Below, piece by piece: positions 1 to 64,000 of a DNA stretch of 64,000 bases. The DNA is from Bacteroidales bacterium. Its GTDB lineage: Bacteria; Bacteroidota; Bacteroidia; Bacteroidales; VadinHA17. The stretch spans positions 64,784 to 128,783 of the forward strand of contig PLLO01000013.1 of assembly GCA_003142255.1 (NCBI GenBank). Direction: 5' to 3'. The notes beneath the pieces are model-generated. The model had not been told where the DNA came from. It did not search any database and worked only from the letters and a program-made list of their open reading frames with translations. Position 1 is the first letter of the stretch. Each line of letters opens with the position of its first letter. A program made the position numbers and the translations under genes.

Positions 1-260
1 GGTGTTGCGTCCCTGTTTGCTTTGTACTCCGGGTACATCTCATGACGGAAAGTTGGTGTCGGAGTATCAAAGACAACGGCAATGTGTGATGGCTCTTGTT
101 TCTGAAGCACTTCTTCAAGGGTAAGCAGGAAGCCGAATATGGCAGATGTATTTAACCCCTTTGAGGTTATCCTCGGATTTTTAATAAATGCATAATAGGC
201 CCTGAAAATAAGAGCGTAGGCGTCTAGAAGAAATAGTTTTTTACCCTGGGTTTCTGTCAT
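1..260 (-). CDS. polA: DNA polymerase I, N-terminal 5'-3' exonuclease domain (partial, continues past window start)
   Basis: Own translation of minus strand from ATG at 258-260: MTETQGKKLFLLDAYALIFRAYYAFIKNPRITSKGLNTSAIFGF...PTFRHEMYPEYKANRD, the conserved start of bacterial Pol I. Absent from the ORF track because it runs off the window. Confidence 0.85.
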   Translation of the reverse strand, partial: MTETQGKKLFLLDAYALIFRAYYAFIKNPRITSKGLNTSAIFGFLLTLEEVLQKQEPSHIAVVFDTPTPTFRHEMYPEYKANRDAT

Positions 261-275
261 AAAATTATGTTTTAG

Positions 276-290
276 CCCCTCTTTAGGGGG
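276..290. repeat. Short G/C-tract hairpin CCCCT-cttt-AGGGG directly after queD stop
   Basis: Inverted repeat read directly; same CCCC..TTTA/TAAA..GGGG design as at 2586-2603 and 2646-2661. Confidence 0.5.
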
Positions 291-299
291 GATGGGGGA

Positions 300-749
300 T
301 CAATTATCGGCAGCGAACCATTCTGCATATGATTTTGCAGTTTCATAAAGCTTAAGACTGTGCAGGGTTGTTCCTTTCGGAAGCCTTGTCCGGAGTCTTT
401 CGGCAAAGTCAGCAACAAGGTTTTCGCAGGTGGGCTGGTAACTGACAACCACTGTGTTTCCGAAGGTTTTTGTCATCATTTCCATCTTATCCCTGTCGAA
501 ATCGGCAGATACGACCACAGAATGGTCGAACTGGTTCACAATGCTTCCAAGAACAATATTCTTAAGTTCGCTGAAATCGATCACCATTCCGTTTTTGGGA
601 TTATCGGTATTGCTGACAGGGGTTCCTGAAATCGTTACAAACAGCCTGTATGAATGTCCATGCACGTTTCTGCAGGGGCCATCGTAATTTCTCAGTACAT
701 GAGCCATTTCAAATGTAAATTCCCGGGTAACCCTGATTATTGAAGCCAT
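300..749 (-). CDS. queD: 6-carboxy-5,6,7,8-tetrahydropterin synthase (6-pyruvoyl-tetrahydropterin synthase family)
   Basis: 149 aa; FEMAH...CRNVHGHSYRL pattern and size typical of QueD/PTPS. Confidence 0.85.
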   Translation of the reverse strand: MASIIRVTREFTFEMAHVLRNYDGPCRNVHGHSYRLFVTISGTPVSNTDNPKNGMVIDFSELKNIVLGSIVNQFDHSVVVSADFDRDKMEMMTKTFGNTVVVSYQPTCENLVADFAERLRTRLPKGTTLHSLKLYETAKSYAEWFAADN

Positions 750-879
750 CTTTCACGGATTAATTAATAACAGTCAAAATTAACTATTCCGGCGGATTTA
801 AGATGAAACGACCGATCCTGTTTTTAAGGCAATAAAGTGTTAAAAATCATAAATTAAATTCTTAAATCCTTTATTTCAG

Positions 880-887
880 TACCTTTG
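880..887 (+). promoter_or_regulatory. Candidate Bacteroidota -7 promoter box (TACCTTTG)
   Basis: Matches TAnnTTTG about 30 nt upstream of ATG at 916. Confidence 0.35.
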
Positions 888-915
888 TACCTATTATCAA
901 AATGAACAGGATATA

Positions 916-2562
916 ATGGAACAAGAAAATATGATGTTGACTTTCCCTGCATTGTTCAATCAGACCGTGCAAAATCATGGGAAATCAGGAGCATATGCTT
1001 TTGTGGGAGAAGAACCAATTACCTGGGAAGCGGCTCACAGGCAGATAAATGCGTTAACTGCATTTCTTGAAAAAAACGGAATTATTCCCGGAGACAGGGT
1101 TGCATTGCTAAGCACAAACATGCCTAACTGGGCAATTGCTTATTTTTCAATAACCTTTATGGGTGCCATTGTAGTCCCGGTTCTCCCAGATTTTTCTGTT
1201 ACTGAAGTTGCCAATGTCCTTGAGCATTCAGAAGCAAAGGCAATTTTTATATCATCAGGACTGACATCAAGAATAGAGGGGTTCAAGTCTGAAAATCTGA
1301 AAATTATCATTTCAATCGAGAATTTTTCACTTATTCCCTCTGAAAAAAGTTCAGTTCAATTTGATTCCGATGCATTACCTGCCAAAAAATATGATGTAAA
1401 AGAGGATGATCTTGCATCAATAATTTATACATCAGGTACAACTGGCCGTTCAAAAGGGGTGATGCTTACCCATAAGAACATTTCTTTCAATGCAATGAAA
1501 GGGGGAAAGATCTATCCTATGGATGAAAATGACCGGTTTCTTTCAGTTCTTCCATTATCGCATACATACGAAAATACTCTTGGCCTTATTTTACCAATGT
1601 TAATCGGAGCATGTGTATATTATCTCAGGAAGCCGCCAACCCCATCAGTGTTAATGCCGGCGCTTGAAATGGTGAAACCGACAATTATGCTTACCGTGCC
1701 CCTTATTATCGAAAAGGTCTATTATAGCAAGATATTACCCACATTCAGAGAAAACAAAGTGCTGAATCTTCTCTATAAGATACCGTTCCTCAGGAAAAAG
1801 TTAAATGCAGTTGCCGGGAAGAAGCTGATGGCAACTTTCGGTGGGCAAATTAAGTTTTTTGGTATAGGCGGCGCCAAGCTTAATAAATCGGTCGAGAAAT
1901 TCCTTCGTGAAGCAAAATTCCCATATGCAATAGGCTATGGACTTACAGAGACATCACCTCTTCTTGCCGGGGCTAATCCTGCAAACACGGTGTTTGACTC
2001 AACGGGTCCCTCAATCGAGGGCATTGAACTTAAAATCAACAACCCGGATAAAAATAGCGGAGAAGGCGAAATATGGGCAAGGGGCGCAACCGTAATGAAG
2101 GGATATTACAAAGACCCTGAAATGACTGCTGAGGTTATCACACCCTCCGGATGGTTCAAAACCGGCGACCTGGGGATGCTCGATTCAAATAATAACCTAT
2201 TCATAAAAGGAAGACTCAAAAACATGATAGTGGGAGCCAGCGGGGAGAATATTTATCCTGAAGAAATAGAATCAGTTATAAATAATTTCAGATTCGTAAC
2301 CGAGTCCCTGGTGGTTCAGCAGAAAGGCAAGCTGGTTGCACTGGTTCACCTTAACATGGAAGAGCTTGAAAAGAAATACCAGAGCTTGAAGCAGGATATG
2401 TCGGACAAGTATGAAGAGAAGAAGGAAGAATGGATGGCTGAGCTTAAGGAGTATGTCAATTCGCAGGTCAGCAAATTCTGCCAGATCAACAAGGTTGTCC
2501 TTCAGCCGCTCCCATTCCAGAAGACTGCAACGCTTAAGATAAAGAGGTTTTTGTATACATAA
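916..2562 (+). CDS. Long-chain fatty acid--CoA ligase (AMP-dependent synthetase/ligase)
   Basis: 548 aa; AMP-binding signature IYTSGTTGRSKGVMLTH, GYGLTE and WFKTGD motifs. Confidence 0.85.
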   Translation: MEQENMMLTFPALFNQTVQNHGKSGAYAFVGEEPITWEAAHRQINALTAFLEKNGIIPGDRVALLSTNMPNWAIAYFSITFMGAIVVPVLPDFSVTEVANVLEHSEAKAIFISSGLTSRIEGFKSENLKIIISIENFSLIPSEKSSVQFDSDALPAKKYDVKEDDLASIIYTSGTTGRSKGVMLTHKNISFNAMKGGKIYPMDENDRFLSVLPLSHTYENTLGLILPMLIGACVYYLRKPPTPSVLMPALEMVKPTIMLTVPLIIEKVYYSKILPTFRENKVLNLLYKIPFLRKKLNAVAGKKLMATFGGQIKFFGIGGAKLNKSVEKFLREAKFPYAIGYGLTETSPLLAGANPANTVFDSTGPSIEGIELKINNPDKNSGEGEIWARGATVMKGYYKDPEMTAEVITPSGWFKTGDLGMLDSNNNLFIKGRLKNMIVGASGENIYPEEIESVINNFRFVTESLVVQQKGKLVALVHLNMEELEKKYQSLKQDMSDKYEEKKEEWMAELKEYVNSQVSKFCQINKVVLQPLPFQKTATLKIKRFLYT

Positions 2563-2585
2563 ACCCCCCTCCCGCTTCGCGTGAT

Positions 2586-2603
2586 CCCCCCTAAAGGGGG
2601 GGG
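2586..2603. repeat. G/C-tract hairpin C6-taaa-G8
   Basis: Read directly; member of the small CCCC-loop-GGGG hairpin family. Confidence 0.5.
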
Positions 2604-2645
2604 CTAATACACACTTTTTAAATCCAAATTCGACCACTGAATCAG

Positions 2646-2683
2646 GCCCCCTTTAGGGGGCAGGAAAACGCCTTGCGTTTTCC
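2646..2683. repeat. Two adjacent hairpins: GCCCCC-ttta-GGGGGC and GGAAAACGC-ctt-GCGTTTTCC
   Basis: Perfect 6-bp and 9-bp stems read directly in the convergent intergenic region. Confidence 0.55.
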
Positions 2684-2705
2684 GGGGGTCACCCTAATTA
2701 AAAAC

Positions 2706-2733
2706 CCGCTTCTATGCTTAAGCAAAGAAGCGG
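2706..2733 (-). terminator. Rho-independent terminator of the superoxide dismutase gene
   Basis: CCGCTTCT..GCTTAAGC..AGAAGCGG stem. On the minus strand it is followed by a T-run (complement of AAAAA at 2700-2704), about 27 nt after the stop. Confidence 0.6.
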
Positions 2734-2759
2734 ATCCGGGGTTGAATATATGAATGAAA

Positions 2760-3482
2760 TTATAGTGCTTCCTTATATCTCCTGTTCACCTCATCCCAAT
2801 TTACAACATTCCAGAAAGCGTCGATATAATCAGCTCTCTTGTTCTGGTATTTGAGGTAATAGGCATGTTCCCAGACGTCGAGGGTAAGCAGGGGCGTTCC
2901 CTTTACAGGAGAAAGATCCATAAGAGGATTGTCCTGATTCGGAGTGCTTGCTACTGCCAGCTTTTTGTCGGCAGTAAGGTATAGCCATGCCCATCCGCTT
3001 CCGAAGCGTGTCTTGCCTGCATTATTGAATGTCTCCCTGAACTTGTCGATAGAGCCAAAGGCCTGATTAATGGCCGAGGAGAGCTCGGCAGAAGGACCGG
3101 AAGAACCCTTGCCAAGATTTTTCCAGAAAATAATGTGATTATAAAATCCGCCGCCGTTATTCCTTATGGCATCACCTGCCGTTGAGACAGATGCAAATAC
3201 CTTTTCAAGAGGAAGATTCTCCAGGGGAGTTCCTTTCACGGCATTGACATAGTTGTTAAAATATGTTCTGTGATGCCTGTCATAATGGATCTCCATGGTT
3301 TTTGCATCAATATATGGCTCCAGCGCATCATAAGCGTATGGCAGAGCCGGGAATTCCAATGTCTGAATATTTTCCATATCTGTTTTTTTTGAATTAGTTA
3401 TACTTTGCCCGAGTGATTTCCCTGTCAAATATGTGGCAGTAACCCCGAGTCCTACATTTTTAATAAAATTTCGTCGTTCCAT
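2760..3482 (-). CDS. Fe/Mn superoxide dismutase with twin-arginine (Tat) signal peptide
   Basis: 240 aa; HYDRHH and DVWEHAYYL motifs of the Fe/Mn SOD family; N-terminus MERRNFIKNVGLGVTATYL is Tat-like. Confidence 0.9.
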   Translation of the reverse strand: MERRNFIKNVGLGVTATYLTGKSLGQSITNSKKTDMENIQTLEFPALPYAYDALEPYIDAKTMEIHYDRHHRTYFNNYVNAVKGTPLENLPLEKVFASVSTAGDAIRNNGGGFYNHIIFWKNLGKGSSGPSAELSSAINQAFGSIDKFRETFNNAGKTRFGSGWAWLYLTADKKLAVASTPNQDNPLMDLSPVKGTPLLTLDVWEHAYYLKYQNKRADYIDAFWNVVNWDEVNRRYKEAL

Positions 3483-3625
3483 AGCCGGTAATTTATGATG
3501 TTAAACAAACAGGAATAAAGAATGTTCAGAAAAGCTTATTTACCAATGGCATTTACTTTTATTATTTTAAATGCAACATTTAAGTTAATTTTGTGGTTAT
3601 ATACATAACCAAAACTACCCTAATT

Positions 3626-4462
3626 ATGAAAAGGATTTTCACCTTAATGCTTATTGTTGTCTTTTCCGCCAGCCTGCTTACAAGCTGCAAAAAAGATAAA
3701 GGGAATCCTCCCACCCTTCCTCCTGCAGGATCGATGACAATAGATTTCAGTAATTTCTCAGCCGGAACGAAATCGGCAGTAACAGATCTTCCTAAAGGTG
3801 TAAATGAAATCAACTGGGATTATGCAGCACTTATGGCTGGTTCCTGGAAAACAATCATTGCCGGGACACTTGCCGTTCCTGTGGCCGCATTCAAGCTTGC
3901 TGTTGGCAAGACCCCGACATATGTCTCAGATAAACTATGGCAGTGGAGCTTTACCGTTCCTGTACTTTCTGTTTCATATACCGCAAGGCTTACCGGACAG
4001 ATAAGGTCAACAGATGTTCTCTGGAATATGTATGTATCCAAGACAGGAACCGGAAGCTTTACTGACTTTCTCTGGTTCACCGGTACTTCAAAACTTGATG
4101 GTACCGGAGGACAGTGGGTACTGAACTACAGCCCCGTTTATAACGAACTGGTGCTCCAGATTGACTGGACCGGCTCTGGTACTGCGGTCACTTACGTGAA
4201 ATACACTTATGTAAGGGTGCTTACCAGCGACACACCACGTGTTGCAGATCCTTTTAAGGACAGCTATATTGAGTACGGATCAGCCGCCACGCCATATAAT
4301 TCATCCTACAATATTCATTTCTATTATCTGGCTGATTGGTATAATGCCAATGTTGAGTGGAGCTCTACAGGAATAATCGGAAGGGTAAAGTGTCTTAAAT
4401 TTTTTGGCGACAGCAACTGGCACTGCTGGGATGCTCTGCATGTCGATGCGATTTGCCCGTGA
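3626..4462 (+). CDS. Hypothetical lipoprotein
   Basis: Start moved to MKRIFTLMLIVVFSASLLTSC (signal peptide plus lipobox Cys); no family recognised. Confidence 0.6.
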   Translation: MKRIFTLMLIVVFSASLLTSCKKDKGNPPTLPPAGSMTIDFSNFSAGTKSAVTDLPKGVNEINWDYAALMAGSWKTIIAGTLAVPVAAFKLAVGKTPTYVSDKLWQWSFTVPVLSVSYTARLTGQIRSTDVLWNMYVSKTGTGSFTDFLWFTGTSKLDGTGGQWVLNYSPVYNELVLQIDWTGSGTAVTYVKYTYVRVLTSDTPRVADPFKDSYIEYGSAATPYNSSYNIHFYYLADWYNANVEWSSTGIIGRVKCLKFFGDSNWHCWDALHVDAICP

Positions 4463-4480
4463 TATTAAGATAAAAAGAGA

Positions 4481-4628
4481 GGCTGTATCAAAAGTACTTT
4501 GTGCTCTTCGTGTGAACTTAGTGCTCTTTGTGGTTAAGCCTTAAAGAATTGAACCACAAAGGATCACAAAGTAAATCACAAAGGATCACAAAGGGAAGAA
4601 CTTAACTTTCTTCACTTTTGATACAGCC
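4481..4628. repeat. About 150-bp composite palindromic element with CTTTGTG/CACAAAG sub-repeats (REP/MITE-like, non-coding)
   Basis: Perfect 15-bp terminal inverted repeat GGCTGTATCAAAAGT / ACTTTTGATACAGCC; inner stem CTTTGTGGTT/AACCACAAAG; four CACAAAG copies in the right half. Confidence 0.7.
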
Positions 4629-4638
4629 TTTTCTTTTT

Positions 4639-5301
4639 TCATGATTTTACAATCTTTTGCAGTTCGTCCGATTCGAATATTTTCTTATCCGTCTCTTTGT
4701 CAAGAAGCATGATCATTGCCCTTGCTACGTCTCTTCCATGAATCGCCCTGAATTTCAGCAGTTTTCCTGACAGTACCGGCTTAATAACATTCATCACCAC
4801 TTTGCCTGCAATTTCTCCGGGTCGCAGTTCCTTTCTTTCTCCCATTAACATCGAGGGCCTTACAATTACAGTTTTTTCAAAGCCTGCAGCAAGGATTCCC
4901 TGCTCCATTTCCCCCTTAATCCTGAGATAATAATTTTTCGAAGCCGGGTCTGCACCAATCGAAGAGACAACAGCAATCCTCTTTACTCCATTCTTTCGGG
5001 CCAGGATAGCTATATCCACAGGAAGGTCCCTGTCAACTTTTTCCATGTTTTCGACTGATCCGGCTTTTTTTATTGTTGTCCCGAGACAGATAAAGAGATC
5101 GTCACCCTTTATGTCTGCTCCGAGTCCTTCTATATTGCTGAAATCGGCAATTATCTCTTCAACAACTGGTGAAGAAATCCCTGCAGTTTGCCTTACAAAT
5201 ATTCTGATTGTCTTATAGTTTTCGGCCTTCTCCAGTTCCTCAAGCAATAAGTTGCCTACAAGCCCGGTGGCGCCTAAAACAATTGCTGTACGGTTTCCCA
5301 T
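4639..5301 (-). CDS. NAD(P)H-binding oxidoreductase (atypical SDR, HTATIP2/YwnB-like)
   Basis: 220 aa; N-terminal Rossmann motif LGATGLVGNLLL. Confidence 0.65.
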   Translation of the reverse strand: MGNRTAIVLGATGLVGNLLLEELEKAENYKTIRIFVRQTAGISSPVVEEIIADFSNIEGLGADIKGDDLFICLGTTIKKAGSVENMEKVDRDLPVDIAILARKNGVKRIAVVSSIGADPASKNYYLRIKGEMEQGILAAGFEKTVIVRPSMLMGERKELRPGEIAGKVVMNVIKPVLSGKLLKFRAIHGRDVARAMIMLLDKETDKKIFESDELQKIVKS

Positions 5302-5406
5302 TCCCTTATCATTAAAAAGCTGAAAGTTAATAAAAAGAGAATTTCCGGATAAACAATATCCCTGTAATATAATTGCATAATTGAAATATTTGTTTTTACT
5401 TTGTGT

Positions 5407-5421
5407 TTCAAAGTACTTTTA
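5407..5421 (+). promoter_or_regulatory. Candidate operator TTCAAAGTACTTTTA (10-bp palindrome AAAGTACTTT)
   Basis: Identical 15-mer recurs at 6384-6398; lies 10 nt upstream of ATG 5431. Confidence 0.5.
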
Positions 5422-5430
5422 TATATTACC

Positions 5431-6066
5431 ATGGAAAGTAAATCAGAATATTTTGAAGACCTCCGGATTATAAAAAAGGTGATGGAAGAATCCTCGCGGT
5501 TTCTATCATTAAGCGGATTATCGGGTCTTTTTGCCGGATTGATTGCTTTAGCCGGAGCAGCTTTTGCCGTCTATATATTCCTGGATGGGAAATTCCTTCT
5601 TCCCGGAGGATTTTTCAGCGCTGATAAGGCACAGGAAATGGACAGCCTTAAAATCAAATTTCTTGCAGAAGCGCTGATTGTTCTTGTCCTTGCGCTGGGT
5701 GTGTCAGTCTTTTTTTCCTACAGAAGATCGGTGCAAAAAGGACTTAAAATATGGACTCCCGTTTCAAAAAGGCTTCTGGTCAGTCTGTTTGTGCCGTTGG
5801 TTACAGGCGGAATTCTTATCCTGATCTTATACTTCCAGCATCACTGGCAGCTTATAATTCCGTCCATGCTTATCTTTTATGGCCTTGGGCTGGTTAACGC
5901 CGGGAAATTTACATTTAATGAAATTTTCTACCTTGGGCTTCTTGAGATAACAACAGGACTTCTCTCTGCCATTTTCCCGGTTTATGGGATTATTTTCTGG
6001 TGTTTTGGTTTCGGATTGCTTCATATCGTCTATGGCCTGGCCATGTACAGAAAATACGAAAGATGA
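5431..6066 (+). CDS. Hypothetical multi-pass membrane protein
   Basis: Start moved to MESKSEYFEDL; several hydrophobic helices; stop overlaps the next start (ATGA). Confidence 0.6.
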   Translation: MESKSEYFEDLRIIKKVMEESSRFLSLSGLSGLFAGLIALAGAAFAVYIFLDGKFLLPGGFFSADKAQEMDSLKIKFLAEALIVLVLALGVSVFFSYRRSVQKGLKIWTPVSKRLLVSLFVPLVTGGILILILYFQHHWQLIIPSMLIFYGLGLVNAGKFTFNEIFYLGLLEITTGLLSAIFPVYGIIFWCFGFGLLHIVYGLAMYRKYER

Positions 6067-6359
6067 AAATTGATATTTCGGGCTTGAATAAATTCTTTGA
6101 AAATCGGGTAAGGCTTGGTATAATGTCAATTCTGGTCGTAAATGATTCATACGACTTCAATAGCCTGAAAGAAGCGCTTGGGGTGACTGACGGAAATCTG
6201 GCAAGCCATCTCAAGGCTCTTGAAGAAAATGGACTTATAAAGTCGAGCAAACAATTCATCGGTAGAAAGCCTAATACAAGCTATTATGCCACAGAGGCAG
6301 GCAGACAAAAGTTCAGCGCCCATCTTAAAGCTCTTGAAGAGATCATTAATTCACAATAA
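6063..6359 (+). CDS. Winged-helix transcriptional regulator (HTH_34-like)
   Basis: 98 aa from MKIDISGLNKFFENRVRLGIMSIL...DGNLASHLKALEENGLI; small wHTH protein coupled to the upstream membrane protein gene. Confidence 0.65.
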   Translation: MKIDISGLNKFFENRVRLGIMSILVVNDSYDFNSLKEALGVTDGNLASHLKALEENGLIKSSKQFIGRKPNTSYYATEAGRQKFSAHLKALEEIINSQ

Positions 6360-6372
6360 TTTTTTTATCCCT

Positions 6373-6380
6373 TAACTTTG
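6373..6380 (+). promoter_or_regulatory. Candidate -7 promoter box (TAACTTTG)
   Basis: Exact TAnnTTTG match 37 nt upstream of the creD start, immediately before the operator copy. Confidence 0.4.
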
Positions 6381-6383
6381 CAC

Positions 6384-6398
6384 TTCAAAGTACTTTTA
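6384..6398 (+). promoter_or_regulatory. Candidate operator TTCAAAGTACTTTTA (second copy)
   Basis: Identical to 5407-5421; 19 nt upstream of ATG 6417. Confidence 0.5.
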
Positions 6399-6416
6399 AC
6401 TAAATAAAGAATCGAT

Positions 6417-7748
6417 ATGAAAATTGAAATCAGTGAAAGTAAAAAATGGCAGAATTCTTTGACATTGAAGATAGTGCTGCTGACAGTCATGGGAATGTTC
6501 CTGTTAATTCCGCTGGAAATGATAAAATCAATTATCCGCGAGAGGCAACAGACCTCTGAAAAGGCAAAACAGGAAATAGCTTCTCAATGGGCCGGGAGAC
6601 AAAATCTTTCCGGTCCGGTACTGAACATCCCTGTCAGGATATTTCCCCTGAAGAATGATGCGGAGCCTCATATTTCAATCCTTCACATTATGCCGGAAAC
6701 GCTTAATGTAACTGGTGATGTTAAGACGGAAAAACGCCATAGAAGCATCTATCAGACTGTGGTATATAATTCTGATATCTCCATTTCGGGAGAGTTTCTT
6801 ATCCCGGCGTTCAGCGGCGGAGAAAGCGACGAAGTACTGTGGGATGAAGCATATTATACCCTTGGGATAAGTGATAACCGCGGTCTTAAGGGCGGTGTTG
6901 TTATGAAGACCGGAACTTCAGTTATAGATGCCGTTCCCGGATTACAGGACAAGGAGGTATTCGCTTCCGGTATTTCATTCCCTGCTGGGCTGACTGAAAA
7001 AGTCAAAACTATTCCGTTTGAGCTGAAAATTAACCTCTCCGGATCGGAAGGATTAAGCTTTTCGCCTGTTGGAAAAACCACACATGTGAACCTGAAATCT
7101 TCCTGGAATGCTCCCGGCTTTACCGGGAATTTTCTCCCCGCAGCCAGAACAATTGACGGTTCCGGATTTAAGGCTGACTGGCTTATTACAAACCTGAACC
7201 GCAACTTCCCGCAAGTATGGAAAGAAGATGAATTCAAACCCGCAAATGATTCATTCGGGGTCGATTTTGTGATGGTTGTGGATCACTATCAGAAATCACT
7301 AAGAAGTGCAAAGTACGGAATTCTTTTCATTGCACTTACTTTTATGGCGCTCCTGTTTGCTGAAATGGCAACCGGTGAATCGCTGCAGATAATGAATTAC
7401 GCGCTTGTCTCACTTGCCCTTGTTCTTTTCTTTTCGTTGCTTAATGCTCTCAGTGAGCAAATTGGCTTTAATCCGGCATATATTATCGCGGCAGGCTCGA
7501 CAATTGTTCTGATTACACTCTTCCTGCGGAAACTTGTCAGGAATTTCAGAGCCGTGATTCTCATTTCCGGAATGCTTGTTTTCCTCTATTCAGTTATTTT
7601 TATTCTGCTGACGCTCAATGATTATGCCTATCTGGCAGGAAACATAGGGCTCTTTTTCCTTCTTGCCATTACAATGGCTGTTTCCACAAAGCTTCGGCTT
7701 TTCAATGGTTCAGCCAGAAACACGGAAGCGGAAGAATCTTCTGAATAA
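6417..7748 (+). CDS. creD: Cell envelope integrity protein CreD
   Basis: 443 aa; one N-terminal TM helix, a large periplasmic domain and a C-terminal cluster of TM helices, the CreD family architecture. Confidence 0.7.
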   Translation: MKIEISESKKWQNSLTLKIVLLTVMGMFLLIPLEMIKSIIRERQQTSEKAKQEIASQWAGRQNLSGPVLNIPVRIFPLKNDAEPHISILHIMPETLNVTGDVKTEKRHRSIYQTVVYNSDISISGEFLIPAFSGGESDEVLWDEAYYTLGISDNRGLKGGVVMKTGTSVIDAVPGLQDKEVFASGISFPAGLTEKVKTIPFELKINLSGSEGLSFSPVGKTTHVNLKSSWNAPGFTGNFLPAARTIDGSGFKADWLITNLNRNFPQVWKEDEFKPANDSFGVDFVMVVDHYQKSLRSAKYGILFIALTFMALLFAEMATGESLQIMNYALVSLALVLFFSLLNALSEQIGFNPAYIIAAGSTIVLITLFLRKLVRNFRAVILISGMLVFLYSVIFILLTLNDYAYLAGNIGLFFLLAITMAVSTKLRLFNGSARNTEAEESSE

Positions 7749-7774
7749 ACGAAAACATATTTCGTATATAATTT

Positions 7775-7808
7775 ACAGCAGGAAAAGAACATAATCATTT
7801 CCTGCTGT
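7775..7808 (+). terminator. Rho-independent terminator after creD
   Basis: ACAGCAGGAAA..12-nt loop..TTTCCTGCTGT followed by TTTCTTTTC. Confidence 0.65.
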
Positions 7809-7880
7809 TTTCTTTTCATCTCATTTGAATTATCAGCCATTGATTTTTTTGCTATTTTGCGCCCCGGTAACTGATGAAAA

Positions 7881-8489
7881 ATGTCGGCAGAAAAAAAATC
7901 AATATTTCTGATACTCCTTATCCTGATTCTTGATCAGGCAATTAAAATATGGGTCAAGACGCACATGCAGATCGGCGATGAGATCCACCTTTTCGGGAAG
8001 TACGGGATGCTCCATTTTATCGAGAATAACGGAATGGCCTTCGGTATGGAAATGGGCGGGAAAAAAGGTAAGATCATTTTGAGCATCTTCCGTATCATTG
8101 CCATTTTCGGCATCGGATGGTTCCTGACAACTCTTTACAGGAAAAAAAGCAATCTCGGACTTATACTTGCTGTAAGCGCTATTCTTGCAGGAGCCATCGG
8201 CAACCTGATTGACAGTGCCTTCTATGGCATGATCTTCAGTGAAAGCTTCAGCCAGCCAGCCATTCTTTTCCCTCCCGGAGGGGGCTATTCTTCATTCCTC
8301 CAGGGACGAGTGGTCGATATGTTATATTTCCCGGTAATCAATACTCACTGGCCAATGTGGTCGCCGTTCAGGCCGGGTGAATCTTTCATTTTTTTCAGGC
8401 CGGTTTTCAATGTGTCAGATTCAGCAATCACCTGCGGGGTCTTTGCCATACTGATCTTCCAGAAAAAAATGTTCAGGAATCTTCAATAA
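7881..8489 (+). CDS. lspA: Lipoprotein signal peptidase (signal peptidase II)
   Basis: 202 aa; four TM helices; GNLIDS and FNVSDS motifs. Confidence 0.85.
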   Translation: MSAEKKSIFLILLILILDQAIKIWVKTHMQIGDEIHLFGKYGMLHFIENNGMAFGMEMGGKKGKIILSIFRIIAIFGIGWFLTTLYRKKSNLGLILAVSAILAGAIGNLIDSAFYGMIFSESFSQPAILFPPGGGYSSFLQGRVVDMLYFPVINTHWPMWSPFRPGESFIFFRPVFNVSDSAITCGVFAILIFQKKMFRNLQ

Positions 8490-8593
8490 TCATTACATCA
8501 ATAGTTTATAAAATCCCGGATAATTGCTCCATTGGCCGGATAGAACAAATTGACACGATATTTAATGTGTTGATCTGAATTTGTTATATTTGA

Positions 8594-9583
8594 ATGAAAT
8601 ATATCCGGATGTCACTTCTTGACGAAATCAGAAAGCCTGTTTTAAAGGAGATGGATGAATTTGAATCCTACTTCAACAGGACCATGAAAAGCGATGTACC
8701 GCTTCTGAAAATTGTCCTGAACTATATTCTGAGGAGGAAGGGGAAGCAGATGAGGCCGCTCCTGGTATTCCTTACTGCAAAGCTTAACGGCAAAATTTCT
8801 GAGCCAACATATGTGGCAGCGACTTTGATTGAACTGCTTCATACTGCGTCGCTTGTACACGATGATGTTGTTGATGATGCCCATGAGAGGCGCGGTGCGC
8901 TGTCGGTCAATGCATTGTGGAACTCAAAAATTGCCGTTCTTGCTGGCGATTATATGCTGTCAGCCGGCCTGCTCATCAGCGTTGAGAAATCGCGATATGA
9001 TATGCTGGAGATCGTTTCCGAATCAGTTCAGTCTATGGCAGAAGGAGAGCTCCTTCAGCTTCAGAAAGCCAGGAAGATGAATATCAAAGAGGAGGATTAT
9101 TATAAGATTATCATAAGCAAAACAGCGGCCCTGATCGCTGCATGCACAGCTACCGGAGCCCGGTCTGTGACAGAAGATCCCGACACAATTCAGCTTATGA
9201 AGGATTTTGGGGAGAATATCGGAATTGCATTCCAGATAAGGGATGATATCCTCGATTATGAATCAAACGGTCTTACCGGTAAAACAGTCGGCAACGATAT
9301 AAAAGAAAGGAAAATAACCCTTCCTCTTATCCATTCTCTTGAGCTTGCTTCTTTGCCGCTGAAAAGAAAAATACTTTCCATTGTTAAAAGCAGGAAGAAG
9401 ACCCGGGGAGAGATCAATGAAGTTATAAAATTCGTATCATCGACTGGCGGCATTGAATATGCTGAAACTAAAATGAATCAGTACCGTGACAAGGCGCTTG
9501 CCATTCTTGATTCGTACCCCGCTTCGGATGTTAAAGAATCGCTGCAGCAGTTCGTCAATTACACAACTTCCCGAAATAAATAA
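8594..9583 (+). CDS. Polyprenyl diphosphate synthase (trans-IPPS, IspB-like)
   Basis: 329 aa; both aspartate-rich motifs LVHDDVVDD and FQIRDDILD. A TATATTTG box at 8585-8592 suggests the second Met (8609) may be the true start. Confidence 0.85.
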   Translation: MKYIRMSLLDEIRKPVLKEMDEFESYFNRTMKSDVPLLKIVLNYILRRKGKQMRPLLVFLTAKLNGKISEPTYVAATLIELLHTASLVHDDVVDDAHERRGALSVNALWNSKIAVLAGDYMLSAGLLISVEKSRYDMLEIVSESVQSMAEGELLQLQKARKMNIKEEDYYKIIISKTAALIAACTATGARSVTEDPDTIQLMKDFGENIGIAFQIRDDILDYESNGLTGKTVGNDIKERKITLPLIHSLELASLPLKRKILSIVKSRKKTRGEINEVIKFVSSTGGIEYAETKMNQYRDKALAILDSYPASDVKESLQQFVNYTTSRNK

Positions 9584-9591
9584 CAGCCCTG

Positions 9592-10881
9592 TCAGGCGGC
9601 TTCTGCTTCAAGGTTAATCTTGGTGACTTTGTCCATGTCCTTCACATAATGGCGTGATCCCAGGTAAAACAACAGTGATCCAAGAACCAGCATAAAAGGT
9701 AGAATTTTCATTGCAGTGCTCAGATCCGACAAATCTGAAATCTTTCCAAGAACAATCGGGGCCGTAAATGAGCCCAGTAAATTCTGAACTGCTACTGCAA
9801 TAGCATATGATGTTGCGCGCAGTCCTGGATGAATGACATCCTGTGTTACGGCAGCAGCTCCTGCTATGAAGGTCATTATCAGCACTCCAAAAATAAACAA
9901 AGTAATCAGCTGCCCTGTCCCTTTCATAAAAAAGAAAGCCAGAAATAGCAGTAAGGCTGAAACAAACGTGGAAAGCGCCGGAAACAAAAGCCTTGCATTT
10001 GGTTGTTTTATCCTCCATTTATCAATTATCACGCCTCCAAGCGGCGCGCCAATAAGGGCTAAAAGCATTACTGCACCTGCCATTGTGCCTGCCGCCTTTG
10101 GCTGAATGTGACGTACTACTTCAAAGTATTTCGGGAGCCAGACTATCATTGCCGTTGTAACAAACACGATGGCAGCCATCCCGAAATAAGTGAAGATCAC
10201 AGATGGCTTTGAGATAAACTCCCTGATCATGTCTTTCTTTTCCATCTTGATTTTATTGTTGCTTTTATCAACGAAGGAAAGATCAACCGTTTTGTAATCT
10301 TTTACAAAAAGGAACAGAATGGCAATAATCAGTCCCGGTACGGCTACAATGCCGAAAGCATGCTTCCAGCCCCAGGCTTGTGCAATAATCCCGCCCATAG
10401 TTACTCCTATTGCAGAACCAAGGGGGATTGAAGCATTCCAGAATCCCATCATCTTTGATCTTTTTTCGAGCGGATATATGCCTGATATTAGGGCGCTTCC
10501 GCCCGGCGCATATCCTGCTTCGCCAAATCCTATAAATATTCTCGCCATAAAAAGCTGTACATAATTGCCGGTAAAGGCACAGACTGCAGTTGCAACACTC
10601 CAGACGATTGCCATAATTCCAATTGTCTTAGTTCTGCTCCAGCGGTCGATAAAAATTGATACCGGGAACGTCAGAATGCCGATCGAAAGATAAATTATGG
10701 AAACCAGCCATCCACATTGAGTGTCGTTTATAAACCAGTCTTTCTGTATCGATGTAAACATTGAGTTTACTACCATCCTGTCGGCATAATCAAACAGGTA
10801 TAGCAGAAACAGAAGTATGAATACATAATTTGAATACCGGAGTGAAAACAGGTATCCCTGGCGGTTTTCAGTACTTTTCAT
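9592..10881 (-). CDS. MFS transporter
   Basis: Start moved to MKSTENRQGYLF; about 12 TM helices; DRWSR loop motif between TM2 and TM3. Confidence 0.75.
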   Translation of the reverse strand: MKSTENRQGYLFSLRYSNYVFILLFLLYLFDYADRMVVNSMFTSIQKDWFINDTQCGWLVSIIYLSIGILTFPVSIFIDRWSRTKTIGIMAIVWSVATAVCAFTGNYVQLFMARIFIGFGEAGYAPGGSALISGIYPLEKRSKMMGFWNASIPLGSAIGVTMGGIIAQAWGWKHAFGIVAVPGLIIAILFLFVKDYKTVDLSFVDKSNNKIKMEKKDMIREFISKPSVIFTYFGMAAIVFVTTAMIVWLPKYFEVVRHIQPKAAGTMAGAVMLLALIGAPLGGVIIDKWRIKQPNARLLFPALSTFVSALLLFLAFFFMKGTGQLITLFIFGVLIMTFIAGAAAVTQDVIHPGLRATSYAIAVAVQNLLGSFTAPIVLGKISDLSDLSTAMKILPFMLVLGSLLFYLGSRHYVKDMDKVTKINLEAEAA

Positions 10882-11027
10882 AATGATTTGTTTTGTTACC
10901 CTATTAGCAAGTAAGATAAAAAAAATGTAAGTTGAAATTTTTTGTTGTATTTTTAAGTCTTTATACTTACCGTAAACAATTGTCCGGAAAGCTCTTTCAA
11001 ATATCAGAAATATAATAAGTTCTAAAA

Positions 11028-11477
11028 ATGGTAGCACTTAAACAAATTGAGGAATTCATTGCTTCGGAACCGATAGCAATGGTTGGCGTTTCAAGAGATC
11101 CGAAAAAGTTTGGTTTTGCCGCGTTCCGGGAATTAAAAGAAAGGGGAATGAATGTCATCCCTGTCAACCCGTATGCCGATGAGATACTCGGCATAAAAGT
11201 CTATCCTGGCCTGAAATCGTTGCCGTCCGGTATCAGGGGGATGATAGTTGTAACACCAAAAACCGCTACTGCTGCCGTTATAAAGGAAGCAAAGGAGGCA
11301 GGTATTAAACAGATCTGGATACAACAGAATTCTGATACTAAAGAAGCCGTTGATGAATTAATGGGAACAGATATTAACTATATTTCCGGTGAGTGTATTC
11401 TGATGCATTACAAACCAAACGGGATTCATAAATTTCATGGAAAGCTTAAGCGTTTTTTCGGCCGATTCCCTAAATAG
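11028..11477 (+). CDS. CoA-binding domain protein (YccU-like)
   Basis: 149 aa; IAMVGVSRDPKKFG Rossmann-like start typical of the CoA_binding_2 family. Confidence 0.7.
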   Translation: MVALKQIEEFIASEPIAMVGVSRDPKKFGFAAFRELKERGMNVIPVNPYADEILGIKVYPGLKSLPSGIRGMIVVTPKTATAAVIKEAKEAGIKQIWIQQNSDTKEAVDELMGTDINYISGECILMHYKPNGIHKFHGKLKRFFGRFPK

Positions 11478-11480
11478 ACC

Positions 11481-11903
11481 ATGGTACAGATGCCTGCAGA
11501 AGAAAACTACCTGTTTTCCATTGAATTCGCCGTACGCGATTATGAATGCGATATCCAGGGAATTGTGAACAATGCAAACTACCAGCATTACCTTGAACAT
11601 GCGCGCCACGAATTTCTTATCTCCCGGGGGATAAGCTTTACCGGGCTTCATGAAGAAGGTCTTGACGTTATCATTACGCGGATTGAGATAGATTACAAAT
11701 ATCCGCTCAGGAGCCGCGATAAGTTTGTTGTCAGGCTTAATTTACGAAGAGAAGGAAATATCAGGGTGGTTTTTGACCAGCATATATTCAGGCTCCCCGA
11801 CGAGAAACCGATTGTAAAAGCAAGCGTTGTCGCTGTTGCAACAAAAAACGGCAAGCCGGTTGCTCTGGGGAATTTGATATCCAGGCTTGGGTTAAATGAT
11901 TGA
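11481..11903 (+). CDS. Acyl-CoA thioesterase (4HBT/YbgC hotdog fold)
   Basis: 140 aa; VRDYECDIQGIVNNANYQHYLEHARHEFL matches the hotdog thioesterase N-terminus. Confidence 0.75.
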   Translation: MVQMPAEENYLFSIEFAVRDYECDIQGIVNNANYQHYLEHARHEFLISRGISFTGLHEEGLDVIITRIEIDYKYPLRSRDKFVVRLNLRREGNIRVVFDQHIFRLPDEKPIVKASVVAVATKNGKPVALGNLISRLGLND

Positions 11904-11969
11904 TATTAAATTCATTAATAAAACAGCCGCATATCTTTTATAAAGCAAATATTTTAAACTTAAATTAAA

Positions 11970-13841
11970 ATGAGAAAACGATTTCTTAAGTCATTTGGAT
12001 TTACTTTGGTTTTAACGTTGTTGCTGTCGTCAGTAATGTTTTCGCAACCGGGAATTTCGATAAAGGATAAGTACGACAAGCAGGAAGTTTATATCACTAT
12101 GCGCGACGGGGTAAGGCTTTTTACTTCAATCTATACTCCCAAAAACGATTCAGTGAAACATCCCATTCTAATGAACCGGACTCCCTATAACATAGAGGGA
12201 GGCGGCCCGGAAAGATATAACAGCTATCTGATGGTCTATTCCAGGTTTACCAGGGAAAACTATATTATGGTCTTCCAGGATGTCCGCGGGAAATTCATGA
12301 GCGAAGGCGAATATGAGGATATCCGCCCGGTTAATCCAGATAAAAAAAACAATAAGGATATTGATGAGACTACAGACACGTGGGACACTGTTGACTGGCT
12401 CATAAAAAATGTAAAAAACAATAATGGGAATGTCGGTATTTTTGGGATTTCCTATCCTGGTTTCTATTCGACAATGGGAATAATAAATGCTCATCCGGCA
12501 GTCAAGGCGGTTTCGCCGCAGGCTCCCGTAACTGCATGGTTCATAGGAGATGATGTTCATCATAATGGTGCTTTCTTCCTTCTTGACTGTTTCCCATTTG
12601 ATTTCTGGTTTGGAAAGCCGCGCAGGGGGCCGACAAGGATCGGAAATCCTAATTTTGTATGGCCGACTCCTGATAATTACGAGTTTTTTCTTTCTGCAGG
12701 AGCCATCCGAAACCTTTCTCCGAAATATTTCGGCGATAGTGTCAGGTGGTGGAAAGAGACTTTCGCCCACCCGGATTATGACGATTTCTGGAAGTCACGC
12801 GATCCCCAGCAATACCTGAAAAACGTAACACCAGCAGTAATGACTGTTGGCGGATGGTTTGATGCAGAAGATATGTATGGCGCTCTTCACACGTACCAGT
12901 CAATTGAAAAGCAAAATCCTCCCTCAACAAAAAACTATCTCGTTATGGGTCCCTGGTCCCATGGTCAGTGGATGTTCGGGAAGGCCACAAATATGGGTAA
13001 TATATACTGGGGGGTTGATGCAAATCAGAAATTTGCAGAAGAAGAGGTCAATTTCTTTGATTATTACCTCATGGGCAAAGGAGAACTTAATATCCCTGAA
13101 GCAACAATATTTGTCACGGGTTCAAATGAATGGAGAAAATTTGACAAATGGCCGCCTGAAAATGTAACTGAAAAGAACATATACCTTATGCCGGAAGAAA
13201 TAGCTTCTTTCTCAGCGCCTTCATTAAAAAGCAGTTATGACGAATATTTATCCGACCCGATGCACCCTGTCCCATATACTGAAGATGTTCATGCCCGCAG
13301 AACGACCGCCTACATGACTGATGACCAAAGATTTGCATCACGCAGGCCTGACGTTATGGTTTACCAGACAGGGGTGCTCACTGAAGATATCACTTTTACG
13401 GGTCCGCTGACTGCCGACCTTTTTGTTTCGACCACCGGTACTGATGCTGATTTTATTGTCAAGCTTATAGATGTTCTTCCTCCCGACACCAAGGCCGCTC
13501 CTGATCAGAATGTAAAAGTTCCTCTTGGCGGTTATCAGATGCTGGTGCGGGGAGAGGTTTTCAGAGGCAAATACCGGAATAGCTTTGAGAAACCGGAGCC
13601 TTTCAGGCCAGGGAAAGTAACTGAAGTGAAATATTCAATACCCGATGTGGCCCACACCTTTAAAAAAGGACACAGGATAATGATCCAGGTTCAGAATTCA
13701 TGGTTTCCGCTGGTCGACAGAAACCCCCAGAAATTTGTAGATATCTATACCTGTTCTGACAGCGATTTCCAGAAGGCCACCATGCGTATTTATCATGATG
13801 CCGCTCATCCGTCAAATCTAAAGGTAAAAGTTCTGAAATGA
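11970..13841 (+). CDS. CocE/NonD family hydrolase (X-Pro dipeptidyl-peptidase S15-like), secreted
   Basis: 623 aa; signal peptide; nucleophile elbow GISYPGF; size and C-terminal beta domain typical of the family. Confidence 0.75.
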   Translation: MRKRFLKSFGFTLVLTLLLSSVMFSQPGISIKDKYDKQEVYITMRDGVRLFTSIYTPKNDSVKHPILMNRTPYNIEGGGPERYNSYLMVYSRFTRENYIMVFQDVRGKFMSEGEYEDIRPVNPDKKNNKDIDETTDTWDTVDWLIKNVKNNNGNVGIFGISYPGFYSTMGIINAHPAVKAVSPQAPVTAWFIGDDVHHNGAFFLLDCFPFDFWFGKPRRGPTRIGNPNFVWPTPDNYEFFLSAGAIRNLSPKYFGDSVRWWKETFAHPDYDDFWKSRDPQQYLKNVTPAVMTVGGWFDAEDMYGALHTYQSIEKQNPPSTKNYLVMGPWSHGQWMFGKATNMGNIYWGVDANQKFAEEEVNFFDYYLMGKGELNIPEATIFVTGSNEWRKFDKWPPENVTEKNIYLMPEEIASFSAPSLKSSYDEYLSDPMHPVPYTEDVHARRTTAYMTDDQRFASRRPDVMVYQTGVLTEDITFTGPLTADLFVSTTGTDADFIVKLIDVLPPDTKAAPDQNVKVPLGGYQMLVRGEVFRGKYRNSFEKPEPFRPGKVTEVKYSIPDVAHTFKKGHRIMIQVQNSWFPLVDRNPQKFVDIYTCSDSDFQKATMRIYHDAAHPSNLKVKVLK

Positions 13842-13887
13842 TCAGGAAGGGAAAGAGAAGCAATTAAGCAGGTAAAAATCGTCATAT

Positions 13888-14817
13888 ATGCCAATAAAAA
13901 GAATAACCAGAAGGCAGTTTATTTCAGCTGTTGCCCTTGGAGCAGGAGTATTAGCTGTGGGGAAACCGGTACTTGATGCATCAATGTTTCCATTCAGGTC
14001 CGCGGTTGATCCCCTTCAAAAAATCTCACTTGGAAAAACCGGGATAAAGACTACTCTTCTTGGTATGGGAACTGGTTTTAATGGCTATGACCGGACTTCG
14101 GCAATAACAAGAGCCGGAACAGCAGAAACCGTTATCAGGCATGCATATGAATCGGGGATCAGATTTTTCGATTGTGCCGACAGTTATGGCACACATCCTT
14201 TTGTGGCGAAAGCACTTAACGGCGTATCCAGGGATAACTTTACCCTGAGTTCAAAGATCTGGGTAGCCCCGGGAGGAATACCTGAGCCGGAAAGGCCAGG
14301 CGCTGATATTGTCATTGACCGGTTCAGAAAGGAACTTGGGACAGATTATATCGACATCATCCAGATGCATTGCATGACCAGTGCCGGGTGGACAGATGAA
14401 TACAAAAAACAGATGGATCTGCTTGAGAATCTCAAAGCTAAAGGAATTATAAGAGCTCACGGAGTCTCGGTTCATTCTCTTGAAGCTATGGAGTCTGCTG
14501 CCGCTGATCCCTGGGTTGATGTTATTCATGTAAGGATAAACCCTTTCGGCGCTGCAATGGACAACAAAGATCCTGAAAAGGTCGTTCAGGTAATTAATAA
14601 GCTTCATGCTTCAGGTAAAGGGGTTATTGGAATGAAGCTTATCGGTAACGGAAATTTCCGGAACGATTCTGATAAAATAAACCAGTCGCTGAAGTATGTT
14701 CTGGGCCTGGGAACCGTCGATATGATCATTGCCGGGTTTGAAAAACCCGAACAGATCGATAACTACATATCAAGAGTTGAATCGGCTCTCAGGACTCTCA
14801 AAGAAGACAGGGTATAA
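13888..14817 (+). CDS. Aldo/keto reductase with Tat signal peptide
   Basis: 309 aa; TRRQFISAVALGAGVLA twin-arginine leader; AKR-like FFDCADSYG motif. Confidence 0.75.
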   Translation: MPIKRITRRQFISAVALGAGVLAVGKPVLDASMFPFRSAVDPLQKISLGKTGIKTTLLGMGTGFNGYDRTSAITRAGTAETVIRHAYESGIRFFDCADSYGTHPFVAKALNGVSRDNFTLSSKIWVAPGGIPEPERPGADIVIDRFRKELGTDYIDIIQMHCMTSAGWTDEYKKQMDLLENLKAKGIIRAHGVSVHSLEAMESAAADPWVDVIHVRINPFGAAMDNKDPEKVVQVINKLHASGKGVIGMKLIGNGNFRNDSDKINQSLKYVLGLGTVDMIIAGFEKPEQIDNYISRVESALRTLKEDRV

Positions 14818-15744
14818 ATGAATAGTTTTAAAAATCTGACAATGAAAAGGTTACTTTTTTTCTTAATCGTTTTAATTATAAATTTGCAAATTATCTTTGC
14901 TCAGGATGACCGGATGAGCAATATTATCATGCCCGGGGCAAAGCTTGAGAAAATTGCAGACGGGTTTCTGTTCACTGAGGGTCCGACTGCCGATACAAAA
15001 GGCAATGTTTATTTCACCGATCAGCCGAACGACAGGATAATGGTCTGGAACACAAAAACAGGTCTTTCGGTATATATGCAACCGGCAGGACGAGCTAACG
15101 GCATGGCCTTCGACAGTAAGGGAAACCTCTGGGCCTGTGCCGATAATAAGGATGAGCTGTGGAAGATCACTCCAGAAAAGAGTGTTGAAGTGGTTGTGAC
15201 CAATTACAACGGAAATCTTCTTAATGGTCCTAACGATCTGTGGATCAGACCTGACGGTGGAATATATCTCACTGATCCATTTTATAAACGTACCTGGTGG
15301 GATCATGATAAAATGCCACAGGATAAACAAGGTGTCTATTACCTTGAGCCGGGTAAAAAAACAGTTATAAGGGTTGCCGACGATCTTGTTCAGCCGAATG
15401 GAATTGTTGGCACGCCTGATGGGAAAACGCTTTTTATTGCAGACATTCGTGATAATAAAACATGGTCGTATTCAATAAATCCTGACGGTTCTTTATCAGG
15501 GAAAAAACTCTTTTGCGAGATGGGGTCTGACGGAATGACGATCGATTCCGAAGGGAATCTCTACCTTTCCGGTACGGGTGTTACTGTTTTTGACAAAACC
15601 GGAACCAGAGTTGGTAATATTCCTGTCCCGGAAAGCTGGACGGCAAATGTCTGTTTTGGCGACAAGGATTTTAAAAGTCTCTACATCACCGCCAGCAAAG
15701 GACTCTACAGGATAAAACTTAAAGTAAAAGGAACCAGGGGCTGA
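14818..15744 (+). CDS. SMP-30/gluconolactonase/LRE family protein, secreted
   Basis: 308 aa; signal peptide; EGPTADTKGNVYFTD and PNGI repeats of the six-bladed propeller lactonases. Confidence 0.75.
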   Translation: MNSFKNLTMKRLLFFLIVLIINLQIIFAQDDRMSNIIMPGAKLEKIADGFLFTEGPTADTKGNVYFTDQPNDRIMVWNTKTGLSVYMQPAGRANGMAFDSKGNLWACADNKDELWKITPEKSVEVVVTNYNGNLLNGPNDLWIRPDGGIYLTDPFYKRTWWDHDKMPQDKQGVYYLEPGKKTVIRVADDLVQPNGIVGTPDGKTLFIADIRDNKTWSYSINPDGSLSGKKLFCEMGSDGMTIDSEGNLYLSGTGVTVFDKTGTRVGNIPVPESWTANVCFGDKDFKSLYITASKGLYRIKLKVKGTRG

Positions 15745-15759
15745 TAATTATTGTCGTTT

Positions 15760-15778
15760 CCCTTTGCAGGGGGTTTTT
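15760..15778 (+). terminator. Weak terminator-like hairpin plus T-run
   Basis: CCCT-ttgc-AGGG followed by GGTTTTT, 16 nt after the stop at 15744. Confidence 0.35.
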
Positions 15779-15889
15779 CAACAATTCTTCAATATTTACT
15801 ATTTCTCATGACCTCCTTTCGGGAAATTCTTTATTATTGTACGCTTGATTTGTTGAGAAAAGTCATTTTCATTTTAAATATATTCAGTG

Positions 15890-16081
15890 ATGGACGGAAC
15901 ACGTAGGGCAGATATCATGCCGGGAATATCAGTAATGGTTGAGCTAACGGAACATAAACGGACAGGCAGGCTTACCGGGGGTAAGGTTAAGGAAGTGCTT
16001 ACGACCGCTCCCGTTCATCCTCATGGAATAAAAGTGATGCTTGAGAGCGGACTCGTTGGAAGGATCAAACAGATTATCTGA
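15890..16081 (+). CDS. YwbE family small protein
   Basis: 63 aa; GRLTGGKVKEVLT...HPHGIKVML..GLVGRI pattern of the YwbE family. Confidence 0.6.
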   Translation: MDGTRRADIMPGISVMVELTEHKRTGRLTGGKVKEVLTTAPVHPHGIKVMLESGLVGRIKQII

Positions 16082-16189
16082 ATTCTGCAGATAATCACAT
16101 AAATCAATCATTCAAAAAATTGACTAATTTTGAATTCTGTGAACCCTTTGCATTCCGGGTTTCTGTTTATTAATTCAAATATTTGAAAA

Positions 16190-17515
16190 ATGAAATATGA
16201 GGATTTCCTGATAACCGCTCTCGGAAAAGGGAATGTGATTTCTCCCTTAAAGCAGAGTCAGAGGGCTGATAGTCCTGTTTATAAATTTGTCAAGGATGAC
16301 GAGAGGATCCTATACGAAGTATCCCTTGAGTCGTTTCAAAAATGCCGGGAGAATGGGGTTATGCCTGTGTCATTTGAAAAAGCCGGACCCAAGGAGACCA
16401 TTTACTTTGAACCGGCCAAAACAAAAGTGGCTATCGTCACTTGCGGCGGACTGTGCCCAGGGCTCAACAATGTTATCCGGGGTCTTGTTAACCAACTTTA
16501 CTACAGGTATGGCGTAAACAGGATACTCGGGATAAGATACGGATACGAGGGGTTCATTTCAAAATATAATCACTCCGTAATCGAACTTACAGCTCCAATG
16601 GTAAGCGATATCCATCTTGCAGGGGGTTCTTTCCTGGGAATGTCACGCGGCGAACAGGATGTAAAAGAGATAGTTGATACTCTTGAGATCCTGAACGTCA
16701 ATATTCTATTCTGTATCGGAGGCGACGGGACACTTAAGGGCGCACATGCCATTCATGAGGAAATAACAAAAAGAAAACTTAAAATATGCGTTGCCGGAAT
16801 TCCCAAAACTATTGACAACGATATTGATCTGATCCAGAAATCATTCGGCTTTGAAACAGCCTTTTCCATAGCAAACGACATCATCAGAAATGCCCATAAT
16901 GAAGCCCAGGGAGCATATAATGGCGTAGCTCTCGTGAAGCTAATGGGGCGCGATTCGGGATTTATTGCTGCCAGTGCTGCGCTTGCTATCCAGGAGGTGA
17001 ATTTCGTCCTGGTACCCGAGATATCCTTCGATCTTTACGGGATCCGCGGATTCCTGAAGATACTCCGGAAACGGCTCGAAGAGAGACATCATGCAGTAAT
17101 TGTGGTTGCAGAAGGCGCCGGTCAGGATCTGATCGAATCAAAGGATTTACAGAAAGATGCTTCGGGGAACGTAAAACATAAGGATATCGGTATATATCTC
17201 AAGGAAAAGATAAAGGAAGAGTTCGATTCAAAGGGCTTTCCCTATTCTATAAAATACATCGATCCAAGCTACATCATCCGTAGCGCACCGGCTAATGCCA
17301 ACGATAGTAAGTTCTGCAACCTGCTTGCACAAAATGCAGTTCATGCAGCAGTGGCAGGTAAGACCGATTTTGTTGTAGGCTACTGGAATTATGAGTTTAC
17401 CCTTATTCCGATACCGATGGCTGTCGCCAGGCGTAAGAAAATCGATGTTGAAGGAGAGCTTTGGTGGAACGTCCTCGAGGCAACCGGACAACCCATAAGC
17501 ATGAAGAATCCCTGA
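16190..17515 (+). CDS. pfkA: ATP-dependent 6-phosphofructokinase (long form)
   Basis: 441 aa; GGLCPGLN, GGDGT, PKTIDND and MGRDSG motifs; GGDG (not GGDD) argues for ATP dependence. Confidence 0.85.
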   Translation: MKYEDFLITALGKGNVISPLKQSQRADSPVYKFVKDDERILYEVSLESFQKCRENGVMPVSFEKAGPKETIYFEPAKTKVAIVTCGGLCPGLNNVIRGLVNQLYYRYGVNRILGIRYGYEGFISKYNHSVIELTAPMVSDIHLAGGSFLGMSRGEQDVKEIVDTLEILNVNILFCIGGDGTLKGAHAIHEEITKRKLKICVAGIPKTIDNDIDLIQKSFGFETAFSIANDIIRNAHNEAQGAYNGVALVKLMGRDSGFIAASAALAIQEVNFVLVPEISFDLYGIRGFLKILRKRLEERHHAVIVVAEGAGQDLIESKDLQKDASGNVKHKDIGIYLKEKIKEEFDSKGFPYSIKYIDPSYIIRSAPANANDSKFCNLLAQNAVHAAVAGKTDFVVGYWNYEFTLIPIPMAVARRKKIDVEGELWWNVLEATGQPISMKNP

Positions 17516-17516
17516 T

Positions 17517-18122
17517 ATGATCAGGAATATCATATTCGACCTTGGGAATGTTCTCATCAGTTTCAGGCCGGAAGAATACCTTTTAAAAAATAATTATCCT
17601 GAAGCCAAAAGGAAGATTATCCATTCGGATATCTTCGGAAGCATTGAGTGGCTTCTTCTCGATAACGGTGAAATAAGCACCGGGAAGGCAATTGATCGTA
17701 TTGCAGGGAAATCTTCGCTCAGAAGGGAGGAAATAGCCCTTATTTTCAATAAACGGACAAAGATCATGTCTCCCATTGCAGAGAACGTCAAACTCCTTCC
17801 TGGACTAAAAAAAGGGGGTTACAGGCTATATTACCTTTCCAACTTCCCGGTTGATATTTTTGATGAAGTAAAAAAAAGTTATTCTTTCTTTAAATATTTT
17901 GATGGCGGAATTATTTCAGGTGCGGTCCACTATTCAAAACCAGATCCGGAAATATTCAATGTCTTGCATCATAAATATGGTCTCCTTGCCAAAGAATGTT
18001 TTTTTATCGACGATATTGAGAAAAATGTTATCGTTGCAAAATCGATAGGAATGAAAGGATTTTGTACATCAGGATCGACAAATATTTCTGATGAATTTTT
18101 AAAAAGCCTGAAATGGCATTAG
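17517..18122 (+). CDS. HAD family hydrolase
   Basis: 201 aa; motif I IIFDLGNV and C-terminal FFIDD motif. Confidence 0.75.
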   Translation: MIRNIIFDLGNVLISFRPEEYLLKNNYPEAKRKIIHSDIFGSIEWLLLDNGEISTGKAIDRIAGKSSLRREEIALIFNKRTKIMSPIAENVKLLPGLKKGGYRLYYLSNFPVDIFDEVKKSYSFFKYFDGGIISGAVHYSKPDPEIFNVLHHKYGLLAKECFFIDDIEKNVIVAKSIGMKGFCTSGSTNISDEFLKSLKWH

Positions 18123-18402
18123 CCTTTTTTGTAAACCATAAAGATCATTAAGGGGAAAAACCAAAACTATTCTTCTCCCTTTTTCGATTTTAAATTTTCC
18201 TTCTTTTCAAAATTGATTTGCCTTCTCCTTTTGTTTTTCGAACAAACAATCACCGTATTCGAAAAAACGGCTCTTTCAGATCAAAAATTCACGTCCGGTA
18301 CCCGGGCTGGCTTAAAATACTCAACTCTCGTTGAGTTAAAACCAAAGGTAATTGAAGCTATCCGATTGTATTTATGATATTTAAGGTGGTTGCAGATATA
18401 TA

Positions 18403-18417
18403 TTGTTCCACGTGGAA
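18403..18417. repeat. TTGTTCCACGTGGAA palindromic motif, copy 1
   Basis: 12-bp perfect palindrome TTCCACGTGGAA, 8 nt beyond the uvrC stop; same 15-mer at 21876-21890. Confidence 0.6.
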
Positions 18418-18424
18418 ACCAGCG

Positions 18425-20212
18425 TTATTTTTGGATGTATCTGGTAAGTATCTCTGCTTTTTTGGTTCCAATGAGTTTCTCGAGTTCATCGAAGGAGCAT
18501 TTTTTGATTTTTTCCAGAGAACCGATTTTCTTCAATAAAATTTCTTTGGTTTTGATTCCTATCCCTTTTATTTCATCCAGTTCCGATTTTATCATCCCAG
18601 ATGATCTTTTTTCACGGTGAAAATTTATTCCGAACCTGTGAGCCTCATTTCTTAATTGCTGAATTATTTTAAGGCTTATTGAATTTTTATCCAGGTAGAG
18701 AGGAACAGAGTCGCCGGGGAAATATATCTCTTCAAGCTTTTTTGCAATCCCAATAATTGTCAGCTTATCTTTTAGGCCAAGCTTCTCAAGGCTTTTTACT
18801 GCCGAGGAAAGCTGTCCCTTGCCTCCGTCGATTATCACCAGCTGTGGTAGTTTCTGATTTTCCTCGATCATTCTTTTATACCGTCTGTATACTATCTCCT
18901 CCATAGATGAAAAATCATCTGGCCCGGTAACTGTTTTTATGTTGAAGTGCCGGTATTCCTTTTTGCTGGGCCTGGCGTTCCGGAAAACCACACAAGCCGC
19001 AACCGGATTAGTACCCATAATATTTGAATTGTCAAAACACTCAATGTGAACAGGCATGTCGGCCATGTGAAGATCTGATTTCAGCCGCTCAAGGTTTTTA
19101 CCTGTGCGATCCTTCGGCTTGGCAATCTCATGTTTTTTGCGTTGTTCAAGCTTATAATAGGTGGCGTTTCTCGCGGCTAGTTCGAGGAGCTTCATCTTGT
19201 CGCCTATTACCGGAACGGTATATTTGATTTTTTCAAGAAGAATATCGGGTTTAAACGGCACAATTATTTCTGGTGAATCGCTTGATAATCTTTGCCTTAT
19301 CTCTGTTATTGCAAAGCCCAGCAGAGACTCCTTCTCCTCATCCACACGGCTTTTAATATCAAGCGTAAAAGCCTGAATTACAGAACCATTAACCACTTTA
19401 AGGTAGTTAATGTATGAGTTGTCGATGTCCTGGCTAATAGCAAAGACGTCGACATTTTTTATAGTCGAGCTTACGATGGCAGACCGGCTCCTGTATTTTG
19501 AAAGCAGGTCGATCTTTTCCTTGATCAGTTGTGCTTTTTCGAACTGAAGCCCTTCAGAATATTTTATCATTATCTGCTTCAGGTGGTCAGATACCGTTGA
19601 TATATTCCCTTTCAGAATATTTTTAAGCTGCTGGATGTTTTCATTATACTCCTCTTCTGTCTGAAGGCCGATGCACGGTGCCAGGCAGTTTCCAATATGG
19701 TACTCAAGGCAAGGCCTGAATTTCCCGGCTGCTATATTTTCCTTTGTGAGATTAAGAAAGCAGGTCCTTGGCTTATAAAGCTGCCGTATCAGATCTACAA
19801 GGGTCTTAACCATAAGGCCCGATGTATATGGACCAAAGTATAAAGAACCGTCCTTAATCGTATTTCTCGTGCTGAAAACTCTGGGAAAAGGCTCGCTTTT
19901 TATGCAGATCCAAGGGTAGGTCTTATCATCTTTTAAAAGTATGTTATACCTGGGCTGCAGTTTCTTGATAAAGTTGTTCTCAAGTAAAAGTGCATCTGAT
20001 TCATTATCCACAACTATATGCCTGATATCAGCGGCCTTCTTCAGCATTACCGTTGTTTTGCCCGATTGGTTTTTATTGAAGTAGGAAGAAACCCTCTTCC
20101 TGAGGTTTTTTGCCTTACCCACATAAATAATAATCCCCGAAGAGTCTACAAACTGGTAAACGCCGGGCTTATCGGGAATTAAGGGTAATATTTTTTTATG
20201 TTCTACTGGCAT
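18425..20212 (-). CDS. uvrC: Excinuclease ABC subunit C
   Basis: 595 aa; GIY-YIG start PGVYQF...IIYVGKAKNLRKRV; UVR domain; C-terminal HhH. Confidence 0.95.
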   Translation of the reverse strand: MPVEHKKILPLIPDKPGVYQFVDSSGIIIYVGKAKNLRKRVSSYFNKNQSGKTTVMLKKAADIRHIVVDNESDALLLENNFIKKLQPRYNILLKDDKTYPWICIKSEPFPRVFSTRNTIKDGSLYFGPYTSGLMVKTLVDLIRQLYKPRTCFLNLTKENIAAGKFRPCLEYHIGNCLAPCIGLQTEEEYNENIQQLKNILKGNISTVSDHLKQIMIKYSEGLQFEKAQLIKEKIDLLSKYRSRSAIVSSTIKNVDVFAISQDIDNSYINYLKVVNGSVIQAFTLDIKSRVDEEKESLLGFAITEIRQRLSSDSPEIIVPFKPDILLEKIKYTVPVIGDKMKLLELAARNATYYKLEQRKKHEIAKPKDRTGKNLERLKSDLHMADMPVHIECFDNSNIMGTNPVAACVVFRNARPSKKEYRHFNIKTVTGPDDFSSMEEIVYRRYKRMIEENQKLPQLVIIDGGKGQLSSAVKSLEKLGLKDKLTIIGIAKKLEEIYFPGDSVPLYLDKNSISLKIIQQLRNEAHRFGINFHREKRSSGMIKSELDEIKGIGIKTKEILLKKIGSLEKIKKCSFDELEKLIGTKKAEILTRYIQK

Positions 20213-20229
20213 AGTTCATTGCATTTCGT

Positions 20230-21849
20230 TTAATCAACGAACAATGGCACGAGCCCGAACTTACGTCCGTCGAAAAGTCCCTTGTCGCTAAGCTTCAGCT
20301 CCGGTATTACCAGCAATGCCATAAATGAGAGAGTCATGAACGGAGCCGACATTTTACATCCGAAAGATTTCACAAGAGAGGAAAGAGACTCATATTTATC
20401 AGCAACTTCACTGACTGGCTTATCCGACATGATCCCGGCTATGGGGAGCCTGAGTGTTTCTGCATTTCCTTCGTGCACTACGGCAAGCCCGCCCTTCATT
20501 TTCACTACTTCGTTTATTGCGGCGACTATATCAGAATCTGTGGTGCCAATGCAAATTATATTGTGACTATCGTGTGCCACCGAGCTGGAAAATGCTCCTT
20601 TCTTTAAGCCAAATCCTTTAATAAATCCGACTGCCGGAGGAGCATCATTATACCTGTCCTTTACAACAATTTTCAGGATATCGGTTTTCTTATCTGGTTC
20701 AATAAAATCTTTCCCCGGCAAATTTCCAATGATCTCCTTTGTCAGCAGTTCCCCGTCAAATGCCTCAATGATCCTTATCTTACTACCTTTTGCCTTTATA
20801 GAAATATTTTCTTCCTTTATTTCAGAACAATTGAATTTATTAAGGCTCTTCCCTGATTTATATTTAAATGTTGCTTTGCCTTTTTCAAAGACTATTTTAC
20901 CATCTATCCATGTTTCCAGAACATTCATCTTCCCCGGATCGTCCACAATAATAAAGTCTGCAGGATCTCCAATCCTCAGTAGTCCTGCTTCCAGCCCATA
21001 ATGATCTACCGGATTAATAGTTGCGCTTCTGACTACATCAAAAAGGTCGTATCCTTCAGAAACCAGTTTTGAAATTAATTTATTTATATGTCTTTTCTTT
21101 AACATTTCAGGATGGAGATCATCACTGCAAAGCATTAAATCATTAGGGTTTGTCTTATAAAGCTCCTTCAATGCGTCAAGGTTTGTTGCAGCGCTTCCTT
21201 CCCTGATCAGAATCTTCATCCCCAGAGCAATTTTCTCTCTTGCTTCTTCAATTGTGCTGCACTCATGGTCAGTTGATATTCCTGCTGCCACGTACTTTCT
21301 CAGATCTTCACCTGTCAATCCCGGTGCATGACCGTCTATCGGCTTTCCTCTATTAATTGATATTTTAATCTTTTCCATCACCTCATTATCTCTGAAAATA
21401 ACTCCAGGATAATTCATCATTTCAGACAGATATTTAATTTCTTTCCTATTCAAAAGTTCCTTTACTCCGGATGCATTAATTGCCGCTCCAGATGTCTCAT
21501 ATTTTGTTGCGGGAACGCAGGATGGTGCTCCAAACCAGAATTTGAACGGAACTCTATCTCCATCCTCAATCATAACATTTACCCCTTCAGTTCCGAGCAC
21601 ATTTGCTATCTCATGCGGATCAGAAACTACACCTATTGTTCCACGTGAAACAGCCTCGCAAGCAAAAGAACCAGGAGTGACCATTGAGCTTTCAATATGA
21701 ATGTGGGCATCAATAAGTCCTGGAAGAATGTAATTTCCTTCAGCTATTTCCTTCTTTTCAATACTTTTAATCCTTCCGTTTTTAATAGTAATTATCGCAG
21801 GAAATATTATTCTCTCATGTATGTCGACAATTAAACCTTTCAGTTTCAT
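20230..21849 (-). CDS. ade: Adenine deaminase
   Basis: 539 aa; amidohydrolase metal motif GLIDAHIHIESSM; family-typical length. Confidence 0.85.
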   Translation of the reverse strand: MKLKGLIVDIHERIIFPAIITIKNGRIKSIEKKEIAEGNYILPGLIDAHIHIESSMVTPGSFACEAVSRGTIGVVSDPHEIANVLGTEGVNVMIEDGDRVPFKFWFGAPSCVPATKYETSGAAINASGVKELLNRKEIKYLSEMMNYPGVIFRDNEVMEKIKISINRGKPIDGHAPGLTGEDLRKYVAAGISTDHECSTIEEAREKIALGMKILIREGSAATNLDALKELYKTNPNDLMLCSDDLHPEMLKKRHINKLISKLVSEGYDLFDVVRSATINPVDHYGLEAGLLRIGDPADFIIVDDPGKMNVLETWIDGKIVFEKGKATFKYKSGKSLNKFNCSEIKEENISIKAKGSKIRIIEAFDGELLTKEIIGNLPGKDFIEPDKKTDILKIVVKDRYNDAPPAVGFIKGFGLKKGAFSSSVAHDSHNIICIGTTDSDIVAAINEVVKMKGGLAVVHEGNAETLRLPIAGIMSDKPVSEVADKYESLSSLVKSFGCKMSAPFMTLSFMALLVIPELKLSDKGLFDGRKFGLVPLFVD

Positions 21850-21875
21850 AATAATAAAATATATTTTAATAAAAT

Positions 21876-21890
21876 TTGTTCCACGTGGAA
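21876..21890. repeat. TTGTTCCACGTGGAA palindromic motif, copy 2 (14-bp perfect palindrome GTTCCACGTGGAAC)
   Basis: Lies between the mnmG stop (21895) and the ade start (21849). Confidence 0.6.
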
Positions 21891-21894
21891 CACT

Positions 21895-23769
21895 TTATCT
21901 CCCCAGGTACATAAGTAAAATGGATAAATCAGATGGAGATACACCGCTAATCCTTCCTGCCTGACCTATATTATCCGGTTTAATCTTCGCAAGCTTTTGT
22001 CTCCCTTCGGTAGAAATCGAAACCAGTTCACTATAATCAATCTCTTCAGGAATTTTTAAATTTTCCAATCTTTTAATTTTATCAGCCATTAGTTTCTCTC
22101 TCAAAATATATCCCTCATATTTAATCCTTATCTCTGCAGATTCTGCTATTTCGTTAAATCTTTCAGAATGCACAGCTGACAGCTTCTTATATCCATTAAT
22201 ATTCTCTATTAGTTCTTTTAACTCAATCTGTGGTCTGGCAGCGATGTTAACGGCTTTTGTTTTCTGCTTAATTTCAGATGTCTCTTTCTTTCTTAACCAT
22301 TTATTAATCTTTTCTGGTTCTATTGTCTCTATTTTTAGAAACTCCAGCATTTCATCTATCATTTTCTCTTTTTCGTCCAGAATTTCTATTCTTTCTTTCT
22401 CTGCCAATCCCAAATCAAATCCCTTTCTGGTCAGTCTTTCATCGGCATTATCCTGTCTCAGTAAAATCCTGTATTCTGCCCTTGATGTAAACATTCTGTA
22501 AGGTTCATCAACACCCTTGCTTATGAGATCGTCAATCAAAACTCCAATATAAGATTCGTCTCGTCCCAGCACAAATTTTTTCTTTCCCCTGATCTTTAAT
22601 GTTGCATTGATACCAGCCATTAATCCTTGTGCAGCCGCTTCTTCATATCCCGTTGTTCCATTAATCTGCCCAGCGAAGTAAAGATTCTTTATCAACTTCG
22701 TTTCAAGATTGTTTTTTAACTGCGTCGGTTGAAAAAAGTCATATTCTATTGCGTAACCAGGTCTGAATATCTCAACATTTTCCAGTCCCTTTACTTTTCT
22801 TAAGGCATTTATCTGTGTTTCCAGAGGGAGACTGCTTGAAAAACCGTTTACATAATATTCAATAGTTTCTCTTCCTTCTGGTTCAATAAACAGCTGGTGC
22901 GATTCCTTATTCTTAAATGTTATAATTTTTGTTTCTATGCTTGGGCAATACCTTGGACCAATTCCTTTAATTCTTCCTGTATATAGAGGACTGAATTCCA
23001 TTCCTTTTATCAGTTCTTTATGTACCTCCTCGTTAGTATGTGTAATAAAACAGCTCTTCTGATTTGTTATTTTCAAATTACTGTACATATATGAAAACGA
23101 TCTGCCTTCTTCATCTCCCTTCTGTTCAGTCATTGAATTAAAGTCGATTGTCCTTCCGTCAATTCTAGCACTGGTTCCGGTTTTCATTCTTTCAATCTGG
23201 AAACCCATATTTCTCATTTGTTCGCTTAAACCGGTTGAAGCTGATTCACCAGATCTTCCTCCGTTTATCTTCTTAAGTCCTACATGCATCAATCCGTTCA
23301 GAAAAGTTCCATTTGTTAAAATGATTGCATCTCCATAAAACTTCGTTCCAAAAGATGTCTCAATTCCTACAACCCTCCAATTATCAATAATAAGCTTTTG
23401 TGCCTGCTCCTGCCATATATGCAGGTTTTCTGTCTGTTCCAGTTCTTTTCGCCACTCGCTTGTAAATCTTTGCCTGTCGCATTGTGCCCTGGGACTCCAC
23501 ATTGCCGGGCCTTTTGATTTATTAAGCATTCTGAACTGTATCATGCTTCGGTCGGTAATGATCCCGCTTAATCCTCCCAAAGCATCAATTTCCCTTACTA
23601 TCTGTCCTTTTGCAATTCCCCCTATTGCAGGATTACATGACATTTGTGCCAGTTTGGTCATGTCCATTGTCACCAGTAAAGTCCTTGCTCCCATCTTTGC
23701 TGCAGCATGAGCTGCTTCGCATCCCGCATGACCTCCGCCTACCACTATTACTTCATATCTGAAATCCAT
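21895..23769 (-). CDS. mnmG: tRNA uridine 5-carboxymethylaminomethyl modification enzyme MnmG (GidA)
   Basis: 624 aa; VIVVGGGHAGCEAA FAD motif and full-length GidA pattern. Confidence 0.95.
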   Translation of the reverse strand: MDFRYEVIVVGGGHAGCEAAHAAAKMGARTLLVTMDMTKLAQMSCNPAIGGIAKGQIVREIDALGGLSGIITDRSMIQFRMLNKSKGPAMWSPRAQCDRQRFTSEWRKELEQTENLHIWQEQAQKLIIDNWRVVGIETSFGTKFYGDAIILTNGTFLNGLMHVGLKKINGGRSGESASTGLSEQMRNMGFQIERMKTGTSARIDGRTIDFNSMTEQKGDEEGRSFSYMYSNLKITNQKSCFITHTNEEVHKELIKGMEFSPLYTGRIKGIGPRYCPSIETKIITFKNKESHQLFIEPEGRETIEYYVNGFSSSLPLETQINALRKVKGLENVEIFRPGYAIEYDFFQPTQLKNNLETKLIKNLYFAGQINGTTGYEEAAAQGLMAGINATLKIRGKKKFVLGRDESYIGVLIDDLISKGVDEPYRMFTSRAEYRILLRQDNADERLTRKGFDLGLAEKERIEILDEKEKMIDEMLEFLKIETIEPEKINKWLRKKETSEIKQKTKAVNIAARPQIELKELIENINGYKKLSAVHSERFNEIAESAEIRIKYEGYILREKLMADKIKRLENLKIPEEIDYSELVSISTEGRQKLAKIKPDNIGQAGRISGVSPSDLSILLMYLGR

Positions 23770-24192
23770 CTAATTCTGCTTTAACTTTAAAATCCATTCG
23801 TTCTCCAGCTTTCTCATCCTTTCTTTTTCACTCTTAGTTGAATCGTTAAATCCGCACAGATGAAGTGTCCCGTGAATCATAACTCTTATTAATTCATTTC
23901 TTAAACTAACCTTATAGTTAAATGCATTAAATTTTATCGTATCCAGGCTCAAATAAATTTCACCATCGAGTAAATCTCTGCTACCATAATCAAAAGCAAT
24001 AACATCGGTAAAATAATTATGTTGCAGAAATTCACTGTTAATTTTGATCAATTCTTTATCGCTCATTAAAATAAAAGAAAGGCTACCGTTGGGTTTTCTA
24101 TATTCCCCGATAACCTTTTCAATTAATTTCAGGATCTTCTTGCTATTCCTTAACCTGTACTTTACGCCATCATAAAATATCCTTGTCTTCAA
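23770..24192 (-). CDS. ybeY: rRNA maturation RNase YbeY
   Basis: 140 aa; zinc motif HGTLHLCGFND. Confidence 0.9.
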   Translation of the reverse strand: MKTRIFYDGVKYRLRNSKKILKLIEKVIGEYRKPNGSLSFILMSDKELIKINSEFLQHNYFTDVIAFDYGSRDLLDGEIYLSLDTIKFNAFNYKVSLRNELIRVMIHGTLHLCGFNDSTKSEKERMRKLENEWILKLKQN

Positions 24193-24593
24193 GGTGCAAT
24201 ATTTTTAAATATCATTGTCACGCTGTTTCCCTTTTTATTAAATTCTATTTCATCTGCAAGCCTTGACATCAGAAATATCCCCCTTCCATTTATTGCTTCA
24301 ATATTTCCCGGTCTTGTAGGATCCGGGACTTCGGCCGGTTTAAATCCTTTTCCTTCGTCAGTTACAGATATATTCAGATCTTTCCTTTTTACCCAAAAAT
24401 CAATTTCTACTGTTTTCTTCAGATCTGCCTTATTTCCGTGGATTATTGCATTGTTAACCGCCTCAAGTACTGCTACCAGTATTTTTCCATAATTATCCTG
24501 ACTTATTCCAATCTCATTCGTTAATGAATCTATTGCATTTTCAACCATATTAAGATTGGTTATATCAGATTCTATTTTAAGCTGCTTAAGCAT
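24189..24593 (-). CDS. HATPase_c-type ATP-binding protein (RsbW/SpoIIAB-like anti-sigma kinase fold)
   Basis: 134 aa; N-box AVNNAIIHGN and G-box DEGKGF...GRG; 4-nt overlap with ybeY. Confidence 0.65.
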   Translation of the reverse strand: MLKQLKIESDITNLNMVENAIDSLTNEIGISQDNYGKILVAVLEAVNNAIIHGNKADLKKTVEIDFWVKRKDLNISVTDEGKGFKPAEVPDPTRPGNIEAINGRGIFLMSRLADEIEFNKKGNSVTMIFKNIAP

Positions 24594-24647
24594 TGTTACA
24601 AATAAGCTTCCTTATACTGAATAATTTAAGATTTGTTTCAGTTCGTA

Positions 24648-25826
24648 TCAGTTTTTTGCTATCCATAATTCAGGATCCAGGTATTGTTTCTCAAAGATCA
24701 TAAATTTTATTGTTGAATTATAGTTTGCAGAAGGGTCTTGATATACTTCTCCGATTATCTGCTTCGTATCAACTTTTTCCCCCTTTTTTACCTTTACATT
24801 TACCAGATTAGTATAAACTGAATAATAGTTTCCATGTCTTATTATTACTGTCATATTTGCCCCAGAAATAGCCGTTATTGCCGTTACCTCTCCTTTAAAT
24901 ATACTTCTGGCTGAATTCCTCCCTGAGCTTGTAATTTCAATCCCAAAGTTGTTTTCCGTAACATATTTTAATACAGGATGTTTGTGCACTCCAAAATGAT
25001 TTGTAATTATTCCTTTCTCAACCGGCCACGGCAACCTGCCTTTATTCACTGAAAAATCGTCTCCTATAAGCTTTTGCTCCGGAGTAAGTTCATTTTTTAT
25101 GCTTTTCTTCCTTTCCTCCTCAATTATTCTTGCTATTGCCCTTTCTATCCGGTTAGCAATTATCTTTTTCTCTTCCAGTTCCTTTTTCAGCTGTTTTTCC
25201 TTATTCCCAAGGTTCTTGACAACCTTTGTCTTTATTTGTTGCTCCCCTTGCAGAATTTCTTTTTGCTGAACTTCTCTATGGCGCAGATCTGAAATCTTTC
25301 CCAGATCATTTTCAAGCTTTTCCTTTGTACTTTCTATTTCAAGCTTTAATTGAGAAATTATTTCAGATTCGTTTCTCCTGAATTTAGAAACCTGTTGCAA
25401 GTATTTAAGCCTTTTATATCCCTGGTTAAAATCTCTCGCCGATAAAACGTAAACTATTTCCGGATTGATCTTTTTTAATTTATAAGAATTAATGATTGCC
25501 CTTGAATAATCCTCTTTCAATATCTGTAAATCACTCTCCATCAAATCTATAGCTAGCCTGTTAATATCTATTCTTTCATTTAACAGATCTATTTCCTGTC
25601 CCATTCCTGAAATTATTGACTCTCTCAGGTTTACCTTTTTCCCGAGAATCCTAAGAGAATTTATGCTTTCACTTTTCTGCTTTTCGGTATTCTTAAGAAG
25701 GTTGTCAACATATGTAATTTCGTCCAGTGTTTTCTTTCTCTGTTCTTCCAATTCGCTCCTTGTTTGACCAGTAGCGATGGCAAACAAACTTAACAGTATA
25801 ATATTGAATAAGATTCTTAGTCTCAT
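24648..25826 (-). CDS. M23 family peptidase with N-terminal coiled coil (EnvC-like)
   Basis: 392 aa; signal peptide; long heptad-rich region; C-terminal LytM/M23 domain. Confidence 0.75.
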   Translation of the reverse strand: MRLRILFNIILLSLFAIATGQTRSELEEQRKKTLDEITYVDNLLKNTEKQKSESINSLRILGKKVNLRESIISGMGQEIDLLNERIDINRLAIDLMESDLQILKEDYSRAIINSYKLKKINPEIVYVLSARDFNQGYKRLKYLQQVSKFRRNESEIISQLKLEIESTKEKLENDLGKISDLRHREVQQKEILQGEQQIKTKVVKNLGNKEKQLKKELEEKKIIANRIERAIARIIEEERKKSIKNELTPEQKLIGDDFSVNKGRLPWPVEKGIITNHFGVHKHPVLKYVTENNFGIEITSSGRNSARSIFKGEVTAITAISGANMTVIIRHGNYYSVYTNLVNVKVKKGEKVDTKQIIGEVYQDPSANYNSTIKFMIFEKQYLDPELWIAKN

Positions 25827-26575
25827 TTCAGCAATATATTTTCATATCCTTTCCCCGGGATGAAATCTATCTTTTCAATGTTACTAAAATCAATATTTCT
25901 AATCTTTATCTCAATAATGCAATTTTCCGTCTTATCCTTTACTAATATTCTTGCTGGATATTTTTTGTTGTCAACCAAACTTATTTTTGAATATGTAATT
26001 TGAATTTCTTTATTTTCAAGGTCTCTGATATTAGAACTAATAATCTTACTATCCCTGCAGCTTATAAAATATTTTATTTCAAACTTTTCAAATTTTATGG
26101 TCTGGGTATTTCTTTCTTCAGTACATATAGTTGAATCTATACCTGAAAGATTTCCAGCTATGAAATCTCCGAATATAACCGGTAGCGCAATAAAAGGAAT
26201 TCCGTACTTCTTTTCAATTGCGTTTGTTTTACCATAAAATAGTTTTTTCTGCAGCCTGTCATTTATCAATAAAGTATCCGCTGTCATATATGCTCTGGCA
26301 ACCTCTATACCGGTATTGCTCTTTAGACTTACAAGCCAGAATCCTGGTGTTTTATATTTAACTGAAGCAAGAAGCTTTTGTTTTTCATCTCCAATAGTAA
26401 TTTCTACCTCTGCTTTCTTTATATTAAAATCATTATCTGACAGATTCTGAGCCTTTATCTTTTCCAGACCCGGAAAGAGGGAGCTAATATGTTCCGTTTT
26501 TGTTTTACCTGATTTTAAGGTAGAACAGCCGGTCAATAAAACCAATAAAATCAATATCAGCGGCTTCCCTGACAA
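25823..26575 (-). CDS. Lipoprotein, DUF4292-like
   Basis: 250 aa; lipobox LLTGCS; sits in the TPR / DUF4292 / M23 neighbourhood I recall from Bacteroidota. Confidence 0.55.
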   Translation of the reverse strand: MSGKPLILILLVLLTGCSTLKSGKTKTEHISSLFPGLEKIKAQNLSDNDFNIKKAEVEITIGDEKQKLLASVKYKTPGFWLVSLKSNTGIEVARAYMTADTLLINDRLQKKLFYGKTNAIEKKYGIPFIALPVIFGDFIAGNLSGIDSTICTEERNTQTIKFEKFEIKYFISCRDSKIISSNIRDLENKEIQITYSKISLVDNKKYPARILVKDKTENCIIEIKIRNIDFSNIEKIDFIPGKGYENILLK

Positions 26576-28290
26576 TTTTCTATTTCTTTAATCAAATTAG
26601 TTTTTGAAGAATCTATTTTAAGTGCAATGTTCCAGTTGGTTACTGCAGCATCGCAGTCTTTTTTCTTCTTTAAGATATATCCGTAATGTTCATACCATTC
26701 TGCGTCTGCTTCTTTTCCAATGCTAATTACATTTTCCATAACTTTTGCGGCTTCATTAATCTTTCCTCTTTTGTACAATACCCATCCGTAAGTATCAAGA
26801 AACGTAGTATTTTCCTTCTCAGTTTCAATTATTTTCCGGGCCATTGTTTCAGCATCTTTAAGCCTTGTGTTTTGTTCTGCAAGGTAATAAGCATAATTAT
26901 TAAGCAGTGTCACATCATTTGGATTTTCTTTAAGCGCATCATCAAATGCTTTAAATGACTTATCATATTCTTTCATCCTGTAATATACATCAGCCTGCAA
27001 TGAGAGTACCTGTAACAGCATATCCTTATCATCTCCGGCCAGAATATTCGCTTTTCTTAATTCTTCGGTTGCAATTTCATATTGCTTGTTCTCGATTGCA
27101 GCATTGGCATAAAGTATTTTAGCCGGGAAAGACCTGTTAAATTTTGTGGCACATAATTCACCTTTTTCCTGAAGCTTTTTATAATCCTTTTCTTCAAGGT
27201 AAACAAACAGAAGCTTCTCCCACGCATAGTAATTGTCAGGTCTGCTTACGATTATCTCCTCAAGTCTTGCAGCAGCTTCATTCAGCTTTTTTTCAGCCGT
27301 TAAAAATTCAGGCCTTAGCAACAAAACTATGTCATCATCTTTATATACGGCTTCCATTAACATACATGCCAGCTGCAGTTCATTTCCTTTTGCAGCTATC
27401 AGTTCCGGAGTCTCGATCATTTTTGAAAATAATCCAATTTTATCTTCCCGATTAATATCGTTATTCAATATTACCTTGTTCAGAAGCAGGATAAGCTGAT
27501 CATAATCTTTCTGATCGATAAGAAAGTTACAAAGCGACATCTGGGTTTGTGGATTATCAGGATTTTTTTCCATAAGGTTTTTATAGACCTCAAATGCTTT
27601 CTCGTTTTCCTTATTGTTGTTGTATATCTCAGCCAGAAGACCGGTATAGAGAATCACGTCCGGGTATTTTTCAATAAGCTGCTTCACCTTGTCTTCGGCC
27701 TCCTGAAACTTTCCCTCTGCTATTAATACCTTTATCCCTGACGGGGTAGATGTTTCGTTTATTCCATATTTTTTGTCAAGATTTTCAAATACCTGTAAAG
27801 CCTTGTCATACTTTTTATTTTCTGCATAAAGATTTCCAAGGTTCATTTGCAAATCTTCTTTTTCAGGGAATCCCTTAACTGCTTTTTCATAAAAGATTGT
27901 TGCGCTGTCGAGGTTCTTTTCCTGGTAATAAGTTCCTGCCAGCATTATCGTATACCAGAAATTGCCAGGGTTCAAATTATATGCCTTCAGACCGTATTTT
28001 TTTTCATTATTAATATCGCCTGAGCCAATGAGTATCTGGGAGATCTGAAAAAATGCAGCATCATTTGCAGGATCGGATTTTATGCACTGTTCGAACAATT
28101 TAATTGCATCCCCTCCATTCCCCAGCAATTTTTGTTTAATTGCTTCGATATATACATATTCTGCAGCTGCTGAATCATAAGAATTCTCTTTCGTTCCTGT
28201 TAAATGAGAAGGATTAAGCTTTCTCGCGCATGAGGAAAAAAGAAGGCTCAAAATTGCCAGTCCAATTAAAATATTAGAAATTCTTTTCAT
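26557..28290 (-). CDS. Tetratricopeptide repeat lipoprotein
   Basis: Start moved to MKRISNILIGLAILSLLFSSC; many TPR units along the length. Confidence 0.7.
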   Translation of the reverse strand: MKRISNILIGLAILSLLFSSCARKLNPSHLTGTKENSYDSAAAEYVYIEAIKQKLLGNGGDAIKLFEQCIKSDPANDAAFFQISQILIGSGDINNEKKYGLKAYNLNPGNFWYTIMLAGTYYQEKNLDSATIFYEKAVKGFPEKEDLQMNLGNLYAENKKYDKALQVFENLDKKYGINETSTPSGIKVLIAEGKFQEAEDKVKQLIEKYPDVILYTGLLAEIYNNNKENEKAFEVYKNLMEKNPDNPQTQMSLCNFLIDQKDYDQLILLLNKVILNNDINREDKIGLFSKMIETPELIAAKGNELQLACMLMEAVYKDDDIVLLLRPEFLTAEKKLNEAAARLEEIIVSRPDNYYAWEKLLFVYLEEKDYKKLQEKGELCATKFNRSFPAKILYANAAIENKQYEIATEELRKANILAGDDKDMLLQVLSLQADVYYRMKEYDKSFKAFDDALKENPNDVTLLNNYAYYLAEQNTRLKDAETMARKIIETEKENTTFLDTYGWVLYKRGKINEAAKVMENVISIGKEADAEWYEHYGYILKKKKDCDAAVTNWNIALKIDSSKTNLIKEIENCQGSR

Positions 28291-28292
28291 GT

Positions 28293-28727
28293 CTATTTTT
28301 TCCCTGTATGACCAAAGCCGCCCGCGCCTCTGTTTGTCTCTTTTAATACCTTCACTTCCGTCCATTCAGCTTTTTCATGCTTTGCGATCACCATTTGTCC
28401 GATTCGCTCACCGTCATTAATAATAAAATCCTGATCCGAAAGATTGATCATAATAATACAAACTTCTCCACGGTAATCCGCATCTATCGTTCCGGGTGAA
28501 TTCAGAATTGTTATTCCCTTATTAATTGCCAATCCGCTTCTTGGCCTGATCTGTGCTTCATATCCTTCAGGTATTTCAAGAAAGAGCCCGGTGGGGACAA
28601 GAATTCTCTGCATGGGTTTCAGCAAAATTTCCTTATCGATGCTTGCCCTTAAGTCCATTCCAGCAGAAGCTATTGTTGAATAGGCCGGCAATTCATGTTT
28701 TGATTTATTAACAATTTTGATTTCCAT
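28293..28727 (-). CDS. dut: dUTP diphosphatase
   Basis: 144 aa; [20 protein letters not shown] and GERIGQ motifs. Confidence 0.95.
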
Positions 28728-28731
28728 TTTT

Positions 28732-30201
28732 CTATTTTCCTAAAAATACAGAAAGAGTCTTGTCTTTATACTGCGAAAATAATATAAAGACAATGATAAA
28801 AACAGTGTTTATCGCCAGTTCTGAAATCAGGTTACTATAATGATAAAACTGGCTGAACAGGACCATTCCTATAGCAATGATGAAATAGGGAAGGAGTGAT
28901 TTCATATTATAATCAACCTTAAAATGATTCCTGGCAAATATAAACGACATTATAAGCATGGCCCCATAAGAAGCAATATGTGCCCAGGCTGATGCCATAT
29001 ACCCAAAGGAAGGAACCAAAAGGAGATTAATAAGCACTGTTATTGCTGCTCCGACTATTGTTATATAAACGGCATAGATTGTCAGATCATTAAGTTTGTA
29101 CCAGATACTGTGATTAATGTATATGCCGTATAGCAGGTAGCCCATGCTTATTATCGGCACCACTACCATTGCCTCGCGATAGTTAGACCCAACAATATAT
29201 TGAATCGCTGATATATACAAGTTGATACCAAGGTATACTATCAGCATTGCTATGACAAAATACTTCATCACGAAAGCATATGTTTCCTTTGCATTTGCAT
29301 GTTTTGCCCTCTCAAAGAAAAATGGTTCTGCAGCAAATCTGAACATCTGTATAAACAGAGCCATAAGAACGCCAATTTTATAAGCTGCCCCATATTTACC
29401 TACAACCGATAATCCATCGCCCTCTCCAACCAGTCTTCTTAATATAATTTTATCCAGCGCATCGTTTATTGAACCGCTCAGTCCGGCCAGTAAAAGCGGG
29501 AATGAATAACCTATCATCCTTTTCCATAAAGATGCATCGAAGATGAATTTTATATTAATCATCAGAGGGAGCAGCAGAACAAGTGTCACTCCGCTTGAAA
29601 TAAGGTTTGCAAGAAATACATATCCAACCCTGTATTCCGGATTATATACCGACCTGAACCAGCCGTGGCTTCCTTCATATATAGCCGGTGCGATTTTAAG
29701 CAGGAAAAACACAAGGCAAAGTGATACAATGACATTCGTGATCTTGATGGCACTGAAGAGACCGGGTCTGTTTTCCCTTCTCAGCCTGGCAAAAGGAATT
29801 GCCGTAATCGCGTCAATCGCCACTATTCCTGCAAACATCCTTATGTAGTCGTGGTTATCTTTATAGTTCATAACAGCAGCGACAGGATTTATGAAAACAT
29901 TCACAAGCAATACAAAAAGCAATGAAGTCGCAATCAGGCTTATCATCGCCGTGCTGTTTACCCTGTCGGGGTTGTCGCTTTTTTGCGCAAATCTGAAGAA
30001 TCCTGTCTCCATGCCATAAGTAAGAATTACAAGCAGTAAAACCATCCATGCATATAATTCTGTAATTACTCCATAATCGCTGGTATTGATGAATATTCTG
30101 GTATAGAATGGTGTCAGAACCGCATAATTCAAAAAGCGCGGAATAATCGTTCCAAGTCCGTAAACTAATGTTTGCTTTGCCAGTGATTTGACTTCGTTCA
30201 C
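28732..30201 (-). CDS. Oligosaccharide/polysaccharide flippase (MOP superfamily)
   Basis: 489 aa; about 12-14 TM helices; Wzx/polysaccharide-biosynthesis-protein-like N-terminus. Confidence 0.7.
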
Positions 30202-30312
30202 TTTAAGATTTATTTCTTTCCTTCCTGTACGGCAATTGCCTGAGAAAAGGCACCAGATCCAATAAAATGATGAGAATTAAAAATCATTTTTTTATGATCG
30301 GGCAAAGTTAAA

Positions 30313-30320
30313 TATCTTTG
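30313..30320 (+). promoter_or_regulatory. Candidate -7 promoter box (TATCTTTG)
   Basis: TAnnTTTG match 43 nt upstream of ATG 30363. Confidence 0.35.
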
Positions 30321-30362
30321 CATTCAGATTTGCAGAACATTATTAACCAAAAGAAAATAATC

Positions 30363-31178
30363 ATGAACAAATTATTAGTAAGAATATTTACCCTTTCTTT
30401 TTTCTTAATAACACTCTCCTGCGGTACTCCCGCCGGGAATGAAAATAGTGTTATTTTCATGAAAACCAGTCTTGGCGACATTAAACTCAAATTGTATGAT
30501 GATACTCCACAGCACCGCGATAACTTTCTTAAACTGGTTAATTCGGACTTCTACGAGGGGATTTCATTCCACCGTGTCATCAATAAATTCATGATCCAGG
30601 CTGGAGACCCGGTAACCAGGACTGTTCCAATTTCAAAAACAGCTGATTCTCTGAATACATACACAATCCCTGCAGAATTCAGGAAGGAATATTTTCACAG
30701 GAAGGGTGCACTGGCAGCTGCCAGGGAAGGCAATGATATAAACCCGGATATGAGATCGTCGGGCACACAATTTTATATTGTTCAGGGTACTGTTCTCAAT
30801 GATGAAGAGCTAAACCAGTCAGAACTAAGGATAAACAGCAATATTAAGCAGGCTGTGTTCGGCATTTTTATGAGGCAGGTTGGTGACAGCATCCGTAAAG
30901 CAGGGATTTCCATGACGGATGGAGATATTCAGGAAAAGGCTTCCGTAAAAATGTTCAATTTTCTCGCCTCGAACCCCGATTACAAAATTCCCGAGGATCA
31001 GCGTACTGTTTATAAAAGCATTGGAGGAGTTCCTCGTCTTGATCAGACATATACCGTTTTTGGTGAGGTTATAGAGGGGCTCGATGTTGTAGACAGAATC
31101 GCTGCCGTTCAAACCGATGCCGGAGACAAGCCAGTTAAGGATGTCAGGATCCTCAAAATTAAAATCATTAAAAACTAA
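30363..31178 (+). CDS. Peptidylprolyl isomerase, cyclophilin type, lipoprotein
   Basis: Start moved to MNKLLVRIFTLSFFLITLSCG; FHRVINKFMIQAGDP and SSGTQFYIV motifs. Confidence 0.85.
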   Translation: MNKLLVRIFTLSFFLITLSCGTPAGNENSVIFMKTSLGDIKLKLYDDTPQHRDNFLKLVNSDFYEGISFHRVINKFMIQAGDPVTRTVPISKTADSLNTYTIPAEFRKEYFHRKGALAAAREGNDINPDMRSSGTQFYIVQGTVLNDEELNQSELRINSNIKQAVFGIFMRQVGDSIRKAGISMTDGDIQEKASVKMFNFLASNPDYKIPEDQRTVYKSIGGVPRLDQTYTVFGEVIEGLDVVDRIAAVQTDAGDKPVKDVRILKIKIIKN

Positions 31179-31195
31179 TTTGTTACTTTCGTCAG

Positions 31196-32236
31196 ATGCT
31201 TGATAAAATAAATGCCCTTCTTGCTGAAATAAATGATTTATCAGTTAACAGCCACGAAGAACTTGAGTCTTTCCGCCTTAAATTCCTTAGTAAAAAAGGT
31301 CTGATTTCCGACCTGTTTGAGGATTTCAAAAATGTTCCGCCTTCTGACAAGAAGGAGATCGGCCAGAAGCTTAACCTCTTAAAGCAGCTTGCAGCGGAAA
31401 AGTACAATTTTCTGAAATTGCAATTGCAGCCTTCCGACGACAAATCTTTAGTCAATGATCTTACGCGCCCGTCTGTGCCGTACAATACCGGTTCGCGCCA
31501 TCCCATTTCAATAATGAGAAATGAGATCATAAGTATTTTTGAGCGGATAGGATTTACCGTTTCAGAAGGACCGGAGATTGAGGACGATGATCATGTATTC
31601 ACCAAGCTGAATTTTGCGCCCGAGCATCCTGCGCGGGATATGCAGGATACCTTTTACATTTCGCGGTTATCGGCTGAAGATTCATCACCTGATGATATTT
31701 TGCTCCGCACGCATACGTCATCTGTCCAGGTGCGGGTTATGCAGAACCAGAAGCCTCCTATAAGGACCATATCTCCCGGGAGGGTCTTCCGTAATGAGGC
31801 AATATCAGCAAGGGCACATTGTATTTTTCACCAGGTCGAAGGGCTCTATATTGATGAAAACGTCTCTTTTGCCGACCTCAAACAGACTCTGATGTTTTTT
31901 GCCAGGGAGATGTACGGCAAAAAAACCGAGATCCGGCTCAGGCCTTCTTACTTCCCATTCACAGGACCATCGGCCGAGATGGATGTCAGCTGTACCATCT
32001 GCGGGGGAAAGGGCTGTAACGTCTGCAAACACACGGGCTGGCTTGAGGTGCTGGGATGCGGGATGGTTCATCCTGCAGTTCTGGAGGCATGCAATATCGA
32101 CAGCAGAAAATATACCGGTTTCGCTTTCGGAATGGGTATTGAAAGACCGGCCATGCTCAAGTACCAGGTAAATGATCTCCGTCTCTATTTTGAAAATGAT
32201 GTTCGCTTCCTGGATCAATTCAGGAGTGCTTTTTAG
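31196..32236 (+). CDS. pheS: Phenylalanine--tRNA ligase alpha subunit
   Basis: 346 aa; class II motifs including HPARDMQDTF, FRNE and GFAFGMGIERPAM. Confidence 0.95.
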   Translation: MLDKINALLAEINDLSVNSHEELESFRLKFLSKKGLISDLFEDFKNVPPSDKKEIGQKLNLLKQLAAEKYNFLKLQLQPSDDKSLVNDLTRPSVPYNTGSRHPISIMRNEIISIFERIGFTVSEGPEIEDDDHVFTKLNFAPEHPARDMQDTFYISRLSAEDSSPDDILLRTHTSSVQVRVMQNQKPPIRTISPGRVFRNEAISARAHCIFHQVEGLYIDENVSFADLKQTLMFFAREMYGKKTEIRLRPSYFPFTGPSAEMDVSCTICGGKGCNVCKHTGWLEVLGCGMVHPAVLEACNIDSRKYTGFAFGMGIERPAMLKYQVNDLRLYFENDVRFLDQFRSAF

Positions 32237-32294
32237 TAATTTGAACATTTTCATCATCATGTTGTTATTCGTTGTACAATAAGTATCAAAAGTT

Positions 32295-33005
32295 ATGAAG
32301 CAGCACGATATTCCGGTTCCTTTTTGCGATCAATGCTCAATGGAAAATGGTGCTCTTTTCAAAAATCTCACCAGGGAAGAGGCTGACATTATCAATTTTG
32401 AAAAAGAGTTCCGTCAGTTCCGTCGCGGTGATATTTTGTACAAAGAAGGCAGCAGGATAAGCGGTTTTTATTGCATCCACAGCGGTATAATCAAGGTTTT
32501 CAAGACAGGTCTGGACGGAAAAGAACAGATAATCCGCTTTGCCAAGCCCGGAGAAATCATTGCCTACCGGAGCGTCCTGAGCAACGAAGTGGCATGCACC
32601 TCTGCAAAGGTCATTGACGATTGCCAGGTTTGCTTTATTCCCTCTGAAATTCTGATATCGCTTGTAAAAAGTAATCCTACATACGCTCTTGAGATACTAA
32701 AGCTTGCCTGCCATGAGCTTGGAGAGGCAAATTCATTCATAACCGACATAGCGCAGAAGACGGTAAGGGAACGACTTGCCGAGATATTGCTTCTTCTGCT
32801 GAATGATTTTTGTATTGACGAACAGAATTACCTTAAGATCTCCCTTACCCGTGAGGAGCTTGCAAATATTGTCGGAACAGCTACAGAATCGGTAATCCGG
32901 TTATTGTCTGAATTTAAAACCGATAAGCTGGTCGAGCTTAACGGCAGGAAAATCAAGATCCTGAATCAAAAAGGCCTTGAGAAGATCAGTAATGTTTTTA
33001 ATTGA
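32295..33005 (+). CDS. Crp/Fnr family transcriptional regulator
   Basis: 236 aa; cNMP-binding-like domain plus C-terminal HTH (LTREELANIVGTATESVIRLL); N-terminal CDQC pair. Confidence 0.8.
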   Translation: MKQHDIPVPFCDQCSMENGALFKNLTREEADIINFEKEFRQFRRGDILYKEGSRISGFYCIHSGIIKVFKTGLDGKEQIIRFAKPGEIIAYRSVLSNEVACTSAKVIDDCQVCFIPSEILISLVKSNPTYALEILKLACHELGEANSFITDIAQKTVRERLAEILLLLLNDFCIDEQNYLKISLTREELANIVGTATESVIRLLSEFKTDKLVELNGRKIKILNQKGLEKISNVFN

Positions 33006-33014
33006 TTTTCAGGA

Positions 33015-34040
33015 TTAAAAGAGGGTGGCGTTTGAATCGCGACCAAAGAGTTTCCCAAGATGTTTGTATGCATGCTCAGTGGCTTCGCGGCCACGTGGTG
33101 TTCTTTTCAGGAAGCCTTCCTTAATCAGGAAAGGCTCATAGACTTCTTCTATGGTTCCGCTCTCTTCTCCAACCGCCGTTGCAATGGTAGTGATCCCTAC
33201 CGGTCCACCGTTGAACTTATCAATGATTGCCGATAAGATCCTGTTATCCATTTCATCAAGCCCGTACTGATCGATGTTGAGTGCAGCAAGTCCGTATTTT
33301 GTAATTTCAATATCTATTTTACCCGATCCTTTTACCTGAGCAAAATCGCGGATCCTCCGGAGAAGCAGATTGGCTACCCTGGGCGTTCCCCGGCTTCTCC
33401 TTGCGATCTCACCCGCAGCCTTTTCATCGATTTTAATATTAAGGATACCTGCAGAACGCTTTACAATGCCAGAAAGCACGTCGCGATCGTAATATTCGAG
33501 GTGGAATTTTATGCCGAAGCGGGCTCTCAACGGACTTGTAAGAAGACCTGACCGGGTGGTGGCACCTATTAATGTAAATTTATTAAGTGTAAGCTGTACA
33601 CTTCTTGCGCTAGGTCCCTTGTCGATCATAATATCTATCTGGTAATCTTCCATAGCCGAGTAAAGATACTCTTCAACCACCGGGCTGAGGCGGTGTATTT
33701 CATCTATGAAAAGGACATCCCCCTCCTCAAGGTTAGTAAGTAGACCTGCCAGGTCGCCTGGTTTATCAAGTACAGGGCCGGAGGTTACTCTCAGGTTTAC
33801 CCCAAGTTCATTTGCGATTATTGCTGCCAGGGTGGTCTTTCCCAGTCCGGGAGGTCCATGGAGCAGAACATGGTCGAGCGATTCACTTCTTTGCTTTGCT
33901 GCAGTGACGAAAACCGTAAGATTATCGATTACCTGTTTCTGCCCTTTAAAATCACTGAAGGTAAACGGCCGGAGTTGTTTTTCAAGTTCTTTTTCCGCAG
34001 CAGAAATTTCCTCATTCCTGATATTCAGGTTTTCTTCCAT
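33015..34040 (-). CDS. ruvB: Holliday junction branch migration helicase RuvB
   Basis: 341 aa; Walker [10 protein letters not shown], Walker [10 protein letters not shown], sensor motifs. Confidence 0.95.
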
Positions 34041-34052
34041 GGAGCAAAGTAA

Positions 34053-35606
34053 CTATTTAATAAGTTTTGTACTGCTTTCAGGAAGATTTATTTTAACGCC
34101 GTTTATAATTATTTCAACATCATCCTTGTAGGTGATTGTCATTATGGCAACTCCATCCTCGTTGAATTTTTTCCAGGTTTTCTGCCTGAGTCCCATGCGG
34201 TAATACTGTTCCTCCTTTGGCCTGCCGTCTTCAAAATACAACAGATGCTGTCCGTCGGGGTTTCCCTGTACAAAATTTCCTTTAAATCTCAATTTGCTGG
34301 TCGGATAATACGATTTCCACATGCCGTCCTTTAGCCCCAGGATATATTTCCCCTCTTCACTCAGGTTGCCTGTTTTGAATTTCCAGTCACTATTTTTCTC
34401 ATCATCGGAGTACTGGCCCTGGCTGATAATATCTCCAGCTGCAGAATATTCTGCAAATGTTCCATCGCGCTGCCCCTGAAAGTATTCCTCTTCTCTTAGT
34501 ATCGACCCGTTATCATAATACCATTTCCACAAACCGTCGGGCCTTCCGTTATTGAATGATCCGGTCTGTTCCAGCTTGCCGGAGGTGTTATAGAATTTCC
34601 ATATGCCTGTTTTACGGTTATCTGTATAGGTTCCTTCAGCTTCTGTTGTTTTATCAGGATAAAGATCCTTCCATCTGCCGTTTCGGTTCCCCGCTTCATC
34701 CACAATTCCTTCCGACAGCAGCAATCCATTATCGTTATAAATAAATGAATTTGACACCTTTCCATTGGGGCCATATTCACGGTGGACCCCAACAGGTACC
34801 TTGCTGCGATATGGACCGCTATAGATCAGTTTATTATTATCGTCATATTTGTTTACAATCTCAACATCAGGCTCGTCTTCGACCCTTGACTTTACTATGG
34901 CTCCGTTTTCATAAAGCATTGTCAGCACCAGGTTCCCCCTTGCATCGTATTCTTTATAATAACCATACAACAGATCGTCTTTATATGTTTTTTCGCATTT
35001 TTTGCCCCCGTTTGGAAAGAAGTCGATCCATAATCCCTGCTTTAGGCCCTTGCTGTCATTTCTGTTTATTTTTTCCCTGCTTACAAGGAAGTCGTTATTA
35101 TATTCCAGAAGCATAATGACATTCCCGTTTTCGTCGAACTCTTTTGACAGGCCCTCTTTTTTTCCAGAATCATAAGAAATTGCCTGCTGCACCTTTCCGT
35201 CAGGAAAGTAGATAAAGCCTGTACCTTCCTTCCTGTCGCCTGCAAACAATTCCCGCGACCACACATATAACCCGACTGAAGGATCTTTTTTATATTTCAG
35301 GTAATAGCCATTTTTTTTTCCTAGCAGATAGCTTATTCTTTCGGTGGTATCTCCGGTCTGGTCATAAAACAGCCAGAGGCTGTCAAGAAGGAAGCTTGTT
35401 CGCTTTCCCTCCGATTTTTTTACTCCGGTAACATAATAGCTTTTCCAGAAACCCTCTGGTTTTCCGTCTTTTATTAATCCTTCGCTGGAAACCACTCCAT
35501 TGGGATACTTGAACTGATGGAAGCCATCCTTATCAGTTTCTGTGCCTTGTGCGAATAATCCCGATACGCATAAGGTAAAAATAATATTTACAAAGAATTT
35601 CTTCAT
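34053..35606 (-). CDS. MORN-repeat-variant (YwqK-like) secreted protein
   Basis: 517 aa; signal peptide; repeated G.W..YY.nG...eG.y.nGk..G units. Confidence 0.65.
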   Translation of the reverse strand: MKKFFVNIIFTLCVSGLFAQGTETDKDGFHQFKYPNGVVSSEGLIKDGKPEGFWKSYYVTGVKKSEGKRTSFLLDSLWLFYDQTGDTTERISYLLGKKNGYYLKYKKDPSVGLYVWSRELFAGDRKEGTGFIYFPDGKVQQAISYDSGKKEGLSKEFDENGNVIMLLEYNNDFLVSREKINRNDSKGLKQGLWIDFFPNGGKKCEKTYKDDLLYGYYKEYDARGNLVLTMLYENGAIVKSRVEDEPDVEIVNKYDDNNKLIYSGPYRSKVPVGVHREYGPNGKVSNSFIYNDNGLLLSEGIVDEAGNRNGRWKDLYPDKTTEAEGTYTDNRKTGIWKFYNTSGKLEQTGSFNNGRPDGLWKWYYDNGSILREEEYFQGQRDGTFAEYSAAGDIISQGQYSDDEKNSDWKFKTGNLSEEGKYILGLKDGMWKSYYPTSKLRFKGNFVQGNPDGQHLLYFEDGRPKEEQYYRMGLRQKTWKKFNEDGVAIMTITYKDDVEIIINGVKINLPESSTKLIK

Positions 35607-36556
35607 TTTTCAGTTACCATTTTTGCGGAAATATCAAGCATTCTCCGAATAGGCTTCTGTGCAGCAATAATTAATTTTTTGCTCATTTTAATCTCAGGTT
35701 TTTCGCTTTTAAGGCAATTATATATTTTTTCAATTGTAATCAGCTTCATGAAATTACATTCACTGCATCCGCATGTAGAATCCCTTGGAGGAGCAGGAAT
35801 ATAAACTTTTTCAGGACTCTTCTTTTTCATCTGGTGAATTATCCCTGGTTCAGTCGCCACAATATAACAATTTCCCTTATCCTCTTTTGTAAATTTAAGC
35901 AAAGCTGCTGTTGAACCAATATAATCAGCTACCATCCTGACAGGCAGCTCACATTCAGGATGCACAATAATTTTAGCTTCGGGGTTCTGATCTTTCAATT
36001 TCAATATAGCCTCAAGTGAAAACTCTTCGTGAACATGACATGTACCATTCCAGATAATCATATCGCGTCCCGTCTTGTTTAAAACGTAATTTCCAAGATT
36101 TCTGTCTGGAGCAAAGATTATTTTTTCTTCAGGAGGAAGAGAATTGACAATACTTACTGCATTTGAAGATGTGCATATAATGTCAGATAAAGCCTTTATT
36201 TCGGCAGTTGTATTCACATATGAAACAATTGTTCTTCCTGGATTATCCTTAATGAATTTTTTAAAATCTTTTCCTTTGCATGAATCAGCAAGAGAGCAGC
36301 CGGCATTCATATCAGGAAGTAGAACCTTTTTCCCAGGAGCAAGTATCTTAGCTGTTTCAGCCATAAAACGGACTCCTGCAAAAAGAATTATATCTGCATT
36401 ATTTGAAGCAGCTTTTTGAGACAAGCCAAGAGAGTCGCCAACAAAATCGGCAATATCCTGAATATCCCCTGTCTGATAATAGTGAGCAAGGATGATTGCG
36501 TTCTTTTCTTCCTTCATCCTTTTTATTTCTGAAATATAATCCGGTATATTTTTCAT
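35603..36556 (-). CDS. nadA: Quinolinate synthase
   Basis: 317 aa; ILAHYYQ start, FMAETAKIL, and conserved Cys residues for the 4Fe-4S cluster. Confidence 0.9.
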   Translation of the reverse strand: MKNIPDYISEIKRMKEEKNAIILAHYYQTGDIQDIADFVGDSLGLSQKAASNNADIILFAGVRFMAETAKILAPGKKVLLPDMNAGCSLADSCKGKDFKKFIKDNPGRTIVSYVNTTAEIKALSDIICTSSNAVSIVNSLPPEEKIIFAPDRNLGNYVLNKTGRDMIIWNGTCHVHEEFSLEAILKLKDQNPEAKIIVHPECELPVRMVADYIGSTAALLKFTKEDKGNCYIVATEPGIIHQMKKKSPEKVYIPAPPRDSTCGCSECNFMKLITIEKIYNCLKSEKPEIKMSKKLIIAAQKPIRRMLDISAKMVTEK

Positions 36557-36929
36557 TCAGCGTCCTGACCTTATTAACATCAATTATATTATAATAGATA
36601 TATTATTTAATATTTATAATGATTATGATATCCTGTTAATTGTGTTAAAAATTAAAATTGATTTATGTTGTTTTTTTCATAATTATCAGTGAGCAAACAA
36701 CTTTTCAACAGCACAAAAAATATGCCTTTTTTGATAATCAGCGAATTAGCATAAGAATTAACAACTGTTATTAACCCGGTATTAATACAGGCAACAGAAC
36801 AAAAGTATATTTTTTACTGTTCAGTTTTGGTTAATTAAAGCGTTTAATTTTAGACGTAATTCCGCGTAAACATGTTAAAAAGCCACAAGGTTCATGTTTT
36901 ATAAATTTTATAAAGAAATTACGAAGACA

Positions 36930-36994
36930 TTTTCCACTGTTATCTACATCTTATCAACAAGAGACGTAAATGACCTTCCAATATCTGTGAATAT
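36930..36994. promoter_or_regulatory. Cluster of DnaA-box-like 9-mers (TTTTCCACT, TTATCTACA, TTATCAACA, inverted TGTGAATAT)
   Basis: Three direct boxes start at 36930, 36940 and 36951 (10-11 bp phasing), each 1-2 mismatches from TTATCCACA. They lie inside a 600-bp non-coding AT-rich gap. Confidence 0.25.
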
Positions 36995-37158
36995 AGAACA
37001 AAAAACAATTTGATTTGTTTAAACATAAGAATAAGAGCCGAAGACAAAAGTCAGACATTAACCCGGGGCCGACCTGCATGTAACGGATTATTAATTAAAA
37101 TCGGATAAAAGAATATTTTTCTTTAAATTGAGCCGGTATTTTAATAAGCGTATAAATC

Positions 37159-37605
37159 GTGAAAAAGAAAAAGATAGCGGTAGTTGCTGATCATGCTGGG
37201 TTTTATCTCAAGGAAAAGCTTATGGCTTACCTGATCAGGGAAAAATATGATGTAAAAGATTTTGGCTGTTCATCTGAAGAACCCGTCGATTATCCCGATT
37301 ATGGACATCCTATGGCAAATTCGGTTTCGGAAGGTGATTATGATATCGGCATCTCGATATGCGGTACCGGAAACGGGATAAACATGACGGCAAACAAACA
37401 CCCAGGGATCAGGAGCGCATTATGCTGGAACGAAGAGATAAGCAGGCTTGCCAGGGCTCACAACGATGCAAATATTTGCGCCATTCCCGGCAGGTTTATA
37501 AATGAATCGGAACTATACCTGATAATAAAGACATTCCTTGAGACGCCATTCGACGGCGGCCGTCACAAAAGAAGAATTGACAAAATTCCATTAAAAGTAT
37601 ATTAG
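37159..37605 (+). CDS. rpiB: Ribose 5-phosphate isomerase B
   Basis: 148 aa (GTG start); DHAGF, CGTGNG and RHKRR motifs of RpiB/LacAB. Confidence 0.9.
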   Translation: MKKKKIAVVADHAGFYLKEKLMAYLIREKYDVKDFGCSSEEPVDYPDYGHPMANSVSEGDYDIGISICGTGNGINMTANKHPGIRSALCWNEEISRLARAHNDANICAIPGRFINESELYLIIKTFLETPFDGGRHKRRIDKIPLKVY

Positions 37606-37606
37606 T

Positions 37607-38047
37607 ATGCTCTCAAATTCATGCAGGTACGGGATAAGGGCAGTAATATACATTGCAAGCCGGCAAAAGGCTTCAGGAAAAACCGGGATAAAAGCCATTT
37701 CAGAAGCCCTGGAATTGCCGACCCCGTACCTGGCAAAAATACTTCAGCAGCTTGCAAGGCACAAGATTCTCCATTCTGCAAAAGGCCCGCATGGCGGATT
37801 TTCAATGCTCAGGGATCCGGCGAAGGTGACCCTTCTCGATATCATAGAAATTATTGACGGCAGCGACTTCTTCAGGAATTGCATAATTCACGACGGTAAC
37901 TGTTCATGTATAGATAAAAACATATTACCATGTCCGATTCACGATGAATATGGAGCTTTGAGATCCGGATTAATCGAACTTTTTAAAAACAGGACAATTT
38001 ATGATATGGCAAAAAAAGCAAATGAAAACAGCTCAGTGACTATTTGA
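37607..38047 (+). CDS. Rrf2 family transcriptional regulator (probable Fe-S type)
   Basis: 146 aa; SCRYGIRAVIYIA start; Cys cluster C-x6-C-x-C-x8-C. Confidence 0.8.
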   Translation: MLSNSCRYGIRAVIYIASRQKASGKTGIKAISEALELPTPYLAKILQQLARHKILHSAKGPHGGFSMLRDPAKVTLLDIIEIIDGSDFFRNCIIHDGNCSCIDKNILPCPIHDEYGALRSGLIELFKNRTIYDMAKKANENSSVTI

Positions 38048-38417
38048 TTCTATTCCTTCCGGAATTCATCGCCAGCTGGTAAATGCCAATCGAGAATAAA
38101 ATTCCGAATAAATTAAAGAGCAGATCATAGATGCTGCCCGTACGGCTTGTTGTCAGCCACGACTGCATCAATTCAAGTACTGCGCCAAAAATAAATGGTA
38201 TTAAGACGACAAGCGCAAGGCGACGCCCGGTATTAATTCTTTTTCTGTTTTCATAAAGCAGGACCCCCATGAATACTGCGTACATTCCGAAATGTACAAC
38301 CTTGTCCTCGCCCCGGAAATGAAACACAGGTATTTTATTGAAGGTTTCAGAACTGGCGAGGCTCAGGTACAAAATTACCAGAGCAACTGATATTGATAGA
38401 ATATTCTTGCGAAGCAT
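38040..38417 (-). CDS. VanZ family membrane protein
   Basis: Start moved to MLRKNILS; four TM helices; KVVHFGMYAV motif. Confidence 0.65.
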   Translation of the reverse strand: MLRKNILSISVALVILYLSLASSETFNKIPVFHFRGEDKVVHFGMYAVFMGVLLYENRKRINTGRRLALVVLIPFIFGAVLELMQSWLTTSRTGSIYDLLFNLFGILFSIGIYQLAMNSGRNRIK

Positions 38418-38488
38418 CCCCGATGTTTGCGCCAAATTTAGTCATTAGAATGGTATTTTATTAATACATTTAGATATTGCAAAAAAAG

Positions 38489-39628
38489 ATGGCAGGAATT
38501 TATATACATATTCCGTATTGCAGGAAGCTGTGTCATTACTGTGATTTCTACCATGTAATTTCAAAGGATAATAAACAGCCCTTTCTTGATGCTCTTAATA
38601 AAGAAGCAGATTTCAGAAAGGATTATCTTGGAAAGGAGACGATTTCAACAATTTATCTAGGCGGAGGAACCCCGTCTGTTCTGCTGGCATCGGAGACCGG
38701 TTCTCTGCTTGGCCATATAAGAAGCATTTTCAACATCGAAAAAGATTGTGAAATAACTATCGAAATAAACCCCGATGATGTAACAGGAGAGTACCTTAAA
38801 GATCTTAAAAGCCAGGGTATAAACAGGATCAGCCTGGGAGTTCAATCGTGGCGCGATAAAGACCTTAACCTGATGAACAGGAGGCATACCGCACGCCAGT
38901 CAGAAGAGGCAATTAATGAAGCATTTAATGCCGGTTTCACCAATGTCACCATTGACCTCATATATGGCATCCCGGGAATGACGTCAGACGATTGGGCGGC
39001 AAATCTGGACAAGAGCTTCTCTTTTGGCATTAGTCACCTGTCGGCCTACCACCTCACCATTGAGCCGGGAACGGTCTTCGGGAAGATGAAGGAAAAAGGA
39101 AAGCTTGAAGAGGTGGACGAGGAGGAGAGCACTACCCAGTTCAATATTCTCACCGAAAAAGCTGCTGCAGCCGGATTTGTTCATTATGAAATATCGAATT
39201 TCGGAAAACCCGGATTCTTTTCAGTTCATAATACAAATTACTGGAAACAGGTTCCCTACCTGGGACTGGGGCCTTCGGCACATTCATACAATCACTATTC
39301 GAGGCAATGGAACCTGCGCGACCTGAAGAAATATATCAGATATGCCGGTAGCGATAAACAGCTGTTTGAAAAAGAGGAACTGGACCTGAAAACCAGGTTC
39401 AATGAGTACATGATGACCTCCCTGCGGACCATGTGGGGGATTGACCTTGAATACACGGAGAGAACTTTTGATAAGGAAGGGTATGATTATGTAATTAATA
39501 CATCAAGGAAATTTATCGAGTACGGCCTTATGAAACAGGAAAAAAATGCCCTGATCCTTACGAATCAGGGCATTATGATATCTGATAATATTATTTCCGA
39601 GTTTATGATGCCCGGAGACAATAGTTAA
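38489..39628 (+). CDS. hemW: Radical SAM heme chaperone HemW (oxygen-independent coproporphyrinogen oxidase-like)
   Basis: Start moved to MAGIYIHIPYCRKLCHYCDF (CxxxCxxC); GGGTPS; HemN_C-like tail. Confidence 0.85.
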   Translation: MAGIYIHIPYCRKLCHYCDFYHVISKDNKQPFLDALNKEADFRKDYLGKETISTIYLGGGTPSVLLASETGSLLGHIRSIFNIEKDCEITIEINPDDVTGEYLKDLKSQGINRISLGVQSWRDKDLNLMNRRHTARQSEEAINEAFNAGFTNVTIDLIYGIPGMTSDDWAANLDKSFSFGISHLSAYHLTIEPGTVFGKMKEKGKLEEVDEEESTTQFNILTEKAAAAGFVHYEISNFGKPGFFSVHNTNYWKQVPYLGLGPSAHSYNHYSRQWNLRDLKKYIRYAGSDKQLFEKEELDLKTRFNEYMMTSLRTMWGIDLEYTERTFDKEGYDYVINTSRKFIEYGLMKQEKNALILTNQGIMISDNIISEFMMPGDNS

Positions 39629-39632
39629 CAAC

Positions 39633-40538
39633 CTATCTTTTTGTCAGCATAAATGTCGTCCTTCCTATAATATTGTCTTCGAGATAAAGATCCACGCTGT
39701 AATTTCCGACAATAAAATCACCTGTGTTATCGAGGAAAATGCACATCTCAATATCCTGATTCATGTAATCAGCGTTACGGTTTGCCGAATATACCAGCTT
39801 GTTTCCCTTGTAGTCGAACTTGTTATCCGGACTTGTAGCTATCACAAGCGAATCGGGCCTGAGCACTCTCATATAGACATTTTTCGGACCGGCTTTTGCC
39901 AGCGGGTTTTCGCGCAATGTGAAACAGATCTTAAGCTTGTCGAGAAGGTTGATCTTTGTTGTTGGCTTCTGTCTTTTATTAAGAGAAGTTGCAACAATGT
40001 CCTTTGCCTGGATCACAGAGGCTATCTCAACTTTTGAGCTTAGCTCTTCCTTCACTTTGGTAAGCTCGGTATTGGTACTCTGAACCTGGGTTATCTGCTG
40101 CTTAATGCTGGTGTTTTCCGTGGCAAGGAATTTATTCCTGGTATTCAGGGAATCAATCTGAACGATGTAGCTCTTCATTATCTCCCGCATTGTTGAGATT
40201 TCTCCTTTATATTTCTTTATAAGCTGAATGTTTGAAGCATTGATTGAGAGAAGCTTGACAATTTTATTCTTTTCGCGGGCGAGCCCGGCATTAAGACTAT
40301 CATTATCAGTTTTAAGCGTATCGAAACCAACTATCATGCGGCTCAATTCTTTAGCCAGAGAATCTTTTTCCTGGGTCAGAGCCGTCTCCATTTCCTGCAT
40401 TTTATTTTTCTGATCGAAATACCGGGCTATCAGGAAAATAAGAGCGCCGGCAAGAATGATTGATATAGCTATCATTACTATCGGGGCACCCTTTTTAGGA
40501 GCAGGAGTATTGGCCGGAATGTTTTCAGTTGCTGTCAT
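39633..40538 (-). CDS. Hypothetical membrane-anchored coiled-coil protein
   Basis: Start moved to MTATENIP; one TM helix, then a heptad-rich region and a beta-rich C-terminus; no family recognised. Confidence 0.5.
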   Translation of the reverse strand: MTATENIPANTPAPKKGAPIVMIAISIILAGALIFLIARYFDQKNKMQEMETALTQEKDSLAKELSRMIVGFDTLKTDNDSLNAGLAREKNKIVKLLSINASNIQLIKKYKGEISTMREIMKSYIVQIDSLNTRNKFLATENTSIKQQITQVQSTNTELTKVKEELSSKVEIASVIQAKDIVATSLNKRQKPTTKINLLDKLKICFTLRENPLAKAGPKNVYMRVLRPDSLVIATSPDNKFDYKGNKLVYSANRNADYMNQDIEMCIFLDNTGDFIVGNYSVDLYLEDNIIGRTTFMLTKR

Positions 40539-40654
40539 TTGTGTGATTTTTAGTAAGATAAAAGTGTACAAAATTAATAATATCTTTCAATTATAAGAAT
40601 ATCAGTTTCTATAAGTAAATTTACAATTAAACGTTGATATTAATTTAATATTTT

Positions 40655-41512
40655 ATGAAATACATCGGAGCACATGTCAGCGCAGAGGGAGGAGTTCAAA
40701 ATGCCCCTATAAATGCCAATGCAATTAAAGCCAGGGCTTTTGCCCTCTTTACAAAAAACCAGAGACAATGGGTTTCTGCTCCCCTGTCCGCAAAAACGAT
40801 AAACGAATTCCGAACTAATTGTGAAAAACTTGATTTTAAGCCATTTCAGATACTTCCGCACGACAGTTACCTGATCAATCTTGGCCATCCCGAAAAAGAG
40901 CCCCTTGAAAAATCGAGGAATTCATTTCTCGACGAGATGAAGAGATGCGAGCTGCTTGGCCTCGACAGGCTCAATTTTCACCCCGGCAGCCACCTGAATG
41001 CCATCCCTGTCGAAAAGTGCCTGGAAAGAATGTCGGAATCAATAAACCTTGTCCTCAACAAGACAAAAGGAGTAACTGCTGTTATTGAAAATACAGCAGG
41101 ACAGGGAACCAACCTCGGCTATACTTTCGAACAGATAAGGCACATTATAGATTTTGTTGATGACAAATCGCGGGTCGGGGTCTGTATAGACACCTGCCAT
41201 GCATATACATCGGGATATGATGTAAAAACGAAAACAGGCTTTACGGAGACCTTCAAAAAATTCGACGAAATCATCGGCTTTAAATATCTCATGGGGATAC
41301 ATTTGAATGACTCAAAGAAAGATTTCGGAACCAGGGTTGACCGTCACGAGAATATCGGAACAGGGTTCCTTGGAGACTCAACATTTAAATTTATTATGAA
41401 CGACAGCCGTTTCGACAACATGCCTCTTATCCTTGAAACGCCCGAGGAATCGCTCTGGGGAAAAGAGATTGCATTGCTTTATTCATTTGCCGGAACCGGC
41501 GCTGTTAAATAA
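40655..41512 (+). CDS. nfo: Deoxyribonuclease IV (endonuclease IV)
   Basis: 285 aa; GAHVS start, NFHPGSH, CIDTCH and LETP motifs. Confidence 0.9.
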
Positions 41513-42277
41513 GCTTAAGTCAGTTTCATTAAGTTTTTCGCAGGTAACCTTATAACCTAATTTGAAAAGGTCGTCGGCTTTATCGGTATCTAGAAAGCCA
41601 AAATTTTTCAATTCGTCAGGCGCAATAAAAAGATCAAATCTCCCCGCCTTCCCTTCTGCCTCTTTTGTCAGGTCGAGCATGAAAGTCCTGACCGCAATTT
41701 TAATAAGACCCGAAGTTGATGCCTCATAACCGACAGGGTTTACGAAGGAGCCGATTATCCTGTGACATTTATTTTCAATTGGTTTTATGGGAAGATTGTC
41801 GAGCACACCGCCGTCGACATAATATATTTTGTTAATTATCACTGGTTTGAACAAAACAGGGATGCTGGAAGATGCTATTATAGTGGTTATCAGGTCTCCA
41901 TTTGAAAAACATACAGCCTTGCCATGATTGAGATCAGTGGCAGTGACGATCAGGGGTATTTTCAGATCTTCGAATTTCTTTGCCCGGAGATTAGTTTCAA
42001 GTAGTTTAGTAATGCCCGATATCTGCAGCAGGCCATCCCGAGGCAATGTCGGGCGCATATAATCGAGACGGCTTATTTTCTTCATAATTTTAAGTATCTC
42101 CCTGGGGGAATTGCCGTCACAATAAAGAACCCCTGCCAGCGCGCCTGCGCTGGTACCAGAAATGATATCGGGAAATATTCCGGCCTCGTTAAGCGCCTGC
42201 AAAACGCCAAGATGTGCAAAGCCTCTGGCCCCGCCACCGCTGAGAACCAACCCGATATTATATTTTTCTTCAGACAT
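41483..42277 (-). CDS. Patatin-like phospholipase
   Basis: 264 aa; GGGARG oxyanion motif, GTSAG nucleophile, DGG motif. Confidence 0.85.
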
Positions 42278-42297
42278 ATATATTAGTAAGAGGAGGA

Positions 42298-43590
42298 TTA
42301 GTGGAAAATGACTTCAAAAAGCAATTTCAGGTTAAGAAAGACAACCACTCCTCCAATGATACATAAAAGAACAATCAAAAAGCGGCTGTTGGCATATTTT
42401 CCCATTACTTTTTTCGACGAGGTAAGATAAATCTGAATAGCTATTGTAAATGGCAGCTGAATGCTCAGAAATACCTGTGAAAGAATGAGTCCTTTAAATG
42501 GATCGCCGATGAAGAATATAATAATCAAGCCTCCGATAAGGGAGATAAGAACCCCGGCCCGGGTATGGCTGTCTTTAATATTATAGGGCTCAAGAAACAT
42601 TCCTGATACGATAGATCCACCAGCCATTGCGGAAGTTATTGAAGAGGCAATGCCTGAAAACAGCAAGGCGACGGCAAAAATAACAACTGCGTTTGTTCCC
42701 AATAAAGGTTCAAGGAGACTTTTTGCCTGCTGCAGCTCTTCAACCTTAATGCCGTGACTGAAAAATGTCGCAGCGGCAAGGATTATAATTGCACTGTTAA
42801 TTCCCCATCCGACGATCATCGAAAACAGCGTATCGGCAAATTCGTATTTCAATTGCCTGGTAATTATTTTTTCATCCTCAAGATGCCACTGGCGGCTTTG
42901 AATGATCTCTGAATGAAGGAACAGGTTATGGGGCATTACGACCGCACCAAGGACGCTCATTAACAAAAGCATCGAACCCTTGGGAATTGATGGCTTTATA
43001 CTGGAAACAGCTGCCTTTCCCCAGTCAACATCGACAAGGAATAATTCGTAAAGAAAAGCGATGCCTATAATTGAAACAAATCCTATTATCCACTTTTCAA
43101 TTTTCCTGTAAGAATGGGAAAAGAGCATAATGATGACAAATATTGTAACCATTATTGCACCTATCCGGATGGGAATCTTAAATAGCATCTGAAGAGCAAT
43201 TGCTCCGCCGAGAATCTCGGCAAGAGATGTTGCGACAGAAGCCAGCTCAGCAAAAGAGAGCATAATTCTCGAAATCCTCCGGTTTGTATAAATTGTTGCA
43301 GCCTCTGAAAGACAATACCCCGTTGCAATGCCAAGATGAGCCACGTTGTGCTGCAGGACAGTAAGCATAATTGTCGATAATGTCACTACCCAGAGGAGAG
43401 TGTACCCGTATCCCGACCCGGTGGCGATATTGGCCGCCCAGTTTCCGGGATCGGTAAATCCAACCGTAACGAGCAATCCCGGGCCGATGTACTTAAGAAT
43501 ATCACTCGCGCCGAAAATCCGATGGTGATCCTTGCTTTTGAGATCCCTTAGAAACCGGGCAGGATTAATAAATGATTTTAAATCAGCCAT
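42298..43590 (-). CDS. mntH: Nramp family divalent metal transporter
   Basis: 430 aa; DPGNW motif and about 11 TM helices. Confidence 0.85.
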   Translation of the reverse strand: MADLKSFINPARFLRDLKSKDHHRIFGASDILKYIGPGLLVTVGFTDPGNWAANIATGSGYGYTLLWVVTLSTIMLTVLQHNVAHLGIATGYCLSEAATIYTNRRISRIMLSFAELASVATSLAEILGGAIALQMLFKIPIRIGAIMVTIFVIIMLFSHSYRKIEKWIIGFVSIIGIAFLYELFLVDVDWGKAAVSSIKPSIPKGSMLLLMSVLGAVVMPHNLFLHSEIIQSRQWHLEDEKIITRQLKYEFADTLFSMIVGWGINSAIIILAAATFFSHGIKVEELQQAKSLLEPLLGTNAVVIFAVALLFSGIASSITSAMAGGSIVSGMFLEPYNIKDSHTRAGVLISLIGGLIIIFFIGDPFKGLILSQVFLSIQLPFTIAIQIYLTSSKKVMGKYANSRFLIVLLCIIGGVVVFLNLKLLFEVIFH

Positions 43591-43730
43591 AACACACTAT
43601 AAACCATGAGGTTAAAAAAAGAATAAATTAATCCCAATAGTTCTGACAAATATAAGTAATGATTAATGATTCTCATATAAAAGCCCAGGCGACTGTTCTG
43701 TTATTTATTTTAATTTTGAAAGAAAAAACA

Positions 43731-43808
43731 ATGGCATTCGTTTTAACCGCTTTTGATGGAACTGACCCGGATGCTCCGGGGAGGAGGATGAAACCCCAGG
43801 TAGAATGA
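43731..43808 (+). CDS. Possible 25-codon upstream ORF overlapping the next start (ATGA)
   Basis: Own reading: MAFVLTAFDGTDPDAPGRRMKPQVE*. Could be a gene remnant or chance. Confidence 0.2.
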   Translation: MAFVLTAFDGTDPDAPGRRMKPQVE

Positions 43809-44260
43809 ACCTCAAAAAATTGAATCCGGCCGTCGACAAAAAATATCTTCTCATCACAGCTGGTATTATGTGGTGTGGGGTAGGAATGATGCTGATATCA
43901 TTTGCAGTCTCATGGCTGATCCATTACGAAGGACGAGGAAAAATACTGTTTTATGTTGCCGGGCTGCTTGCCGGAATGCCAATTCATTTCATGGGGTTTT
44001 CGAAGCTGGCACGAAAAAATATAGCCAGGCTGGTTGCGCTTCAGGGGAAGAAATGCTTCTTTTCATTCATCACATGGAAAAGCTACCTGATAATAATAGT
44101 AATGGTAACCCTGGGAATAACTCTCCGGCATTCATCTATTCCGAAACAATACTTGTCCATTCTCTATAACGGGCTCGGGATAGGATTGTTCCTTTCCGGG
44201 ACTCTTTATCTTATGACTTCATTTAAAATGATATTATCGAATCAAAAACAAAATCCCTAA
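43805..44260 (+). CDS. Hypothetical membrane protein (four TM helices)
   Basis: 151 aa, hydrophobic; no family recognised. Confidence 0.5.
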   Translation: MNLKKLNPAVDKKYLLITAGIMWCGVGMMLISFAVSWLIHYEGRGKILFYVAGLLAGMPIHFMGFSKLARKNIARLVALQGKKCFFSFITWKSYLIIIVMVTLGITLRHSSIPKQYLSILYNGLGIGLFLSGTLYLMTSFKMILSNQKQNP

Positions 44261-44262
44261 AC

Positions 44263-45144
44263 ATGAAAAAACTATTTGCTTGTTTATTTTCAATGTTCCT
44301 GTTTGTCCCGCTGCTTCCACAGGCAAACAGCAGCCAGGTCATTCCCTTCAGGATGGAAGAGCTTACCGCCACACAGTTTGTATCCGCTATTGCAAAGGCA
44401 GGCAGCGTATGCGTTATCCCTCTCGGGATATTGGAAAAACACGGACCGCACCTACCTATCGGCGCAGATCTCTTTCAGGCAAGGGAAGTCGCATTCATGG
44501 CGGCGGAGAAAGAGTATGCAGTGGTATTTCCGCCATATTTTACGGGACAGATATTTGAGGCAAAGCATCAGCCCGGAGCTATAGCTTACAGCACCGATCT
44601 GATGTGGAAAATGCTCGATGAAACATGCAGCGAACTCTCAAGAAACGGGTTTAAAAAGATAATCCTGCTTAGTGGTCATGGAGGAAACAATAGTTTTTTG
44701 CCATTTTTCTGCCAGTCCCAGCTCGCCAGCCCAAGGGATTATATTGTTGTTCTGTTCCAGCCAAGTCCTGATGAGGCAACTCAAAAAGCCATAAATACCC
44801 TGAAGAAAACAAAAAATGATGGTCATGCCGGCGAAGAGGAAACCTCAATGATGTATGTTATCCGCCCCGACCTGGTGCATGCTGAAGATGCAAAAAGCCA
44901 GTCTGGAGCAGACCAGGCCCATCTTAAAGACCTGCCATTCGGATATACCGGGATATGGTGGTATGCAAGATTCCCCAATCATTATGCCGGAGACGGAAGC
45001 CAGTACAACAAAGAGCTTGGTAAACTGCTGCTAAAATCGGACGCCGACCAGCTGGTTGAACTGATCAGTTATCTGAAGAAGAATAATACGATCGAAACTT
45101 TAACAAAGGAATTCTATAGTAAAGCTGGTGCCCCGGTCAAATAG
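44263..45144 (+). CDS. Creatininase family amidohydrolase, secreted
   Basis: 293 aa; signal peptide; LGILEKHGPHLPIGADL and GHGGN motifs. Confidence 0.75.
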   Translation: MKKLFACLFSMFLFVPLLPQANSSQVIPFRMEELTATQFVSAIAKAGSVCVIPLGILEKHGPHLPIGADLFQAREVAFMAAEKEYAVVFPPYFTGQIFEAKHQPGAIAYSTDLMWKMLDETCSELSRNGFKKIILLSGHGGNNSFLPFFCQSQLASPRDYIVVLFQPSPDEATQKAINTLKKTKNDGHAGEEETSMMYVIRPDLVHAEDAKSQSGADQAHLKDLPFGYTGIWWYARFPNHYAGDGSQYNKELGKLLLKSDADQLVELISYLKKNNTIETLTKEFYSKAGAPVK

Positions 45145-45196
45145 TATCTGCAAAAGATAGAAATCGTTGCAATATCGCAATTTGTTTGTGCTAGGA

Positions 45197-45353
45197 GAGA
45201 TTCCTCATTCCTCCGCCTGAAGGCGGATCCATTCGGAATGACAATTCATTTTTTATACAGGGGAAGGTAAGGCGATTCGCTCAGTCGAATCGTCTTACCT
45301 TCCCATATTAACCTAAAAATGCTTGTCATTCCGAGCGTTAGCGAGGAATCTTT
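45197..45353. repeat. Nested palindromic intergenic element (inverted GATTCCTC..TTCGGAATGACA arms flanking a 19-bp-stem hairpin)
   Basis: Left arm 45197-45243 (contains CCGCC-tgaa-GGCGG). Central hairpin 45261-45304 is GGGAAGGTAAGGCGATTCG / CGAATCGTCTTACCTTCCC. Right arm 45324-45353 is TGTCATTCCGAGCGTTAGCGAGGAATC. Confidence 0.7.
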
Positions 45354-45404
45354 ATTTATTATCCACTTTACTTTTAACAAATTCATACAAATATTGTAGG
45401 ATAA

Positions 45405-46826
45405 TCACTTAGCTTTTTTAGGTTTTATCCAATCCATAAAATCGAGGACTGAAAAAAGAGCTCCAACCGATTCGATTTCCCTGAGAGTCCTGATTATCAT
45501 CCCGGGACGGAAATAGAATTTACGGTAAGCATAATTCCTGATCTTTTTAATTTCCCGCGGGGAGAGGTTTTCATTTCCTGTCACCGATCGGGTAAGTTCA
45601 AATTGCGTATAATCAATACCTGTTATACTATTCTGTTCTGCGGCAATCCTTCCAAATTCGGTTTTCGGATATGGTACAGCGCAATAAAACTGTGCAAATG
45701 TTACATTCCTGCAGGCAAAACCGATCGTCTTCAAGGCAGACTCACGGGTATCGCCCGGCAGTCCGAAAACAAAATGGCCCATCGATTTGATGCCGGCATT
45801 TCTGACCATTTCAACAGCAGCATCGATTTGTTCAATAGTTATTCTTTTGCGTGCACGGTTCAATACCTCTTGGTCGTACGATTCAATACCGAGACCAAGT
45901 AGTATACACCCGGCCCTCTTCATTTTTTCAAGCAATAACGGATTCAATGTATCAACCCTTGATGTTGACGACCATGTAATTTTAATATTCCTGCTGATTA
46001 TCTCATAACAAATTGCCTCCCCGTATTCAGGGTCGGTCGTAAACGATTCTCCCCAGAAAAGAAAATTCCGGATATCATATTTATTAATGCACTCCTCAAT
46101 TTCTCCGATGATGCTTTCAACAGACCTTTTCCTGAATTTTTTTCCGTAATAAAGATTGGCAACGCAATAGATGCATCTTTCAGAGCATCCGCGACCGACA
46201 CTCAGGAGGGTGAATCTTTTTCGGTTAGTGGGAAGCCTGTAGGCGTCGTTGTTTAGAAGGTCCCGGGCCGGGAAAGGAAGATCGTCAAGATTGTTTTCAC
46301 CAAGGTTCTGCCTTTCATTGACAACGACAACTTCTCCCTTTCTGAATATCAGTCCACGTATTTGTTCAAGCGGCTTTTTGTCTGAAAGAGCTGAGGCAAG
46401 CGCAGCAACAACCCATTCCGGCTCGTCCATAACAGCAAAATCGACCTGCGGAAATTTTTCCAGGCAATCCTTTTCATAAAGCGAGGGAAACATTCCGACG
46501 ACAGCTATTTTTGCCGTCGGCAGAATTGCCTTTATTGCTGCGGCTGTTTTCATATCCCCCGGGATAGAAGGAATGGCCGTATTTAACACTACTATTTCAG
46601 GCATGAATTCCCTGGCGAGATCAAGGAATTCAGCTTCGTTCATTTTTTCAGCAATACAATCGACTAGCCTTATTTCGTGTCCGTCTTTTCTGAGAACTGC
46701 GGAAATATAACAGAGAGATAGCGGCATCCACAGTGCAGCCCACGAAGATTTTGTCTGCATGCAGCGTCCCTCGCGGATATAATCCTTTTTATTGAATGCC
46801 GGCGGATTTACAACTAATATTCTCAT
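45405..46826 (-). CDS. B12-binding domain radical SAM protein (class B)
   Basis: 473 aa; N-terminal B12-binding-like domain (MRILVVNPP...); CSERCIYC radical SAM cluster motif. Confidence 0.8.
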   Translation of the reverse strand: MRILVVNPPAFNKKDYIREGRCMQTKSSWAALWMPLSLCYISAVLRKDGHEIRLVDCIAEKMNEAEFLDLAREFMPEIVVLNTAIPSIPGDMKTAAAIKAILPTAKIAVVGMFPSLYEKDCLEKFPQVDFAVMDEPEWVVAALASALSDKKPLEQIRGLIFRKGEVVVVNERQNLGENNLDDLPFPARDLLNNDAYRLPTNRKRFTLLSVGRGCSERCIYCVANLYYGKKFRKRSVESIIGEIEECINKYDIRNFLFWGESFTTDPEYGEAICYEIISRNIKITWSSTSRVDTLNPLLLEKMKRAGCILLGLGIESYDQEVLNRARKRITIEQIDAAVEMVRNAGIKSMGHFVFGLPGDTRESALKTIGFACRNVTFAQFYCAVPYPKTEFGRIAAEQNSITGIDYTQFELTRSVTGNENLSPREIKKIRNYAYRKFYFRPGMIIRTLREIESVGALFSVLDFMDWIKPKKAK

Positions 46827-47482
46827 CCCAGGATTCTCATTTTAAAAAGGTTAAACAGGTTATCGCATCCGTCGGCAAACATCCTTAACTTTACTTTTCC
46901 TACACGTTTACGGTAACATGAATCAATCTCCCTGGCTCTGCAACTCCTGAAGGCTTTGATTTTTATCTCCTGGCTCAGGGACATCCCATCGCCGGTAAGA
47001 CGGATACTGTCAAGAATCTTTTTTCTGAAGACCCACATGCCGCTCTGGGAATCTTTCAGTCCATAGCTGAAAAGAAGATTTGCAAAGAGCGTTAAAACTT
47101 TATTTCCGAACCTGTTCAGGGGCATCATGGAGTCGTGGTCCATGAAAGCAAATCTGTTAGTGTGAATGAAATCAAGGTTTTCAGTCTCGAGTATCTTCAG
47201 GAGATCCGGGATTTCCTCCATCGGATAACTGCAGTCAGAATCAGCAGTGACAAGTATTTCTCCAATCGAGTTTTTGAATCCAAGCCGGTATTGCCTTCCA
47301 TAGCCTCTGGGAGAACTGATTACTATGGCCCCGAGTGCCGAAGCTATGCCAGAAGTATTATCGTGACTGCCGCCATCTACAACAAGGATTTCAGAATCAT
47401 ATCCCATTTCCTTCAGCTTCGCGAGCGGAATCATGGAAATTGTTTTTCCGATAGACTCTTCTTCGTTGAGAGCCGGCATCAA
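46823..47482 (-). CDS. Glycosyltransferase family 2, small soluble DPM1/GtrB-like (polyprenyl-phosphate glycosyltransferase type)
   Basis: 219 aa; PALNEEESIG, DGGSHD and DSDCSYP (DxD) motifs. The start is uncertain because the reading frame is open and homologous-looking upstream. Confidence 0.7.
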   Translation of the reverse strand: MMPALNEEESIGKTISMIPLAKLKEMGYDSEILVVDGGSHDNTSGIASALGAIVISSPRGYGRQYRLGFKNSIGEILVTADSDCSYPMEEIPDLLKILETENLDFIHTNRFAFMDHDSMMPLNRFGNKVLTLFANLLFSYGLKDSQSGMWVFRKKILDSIRLTGDGMSLSQEIKIKAFRSCRAREIDSCYRKRVGKVKLRMFADGCDNLFNLFKMRILG

Positions 47483-47558
47483 TATGGTTAATCTCGTTCC
47501 GATATAGCACTTTTAATAAAGATGTCGCTGCCGGACAAAATAGTAAAAAAATACAAAT

Positions 47559-48551
47559 CTAATTGCCGGTAATTTCTTTTACTATTCTTAATGTTTCGCC
47601 GGTATCCTCCATTTCGAACAGATGTGGTCTTGTATCTCCGTTATATGGAGAGTGCAAAATGAGCATCAGCTTCCCATCGAATGTATTAAAAAGCATTCCG
47701 TGTCCGCCATTCGCCTTAAACACAGGCTCTTCCTGCTGTTTCCATGGTCCTGCAAGCTTTCCTGATTCTGAAATTGCGATCCCCATCGCATTTCCCTCTT
47801 TTCCTCCGCTTGTCCAGATCATGTAAAGCTTACCGGTTTTTCCCATATGCAAGAGCGGGCCATCGGTAACATAACAGCCGTAAGTATCGCTTATCTTTCC
47901 CCATGGAGCCTGGCTTCCTCGAAACAATCTTTTTGGCTCGCCTGCTGTTTCCGACAGATCGTCTTTAAGCTGCACGTACTCGACACCCCCGTCAGATATC
48001 TGAACCCACTCGTGGCAAAAGACCATGTATGGAATTCCATCCTCTACCCAGAAAGTTCCGTCAAGGGTCATCATGTCGACAGGAAGAGTAGAGTGATTCT
48101 GGAAGGCAGTGAATGGGCCAGTTGGAGAATCAGAGGCAAGAACCTGTGAGCCGCGGGTTACTCTTGGCAACCAGTTGCGCCACTGTTCCGGAAATTTGTT
48201 CCTTGTATCGAATGTCAGAAAGAGATAATATTTCCCTTTATAAAAGTGCATTTCCGGTGCCCAGATGCTAACCACCGGAATATTTCCCCAGACAGTGTCC
48301 GGAGCTGTATAGATCATCTGCGGGCCGGTCCAGGCTATAAGATCCTTGCTTGTATAGGCCCTTACACCGCGCCATCCGGGACCGACAATATAATATGTTT
48401 TTGTTGCCGGATCGGGCAGAACACACATATCGCGCCAGCGGATATCTGAAAATTTAAATGTACCTGATTGCCCTGCCGGAGGCTGGTTCTGAGCCGAAAG
48501 AATAAAAAGAGGCAGCAGAAAGATTAAAATGGCAAAGAGCTTCCTTTTCAT
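47559..48551 (-). CDS. Glycoside hydrolase family 43, secreted
   Basis: Start moved to MKRKLFAILIFLL; IWAPEMHFYKGKYYLF and YVTDGPLL motifs of five-bladed propeller GH43. Confidence 0.75.
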   Translation of the reverse strand: MKRKLFAILIFLLPLFILSAQNQPPAGQSGTFKFSDIRWRDMCVLPDPATKTYYIVGPGWRGVRAYTSKDLIAWTGPQMIYTAPDTVWGNIPVVSIWAPEMHFYKGKYYLFLTFDTRNKFPEQWRNWLPRVTRGSQVLASDSPTGPFTAFQNHSTLPVDMMTLDGTFWVEDGIPYMVFCHEWVQISDGGVEYVQLKDDLSETAGEPKRLFRGSQAPWGKISDTYGCYVTDGPLLHMGKTGKLYMIWTSGGKEGNAMGIAISESGKLAGPWKQQEEPVFKANGGHGMLFNTFDGKLMLILHSPYNGDTRPHLFEMEDTGETLRIVKEITGN

Positions 48552-50077
48552 TGTTTGTCGTATACGAGAGTAATATTTCTTTTCCCCCGCGGAGAGGATG
48601 AGGATTGTTTTATAAAGAGGCTTCTTTTGTTGTCTGACATGTACCATTTTTCAGAAGCAGATGATTCGAAAGACTGGTTTCCTCTCTTCATTGTCGATTT
48701 TGATTCAATGATCAGCGTGTCACCATTTTCGCTACGTTTCAGTGTTGTTACCTGTGAGAAATCAGGATCCGGGGATTGTGTTGTTGTCCCCATGGTAAAG
48801 GCTTCATTGGTCACCCTGTCGTCGCTATCCTCCTGGCGGAAGACTCTTTTTAATGTGAAAGCATTACTGGTTTGCGACGCTTCGAAAAAATCAGGAAGGT
48901 TGCCTGTGCCGACATTATCAAGATGACTTCTGTCTTCATCGAATAGCCATTTGCCTGAAAAATCTACTGTTTCCTTTTTTACTTCTGCAAGCGGAGGAAG
49001 GCCGCAGGCTTTTCGATATGGAGCAATGATTTCCCTGTAGGCAGGATCTTCAAGGCTCAGTACACGCGGGTCGCCGGTAAGAATTCTATAATCCTTTTTA
49101 AGTGTATTTCTCACAAATCCCGACCAGGTGGAATAGTATCCCCATTTCGGCTGCATGGAAAGAATTTCGGGAGAGGGAGGATTTCCAACTTCAGCAAGAA
49201 CCAGGGGCTTGCCTTTGGACAGAACAACGAGACTGTCGTAATAATCCTGCTTGAAATCGCTTCCATATACATCCAGCGCCAGAATATCGAGATAATCGTT
49301 ACCCGGATAGAAGTTGGTAAATTTCATTTCGGGTCTGCTGGGCCGGTCAACGCTCCATATCCATACAAGGTTGTTCAGCTTATGAAATTTTACAAGCCTG
49401 TTAAAAAGCTGCCGGTAAAGAGCCTGAGTGCTGTATTTACCTGTCCGGCAGCCCCACCAGAACCAGCTGCCGTTCATCTCATGATAAGGCCGCCATAAAA
49501 CCGGAACGTGTGCATCCTGAAGCAGCTTAAGATAATGAGCAATTGAATCGACCTGGGCGCACCAGCTTTTATAAAGGTCTGTGCCGGGAGTTAGTATGTC
49601 CTTGAATTGCTGGTCGGTAAGCTGTCCCTGTACGCTTGCCAGAGCAGGTGGATTTGCTCCCGGAACAGGCTGAAAAGTTATCGGTTCTTTGGCAGTGGGA
49701 GGGACCGCATGCCAGCAGATAGTAATTATCGATCCAAGCTTGTGCTGGCGGATCGCCTCTTTGACTATTGCGGGACGGGCAAGATATGAATCCTTGTCAT
49801 TATCTTTTGCAAAGCCCCAGTCAGTGCTGAATACAACAGGGGTCTTGCCAATATATTCTGCAGCAAAAAGCGTATTGCGGTCTTTGATATTCGGGTAGTT
49901 ATGCTGACCCGTAAGAGTATATTTTCCTGAAATACTATAAAACAAATCAAGCAGCGCGACAGCCTCAGGTGAAGCTTTCGGAGTAACCGGGATGTTGGGT
50001 TTTTCCGTTCCCGCAATGGATAAGGAAAATGGGATCAGAAAAAAAAGTGCCATGGATAACTTTATCAACGCTTTCAT
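48548..50077 (-). CDS. Glycoside hydrolase family 26 (beta-mannanase-like) with extra C-terminal domain
   Basis: 509 aa; signal peptide; WRPYHEMNGSWFWWG and LAEVG catalytic motifs. Confidence 0.8.
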   Translation of the reverse strand: MKALIKLSMALFFLIPFSLSIAGTEKPNIPVTPKASPEAVALLDLFYSISGKYTLTGQHNYPNIKDRNTLFAAEYIGKTPVVFSTDWGFAKDNDKDSYLARPAIVKEAIRQHKLGSIITICWHAVPPTAKEPITFQPVPGANPPALASVQGQLTDQQFKDILTPGTDLYKSWCAQVDSIAHYLKLLQDAHVPVLWRPYHEMNGSWFWWGCRTGKYSTQALYRQLFNRLVKFHKLNNLVWIWSVDRPSRPEMKFTNFYPGNDYLDILALDVYGSDFKQDYYDSLVVLSKGKPLVLAEVGNPPSPEILSMQPKWGYYSTWSGFVRNTLKKDYRILTGDPRVLSLEDPAYREIIAPYRKACGLPPLAEVKKETVDFSGKWLFDEDRSHLDNVGTGNLPDFFEASQTSNAFTLKRVFRQEDSDDRVTNEAFTMGTTTQSPDPDFSQVTTLKRSENGDTLIIESKSTMKRGNQSFESSASEKWYMSDNKRSLFIKQSSSSPRGKRNITLVYDKQ

Positions 50078-50214
50078 ATAAATTGATTAAATGATTATAA
50101 TGTCTTAAATCAAAATTACAAATTATGCAAAAAAACAATGCAAAAGCCGATCGTTCTATTTGTTGTAAGGGGATTATTATAAATTTGAAATAAAATCATC
50201 TGATCATTTCAAAA

Positions 50215-52182
50215 ATGCATGGCGATAAATTAAGATTTGAAAGCGCGGAATCTCTGAAAGAAAACAGAAAATTTTATTTCTTTCTTGCAGGTTTCCTGAT
50301 TACATTTCTGATCATCTTAACCTACTGGAGTGCATCAAAGAATGGATTTATCGAATGGGATGACACTGATTATGTGATTAATAATTCTATGGTCAGGAAT
50401 CCGGGGAATACAAATCTAAAAGACATTTTCTCCACAGTAGTGTCCTTAAATTATCATCCGGTGACAATTCTCAGCATGAGGGCTAATAATAACATCTGTG
50501 AGACCTGTCTTGGCGGAATTTCGCCTAAACCTTTCATCCGCGGCAATATAATAATACATATATTAAATTCAATTCTTGTTTTTTACCTGGTTTTCATCTT
50601 GTTTAAAAAAAAGATTACTTTATCTTTCCTTGTAGCAGCAGTATTCGCAGTGCACCCGATGCATGTTGAATCAGTTGCCTGGGTATCGGGTAGGAAAGAT
50701 GTCCTGTACAGTTTTTTCTTTTTATCTGGCTTAATTTCATATATAAAATTTAAAGATAAAGGGAAAGGAAAATACCTTTGGCTGGTCTTTTCTTTCCTCC
50801 TGTTTGTATTATCATGTCTTTCAAAAGCAACGGCAGTCGTATTTCCGGTTGTATTGCTCCTGATCAATTTCTGGTTGTCTGAAAACGATGAAGGAAAACC
50901 TGTAGTTGGAGATTTGTTAAAGGCTGTTTCATTAAAAAACCTGTTAATCCTGGTTCCGTTTTTTGCCGTGTCAGTCTGCGTCGGGCTGATTGCCATTCAT
51001 CTTCAGAGCGGAGAAAACGTACTTGGTATGTTTAAATTCCTCAAAGACCCGCATGATGTCGTTAATACTGTCGCCCCCTTTTCCCTCCTCCAAAGATTTC
51101 AAATAGCCAGCTATGGATTTTTCGTCTATATCATTAAATTCTTTTTCCCGGTCAGGCTTTCAATACTCTATCCTTATCCGCTCCTCACCGAATTCAGCCA
51201 TGGACGTTTCTCATTATTATTATGGCTTGCTTTAATCGCAATGATCCTGACTGTATTCCTGGTACTCTTTACTCTCAGGAAGACCAGGTTGTACTTTTTT
51301 GCATTTGGATTCTATTTCGTGACAATTGCATTAGTGCTCCATTTTTCAACTGTTGGCACAGCCATGCTTGCTGAAAGGTACACATATTTGCCATACATCG
51401 GATTGTCTTTAATCCCGGTTTCTCTGATTATAAACTGTTCAAAAAAAACAAAAAGATTTCTTTATGTCTTCTCCGGGTGTCTTATAATAATTCTGATGGT
51501 TTTGTCGAAACGCCAGGTCAGAATGTGGTCTGATTCTGTTACACTATGGTCACAGGTAATTGATAAGTATCCAAAGCTGGAATTACCAAGATGTGCAAGA
51601 GGAAAATGTTACTATATCAAAATATCTGAGGCGAAAACAGAGAAAGAGAAGCAACAATTTGAAGATAAGGCATTGTCAGACTTTCTGATTGCAATCGGGG
51701 CAGGAACAAGAAGCGCAGATGTATTTGAAGGTACGGGAGTCATATATGAATCAAAGGGAGATATGAAATCCGCCCTTACATTTTTAAATAAGGCAATTTT
51801 AGAAGAACCGAAAAAGGGCAGTGCTTATTATAACAGAGCCATGGTTTATGACCAGATGAATCTGAAAGAGGAAGCAATCGAAGATTATGGTTTAGCTTTG
51901 GAATACAGCCCGGAACTGGCAGTTAAAACACTTACCAACAGAGTAAATCTTTTAGTTGAAACAGGCAGGTTCCGGGAGGCCGTAGCCGATCTTGACAAAT
52001 TAATTTTAGCAAACAACAAGAACTCCCGCAGTTTTAGCAACAGGGCATTTTGCAAAATGCAGTTAAATGATATTTCCGGGGCGCTTGAGGATTACCGCAT
52101 AGCTCTTAGACTCGACCCCGGCGATCAGGACGCCAGGAAAGTGTTGCAAGTTCTTATCGAGAGTCAGAAAAGTAAAAAATGA
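50215..52182 (+). CDS. TMTC/PMT-like GT-C membrane glycosyltransferase with C-terminal TPR repeats
   Basis: 655 aa; about 11 TM helices; first-loop motif GFIEWDDTDYVINN (compare FVFDD..AI.NN of TMTC proteins); four or more TPR units at the C-terminus. Confidence 0.6.
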   Translation: MHGDKLRFESAESLKENRKFYFFLAGFLITFLIILTYWSASKNGFIEWDDTDYVINNSMVRNPGNTNLKDIFSTVVSLNYHPVTILSMRANNNICETCLGGISPKPFIRGNIIIHILNSILVFYLVFILFKKKITLSFLVAAVFAVHPMHVESVAWVSGRKDVLYSFFFLSGLISYIKFKDKGKGKYLWLVFSFLLFVLSCLSKATAVVFPVVLLLINFWLSENDEGKPVVGDLLKAVSLKNLLILVPFFAVSVCVGLIAIHLQSGENVLGMFKFLKDPHDVVNTVAPFSLLQRFQIASYGFFVYIIKFFFPVRLSILYPYPLLTEFSHGRFSLLLWLALIAMILTVFLVLFTLRKTRLYFFAFGFYFVTIALVLHFSTVGTAMLAERYTYLPYIGLSLIPVSLIINCSKKTKRFLYVFSGCLIIILMVLSKRQVRMWSDSVTLWSQVIDKYPKLELPRCARGKCYYIKISEAKTEKEKQQFEDKALSDFLIAIGAGTRSADVFEGTGVIYESKGDMKSALTFLNKAILEEPKKGSAYYNRAMVYDQMNLKEEAIEDYGLALEYSPELAVKTLTNRVNLLVETGRFREAVADLDKLILANNKNSRSFSNRAFCKMQLNDISGALEDYRIALRLDPGDQDARKVLQVLIESQKSKK

Positions 52183-52195
52183 AATATCCAAAATA

Positions 52196-52972
52196 GTGAC
52201 ACACAACGGATCATACAGAAACATCATTAATAAATTTGGTTATCCCAGGTATCAGTGGGGGCTGATTACCCATCATTCAGAGCAGGGTGAAGGATGGGAC
52301 TCACACCTTGCACATTGCCGTCAGTTCATCTTAAAAGCGATAGATTTCTATAAGCCTGAAAAGGTAACTGTGCTGGGCAGTGGCTGGCTTCTCGATGTCC
52401 CTGTTGCAGAGATGCTTGAAAGGAACCTCAAAGTAACACTCATTGATATAGTCCACCCTCCGGAAGTGAAGAAGCAGCTGGGCGGCCTCAAAAATGTAGA
52501 GCTGATTGAAAAGGATGCGACAGGCGGGCTTGTAGAAGAAGTCTTTGAAAAGTGCCGGAAGACATCTGCTTTTCGCAAAATGCATAACCTCGATGATATT
52601 GTAATCCCGGAACTGACACTCGATGGAGATCCGGGCCTGATCGTTTCCCTGAATCTCATTTCACAGCTTGATGTTCTGCCAATACAATATCTCAGGAAAA
52701 AAGCAAAGGTATCTGAAGAACAATTTGAGAAATTCAGAATTGCAGTTCAGCAGAAACACGTTGATTTTCTTTTAAAACATCCGTCAGTGATGATAACTGA
52801 TACAACGGAAGTCTATACCGGGACTTCTGGAAATACTGACGATTTTCAGTGGATTGTTGCTGATCTGCCTGAAGGTAAATACAAGGAAGAATGGACCTGG
52901 GATTTTGATCTTAATAAATCAGGCTCCTATGAAAAAAGATCTGTTCTGAAAGTAATAGCGCTCATTCTATAG
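52196..52972 (+). CDS. Hypothetical protein, possible class I SAM-dependent methyltransferase fold
   Basis: 258 aa (GTG start); VTVLGSGWLLDVP and LIDIVHP resemble MTase motifs I and II; weak call. Confidence 0.4.
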   Translation: MTHNGSYRNIINKFGYPRYQWGLITHHSEQGEGWDSHLAHCRQFILKAIDFYKPEKVTVLGSGWLLDVPVAEMLERNLKVTLIDIVHPPEVKKQLGGLKNVELIEKDATGGLVEEVFEKCRKTSAFRKMHNLDDIVIPELTLDGDPGLIVSLNLISQLDVLPIQYLRKKAKVSEEQFEKFRIAVQQKHVDFLLKHPSVMITDTTEVYTGTSGNTDDFQWIVADLPEGKYKEEWTWDFDLNKSGSYEKRSVLKVIALIL

Positions 52973-53009
52973 CTGAGGAGCCTTGCCCCATTCTTTGCCG
53001 CTGAAATAG

Positions 53010-53894
53010 TTATAATTCCTGTGGCTTATCGTGTTTAATGAAGGTGTTATTATCAAGCTCTCTGAAGGCTTCATCCAGTTCTTCTTTCGTATTCATAACA
53101 ATGGGTCCGCCCCAGGCGACAGGCTCCTTAAGTGGCTTCGCGGCCATGAGGAAAAACCTTGCTCCTTCAGCTCCTGCCCTGACAAGAACTTCATCATAGT
53201 CAGAGCTGCCTGATGATGATCCTGCCATCAGGAAGGCACATGCTTTTTCTTCAAAATCAGCGAGCGCATCATCCACCGCCAGGGTTCCTTCAATAAGATA
53301 GAGAAATAAAGTCTGATCGTTGGAGGTTTCCTGATAATGCCAATCGGTGTCGGGTTTAAGCGCCACATCCAGATACTGAACTTTTATATGTTCACCTTTA
53401 ACTGCACCGTGATGGTCATGGTAGTTGCCGGATAAAACTCTGACTGTCGCGTTTTTTTCCTGAACCATTGAAACATCTTGCTGTTTAATATCACGATAAG
53501 CCGGCTGTGTCATTTTATCCTTTTTGGGAAGATTGACCCAAAGCTGACAACCCAGCAGTCTTTCAGAAGCCTTTGGCATCTCCTGGTGAACAATACCTGA
53601 TCCCGCAGTCATCCATTGACATTGAAGATCCCGGATAAATCCACTATTGCCCAGGCTGTCTCCATGCTCTATTTCTCCCCGTAACAGATATGTTACAGTT
53701 TCAATTCCACGGTGAGGATGCCATGGAAAACCGCGGATATAATCTTTAGGATTGGTAGAATCAAAACCATCCAACATTAAGAAGGGATCAAAATCCTTAA
53801 CAGTATTTAATCCCAGGACCCTGCGCAAACGAACACCGGCTCCGTCAATTGCGTTTTGTCCTCTCACAATTTGTGTACATTTTCTTCTGGACAT
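53010..53894 (-). CDS. Pirin family protein
   Basis: Start moved to MSRRKCTQIV; FPWHPHRGIETVTYLL cupin metal motif. Confidence 0.85.
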   Translation of the reverse strand: MSRRKCTQIVRGQNAIDGAGVRLRRVLGLNTVKDFDPFLMLDGFDSTNPKDYIRGFPWHPHRGIETVTYLLRGEIEHGDSLGNSGFIRDLQCQWMTAGSGIVHQEMPKASERLLGCQLWVNLPKKDKMTQPAYRDIKQQDVSMVQEKNATVRVLSGNYHDHHGAVKGEHIKVQYLDVALKPDTDWHYQETSNDQTLFLYLIEGTLAVDDALADFEEKACAFLMAGSSSGSSDYDEVLVRAGAEGARFFLMAAKPLKEPVAWGGPIVMNTKEELDEAFRELDNNTFIKHDKPQEL

Positions 53895-54020
53895 ATTTGC
53901 ATCTTTTATCAATTTGCAAATTAAATATATTCTTTGGAAATTTGACCCGGCTGTCATTCATTCTATCAGCAGCTTTTATAAGCATTGAATTTTAAACAAG
54001 TTAACAAAGGAGACAGATCC

Positions 54021-55166
54021 ATGGCATATAAAGATGTTTTAAGAAACGGGATAAGGACATTTGAAGATCTGGAGAAATGGCTCATCGGTCAGAAGGCAAA
54101 AGTTGATCCACGACTCAGGGACGTTATCGCCAAATATCCCATGAGGATAAACACTTATTACCTCGGGCTCATTGAAAAGATAAATGACGGCATCTGGAAA
54201 CAGGCAATTCCTGATGTCGAAGAACTTGAGCATTATATGGACCTGACGGAAGATCCCCTGGACGAGGAAGGAGATATTCCTCTTGGCGGTCCAAGAACAA
54301 TAGTACACAGGTATCCTGACAGAGTTCTGTTGCTGGCATCAAACGAATGCTCAATGTATTGCAGATTCTGCACAAGAAAAAGAAAAGTAGGTGACGACAA
54401 TAAGAATCCTTCAAGTGAGGATATAAATAAAGGAATCGATTACATTGCAACTCACGAAGATATCAGGGATGTATTAATCTCCGGCGGTGATCCGCTATTG
54501 CTTTCGAACAGAAAGCTTGATGAAATTCTGGGAAGACTTTCTGTAATTGACCATCTTGATTTAATCAGAATAGGCACAAGAGTCCCGTGCGTGTGGCCGC
54601 AAAAGATTATCGAAGACAAAGAATTAATTGAGATGCTGAAAAAATATACCCCGCGGTCACTTAAGCAGCCGCAATTCTTTATAAACACGCACTTTAATCA
54701 TCCCAATGAAATAACCGAAGAGAGCTTTCAGGCCATTAAAATTCTAAGGGAGCTGGGCATCCCTCTTGGAAATCAAACGGTTCTCTTAAAGGGAGTTAAC
54801 GACGACACAGATATAATGCGAGACCTGATGCACGGGCTCGGAAAGCTGGGAGTAAAACCATATTATCTATATTATGCGGATCTTGTTGAGGGAACTGGTC
54901 ATTTCAGGACAGAAGTTTATAAAGGGAAAGAAATCTGCAGAGACCTTTGCGGAGCTACAACGGGCTTTCTTCGACCCACATATGTGGTGGATGTTCAGGG
55001 CGGCAGGGGCAAGGTCCCGGTAGATCTGGGATATTCAGATGGAATCAGTGAAGAAAAAAAGGGAGGAACTCTTACATCAGCCATCGGACTTGGGAAAGTC
55101 TTCATAAATGACCCGACTGAAAGAATAGAGGGGAAACCGTCAAGACATAATCTATACAAGAAATAA
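54021..55166 (+). CDS. KamA family radical SAM aminomutase (lysine 2,3-aminomutase-like)
   Basis: Start moved to MAYKDVL (AGGAGA-like RBS upstream); CSMYCRFCTRKR cluster motif; GGRGKVP PLP-lysine motif. Confidence 0.8.
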   Translation: MAYKDVLRNGIRTFEDLEKWLIGQKAKVDPRLRDVIAKYPMRINTYYLGLIEKINDGIWKQAIPDVEELEHYMDLTEDPLDEEGDIPLGGPRTIVHRYPDRVLLLASNECSMYCRFCTRKRKVGDDNKNPSSEDINKGIDYIATHEDIRDVLISGGDPLLLSNRKLDEILGRLSVIDHLDLIRIGTRVPCVWPQKIIEDKELIEMLKKYTPRSLKQPQFFINTHFNHPNEITEESFQAIKILRELGIPLGNQTVLLKGVNDDTDIMRDLMHGLGKLGVKPYYLYYADLVEGTGHFRTEVYKGKEICRDLCGATTGFLRPTYVVDVQGGRGKVPVDLGYSDGISEEKKGGTLTSAIGLGKVFINDPTERIEGKPSRHNLYKK

Positions 55167-55275
55167 TAATATTTTTTCTTATTTCATTTTCGGCCCCGGA
55201 TGAAAAATCCAGGAGTCGTGGCCACTTTTGGCCAGTCATTCCGGGTACCCGGGGACACCTGACAAACAATCAAAA

Positions 55276-57420
55276 ATGAAACAAACATTTATACTTCTGA
55301 CTATTGGGCTCTTCTTTGCCGGAACAATAAGCCTGACGGCTCAGAATAAGCTATTTACTGCCGGTGATTACCTAAACCGCGAATTGTCGCCAAAGAGCAT
55401 AACAGGAATCTCCTGGCGCGGAAACCTGGATGCATTTACCTTTATCGAGAATAACTGTCTTATTCAGAAAACCGCTGACAATCCGGCAATGGCAGATACC
55501 ATTCTTGCCCTGCCAGTCCTGAATTCAAAGCTGAAAGACCTGAAACAGGCTGCGCTCACTCAATTTCCGGCAATAACCTGGATGGATAATAACCGGCTTT
55601 ATTACCGGGATCAGGCAGGTATATTTTTGTTTGATTTTGCGGCCTTCACTCTCGTAAAAGCCAATGAATATGACAAAGGCGGAGAAAACATTGCCATCGA
55701 CAAAAAGAAGCTGCACGTGGCTTACACTTTAAAGAACAACCTTTTTGTTGTAATTAACGGCGAGACTATTCAGGTTACTGATGAAAAGAACAGCGACATC
55801 GTTTACGGGCAGATACCGTCGAGAAATGAATTTGGCATAGATGCCGGCTCATACTGGTCGCCTGACGGGGAATTGCTGGCTTTTTACAAAACCGATCAGA
55901 GTGAGGTGGCTGATTATCCGTTGGTCGACATTTTTGACCGGGTTGCCCAGGTTGCGCCAATAAAATATCCCATGGCAGGCATGAAAAGCCAGAAGGTTGA
56001 GCTGGGAGTCTTTAATCCTGCTCTGAACGAGATAGTTTACCTTCAGACTACAGGTCCTGAAAACCAATATATTACCTCGGTAAGCTGGGATCCGTCGTGC
56101 AGGTTCATTTATGCCGGCATTCTGAACCGGGACCAGGACCATTTTACAATGAACAAATATGAAACCAGCACCGGGAAGCTGGTCAAAGCCCTGTTCGAAG
56201 AGAAGAACGACAGATATGTTGAGCCGATGCATGGCTTGTATTTCCCTGAAAATGATACATCAAAGTTTATCTGGCAGAGCCGCCGCGACGGCTGGAATCA
56301 TCTTTACCTTTATGATACGGAAGGGACTATGATCCGGCAGATCACCCGTGGCAGCTGGGAAGTGACCGACCTCCTGGGCTGTGACCCGCAGGGAAACTCG
56401 GTTTTTTATGAATCAACCATGGAGAGCCCCATTGAAAAGCATCTTTATAAAACCGGGATAAAATCCGGTAAAACTGAACGGCTGACTACATCCGAAGGGA
56501 TGCACAACAATATTGCGGCAGGTAGCAGGAATTATTTTATTGATGTTTTCAGCAGCCCACAGATGGCACGAGCATATTATTTGCTCGACAGGAAAGGAGT
56601 GAAGCTTGCCACACTGAAAGAAGATACAAATCCTTACAAGGATTACAAAATCGGTGCAATGTCGATTTTCACAATAAAAGCTGACGACGGTCTCACTGAC
56701 CTTTATTGCCGTCTGATAAAGCCGGTTGATTTTGATCCTGCAAGAAAATACCCGGTCTTCGTTTATATTTATGGCGGGCCCCATGCACAGATGATCAATA
56801 AATCATGGACTGGCGGTGCAGGTTTTTTCCTGAATTACATTGCCCAGCAGGGCTATGTGGTTTTTACCCTCGACAACCGCGGCTCGGCAAACCGGGGATT
56901 TGAGTTTGAAAGCATCATTCACCGGCAGCTTGGTGAGAATGAGATGGCCGACCAGATGGCAGGCGTCAGGTATATTAAATCGCTTGATTATGTCGATACC
57001 ACCCGGATTGGCCTGAATGGCTGGAGCTATGGCGGGTTTATGACTATTTCGCTCATGCTGCGCCACCCCGGTGTTTTCAAGGTTGCGTGTGCCGGAGGCC
57101 CGGTTATCGACTGGAAATGGTACGAGGTAATGTATGGCGAGCGATATATGGATACACCCATGAAAAACCCCGAAGGCTATAAAAGAGCCTCCCTGATTAA
57201 TTATGTCGGCAACCTGAAAGGAAAATTATTGATTATTCATGGAACCAACGACAACACGGTCGTCTGGCAAAATAGTCTTACGTTTCTTGACGAGTGTATC
57301 AAGCAGGGGAAGCAGGTTGATTATTTCGTATATCCCGGGGCCGAGCATAACATGGTCGGCAAAGCAAAAGTGCATCTTTTTGAAAAAATATCTGGATATT
57401 TCAACGATTATTTAAAATAA
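55276..57420 (+). CDS. Dipeptidyl-peptidase IV (S9B family), secreted
   Basis: Start moved to MKQTFILLTIGLFF; DPPIV N-terminal propeller; GWSYGG nucleophile; C-terminal D and H residues. Confidence 0.85.
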   Translation: MKQTFILLTIGLFFAGTISLTAQNKLFTAGDYLNRELSPKSITGISWRGNLDAFTFIENNCLIQKTADNPAMADTILALPVLNSKLKDLKQAALTQFPAITWMDNNRLYYRDQAGIFLFDFAAFTLVKANEYDKGGENIAIDKKKLHVAYTLKNNLFVVINGETIQVTDEKNSDIVYGQIPSRNEFGIDAGSYWSPDGELLAFYKTDQSEVADYPLVDIFDRVAQVAPIKYPMAGMKSQKVELGVFNPALNEIVYLQTTGPENQYITSVSWDPSCRFIYAGILNRDQDHFTMNKYETSTGKLVKALFEEKNDRYVEPMHGLYFPENDTSKFIWQSRRDGWNHLYLYDTEGTMIRQITRGSWEVTDLLGCDPQGNSVFYESTMESPIEKHLYKTGIKSGKTERLTTSEGMHNNIAAGSRNYFIDVFSSPQMARAYYLLDRKGVKLATLKEDTNPYKDYKIGAMSIFTIKADDGLTDLYCRLIKPVDFDPARKYPVFVYIYGGPHAQMINKSWTGGAGFFLNYIAQQGYVVFTLDNRGSANRGFEFESIIHRQLGENEMADQMAGVRYIKSLDYVDTTRIGLNGWSYGGFMTISLMLRHPGVFKVACAGGPVIDWKWYEVMYGERYMDTPMKNPEGYKRASLINYVGNLKGKLLIIHGTNDNTVVWQNSLTFLDECIKQGKQVDYFVYPGAEHNMVGKAKVHLFEKISGYFNDYLK

Positions 57421-57440
57421 TCTCAGGTGTAAAAGAATGA

Positions 57441-57477
57441 AAAAAGCCTTGCCACACAAAATGTGGCAAGGCTTTTA
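57441..57477. terminator. Bidirectional Rho-independent terminator
   Basis: Perfect 12-bp stem AGCCTTGCCACA / TGTGGCAAGGCT flanked by an A-run and a T-run, between convergent genes. Confidence 0.8.
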
Positions 57478-57511
57478 TTCTTGTTTTTTCGTGAACTTGA
57501 TTACCACTGAT

Positions 57512-58903
57512 TTATTGTGGTTTTGTGATAATATTAGCATCAAGGACGACTGCAGTCTGTGCCAGGGCTCTTCCATTCATTGAAGCGCCTGTCTTAAAAG
57601 TAATGCCTGTCTTGCATAATATGTTTCCTTCAAAATGAGCAGTTGTTCCCATAGTAGCTATCCCGGCAACCTGCCAGAAAATGTTTTTAGCCAATGCTCC
57701 TCCGCTCAGGGTTACATTCACAGCATTGCTTACTGTAAGGTCCTTTGAAATCTGAAAAATCCAAACATCGGTTGCGCTGCCCGAAATAGTCATGCTTGTT
57801 GGTACTAAAACAGTGGTCGACCATTTATAAAGGCCCGGTACCAGAGTTTTACCACCAATATTCCCGGTGTATAATTCTGTAAAATCCGGTAATGTTCTTC
57901 CTGCAGCATCAGTATACGCTGTTTCCATGTTACTGATAGCCGTTGTCATATTAGCAGGAGTCGGACTCGCATAGCCGGGCGCGTATATTTTTCCGGTCAC
58001 CAAAGATGATGTGGAAAATGCACTCCCTGCCGGAAGGATCAACGCAAATCCCGTTATGTAAGTCGCGGCAGCCGGACTAATTCCAATATCTCCGTTAATA
58101 TGGGTGGTTCCTGTCGTCGAAATTTTTGTTTTAGCCAGTATAGCAAAATTGGCAGCTGTTCCAAGATTTACAGCTGAGAGATTTGCCAATGAAGCACTGG
58201 TTGTAAAACTCCATCCGGTATTGGCGGCCAATGCATTACCGGCCAAGTCTTTTGCTCCGGTAGTTATCGTAGCGGTATAAACAGTAGAGGCTAAAAGTAC
58301 ATTTGTCGGAGTAAAGGTTGCAATTGTTCCGGTATAAGACACTGTACCGGGAACTGATGTTGTCCCTTGCTTTAATGTAAATGAAGAGGTTAACGATGAG
58401 GGATTCATTGCTTCACTGAAGTTTATTGATACTGCCTTGTCGCGTCCAACAGCTGTTGCATTGTTAAGCGGGCTGGTAGAGTTAATTGTGGGCAAAATAT
58501 TATCTGTTGCAGCACCAGTTGTAAAGGTGAAGGTATAATTGCTTAACATGGCAACGCCAGCCTCATTCTTAGCTCCGGTAGTGATTGTTCCGGTATAAAC
58601 AGTAGAAACTAAAAGCACATTTGTCGGAGTAAAAGTGGCAGATGTACCTATGTATGTTACGACACCGGGAACAGATGTTGACCCCTGGTTTAGCGTAAAA
58701 GTTAAACCTGTGATCGTTGAGATATCCATCGGTTCGCTAAATTCAACAACCACCATCCTGTTGATGGCCACCTGCGTAGAATTGTTAGCCGGGTTAGTTG
58801 AAGTCACTGTAGGCGTTCCACCGGTATCATTATTTTTTTTGCAACCGGCAATAAATACAATCAATAGCATTACTATGATTGAAAAAACACTTTTTAGTTT
58901 CAT
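57512..58903 (-). CDS. Lipoprotein with two Ig-like repeats and a C-terminal DUF3494 ice-binding-like beta-helix domain
   Basis: 463 aa; lipobox FIAGC; NLGTAANFAILAKT..INGDIGISP..ITGF, YTDAAGR, PGLYKW, VWIFQI, AKNIFWQVAG, AHFEGNIL and NGRALAQTAV match the IBP-1 (DUF3494) family. Confidence 0.85.
   Translation of the reverse strand: MKLKSVFSIIVMLLIVFIAGCKKNNDTGGTPTVTSTNPANNSTQVAINRMVVVEFSEPMDISTITGLTFTLNQGSTSVPGVVTYIGTSATFTPTNVLLVSTVYTGTITTGAKNEAGVAMLSNYTFTFTTGAATDNILPTINSTSPLNNATAVGRDKAVSINFSEAMNPSSLTSSFTLKQGTTSVPGTVSYTGTIATFTPTNVLLASTVYTATITTGAKDLAGNALAANTGWSFTTSASLANLSAVNLGTAANFAILAKTKISTTGTTHINGDIGISPAAATYITGFALILPAGSAFSTSSLVTGKIYAPGYASPTPANMTTAISNMETAYTDAAGRTLPDFTELYTGNIGGKTLVPGLYKWSTTVLVPTSMTISGSATDVWIFQISKDLTVSNAVNVTLSGGALAKNIFWQVAGIATMGTTAHFEGNILCKTGITFKTGASMNGRALAQTAVVLDANIITKPQ
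58208..58807 (-). repeat. Internal tandem duplication encoding the two Ig-like domains
   Basis: About 95-aa units share ...GT.SVPG.V.Y.GT.ATFTPTNVLL.STVYT.TITTGAK..AG.A; the similarity is visible at DNA level (compare 58275-58380 with 58593-58700). Confidence 0.75.
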
Positions 58904-58959
58904 TCTATTTATTTTTAATTATCATGGAACAAAGATACTTGTGACTATCCCGCAAAGTG

Positions 58960-58997
58960 TTACATGATTATTTAAAACAATTATATAATTCACACAT
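58960..58997 (-). promoter_or_regulatory. AraC-type direct-repeat operator, copy C (upstream of the ice-binding lipoprotein gene)
   Basis: TTACATgATTA-N10-TTATATaATTCACACAT; repeat starts are 21 bp apart; 56 nt upstream of start 58903. Confidence 0.55.
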
Positions 58998-59162
58998 TTA
59001 AAATATGTTATGCCATTCAATATAGAAGGTATAATGAACCTAATGGAATGATTCTTTAAATTTTGTAAAAATCACATTTAAGCATAATTGATTACAGAAA
59101 GTAATTCCTTATGTATAGGAATTGATAAAAGAATAAGCCGGTTCCTGGCAGCAAAAATTGAA

Positions 59163-59345
59163 TCAGAATGCAGCAATAATGTAAAGTAGTTCCAGATTTG
59201 TTTTTCCAAGCTTATTCCCCAGCATTTCTATCATTTCTTTCTCCTTCCCTTCGTGAAAGCTCAAATCCTGCTCGGTTATAGTTGGGAATTTCTGCTTGAG
59301 TTTTGATTTTGTCTTTCTCCAATATCCTGTAGAAATATTATCCAT
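59163..59345 (-). CDS. CsbD-like stress protein (divergent paralog)
   Basis: 60 aa; GYWRKTKSKLKQKFPTITEQDLSFHEGKEKEMIEMLGNKLG follows the CsbD pattern. Confidence 0.65.
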   Translation of the reverse strand: MDNISTGYWRKTKSKLKQKFPTITEQDLSFHEGKEKEMIEMLGNKLGKTNLELLYIIAAF

Positions 59346-59455
59346 TAATGTCTCCTTGTTGTCTTACTTCTGTGTAGTAGATTTATTTATTTTCTTTTTA
59401 AAAGTCGATTTAAAGTACTTTCTTGCCTTATTGATACCGGTAATTGATGCCAGCT

Positions 59456-59644
59456 TTATAATTCAGAAATAATCTTTCTTATCTCTTCTTTTGTTCTGCC
59501 AAGTTTAGCCTGCAGCCTGCCAAGCAACTCATCCTGTTTGCCTTCCACTAACAATAAATCATCATCTGTCAGCATTGCGAATTTTTGTTTCAGTTTCCCT
59601 TTTGTCACTTTCCAGTTACCTTGTAGTTCAGTAGAATTTTTCAT
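59456..59644 (-). CDS. csbD: CsbD family general stress protein
   Basis: 62 aa; GNWKVTKGKLKQKFAMLTDDDLLLVEGKQDELLGRLQAKLG. Confidence 0.8.
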   Translation of the reverse strand: MKNSTELQGNWKVTKGKLKQKFAMLTDDDLLLVEGKQDELLGRLQAKLGRTKEEIRKIISEL

Positions 59645-59713
59645 GATTATCAGAATTAATTAATTTACGCTTAAGTATCAGGACAAAGATGATCACTTGT
59701 ATGAAACAAATTA

Positions 59714-59751
59714 TTACATAATTCCGGGAATATGTTACATCATTCACACAT
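59714..59751 (-). promoter_or_regulatory. AraC-type direct-repeat operator, copy A (upstream of csbD)
   Basis: TTACATaATTC-N10-TTACATcATTCACACAT; 69 nt upstream of start 59644. Confidence 0.6.
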
Positions 59752-59779
59752 ACTGGTTTTTACGTTCCGGGGGTTATAG

Positions 59780-59808
59780 AAAAGAGCGTTGGATAGCAAC
59801 GCTCTTTT
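59780..59808. terminator. Terminator of the araC-kinase-regulator operon
   Basis: 12-bp perfect stem AAAAGAGCGTTG / CAACGCTCTTTT with a 5-nt loop, 31 nt after the response regulator stop. Confidence 0.7.
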
Positions 59809-59838
59809 ATTATCCCGCAAATATTTACTGTAATAATA

Positions 59839-60276
59839 TTACTGCAACTTCTCCATGTACCAGCTCAATGTCTTCTCTATTTTCTGAGTATGAAAAATGG
59901 CGGTAATGGTTTTTTGTAATCGGATGAATGCAGTTTCACTTTTAACAATATAATCAAAGGCTTTGTGATGCATGCAGTTTATCGCCACTTCGATTTTATC
60001 CTGGGAAGATAACATGACCACAGGAATTTCAGGATTAAACGCTTTTATTTTATCTAACGTTTCTATTCCGTTCATCGCTGTCTTATCAACGCCGTCAAGG
60101 CGATAATCTAAAATGATCAAATCAGGGTTGTGCGATAAATTAGCTATGCAAATTTCGCCTGTTGCAAATGATTCAATAGCAAAATTGGCATGTTGCAGGA
60201 ATTCAATTTCCAATAATTTCAGATACACTGAATCATCATCTACAAGAAAAAGTTTTATTTTATTTCCCTCATTCAT
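59839..60276 (-). CDS. Single-domain response regulator (receiver only)
   Basis: 145 aa; LVDDD acidic pocket, ILDYRL phospho-acceptor Asp, conserved downstream Lys; ATGA overlap with the kinase stop. Confidence 0.85.
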   Translation of the reverse strand: MNEGNKIKLFLVDDDSVYLKLLEIEFLQHANFAIESFATGEICIANLSHNPDLIILDYRLDGVDKTAMNGIETLDKIKAFNPEIPVVMLSSQDKIEVAINCMHHKAFDYIVKSETAFIRLQKTITAIFHTQKIEKTLSWYMEKLQ

Positions 60277-62894
60277 TTGTCAGCGTTTTTAATTGTATTA
60301 AACTCTTCTTTTAATTCCTTACACGCCTTCTTACAAACGATTTCAAGCTGTAAAACCAGATCTGGCAATTCATCTGTTTGCTGCTTTGTTCTTGAGTATT
60401 CCTGTACCTTTTTTGCCATGCTTTCGAAATCGGCACTTATCCCCATTATTGAAAATGAGGGTATCATTTTATGTACTGCCGCGTGCAATGAATCCCAATC
60501 TTTATCCTTCAGGCTTTGTTTCATTGTTTTAATTAAGGCCGGGGTTTGTATTAGATAAGCTGAAATCATTTCCATCATCAATGCCGGATCAGACTTTGTA
60601 AGGTGGTTTAGATAGTCCAGGTTGGTTTTTTTTAACTTTTTACTTACCCGCACTCCGGTCTTATTATTTATGCCAATAACCACGGAGGGTTTTACTATCC
60701 CAACTATTTTACTGTATAATAATCTTTCGTCGATAGGCTTGGCGATGTAGTCGTTCATTCCAACAGCTTTGCATTTCTTTAAGTCGACAGTGGTTACATC
60801 AGCAGTTAACGCGATAATAGGGATGTTGGAATTAAGTTTTTTTCGGATGTATTCTGTAGCTTCAAACCCATTCATTACCGGCATCTGCAAGTCCATTAAA
60901 ATAACATCGTATGATTTATTTTTTAGTTTTTCGATGGCTATTTTCCCGTTTTCGGCAATATCGTGTTCAAATCCGAAATCATCCAATAATGTTTTCATCA
61001 ATAATTGATTTAGTGCTATGTCTTCAACTATCAATACTTTTATATCTTTAATTTCAGCATTCAATCCCACTATTTCAGTTTCTGATTCAACTTCAGCTGT
61101 TGTTTTCAGAAAGCTTAGCACAAAACTAAAAGTAGATCCCTTATGAATTTTGCTTTTTACACTAATACTTCCACCCTGTGCTTCAACTAATTGTTTAGAA
61201 ATGGCAAGTCCAAGGCCAGTGCCCCCATACAGCCTTGCAGTATCACTGGAGGCTTGTTGGAAGTTTTCAAAAATATGTTCTAATTTTTCTTTTGCTATTC
61301 CAATTCCGGTATCCGTAACTGCAAATTCAATAGTTGATTTGTCTTCATCTTCATTCAGTAATTGAACACTAACCGTAATTTCGCCTTTTGTTGTAAATTT
61401 TACTGCATTGCTGACAAGGTTTAGAATAATCTGGTGCAACCGGACAGGATCGCCAACCACTACCTTAGGAATTCTTTTGTCATATTTTTTTATCAGCTTC
61501 AGGTTTTTTTCCTGAATTTTTGTTTCAAATACATGAATCATTGCTGCAATTGAGGTGTCCAATTTGAATGCAATTTGTTCAAATATCATTTTCCCGGCAT
61601 CAACTTTTGCCAAATCGAGTATGTCGTTAATAAGTACGATTAATGAATCGCCACTCATTTTTATTGCAGTTAAGTATTCCTTTTGTTTTGGCGTCAATTT
61701 TGTTTTCAACACAACTTTTGTAAATCCTATAATCGCATTCATTGGAGTGCGGATTTCATGACTCATGTTTGACAAAAATTGTTGTTTCGATTTCACGGCA
61801 TTTTCTGCTATTACCGTGGCCTCTTCAGCTTTCACTTTTGCTTCTTCAGCAAAACCTGTTGCCAGCTCGGCAAATACAATTGCCTCTGTCAGTTCTGTTG
61901 AAATTCTTTTTTGCTCTGTAATATCCCTTGCCACAACAACAACTCCAAGTACATTTCCGCTGTCATCTTTATAAACCGAACCATTAAATAATACGTCAGT
62001 AAGCTTACCGTCCTTATGACGAAGCGTAAGCGGAGAATCAGCAACAGAACCTTTTGCGAACACTTCCTGATATACTTCACGCGCTTTTTGTGGTTCGGTG
62101 AAATAATTGAAAAAATGGGTGCCAGTCAGTTTTTTGCGTGTTAAACCCGTAATATTCACGGTTGCCTGATTCATATCAGTGACTTTACCTTGGGTATTTA
62201 TAGTAATCAATGGGTCTAGACTCGCCTCAATAAGACTACGTGCATAGTTAGCAATCCTTAACTCTTCAGCCCTTTTCCTTTTCTCCTCGATTTGAAAAGC
62301 AAGTTCTTTGTTGGCAATAATTAATTCGTCTGCTCTTTTTTCTTTCTCGCCGTTTTGAAAGGCAAGCTCTTTGTTGGCAATAATTAATTCGTCTGCTCTT
62401 TTTTCTTTCTCGCCATTTTGAAAGGCAAGCTCTTTGTTAGCAATGAATAATTCGTCTGCTCTTTTTTCTTTCTCGCCGTTTTGAAAGACAAGTTCTTTGT
62501 TGGCAATTTTTAACTCTGTGGCCCATTTTTGCTCGGAAATATCTCTTGCTACGACAACTGCACCAAGAACCTTTCCTTTTTCATCTTTATAAACCGATCC
62601 ATTGAATAATACATCCGTAAGCTTGCCGTTTTTATGGCGAAATGTGAGGGGAGAATCGGCAACAGATCCTTTTGCAAACACTTCAAGGTAAACGTCACGC
62701 GCTTTTTGTGGTTCCGTGAAATAATCAAAAAAATCAGATCCGAGAAGTTTTTCACGTTCTAAGCCAGTAATGTTCACCTTTGCCTGATTCATGTCCGTAA
62801 TCTTGCCTCTGGTGCTTATTACAATTAATGGATCAAGGCTGGCTTCTATCAAACTGCTGGCGTAATAAGATTCATGCAACTTTGTTCTTTCCAT
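60273..62894 (-). CDS. Hybrid sensor histidine kinase: PAS, 21-aa coiled-coil repeats, PAS, HisKA, HATPase, REC, HPt
   Basis: 873 aa; two roughly 80 percent identical PAS modules; H-box SHEIRTPMNAI; G-box GTGLGL; receiver DVILMDLQMP; C-terminal HPt (HKMIPSFSIMG). Confidence 0.9.
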   Translation of the reverse strand: MERTKLHESYYASSLIEASLDPLIVISTRGKITDMNQAKVNITGLEREKLLGSDFFDYFTEPQKARDVYLEVFAKGSVADSPLTFRHKNGKLTDVLFNGSVYKDEKGKVLGAVVVARDISEQKWATELKIANKELVFQNGEKEKRADELFIANKELAFQNGEKEKRADELIIANKELAFQNGEKEKRADELIIANKELAFQIEEKRKRAEELRIANYARSLIEASLDPLITINTQGKVTDMNQATVNITGLTRKKLTGTHFFNYFTEPQKAREVYQEVFAKGSVADSPLTLRHKDGKLTDVLFNGSVYKDDSGNVLGVVVVARDITEQKRISTELTEAIVFAELATGFAEEAKVKAEEATVIAENAVKSKQQFLSNMSHEIRTPMNAIIGFTKVVLKTKLTPKQKEYLTAIKMSGDSLIVLINDILDLAKVDAGKMIFEQIAFKLDTSIAAMIHVFETKIQEKNLKLIKKYDKRIPKVVVGDPVRLHQIILNLVSNAVKFTTKGEITVSVQLLNEDEDKSTIEFAVTDTGIGIAKEKLEHIFENFQQASSDTARLYGGTGLGLAISKQLVEAQGGSISVKSKIHKGSTFSFVLSFLKTTAEVESETEIVGLNAEIKDIKVLIVEDIALNQLLMKTLLDDFGFEHDIAENGKIAIEKLKNKSYDVILMDLQMPVMNGFEATEYIRKKLNSNIPIIALTADVTTVDLKKCKAVGMNDYIAKPIDERLLYSKIVGIVKPSVVIGINNKTGVRVSKKLKKTNLDYLNHLTKSDPALMMEMISAYLIQTPALIKTMKQSLKDKDWDSLHAAVHKMIPSFSIMGISADFESMAKKVQEYSRTKQQTDELPDLVLQLEIVCKKACKELKEEFNTIKNADK
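62247..62516 (-). repeat. In-frame 63-bp tandem repeat, about 4.3 copies (ELxIANKELAFQNGEKEKRAD)
   Basis: Near-identical 63-bp units read directly, for example 62324-62386 against 62387-62449. Confidence 0.85.
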
Positions 62895-62904
62895 TTTATT
62901 TGTT

Positions 62905-63495
62905 TTATTCCGCCTCTGAAAATGCTGAATTTATTTTACCAATTTCCTCAATCGGGATTCGTCTTTTGTTCTTCAGATTTTTGAAATGCGAAGGCGAGAG
63001 TCCTGTAATTTTCTTAAATTGATTGGATAAATGAGCAGCACTGCTGTAGTGCATCTTCCAGGCAATTTCTGTGAGGCTAAGTTCATCATAAATAATCAGC
63101 TCTTTTACCCTTTCAATTTTATGGGAGATGAGGAATCTCTCAATTGTAGTCCCCTGTACTTCTGAAAATAAGTTTGCCAGGTAAGTATAATCGTAATCTA
63201 ATTTTTCGCTTAAGAAATCAGAAAAATTTACTTTGGGCAATTCATCAGAATAATGAACCATTTCAATGACTACTTTTTTTATTTGTTCAATAAGTATGGC
63301 TTTCTTGTCATCCATCAGTTCCAGTCCTGACCTGAGCAAGGCAATTCTTATTTGCTCCCGCTGATCCAATGTGATATCTTCCATGATATCTGCCACCCCC
63401 ATATCAACAATAAAGTGAAGGCCGAGGTTCTTTAACTCTTCCCTTACCATCATTTTGCATCTGTTGCTAACCATATATTTGATATGCAGCTTCAA
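62905..63495 (-). CDS. AraC family transcriptional regulator with small N-terminal ferredoxin-like (HMA-like) domain
   Basis: 196 aa (TTG start; alternative ATG at MVSNRCK); C-terminal HTH_18 (LTEIAWKMHYSSAAHLSNQFKKITGLSPSHF); 10-bp gap to the kinase start. Confidence 0.8.
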   Translation of the reverse strand: MKLHIKYMVSNRCKMMVREELKNLGLHFIVDMGVADIMEDITLDQREQIRIALLRSGLELMDDKKAILIEQIKKVVIEMVHYSDELPKVNFSDFLSEKLDYDYTYLANLFSEVQGTTIERFLISHKIERVKELIIYDELSLTEIAWKMHYSSAAHLSNQFKKITGLSPSHFKNLKNKRRIPIEEIGKINSAFSEAE

Positions 63496-63558
63496 ATAGG
63501 GTTTTTAATAAGCGATTTAATTACAAAGTAAAGATGCAATCCAATAATTTGAATTGCA

Positions 63559-63596
63559 TTACATAATTCTGCGAATAAGTTACATTATTCACACAT
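63559..63596 (-). promoter_or_regulatory. AraC-type direct-repeat operator, copy B (upstream of araC itself)
   Basis: TTACATaATTC-N10-TTACATtATTCACACAT; 63 nt upstream of start 63495. Confidence 0.6.
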
Positions 63597-63598
63597 GA

Positions 63599-64000
63599 TT
63601 ATTCAAACCGCACCCAGTCTAATTCAATATTGCCGGATTTTTTCAGTGATACAATCAGGTTATGAATACCTGGTTTGAGTTTTGATACACGTGCCTCCAC
63701 CGCATTCCATTCAGCTCCTCCTGATATTTTTACTTCAGCAATTACTGGTCCGTCAGGTTTATCCAACCTGATTTTCAGGATTCCTCCCGTTTTTGATGAA
63801 GCCTTTACCTGGATGGTATTGAATTTTCTATTTCCGAAATCTACAGCGTTATATTGTACCCAGGCATTCGGGGAATCAAGTATTATCTTCCATCCTTCAA
63901 AGGTGTTGAGCGTGTCAATAAATGCTATTGATGCGCCCTTATCACTAATGCGACTGTACCTGTCGATCTCTATTTTTTTGAAAGCATCGGTTAACGCTAC
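63599..64000 (-). CDS. C-terminal CBM6-like carbohydrate-binding module of a larger protein (partial, continues past window end)
   Basis: Own translation: ...FEGWKIILDSPNAWVQYNAVDFGNRKFNTIQVKASSKTGGILKIRLDKPDGPVIAEVKISGGAEWNAVEARVSKLKPGIHNLIVSLKKSGNIELDWVRFE*, the typical CBM6 pattern. Confidence 0.7.
   Translation of the reverse strand, partial: VALTDAFKKIEIDRYSRISDKGASIAFIDTLNTFEGWKIILDSPNAWVQYNAVDFGNRKFNTIQVKASSKTGGILKIRLDKPDGPVIAEVKISGGAEWNAVEARVSKLKPGIHNLIVSLKKSGNIELDWVRFE

Follow-up and report, generated by a model that had tools for sequence, protein, structure and literature searches.

A putative AraC-type activator with repeated tandem sites upstream of csbD, DUF3494 and its own operon in Bacteroidota

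The window, meaning the whole 64-kb stretch of DNA analysed here, contains a minus-strand operon of three genes. The first encodes a 196-aa AraC-type regulator (62905–63495, with a probable TTG start at 63495), the second a hybrid histidine kinase (60273–62894) and the third a stand-alone receiver of 145 aa (59839–60276). As the first-pass annotation had described, the araC and kinase genes are separated by 10 nt (62895–62904), and the kinase and receiver genes overlap by 4 nt (60273–60276). The operon ends at a minus-strand terminator hairpin with a 12-bp stem (59780–59808), the strength of which is borne out by folding: the 76-nt stretch that contains it (59765–59840) reaches -21 kcal/mol (z = -3.9), and none of 200 shuffles was as good.

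The kinase has the Pfam architecture 2xPAS-HisKA-HATPase-REC and is comprised of a PAS domain, 21-aa coiled-coil repeats, a second PAS domain, HisKA (H379), HATPase, REC (D668) and an HPt-like tail (H808). The HisKA, HATPase_c and Response_reg matches are all above the Pfam cutoffs. The HPt match of the tail is weak (21 bits, with a cutoff of 24.6), and an ArcB-like alignment runs through this tail to residue 863. No membrane segment was noticed by eye in the kinase, which has apparently cytoplasmic PAS domains and no HTH. The receiver consists of a REC domain only (Response_reg, 67.2 bits; D57). The phospho-acceptors H379, D668, H808 and D57 are all in place.

Beyond the operon, also on the minus strand, is a 62-aa CsbD-family protein (59456–59644) matched by Pfam PF05532 over its whole length at 53 bits (cutoff 40). 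It is followed by a second, divergent CsbD-like gene of 60 aa (59163–59345) that was absent from the first-pass annotation; it has no Pfam match and is recognized only by NCBIfam PRK10428 at 21.9 bits. No terminator was called between the two genes, and the 110-nt gap before the second contains no match of at least 8 bits to the position weight matrix (PWM) described below. The second gene is probably co-transcribed with csbD. The last gene, also on the minus strand, encodes a lipoprotein (57512–58903, lipobox FIAGC) with two Big_5 Ig-like domains (149.7 bits) and a C-terminal Ice_binding/DUF3494 domain at residues 255–460 (PF11999, 251.9 bits, cutoff 28.7). A bidirectional terminator hairpin with a 15–16 bp stem, called on both strands (57442–57476), sits past this gene and a convergent S9 peptidase gene.

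Three intergenic sites in this region match one common 38-nt pattern exactly, at 58960–58997, 59714–59751 and 63559–63596, where 0.00 matches are expected from 100 dinucleotide shuffles of the window. Written in the direction of the genes, it becomes aaATGTGTGAATnATGTAAC-N10-AATTrTGTAAC. The unit starts are 21 bp apart, and the sites lie 69, 63 and 56 nt upstream of the start codons of csbD, araC and the DUF3494 gene, respectively; the spacing and the 56–69 nt range proposed earlier thus stand. The putative activator site of the araC promoter (63558–63596, minus strand, 44.2 bits) has its distal unit TGTGAATAATGTAAC at 63579–63593 and its proximal unit AATTATGTAAT at 63558–63568. That of csbD (59713–59751, minus strand, 45.7 bits) has the distal unit TGTGAATGATGTAAC at 59734–59748 and again AATTATGTAAT at 59713–59723, and that of the DUF3494 gene (58959–58997, minus strand, 41.7 bits) has TGTGAATTATATAAT at 58980–58994 and AATCATGTAAC at 58959–58969. 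These scores are from a cross-species PWM, which found only these three sites in the window (41.7–45.7 bits) and no further site in its other ~57 kb. We interpret the three repeated sites as predicted binding sites of the small AraC-type activator.

A third conserved element, which the first-pass annotation lacked, is present at a fixed distance in all three promoters. This is the Bacteroidota -7 box (cAyCTTTG), 57–64 nt downstream of the T of TGTGAAT. It reads CATCTTTG for csbD (59684–59691, minus strand; predicted transcription start ~59679, leader of 35 nt), CATCTTTA for araC (63529–63536, minus strand; predicted start ~63524) and TATCTTTG for the DUF3494 gene (58930–58937, minus strand; predicted start ~58925). 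The box is kept at +57 to +64 in 245 of 269 sites. In a set of 229 sites selected on the distal unit only, the proximal TRTAA is found at exactly +30 in 170 and a -33 TTTG in only ~10%; TTT[GA] is at +61 in 151 sites and one position earlier, at +60, in another 23. In flavobacteria the corresponding TAnnTTTG element spans -12 to -5 (PMC9723704). The fixed distance of the -7 box therefore places the two units at about -69 to -55 and -44 to -34, which is the geometry of an activator site. The earlier term "operator", in its repressor sense, does not fit sites that lie at about -69 to -34, upstream of the -7 box. The AraC/XylS-type architecture that had been proposed holds: direct repeats with a 21-bp periodicity adjoin the core promoter.

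The motif, the AraC protein and the operon order of araC, hybrid kinase and receiver are conserved across many orders of Bacteroidota. In 80 genome loci the PWM found 259–287 sites, compared with 0–7 in shuffles, and the scores are distributed bimodally. Site counts here refer to araC-centred genome loci and metagenome contigs rather than whole genomes. The scan of relatives that had been suggested to check the motif shows it, in araC-centred loci, to be conserved, co-oriented (237 sites in the same orientation as araC, 29 opposite) and followed by start codons at a median distance of 106 nt. Across 78 loci, 72 sites are within 1 kb upstream of araC, making its autoregulation very probable, and a second peak is directly past the operon.

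Could these sites be something other than a protein-binding element, such as scattered repeats or miniature mobile elements, structured RNA, or promoters that an alternative sigma factor recognizes? There are many copies per genome region, and the region of the window's araC site folds well as RNA (z = -3.99). However, the inverted repeat at that site is present in only 3 of 59 araC promoters, the csbD and DUF3494 sites fold no better than shuffles (z = -0.14 and +0.37), and an Rfam search gave no match. The two units are direct, not inverted, repeats; their orientation is fixed, as is how far they lie from the -7 box and the start codons. The motif flanks are not conserved, information content in the alignment being ~0 beyond -5 to +36 and +57 to +65. 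The downstream element is a sigma-A -7 box, and the 24 nt that separate TGTAAC from CTTTG do not match the -35/-10 spacing of ECF-type promoters. The chance that the motif is something of this kind is negligible.

CsbD is the commonest target of the motif (genome loci, 27 sites; metagenome loci, 26). DUF3494 genes follow it at 39 sites, of which 23 are genomic and 16 metagenomic; at 35 of the 39 the gene matches the ice-binding domain itself. Together with araC, CsbD and DUF3494, the recurrent targets are OmpA-like, MlaE, cupin, lmo0937-family, BON, YceI and Usp genes, and further families are YtxH-like, ferritin-like, PAP2 and GH130. In a metagenome scan based on the motif only, the target families match those of the araC-centred loci, and of the 45 contigs that reach 5 kb only 6 carry araC. 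This recurrence of targets, for the most part at a distance from araC, indicates a dispersed regulon. The first-pass annotation had described a self-contained regulon; the link between AraC, CsbD and DUF3494 is indeed kept throughout the phylum, but the recurrent gene families behind the motif number at least 15.

This bears on the earlier proposal of a local circuit for cold, freezing or osmotic protection acting through CsbD and the ice-binding protein. DUF3494 is the third commonest target and is often directly past the operon, with three such genes at one locus (L208) and two at another (L205). Many of the source metagenomes, judged by their record names, appear to be from peat, permafrost or lakes, a biased sampling. 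Against this, at least 15 target families that recur have nothing to do with ice, the majority of sites are away from araC, and the window's own DUF3494 protein scores 258.6 bits against NCBIfam IBP_CFB, under its ice-binding equivalog cutoff of 400. We think it quite unlikely that such a local circuit is the explanation. The cold or freezing signal finds no specific support, and the regulon content instead suggests a general or envelope-type stress, the "general stress" label coming solely from our reading of target annotations.

Is the AraC protein the factor that binds this motif? It has an N-terminal HMA/ferredoxin-like domain (about residues 1–60), a linker helix and, at the C-terminus, an AraC-type double HTH, which scores above the cutoff with both Pfam models of the AraC/XylS family (HTH_18 59.2 bits, cutoff 33.6; HTH_AraC 33.7 bits, cutoff 26.6). 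Its homologues start MKLYIKYMVS, are 70–90% identical across orders and have nearly invariant recognition helices. The AF2 model (pLDDT 79) superposes on MarA, SoxS, the AraC DNA-binding domain and AraT, and in Foldseek the HTH part resembles MarA, SoxS and AraT and the N-terminus CopZ and HAH1. For the HTH domain the top PDB matches are AraT (6swi) and YesN (3lsg), and it also matches chain 12aw, named "hybrid two-component system protein". The N-terminal domain reaches a TM-score of 0.65–0.72 with CopZ and HAH1, relative to the target, and had no Pfam match even at E <= 10. Its loop reads MVSxRC and not the M-x-C-x-x-C of HMA metal loops, so the first Cys of the loop has been lost. On the model, the domain appears to be HMA-like in fold only.

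The strongest evidence is co-variation of protein and motif. Where K162, a residue of the second recognition helix, is changed to M or L, 14 of 19 sites have GCAAC in their two units, compared with 2 of 267 in loci that have K (Fisher 6.6e-18), and this spans araC, DUF3494 and CsbD promoters at 9 loci. A close relative (L209) with a neighbouring A to S change but with K kept has GTAAC at its 4 strong sites. The co-variation is confined essentially to one clade (82–100% identical to P0087) and therefore represents one or few evolutionary events, and the lineage in which K162 changed may also have seen a change in another factor. If a different, unlinked transcription factor bound the motif, the araC-kinase-receiver operon would be one more member of the regulon; the restriction to one clade, and the position of most sites of the motif-only scan, which do not adjoin araC, are compatible with this. 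Yet the change at K162 tracks T to C in both units and in several promoter classes, no DNA-binding gene other than araC recurs at the loci, the conservation of protein and motif is equally extreme, and the direct-repeat, 21-bp, -35-adjacent layout is typical of AraC/XylS proteins. We give an unlinked factor little credence, and the co-variation supports the AraC protein as the motif-binding factor.

The kinase core follows araC in 53 of 63 loci and the receiver follows araC or the kinase in 57 of 63, with ~70% identity. This conserved synteny and the translational coupling suggest that kinase and receiver are an input to the regulator. They might instead be co-expressed outputs or provide feedback on other targets, with AraC binding the motif while its HMA-like N-terminus senses a ligand, metal or redox state, or while AraC abundance sets the output. 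The N-terminal domain folds as a module of its own and is well conserved, including Cys13, His27, Met38 and Glu39, araC paralogues exist without kinase and receiver (L057, L065, L073), and the kinase is not directly after araC in L202–L204 and L207. Weighing against these points are the order araC-kinase-receiver, with its short gaps or overlaps, in 53–57 of 63 loci and at ~70% identity across orders, and a receiver without an output domain in a module whose only DNA-binding protein is AraC. We regard kinase and receiver as something other than the input as possible, but rather unlikely.

AraC at I1-I2, XylS at Pm, RhaS/RhaR and MelR are class II activators on tandem direct repeats. The regulator described here shares with these proteins the C-terminal double HTH, direct repeats of ~21-bp periodicity, on which two monomers are predicted to bind, a promoter-proximal repeat that abuts or overlaps the -35 region and, very probably, the autoregulation that is frequent among them. 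Unlike them, it has a ~60-aa HMA/ferredoxin-like N-terminus in place of a cupin or ligand-binding/dimerisation domain, a Bacteroidota -7 (TAnnTTTG) core promoter, stress and envelope targets in place of a catabolic operon, and a gene joined to a phosphorelay operon. MarA, SoxS and Rob provide the best structural matches to its DNA-binding domain (TM-score 0.71–0.76 relative to the target) and have, as is suggested here, a stress-responsive regulon of many dispersed promoters. However, MarA and SoxS each occupy one ~20-bp box as a monomer and are regulated through their abundance, whereas here two rigidly spaced units are predicted to be needed and there is an extra N-terminal domain.

In Bacteroidota or Firmicutes, the Bacteroides hybrid two-component systems (HTCS) and the REC-AraC regulators (YesN/AraT) link a histidine kinase and receiver with an AraC-type HTH output. 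The present system differs in having three separate proteins, a cytoplasmic rather than periplasmic PAS sensor, an AraC protein without a receiver domain and a receiver without an output domain, and a regulon that is not a polysaccharide utilisation locus. It is not a Bacteroides-type HTCS: there are three ORFs, with no HTH in the kinase and no REC in the AraC protein. General stress systems are another point of comparison, namely sigma-B of Bacillus and Listeria, sigma-S of Enterobacteria, PhyR-NepR-EcfG of Alphaproteobacteria and RsbK-RsbY of B. cereus. CsbD, BON/OsmY-like, Usp, ferritin/Dps-like, lmo0937-family and YtxH-like content is shared, as would be positive autoregulation and, with several of them, input from a PAS or hybrid kinase and a receiver. 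Whereas all of these use an alternative sigma factor, the evidence here suggests an activator with the housekeeping sigma factor.

From the computed motif, geometry, conservation, regulon content and co-variation we infer activation, a phosphorelay input and a physiological signal, in the following way. Each site would be a two-part activator site, within a Bacteroidota promoter of sigma-A type that has no -33 element, on which two copies of the HMA-like/AraC protein bind in tandem, at (TGTG)AATnATGTAAC and AATTrTGTAAC, 21 bp apart. Within a monomer, the TGTAAC sub-site would be read by the second HTH, whose K162 would face the T/C position, and the (TGTG)AAT sub-site upstream of it by the first HTH. 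With its end at ~-34, the proximal monomer could recruit RNA polymerase as class II activators do. The protein would activate its own operon, csbD and its paralogue, as well as the gene of the DUF3494 lipoprotein, and elsewhere in Bacteroidota drive scattered stress and envelope genes (CsbD, DUF3494, OmpA-like, MlaE, BON, YceI, Usp, lmo0937-family, YtxH-like, ferritin-like, PAP2 and GH130). Phosphate from the cytoplasmic PAS kinase may pass from His379 to Asp668, His808 and Asp57 of the stand-alone receiver, which would then modulate the activator through its N-terminal domain. With positive autoregulation, the activator and the housekeeping sigma factor would replace an alternative sigma factor. 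As a whole, this autoregulated, general-stress-like regulon with bipartite AraC activator sites and phosphorelay input is the best explanation, and we consider it likely.

Motif and regulator recur throughout the phylum before stress and envelope genes and therefore point to a phylum-wide stress regulon rather than a local circuit of three promoters. A literature search found no description of such a regulon, which looks like an undescribed one of the Bacteroidota. To our knowledge, and in the literature searched, no RpoS, SigB or EcfG-type system has been described in this phylum. We tentatively suggest, as a possibility that falls somewhat short of even chances, that the Bacteroidota run a general stress response through a phylum-wide, positively autoregulated HMA-like AraC activator that uses the housekeeping sigma factor at -33-less promoters, is switched by a cytoplasmic PAS phosphorelay with a stand-alone receiver at its end and has DUF3494 in its core. 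If this is true, the "ice-binding-like" DUF3494 surface proteins would be core members of a general stress response and not dedicated cold proteins.

Every gene between 57512 and 63495 lies on the minus strand. Domain searches identified a 196-aa AraC-type protein with an HTH_18 domain (62905-63495), an 873-aa PAS-PAS-HisKA-HATPase-REC protein (60273-62894), a 145-aa receiver-only protein (59839-60276), a CsbD protein (59456-59644), and a lipoprotein with two Big_5 domains and an Ice_binding/DUF3494 domain (57512-58903). The first-pass annotation placed a 38-nt site, made of two direct-repeat units with starts 21 bp apart, 5' of csbD (site A, 59714-59751), araC (site B, 63559-63596), and the DUF3494 gene (site C, 58960-58997). 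All three are at these coordinates and are exact matches to a shared pattern, which is found 3 times in the window against 0.00 expected in shuffled sequence. The distances from site to start codon of 56, 63, and 69 nt, and the 10-nt gap and 4-nt overlap between the araC, kinase, and receiver genes, were also correctly described. The terminator hairpin reported at 59780-59808 has a 12-bp stem, and the surrounding 76 nt folds at -21 kcal/mol (z = -3.9). A sigma-70 promoter and terminator scanner, which is uninformative for Bacteroidota promoters, overlooked this hairpin because the T-run sits within the stem. A second, divergent CsbD-like ORF (59163-59345), absent from the first-pass annotation, follows csbD. 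In the 110-nt gap between the two (59346-59455) there is no motif and no terminator was called, and they are probably a bicistronic pair. A strong bidirectional terminator (57442-57476) lies between the DUF3494 gene and a convergent DPP-IV/S9 peptidase gene (55228-57420), which lacks the motif and seems not to belong to the regulon.

On the coding strand the window sites have the form ATGTGTGAATnATrTAAy-N10-AATnATGTAAy. Eighty genomic loci were fetched, each encoding a relative of the AraC protein (70-86% identical), from the Bacteroidales, Chitinophagaceae, Flavobacteriales, Saprospiraceae, Cytophagales, Sphingobacteriales, Prolixibacteraceae, and others. One of the carriers, Chryseotalea sanaruensis Ys (L054), is a cultured organism. 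The motif is present in all 80, mostly in several copies each. In a matrix of 228 sites, numbered from the T of TGTGAAT, the information is contained in two stretches, -5 to +36 (aaATGTGTGAATnATGTAAC..TT.....AArTTrTGTAAC) and +57 to +65 (cAyCTTTG), with none in the flanks of either. The second stretch is the Bacteroidota sigma-A -7 box, TAnnTTTG, which in flavobacteria is located at -12 to -5 (PMC9723704). It is present in all three window promoters (CATCTTTG, CATCTTTA, and TATCTTTG), and from its position transcription starts are predicted at ~59679, ~63524, and ~58925. The distal unit would therefore be at about -69 to -55 and the proximal unit at about -44 to -34.

Scanning of the 80 loci (1.28 Mb) with this matrix returned 259-287 sites as the threshold was lowered from 20 to 8 bits, compared to 0-7 in shuffled sequence, with a cleanly bimodal score distribution. 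Within the window the three sites alone score, with none across the remaining ~57 kb. Most sites have the same orientation as araC (237, versus 29 opposite) and the median distance to the following start codon is 106 nt. Spacing was assessed on sites picked by the distal unit alone and from genome loci only, as a guard against circularity. TRTAA is at exactly +30 in 170 of these 229 sites, TTT[GA] is at +61 in 151 and at +60 in 23, and TTTG occupies the position of a -33 element in ~10%. With their rigid phasing, no -33 element, and a proximal unit that extends to about -34, these promoters look like activator-dependent, class II-type promoters. The class II activators of the AraC/XylS family use tandem direct repeats, and by analogy the mechanism here may be alike.

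Could the motif be something other than an activator site? A dispersed repeat, a possibility raised in the first-pass annotation, or a mobile element is excluded, as the flanks are unconserved and the promoter geometry is fixed. A CRP-like palindrome, suggested by TGTGA, was rejected: the right half is not a mirror of the left, the second unit repeats the first directly, and the sites always face the -7 box in one orientation. An alternative sigma factor promoter does not fit with the canonical -7 box and spacing. An RNA element is unlikely. The region of the araC promoter at 63534-63559 does fold well as either RNA or DNA (z = -3.99), but at site B the fold is due to an inverted repeat peculiar to this locus, ATGCAATTCAAATTATTGGATTGCAT (ATGCAAT..ATTGCAT), located between the proximal unit and the -7 box. 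Such a repeat of at least 7 bp is found in just 3 of 59 araC promoters, and it was rejected as a general second operator. In addition, the motif units are direct repeats upstream of the predicted start, and the folding of sites A and C does not exceed that of shuffles. Rfam has no match to the motif; a search of 57000-64000 at E <= 1 returned chance-level matches alone, none of them at the sites.

Other elements are present in the promoters and leaders of related genomes. Many CsbD and DUF3494 promoters outside the window have a conserved inverted repeat, GTGAA-N6-TTCAC, at the predicted transcription start, in the context CTTTGyannGTGAAAATTnATTCACA (e.g. L002:6310-6349, L029:8831-8870, L083:1801-1840, and L103:10643-10682). 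A regular expression for it matched 14/53 CsbD, 17/39 DUF3494, 1/17 cupin, and 0/59 araC promoters, and it is absent from the window promoters at 59653-59692 and 58899-58938. The arms pair at 70.9%; shuffles give 62% and sliding the partner gives no more than 46%. GU pairs are commoner than UG (19 versus 6). These figures hint at an RNA hairpin at the 5' terminus, although the same repeat might instead be a palindromic operator. Some CsbD leaders contain a second hairpin ahead of the start codon, CCTGTCCC(n)CCAG(n)..(n)GGGAA, with apparent compensatory changes (CCCTC/GAGGG, CCCGC/GCGG, and CCCGG/CGGG). It is found in L055 (~9500-9540), L056 (~9560-9600 and ~13245-13285), and L064 (~2685-2725), and also in L121, L050, L025, and L177.

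The regulator belongs to a family that is very large and very conserved in the Bacteroidota, with more than 8000 protein-search matches, the best 120 of which are 77-100% identical. The TTG start at 63495 is probably correct, given that many homologues begin MKLYIKYMVSxRCK. The HTH_18 domain places the protein in the AraC/XylS family; no NCBIfam equivalog names it. In its AlphaFold model (pLDDT 79), residues 1-60 form a beta-alpha-beta-beta-alpha-(beta) module, which is joined by a long linker helix to seven further helices. By Foldseek, the C-terminal part matches AraT, YesN, MarA, SoxS, AdpA, and the AraC DNA-binding domain, while the N-terminal part matches the copper chaperones CopZ and HAH1. 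The N-terminal domain has no Pfam model match and its metal loop is degenerate (MVSxRC versus the MxCxxC of HMA domains); on the model, it is HMA-like in fold only. In L057, L065, and L073, araC paralogues (70-74% identical) are without a downstream kinase and receiver; in each, the end of the araC ORF is overlapped on its 3' side by a motif site (~10557) that serves the following gene. L062 and L073 represent two araC copies separated by ~15 kb on a single contig.

Among the 63 loci with at least 4 kb downstream of araC, a kinase core of ~70% identity follows in 53 and a stand-alone receiver in 57. The kinase core begins 447 to ~2500 nt from araC, a spread that most likely reflects variation in how many N-terminal PAS domains are present. 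Phospho-acceptor residues are found where expected (H379, D668, and D57), and H808 lies within an HPt-like motif, HKMIPSFSIMG. The Pfam match to HPt is weak (21 bits, cutoff 24.6) and a PDB sequence search with this tail found no match; an alignment with ArcB extends through the HPt-like region. Site density is highest in the 1 kb 5' of araC (72 sites, 78 loci), with a second peak at +3 to +4 kb, just past the operon. The regulator may take its input from the kinase and receiver or, alternatively, through its own N-terminal domain. In the window, the kinase gene contains a 63-bp tandem repeat (62280-62507; 3.6 copies, 92% matches) encoding 21-aa coiled-coil repeats (ANKELAFQNGEKEKRADELII) between two near-duplicate PAS domains.

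Across the 80 loci there is almost no variation in either recognition helix (YTYLANLFSEVQ and AAHLSNQFKKIT), in parallel with the invariance of the motif. In L010 and L016, the protein has SNQFKM and both units have TGCAAC. A second protein search revealed a sub-clade, 82-100% identical to the homologous protein P0087, with M, L, A, T, or S in place of K162, a lysine in the second recognition helix. Eight contigs with K162 variants and two K-keeping controls were added, and the comparison used a PWM neutralised at the diagnostic positions. C at +11 and +32 was found in 14/19 sites where residue 162 is M, L, or S and in 2/267 where it is K (Fisher's test at the site level, 6.6e-18, with the variants forming one clade and therefore representing one or few evolutionary events). 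The variant sites cover araC, several DUF3494 promoters, and one CsbD promoter. L209 is closely related and has the adjacent A->S change but retains K162, and it has TGTAAC at 4/4 strong sites; L210, also with K, has TGTAAC at 3/3 sites. Both units have changed together at different promoters, which implies a change of specificity in the trans-acting factor. The factor with an altered recognition helix in this clade is the AraC-type regulator. That some other transcription factor binds the motif is disfavoured by this co-variation between K162 and TGTAAC. From the sequences, the pattern suggests that a single regulator monomer occupies each unit, its first HTH contacting the upstream (TGTG)AAT and its second contacting TGTAAC. 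K162 is predicted to be a base-contact residue that reads the T/C position of TGTAAC, and it is the sole residue tested as a specificity determinant; E->D at E112 also occurs in K162-keeping proteins. A further clade (L060, L063, L075, and L079) has a regulator ~70% identical with a first recognition helix of YTYLSNVFSEVK. Its motif is looser (TGTGAwwTATrTAA) and the proximal unit is weak or shifted, for example 5' of araC at ~9438. This may be a second case of co-evolution between regulator and site.

Target families were defined by clustering the ORFs downstream of sites. In the araC-centred loci these are araC (52 sites, 47 loci), CsbD (27 sites, 24 loci), DUF3494 (23 sites, 20 loci), OmpA-like lipoproteins (13 sites, 12 loci), GH130 (9 sites, 9 loci), and a small cupin (9 sites, 9 loci). 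Smaller clusters include lmo0937-family, Thivi_2564-family, and other tiny membrane proteins, as well as YtxH-like, BON, ferritin-like, and PAP2 proteins. A motif-only metagenome scan (120 contigs, 216 sites), which removes the bias of centring on araC, found CsbD (26 sites), DUF3494 (16), OmpA-like (13), MlaE permease (9), cupin (8), araC (7), and lmo0937-family (6) genes, with fewer sites each for YceI, Usp, DUF748, DUF6600, BON, and an ECF sigma factor. The most frequent targets are CsbD and DUF3494 genes, and the link between DUF3494 and the motif does not depend on araC adjacency. Only 6 of the 45 metagenome contigs of at least 5 kb carry araC, therefore the regulon is dispersed, rather than the self-contained set of three promoters envisaged in the first-pass annotation.

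The ice-binding domain itself is matched by 35 of the 39 DUF3494 cluster members. In L208, araC, kinase, and receiver genes are followed by three Ice_binding genes; L205 has two together with CsbD; and in both L203 and L204 a single Ice_binding gene precedes a 62-aa ORF, annotated as CsbD in L204. The cold or freezing signal originally proposed has gained no specific support. The targets resemble a general or envelope stress set, and the window DUF3494 protein scores below the NCBIfam ice-binding equivalog cutoff. In some lineages (L060, L063, L075, and L079, site ~4190; L209:13730-18260) the motif is 5' of a GH130 gene or of a glycosyltransferase-GH130 cluster beside genes with faint or weak GDE_C/GH100 Pfam matches. 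Sugar or compatible-solute metabolism may be part of the response.

The domain parts resemble those of Bacteroides hybrid two-component systems (HTCS) or YesN/AraT regulators in a split version; HTCS, unlike the system here, are single polypeptides. The regulon content is similar to that of the sigma-B, sigma-S, and EcfG general stress responses. Searches of open-access papers found neither the motif nor this regulator subfamily described, and no regulator for bacterial DUF3494 genes; CsbD is mentioned in PMC11109978 just for the Streptococcus yjbJ RNA motif.

The finding is real, and larger than the one first annotated: a phylum-wide pair of cis-element and regulator that defines a stress-type regulon. 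The 36-bp motif, with its rigid geometry, would allow annotation of the regulon in any genome or metagenome, and the residue-to-base prediction for K162 is directly testable. The shared promoter would also provide a clue to the function of many small proteins, among them DUF6600, DUF748, and members of the lmo0937 and Thivi_2564 families. If this is true, the Bacteroidota of soils, waters, sediments, and guts would have a defined master stress regulator, which would be the first candidate regulator for DUF3494 genes, and many 'ice-binding-like' proteins would be recast as general stress or envelope proteins. A general-stress-like programme would then be generated by an activator and a phosphorelay, with no alternative sigma factor.
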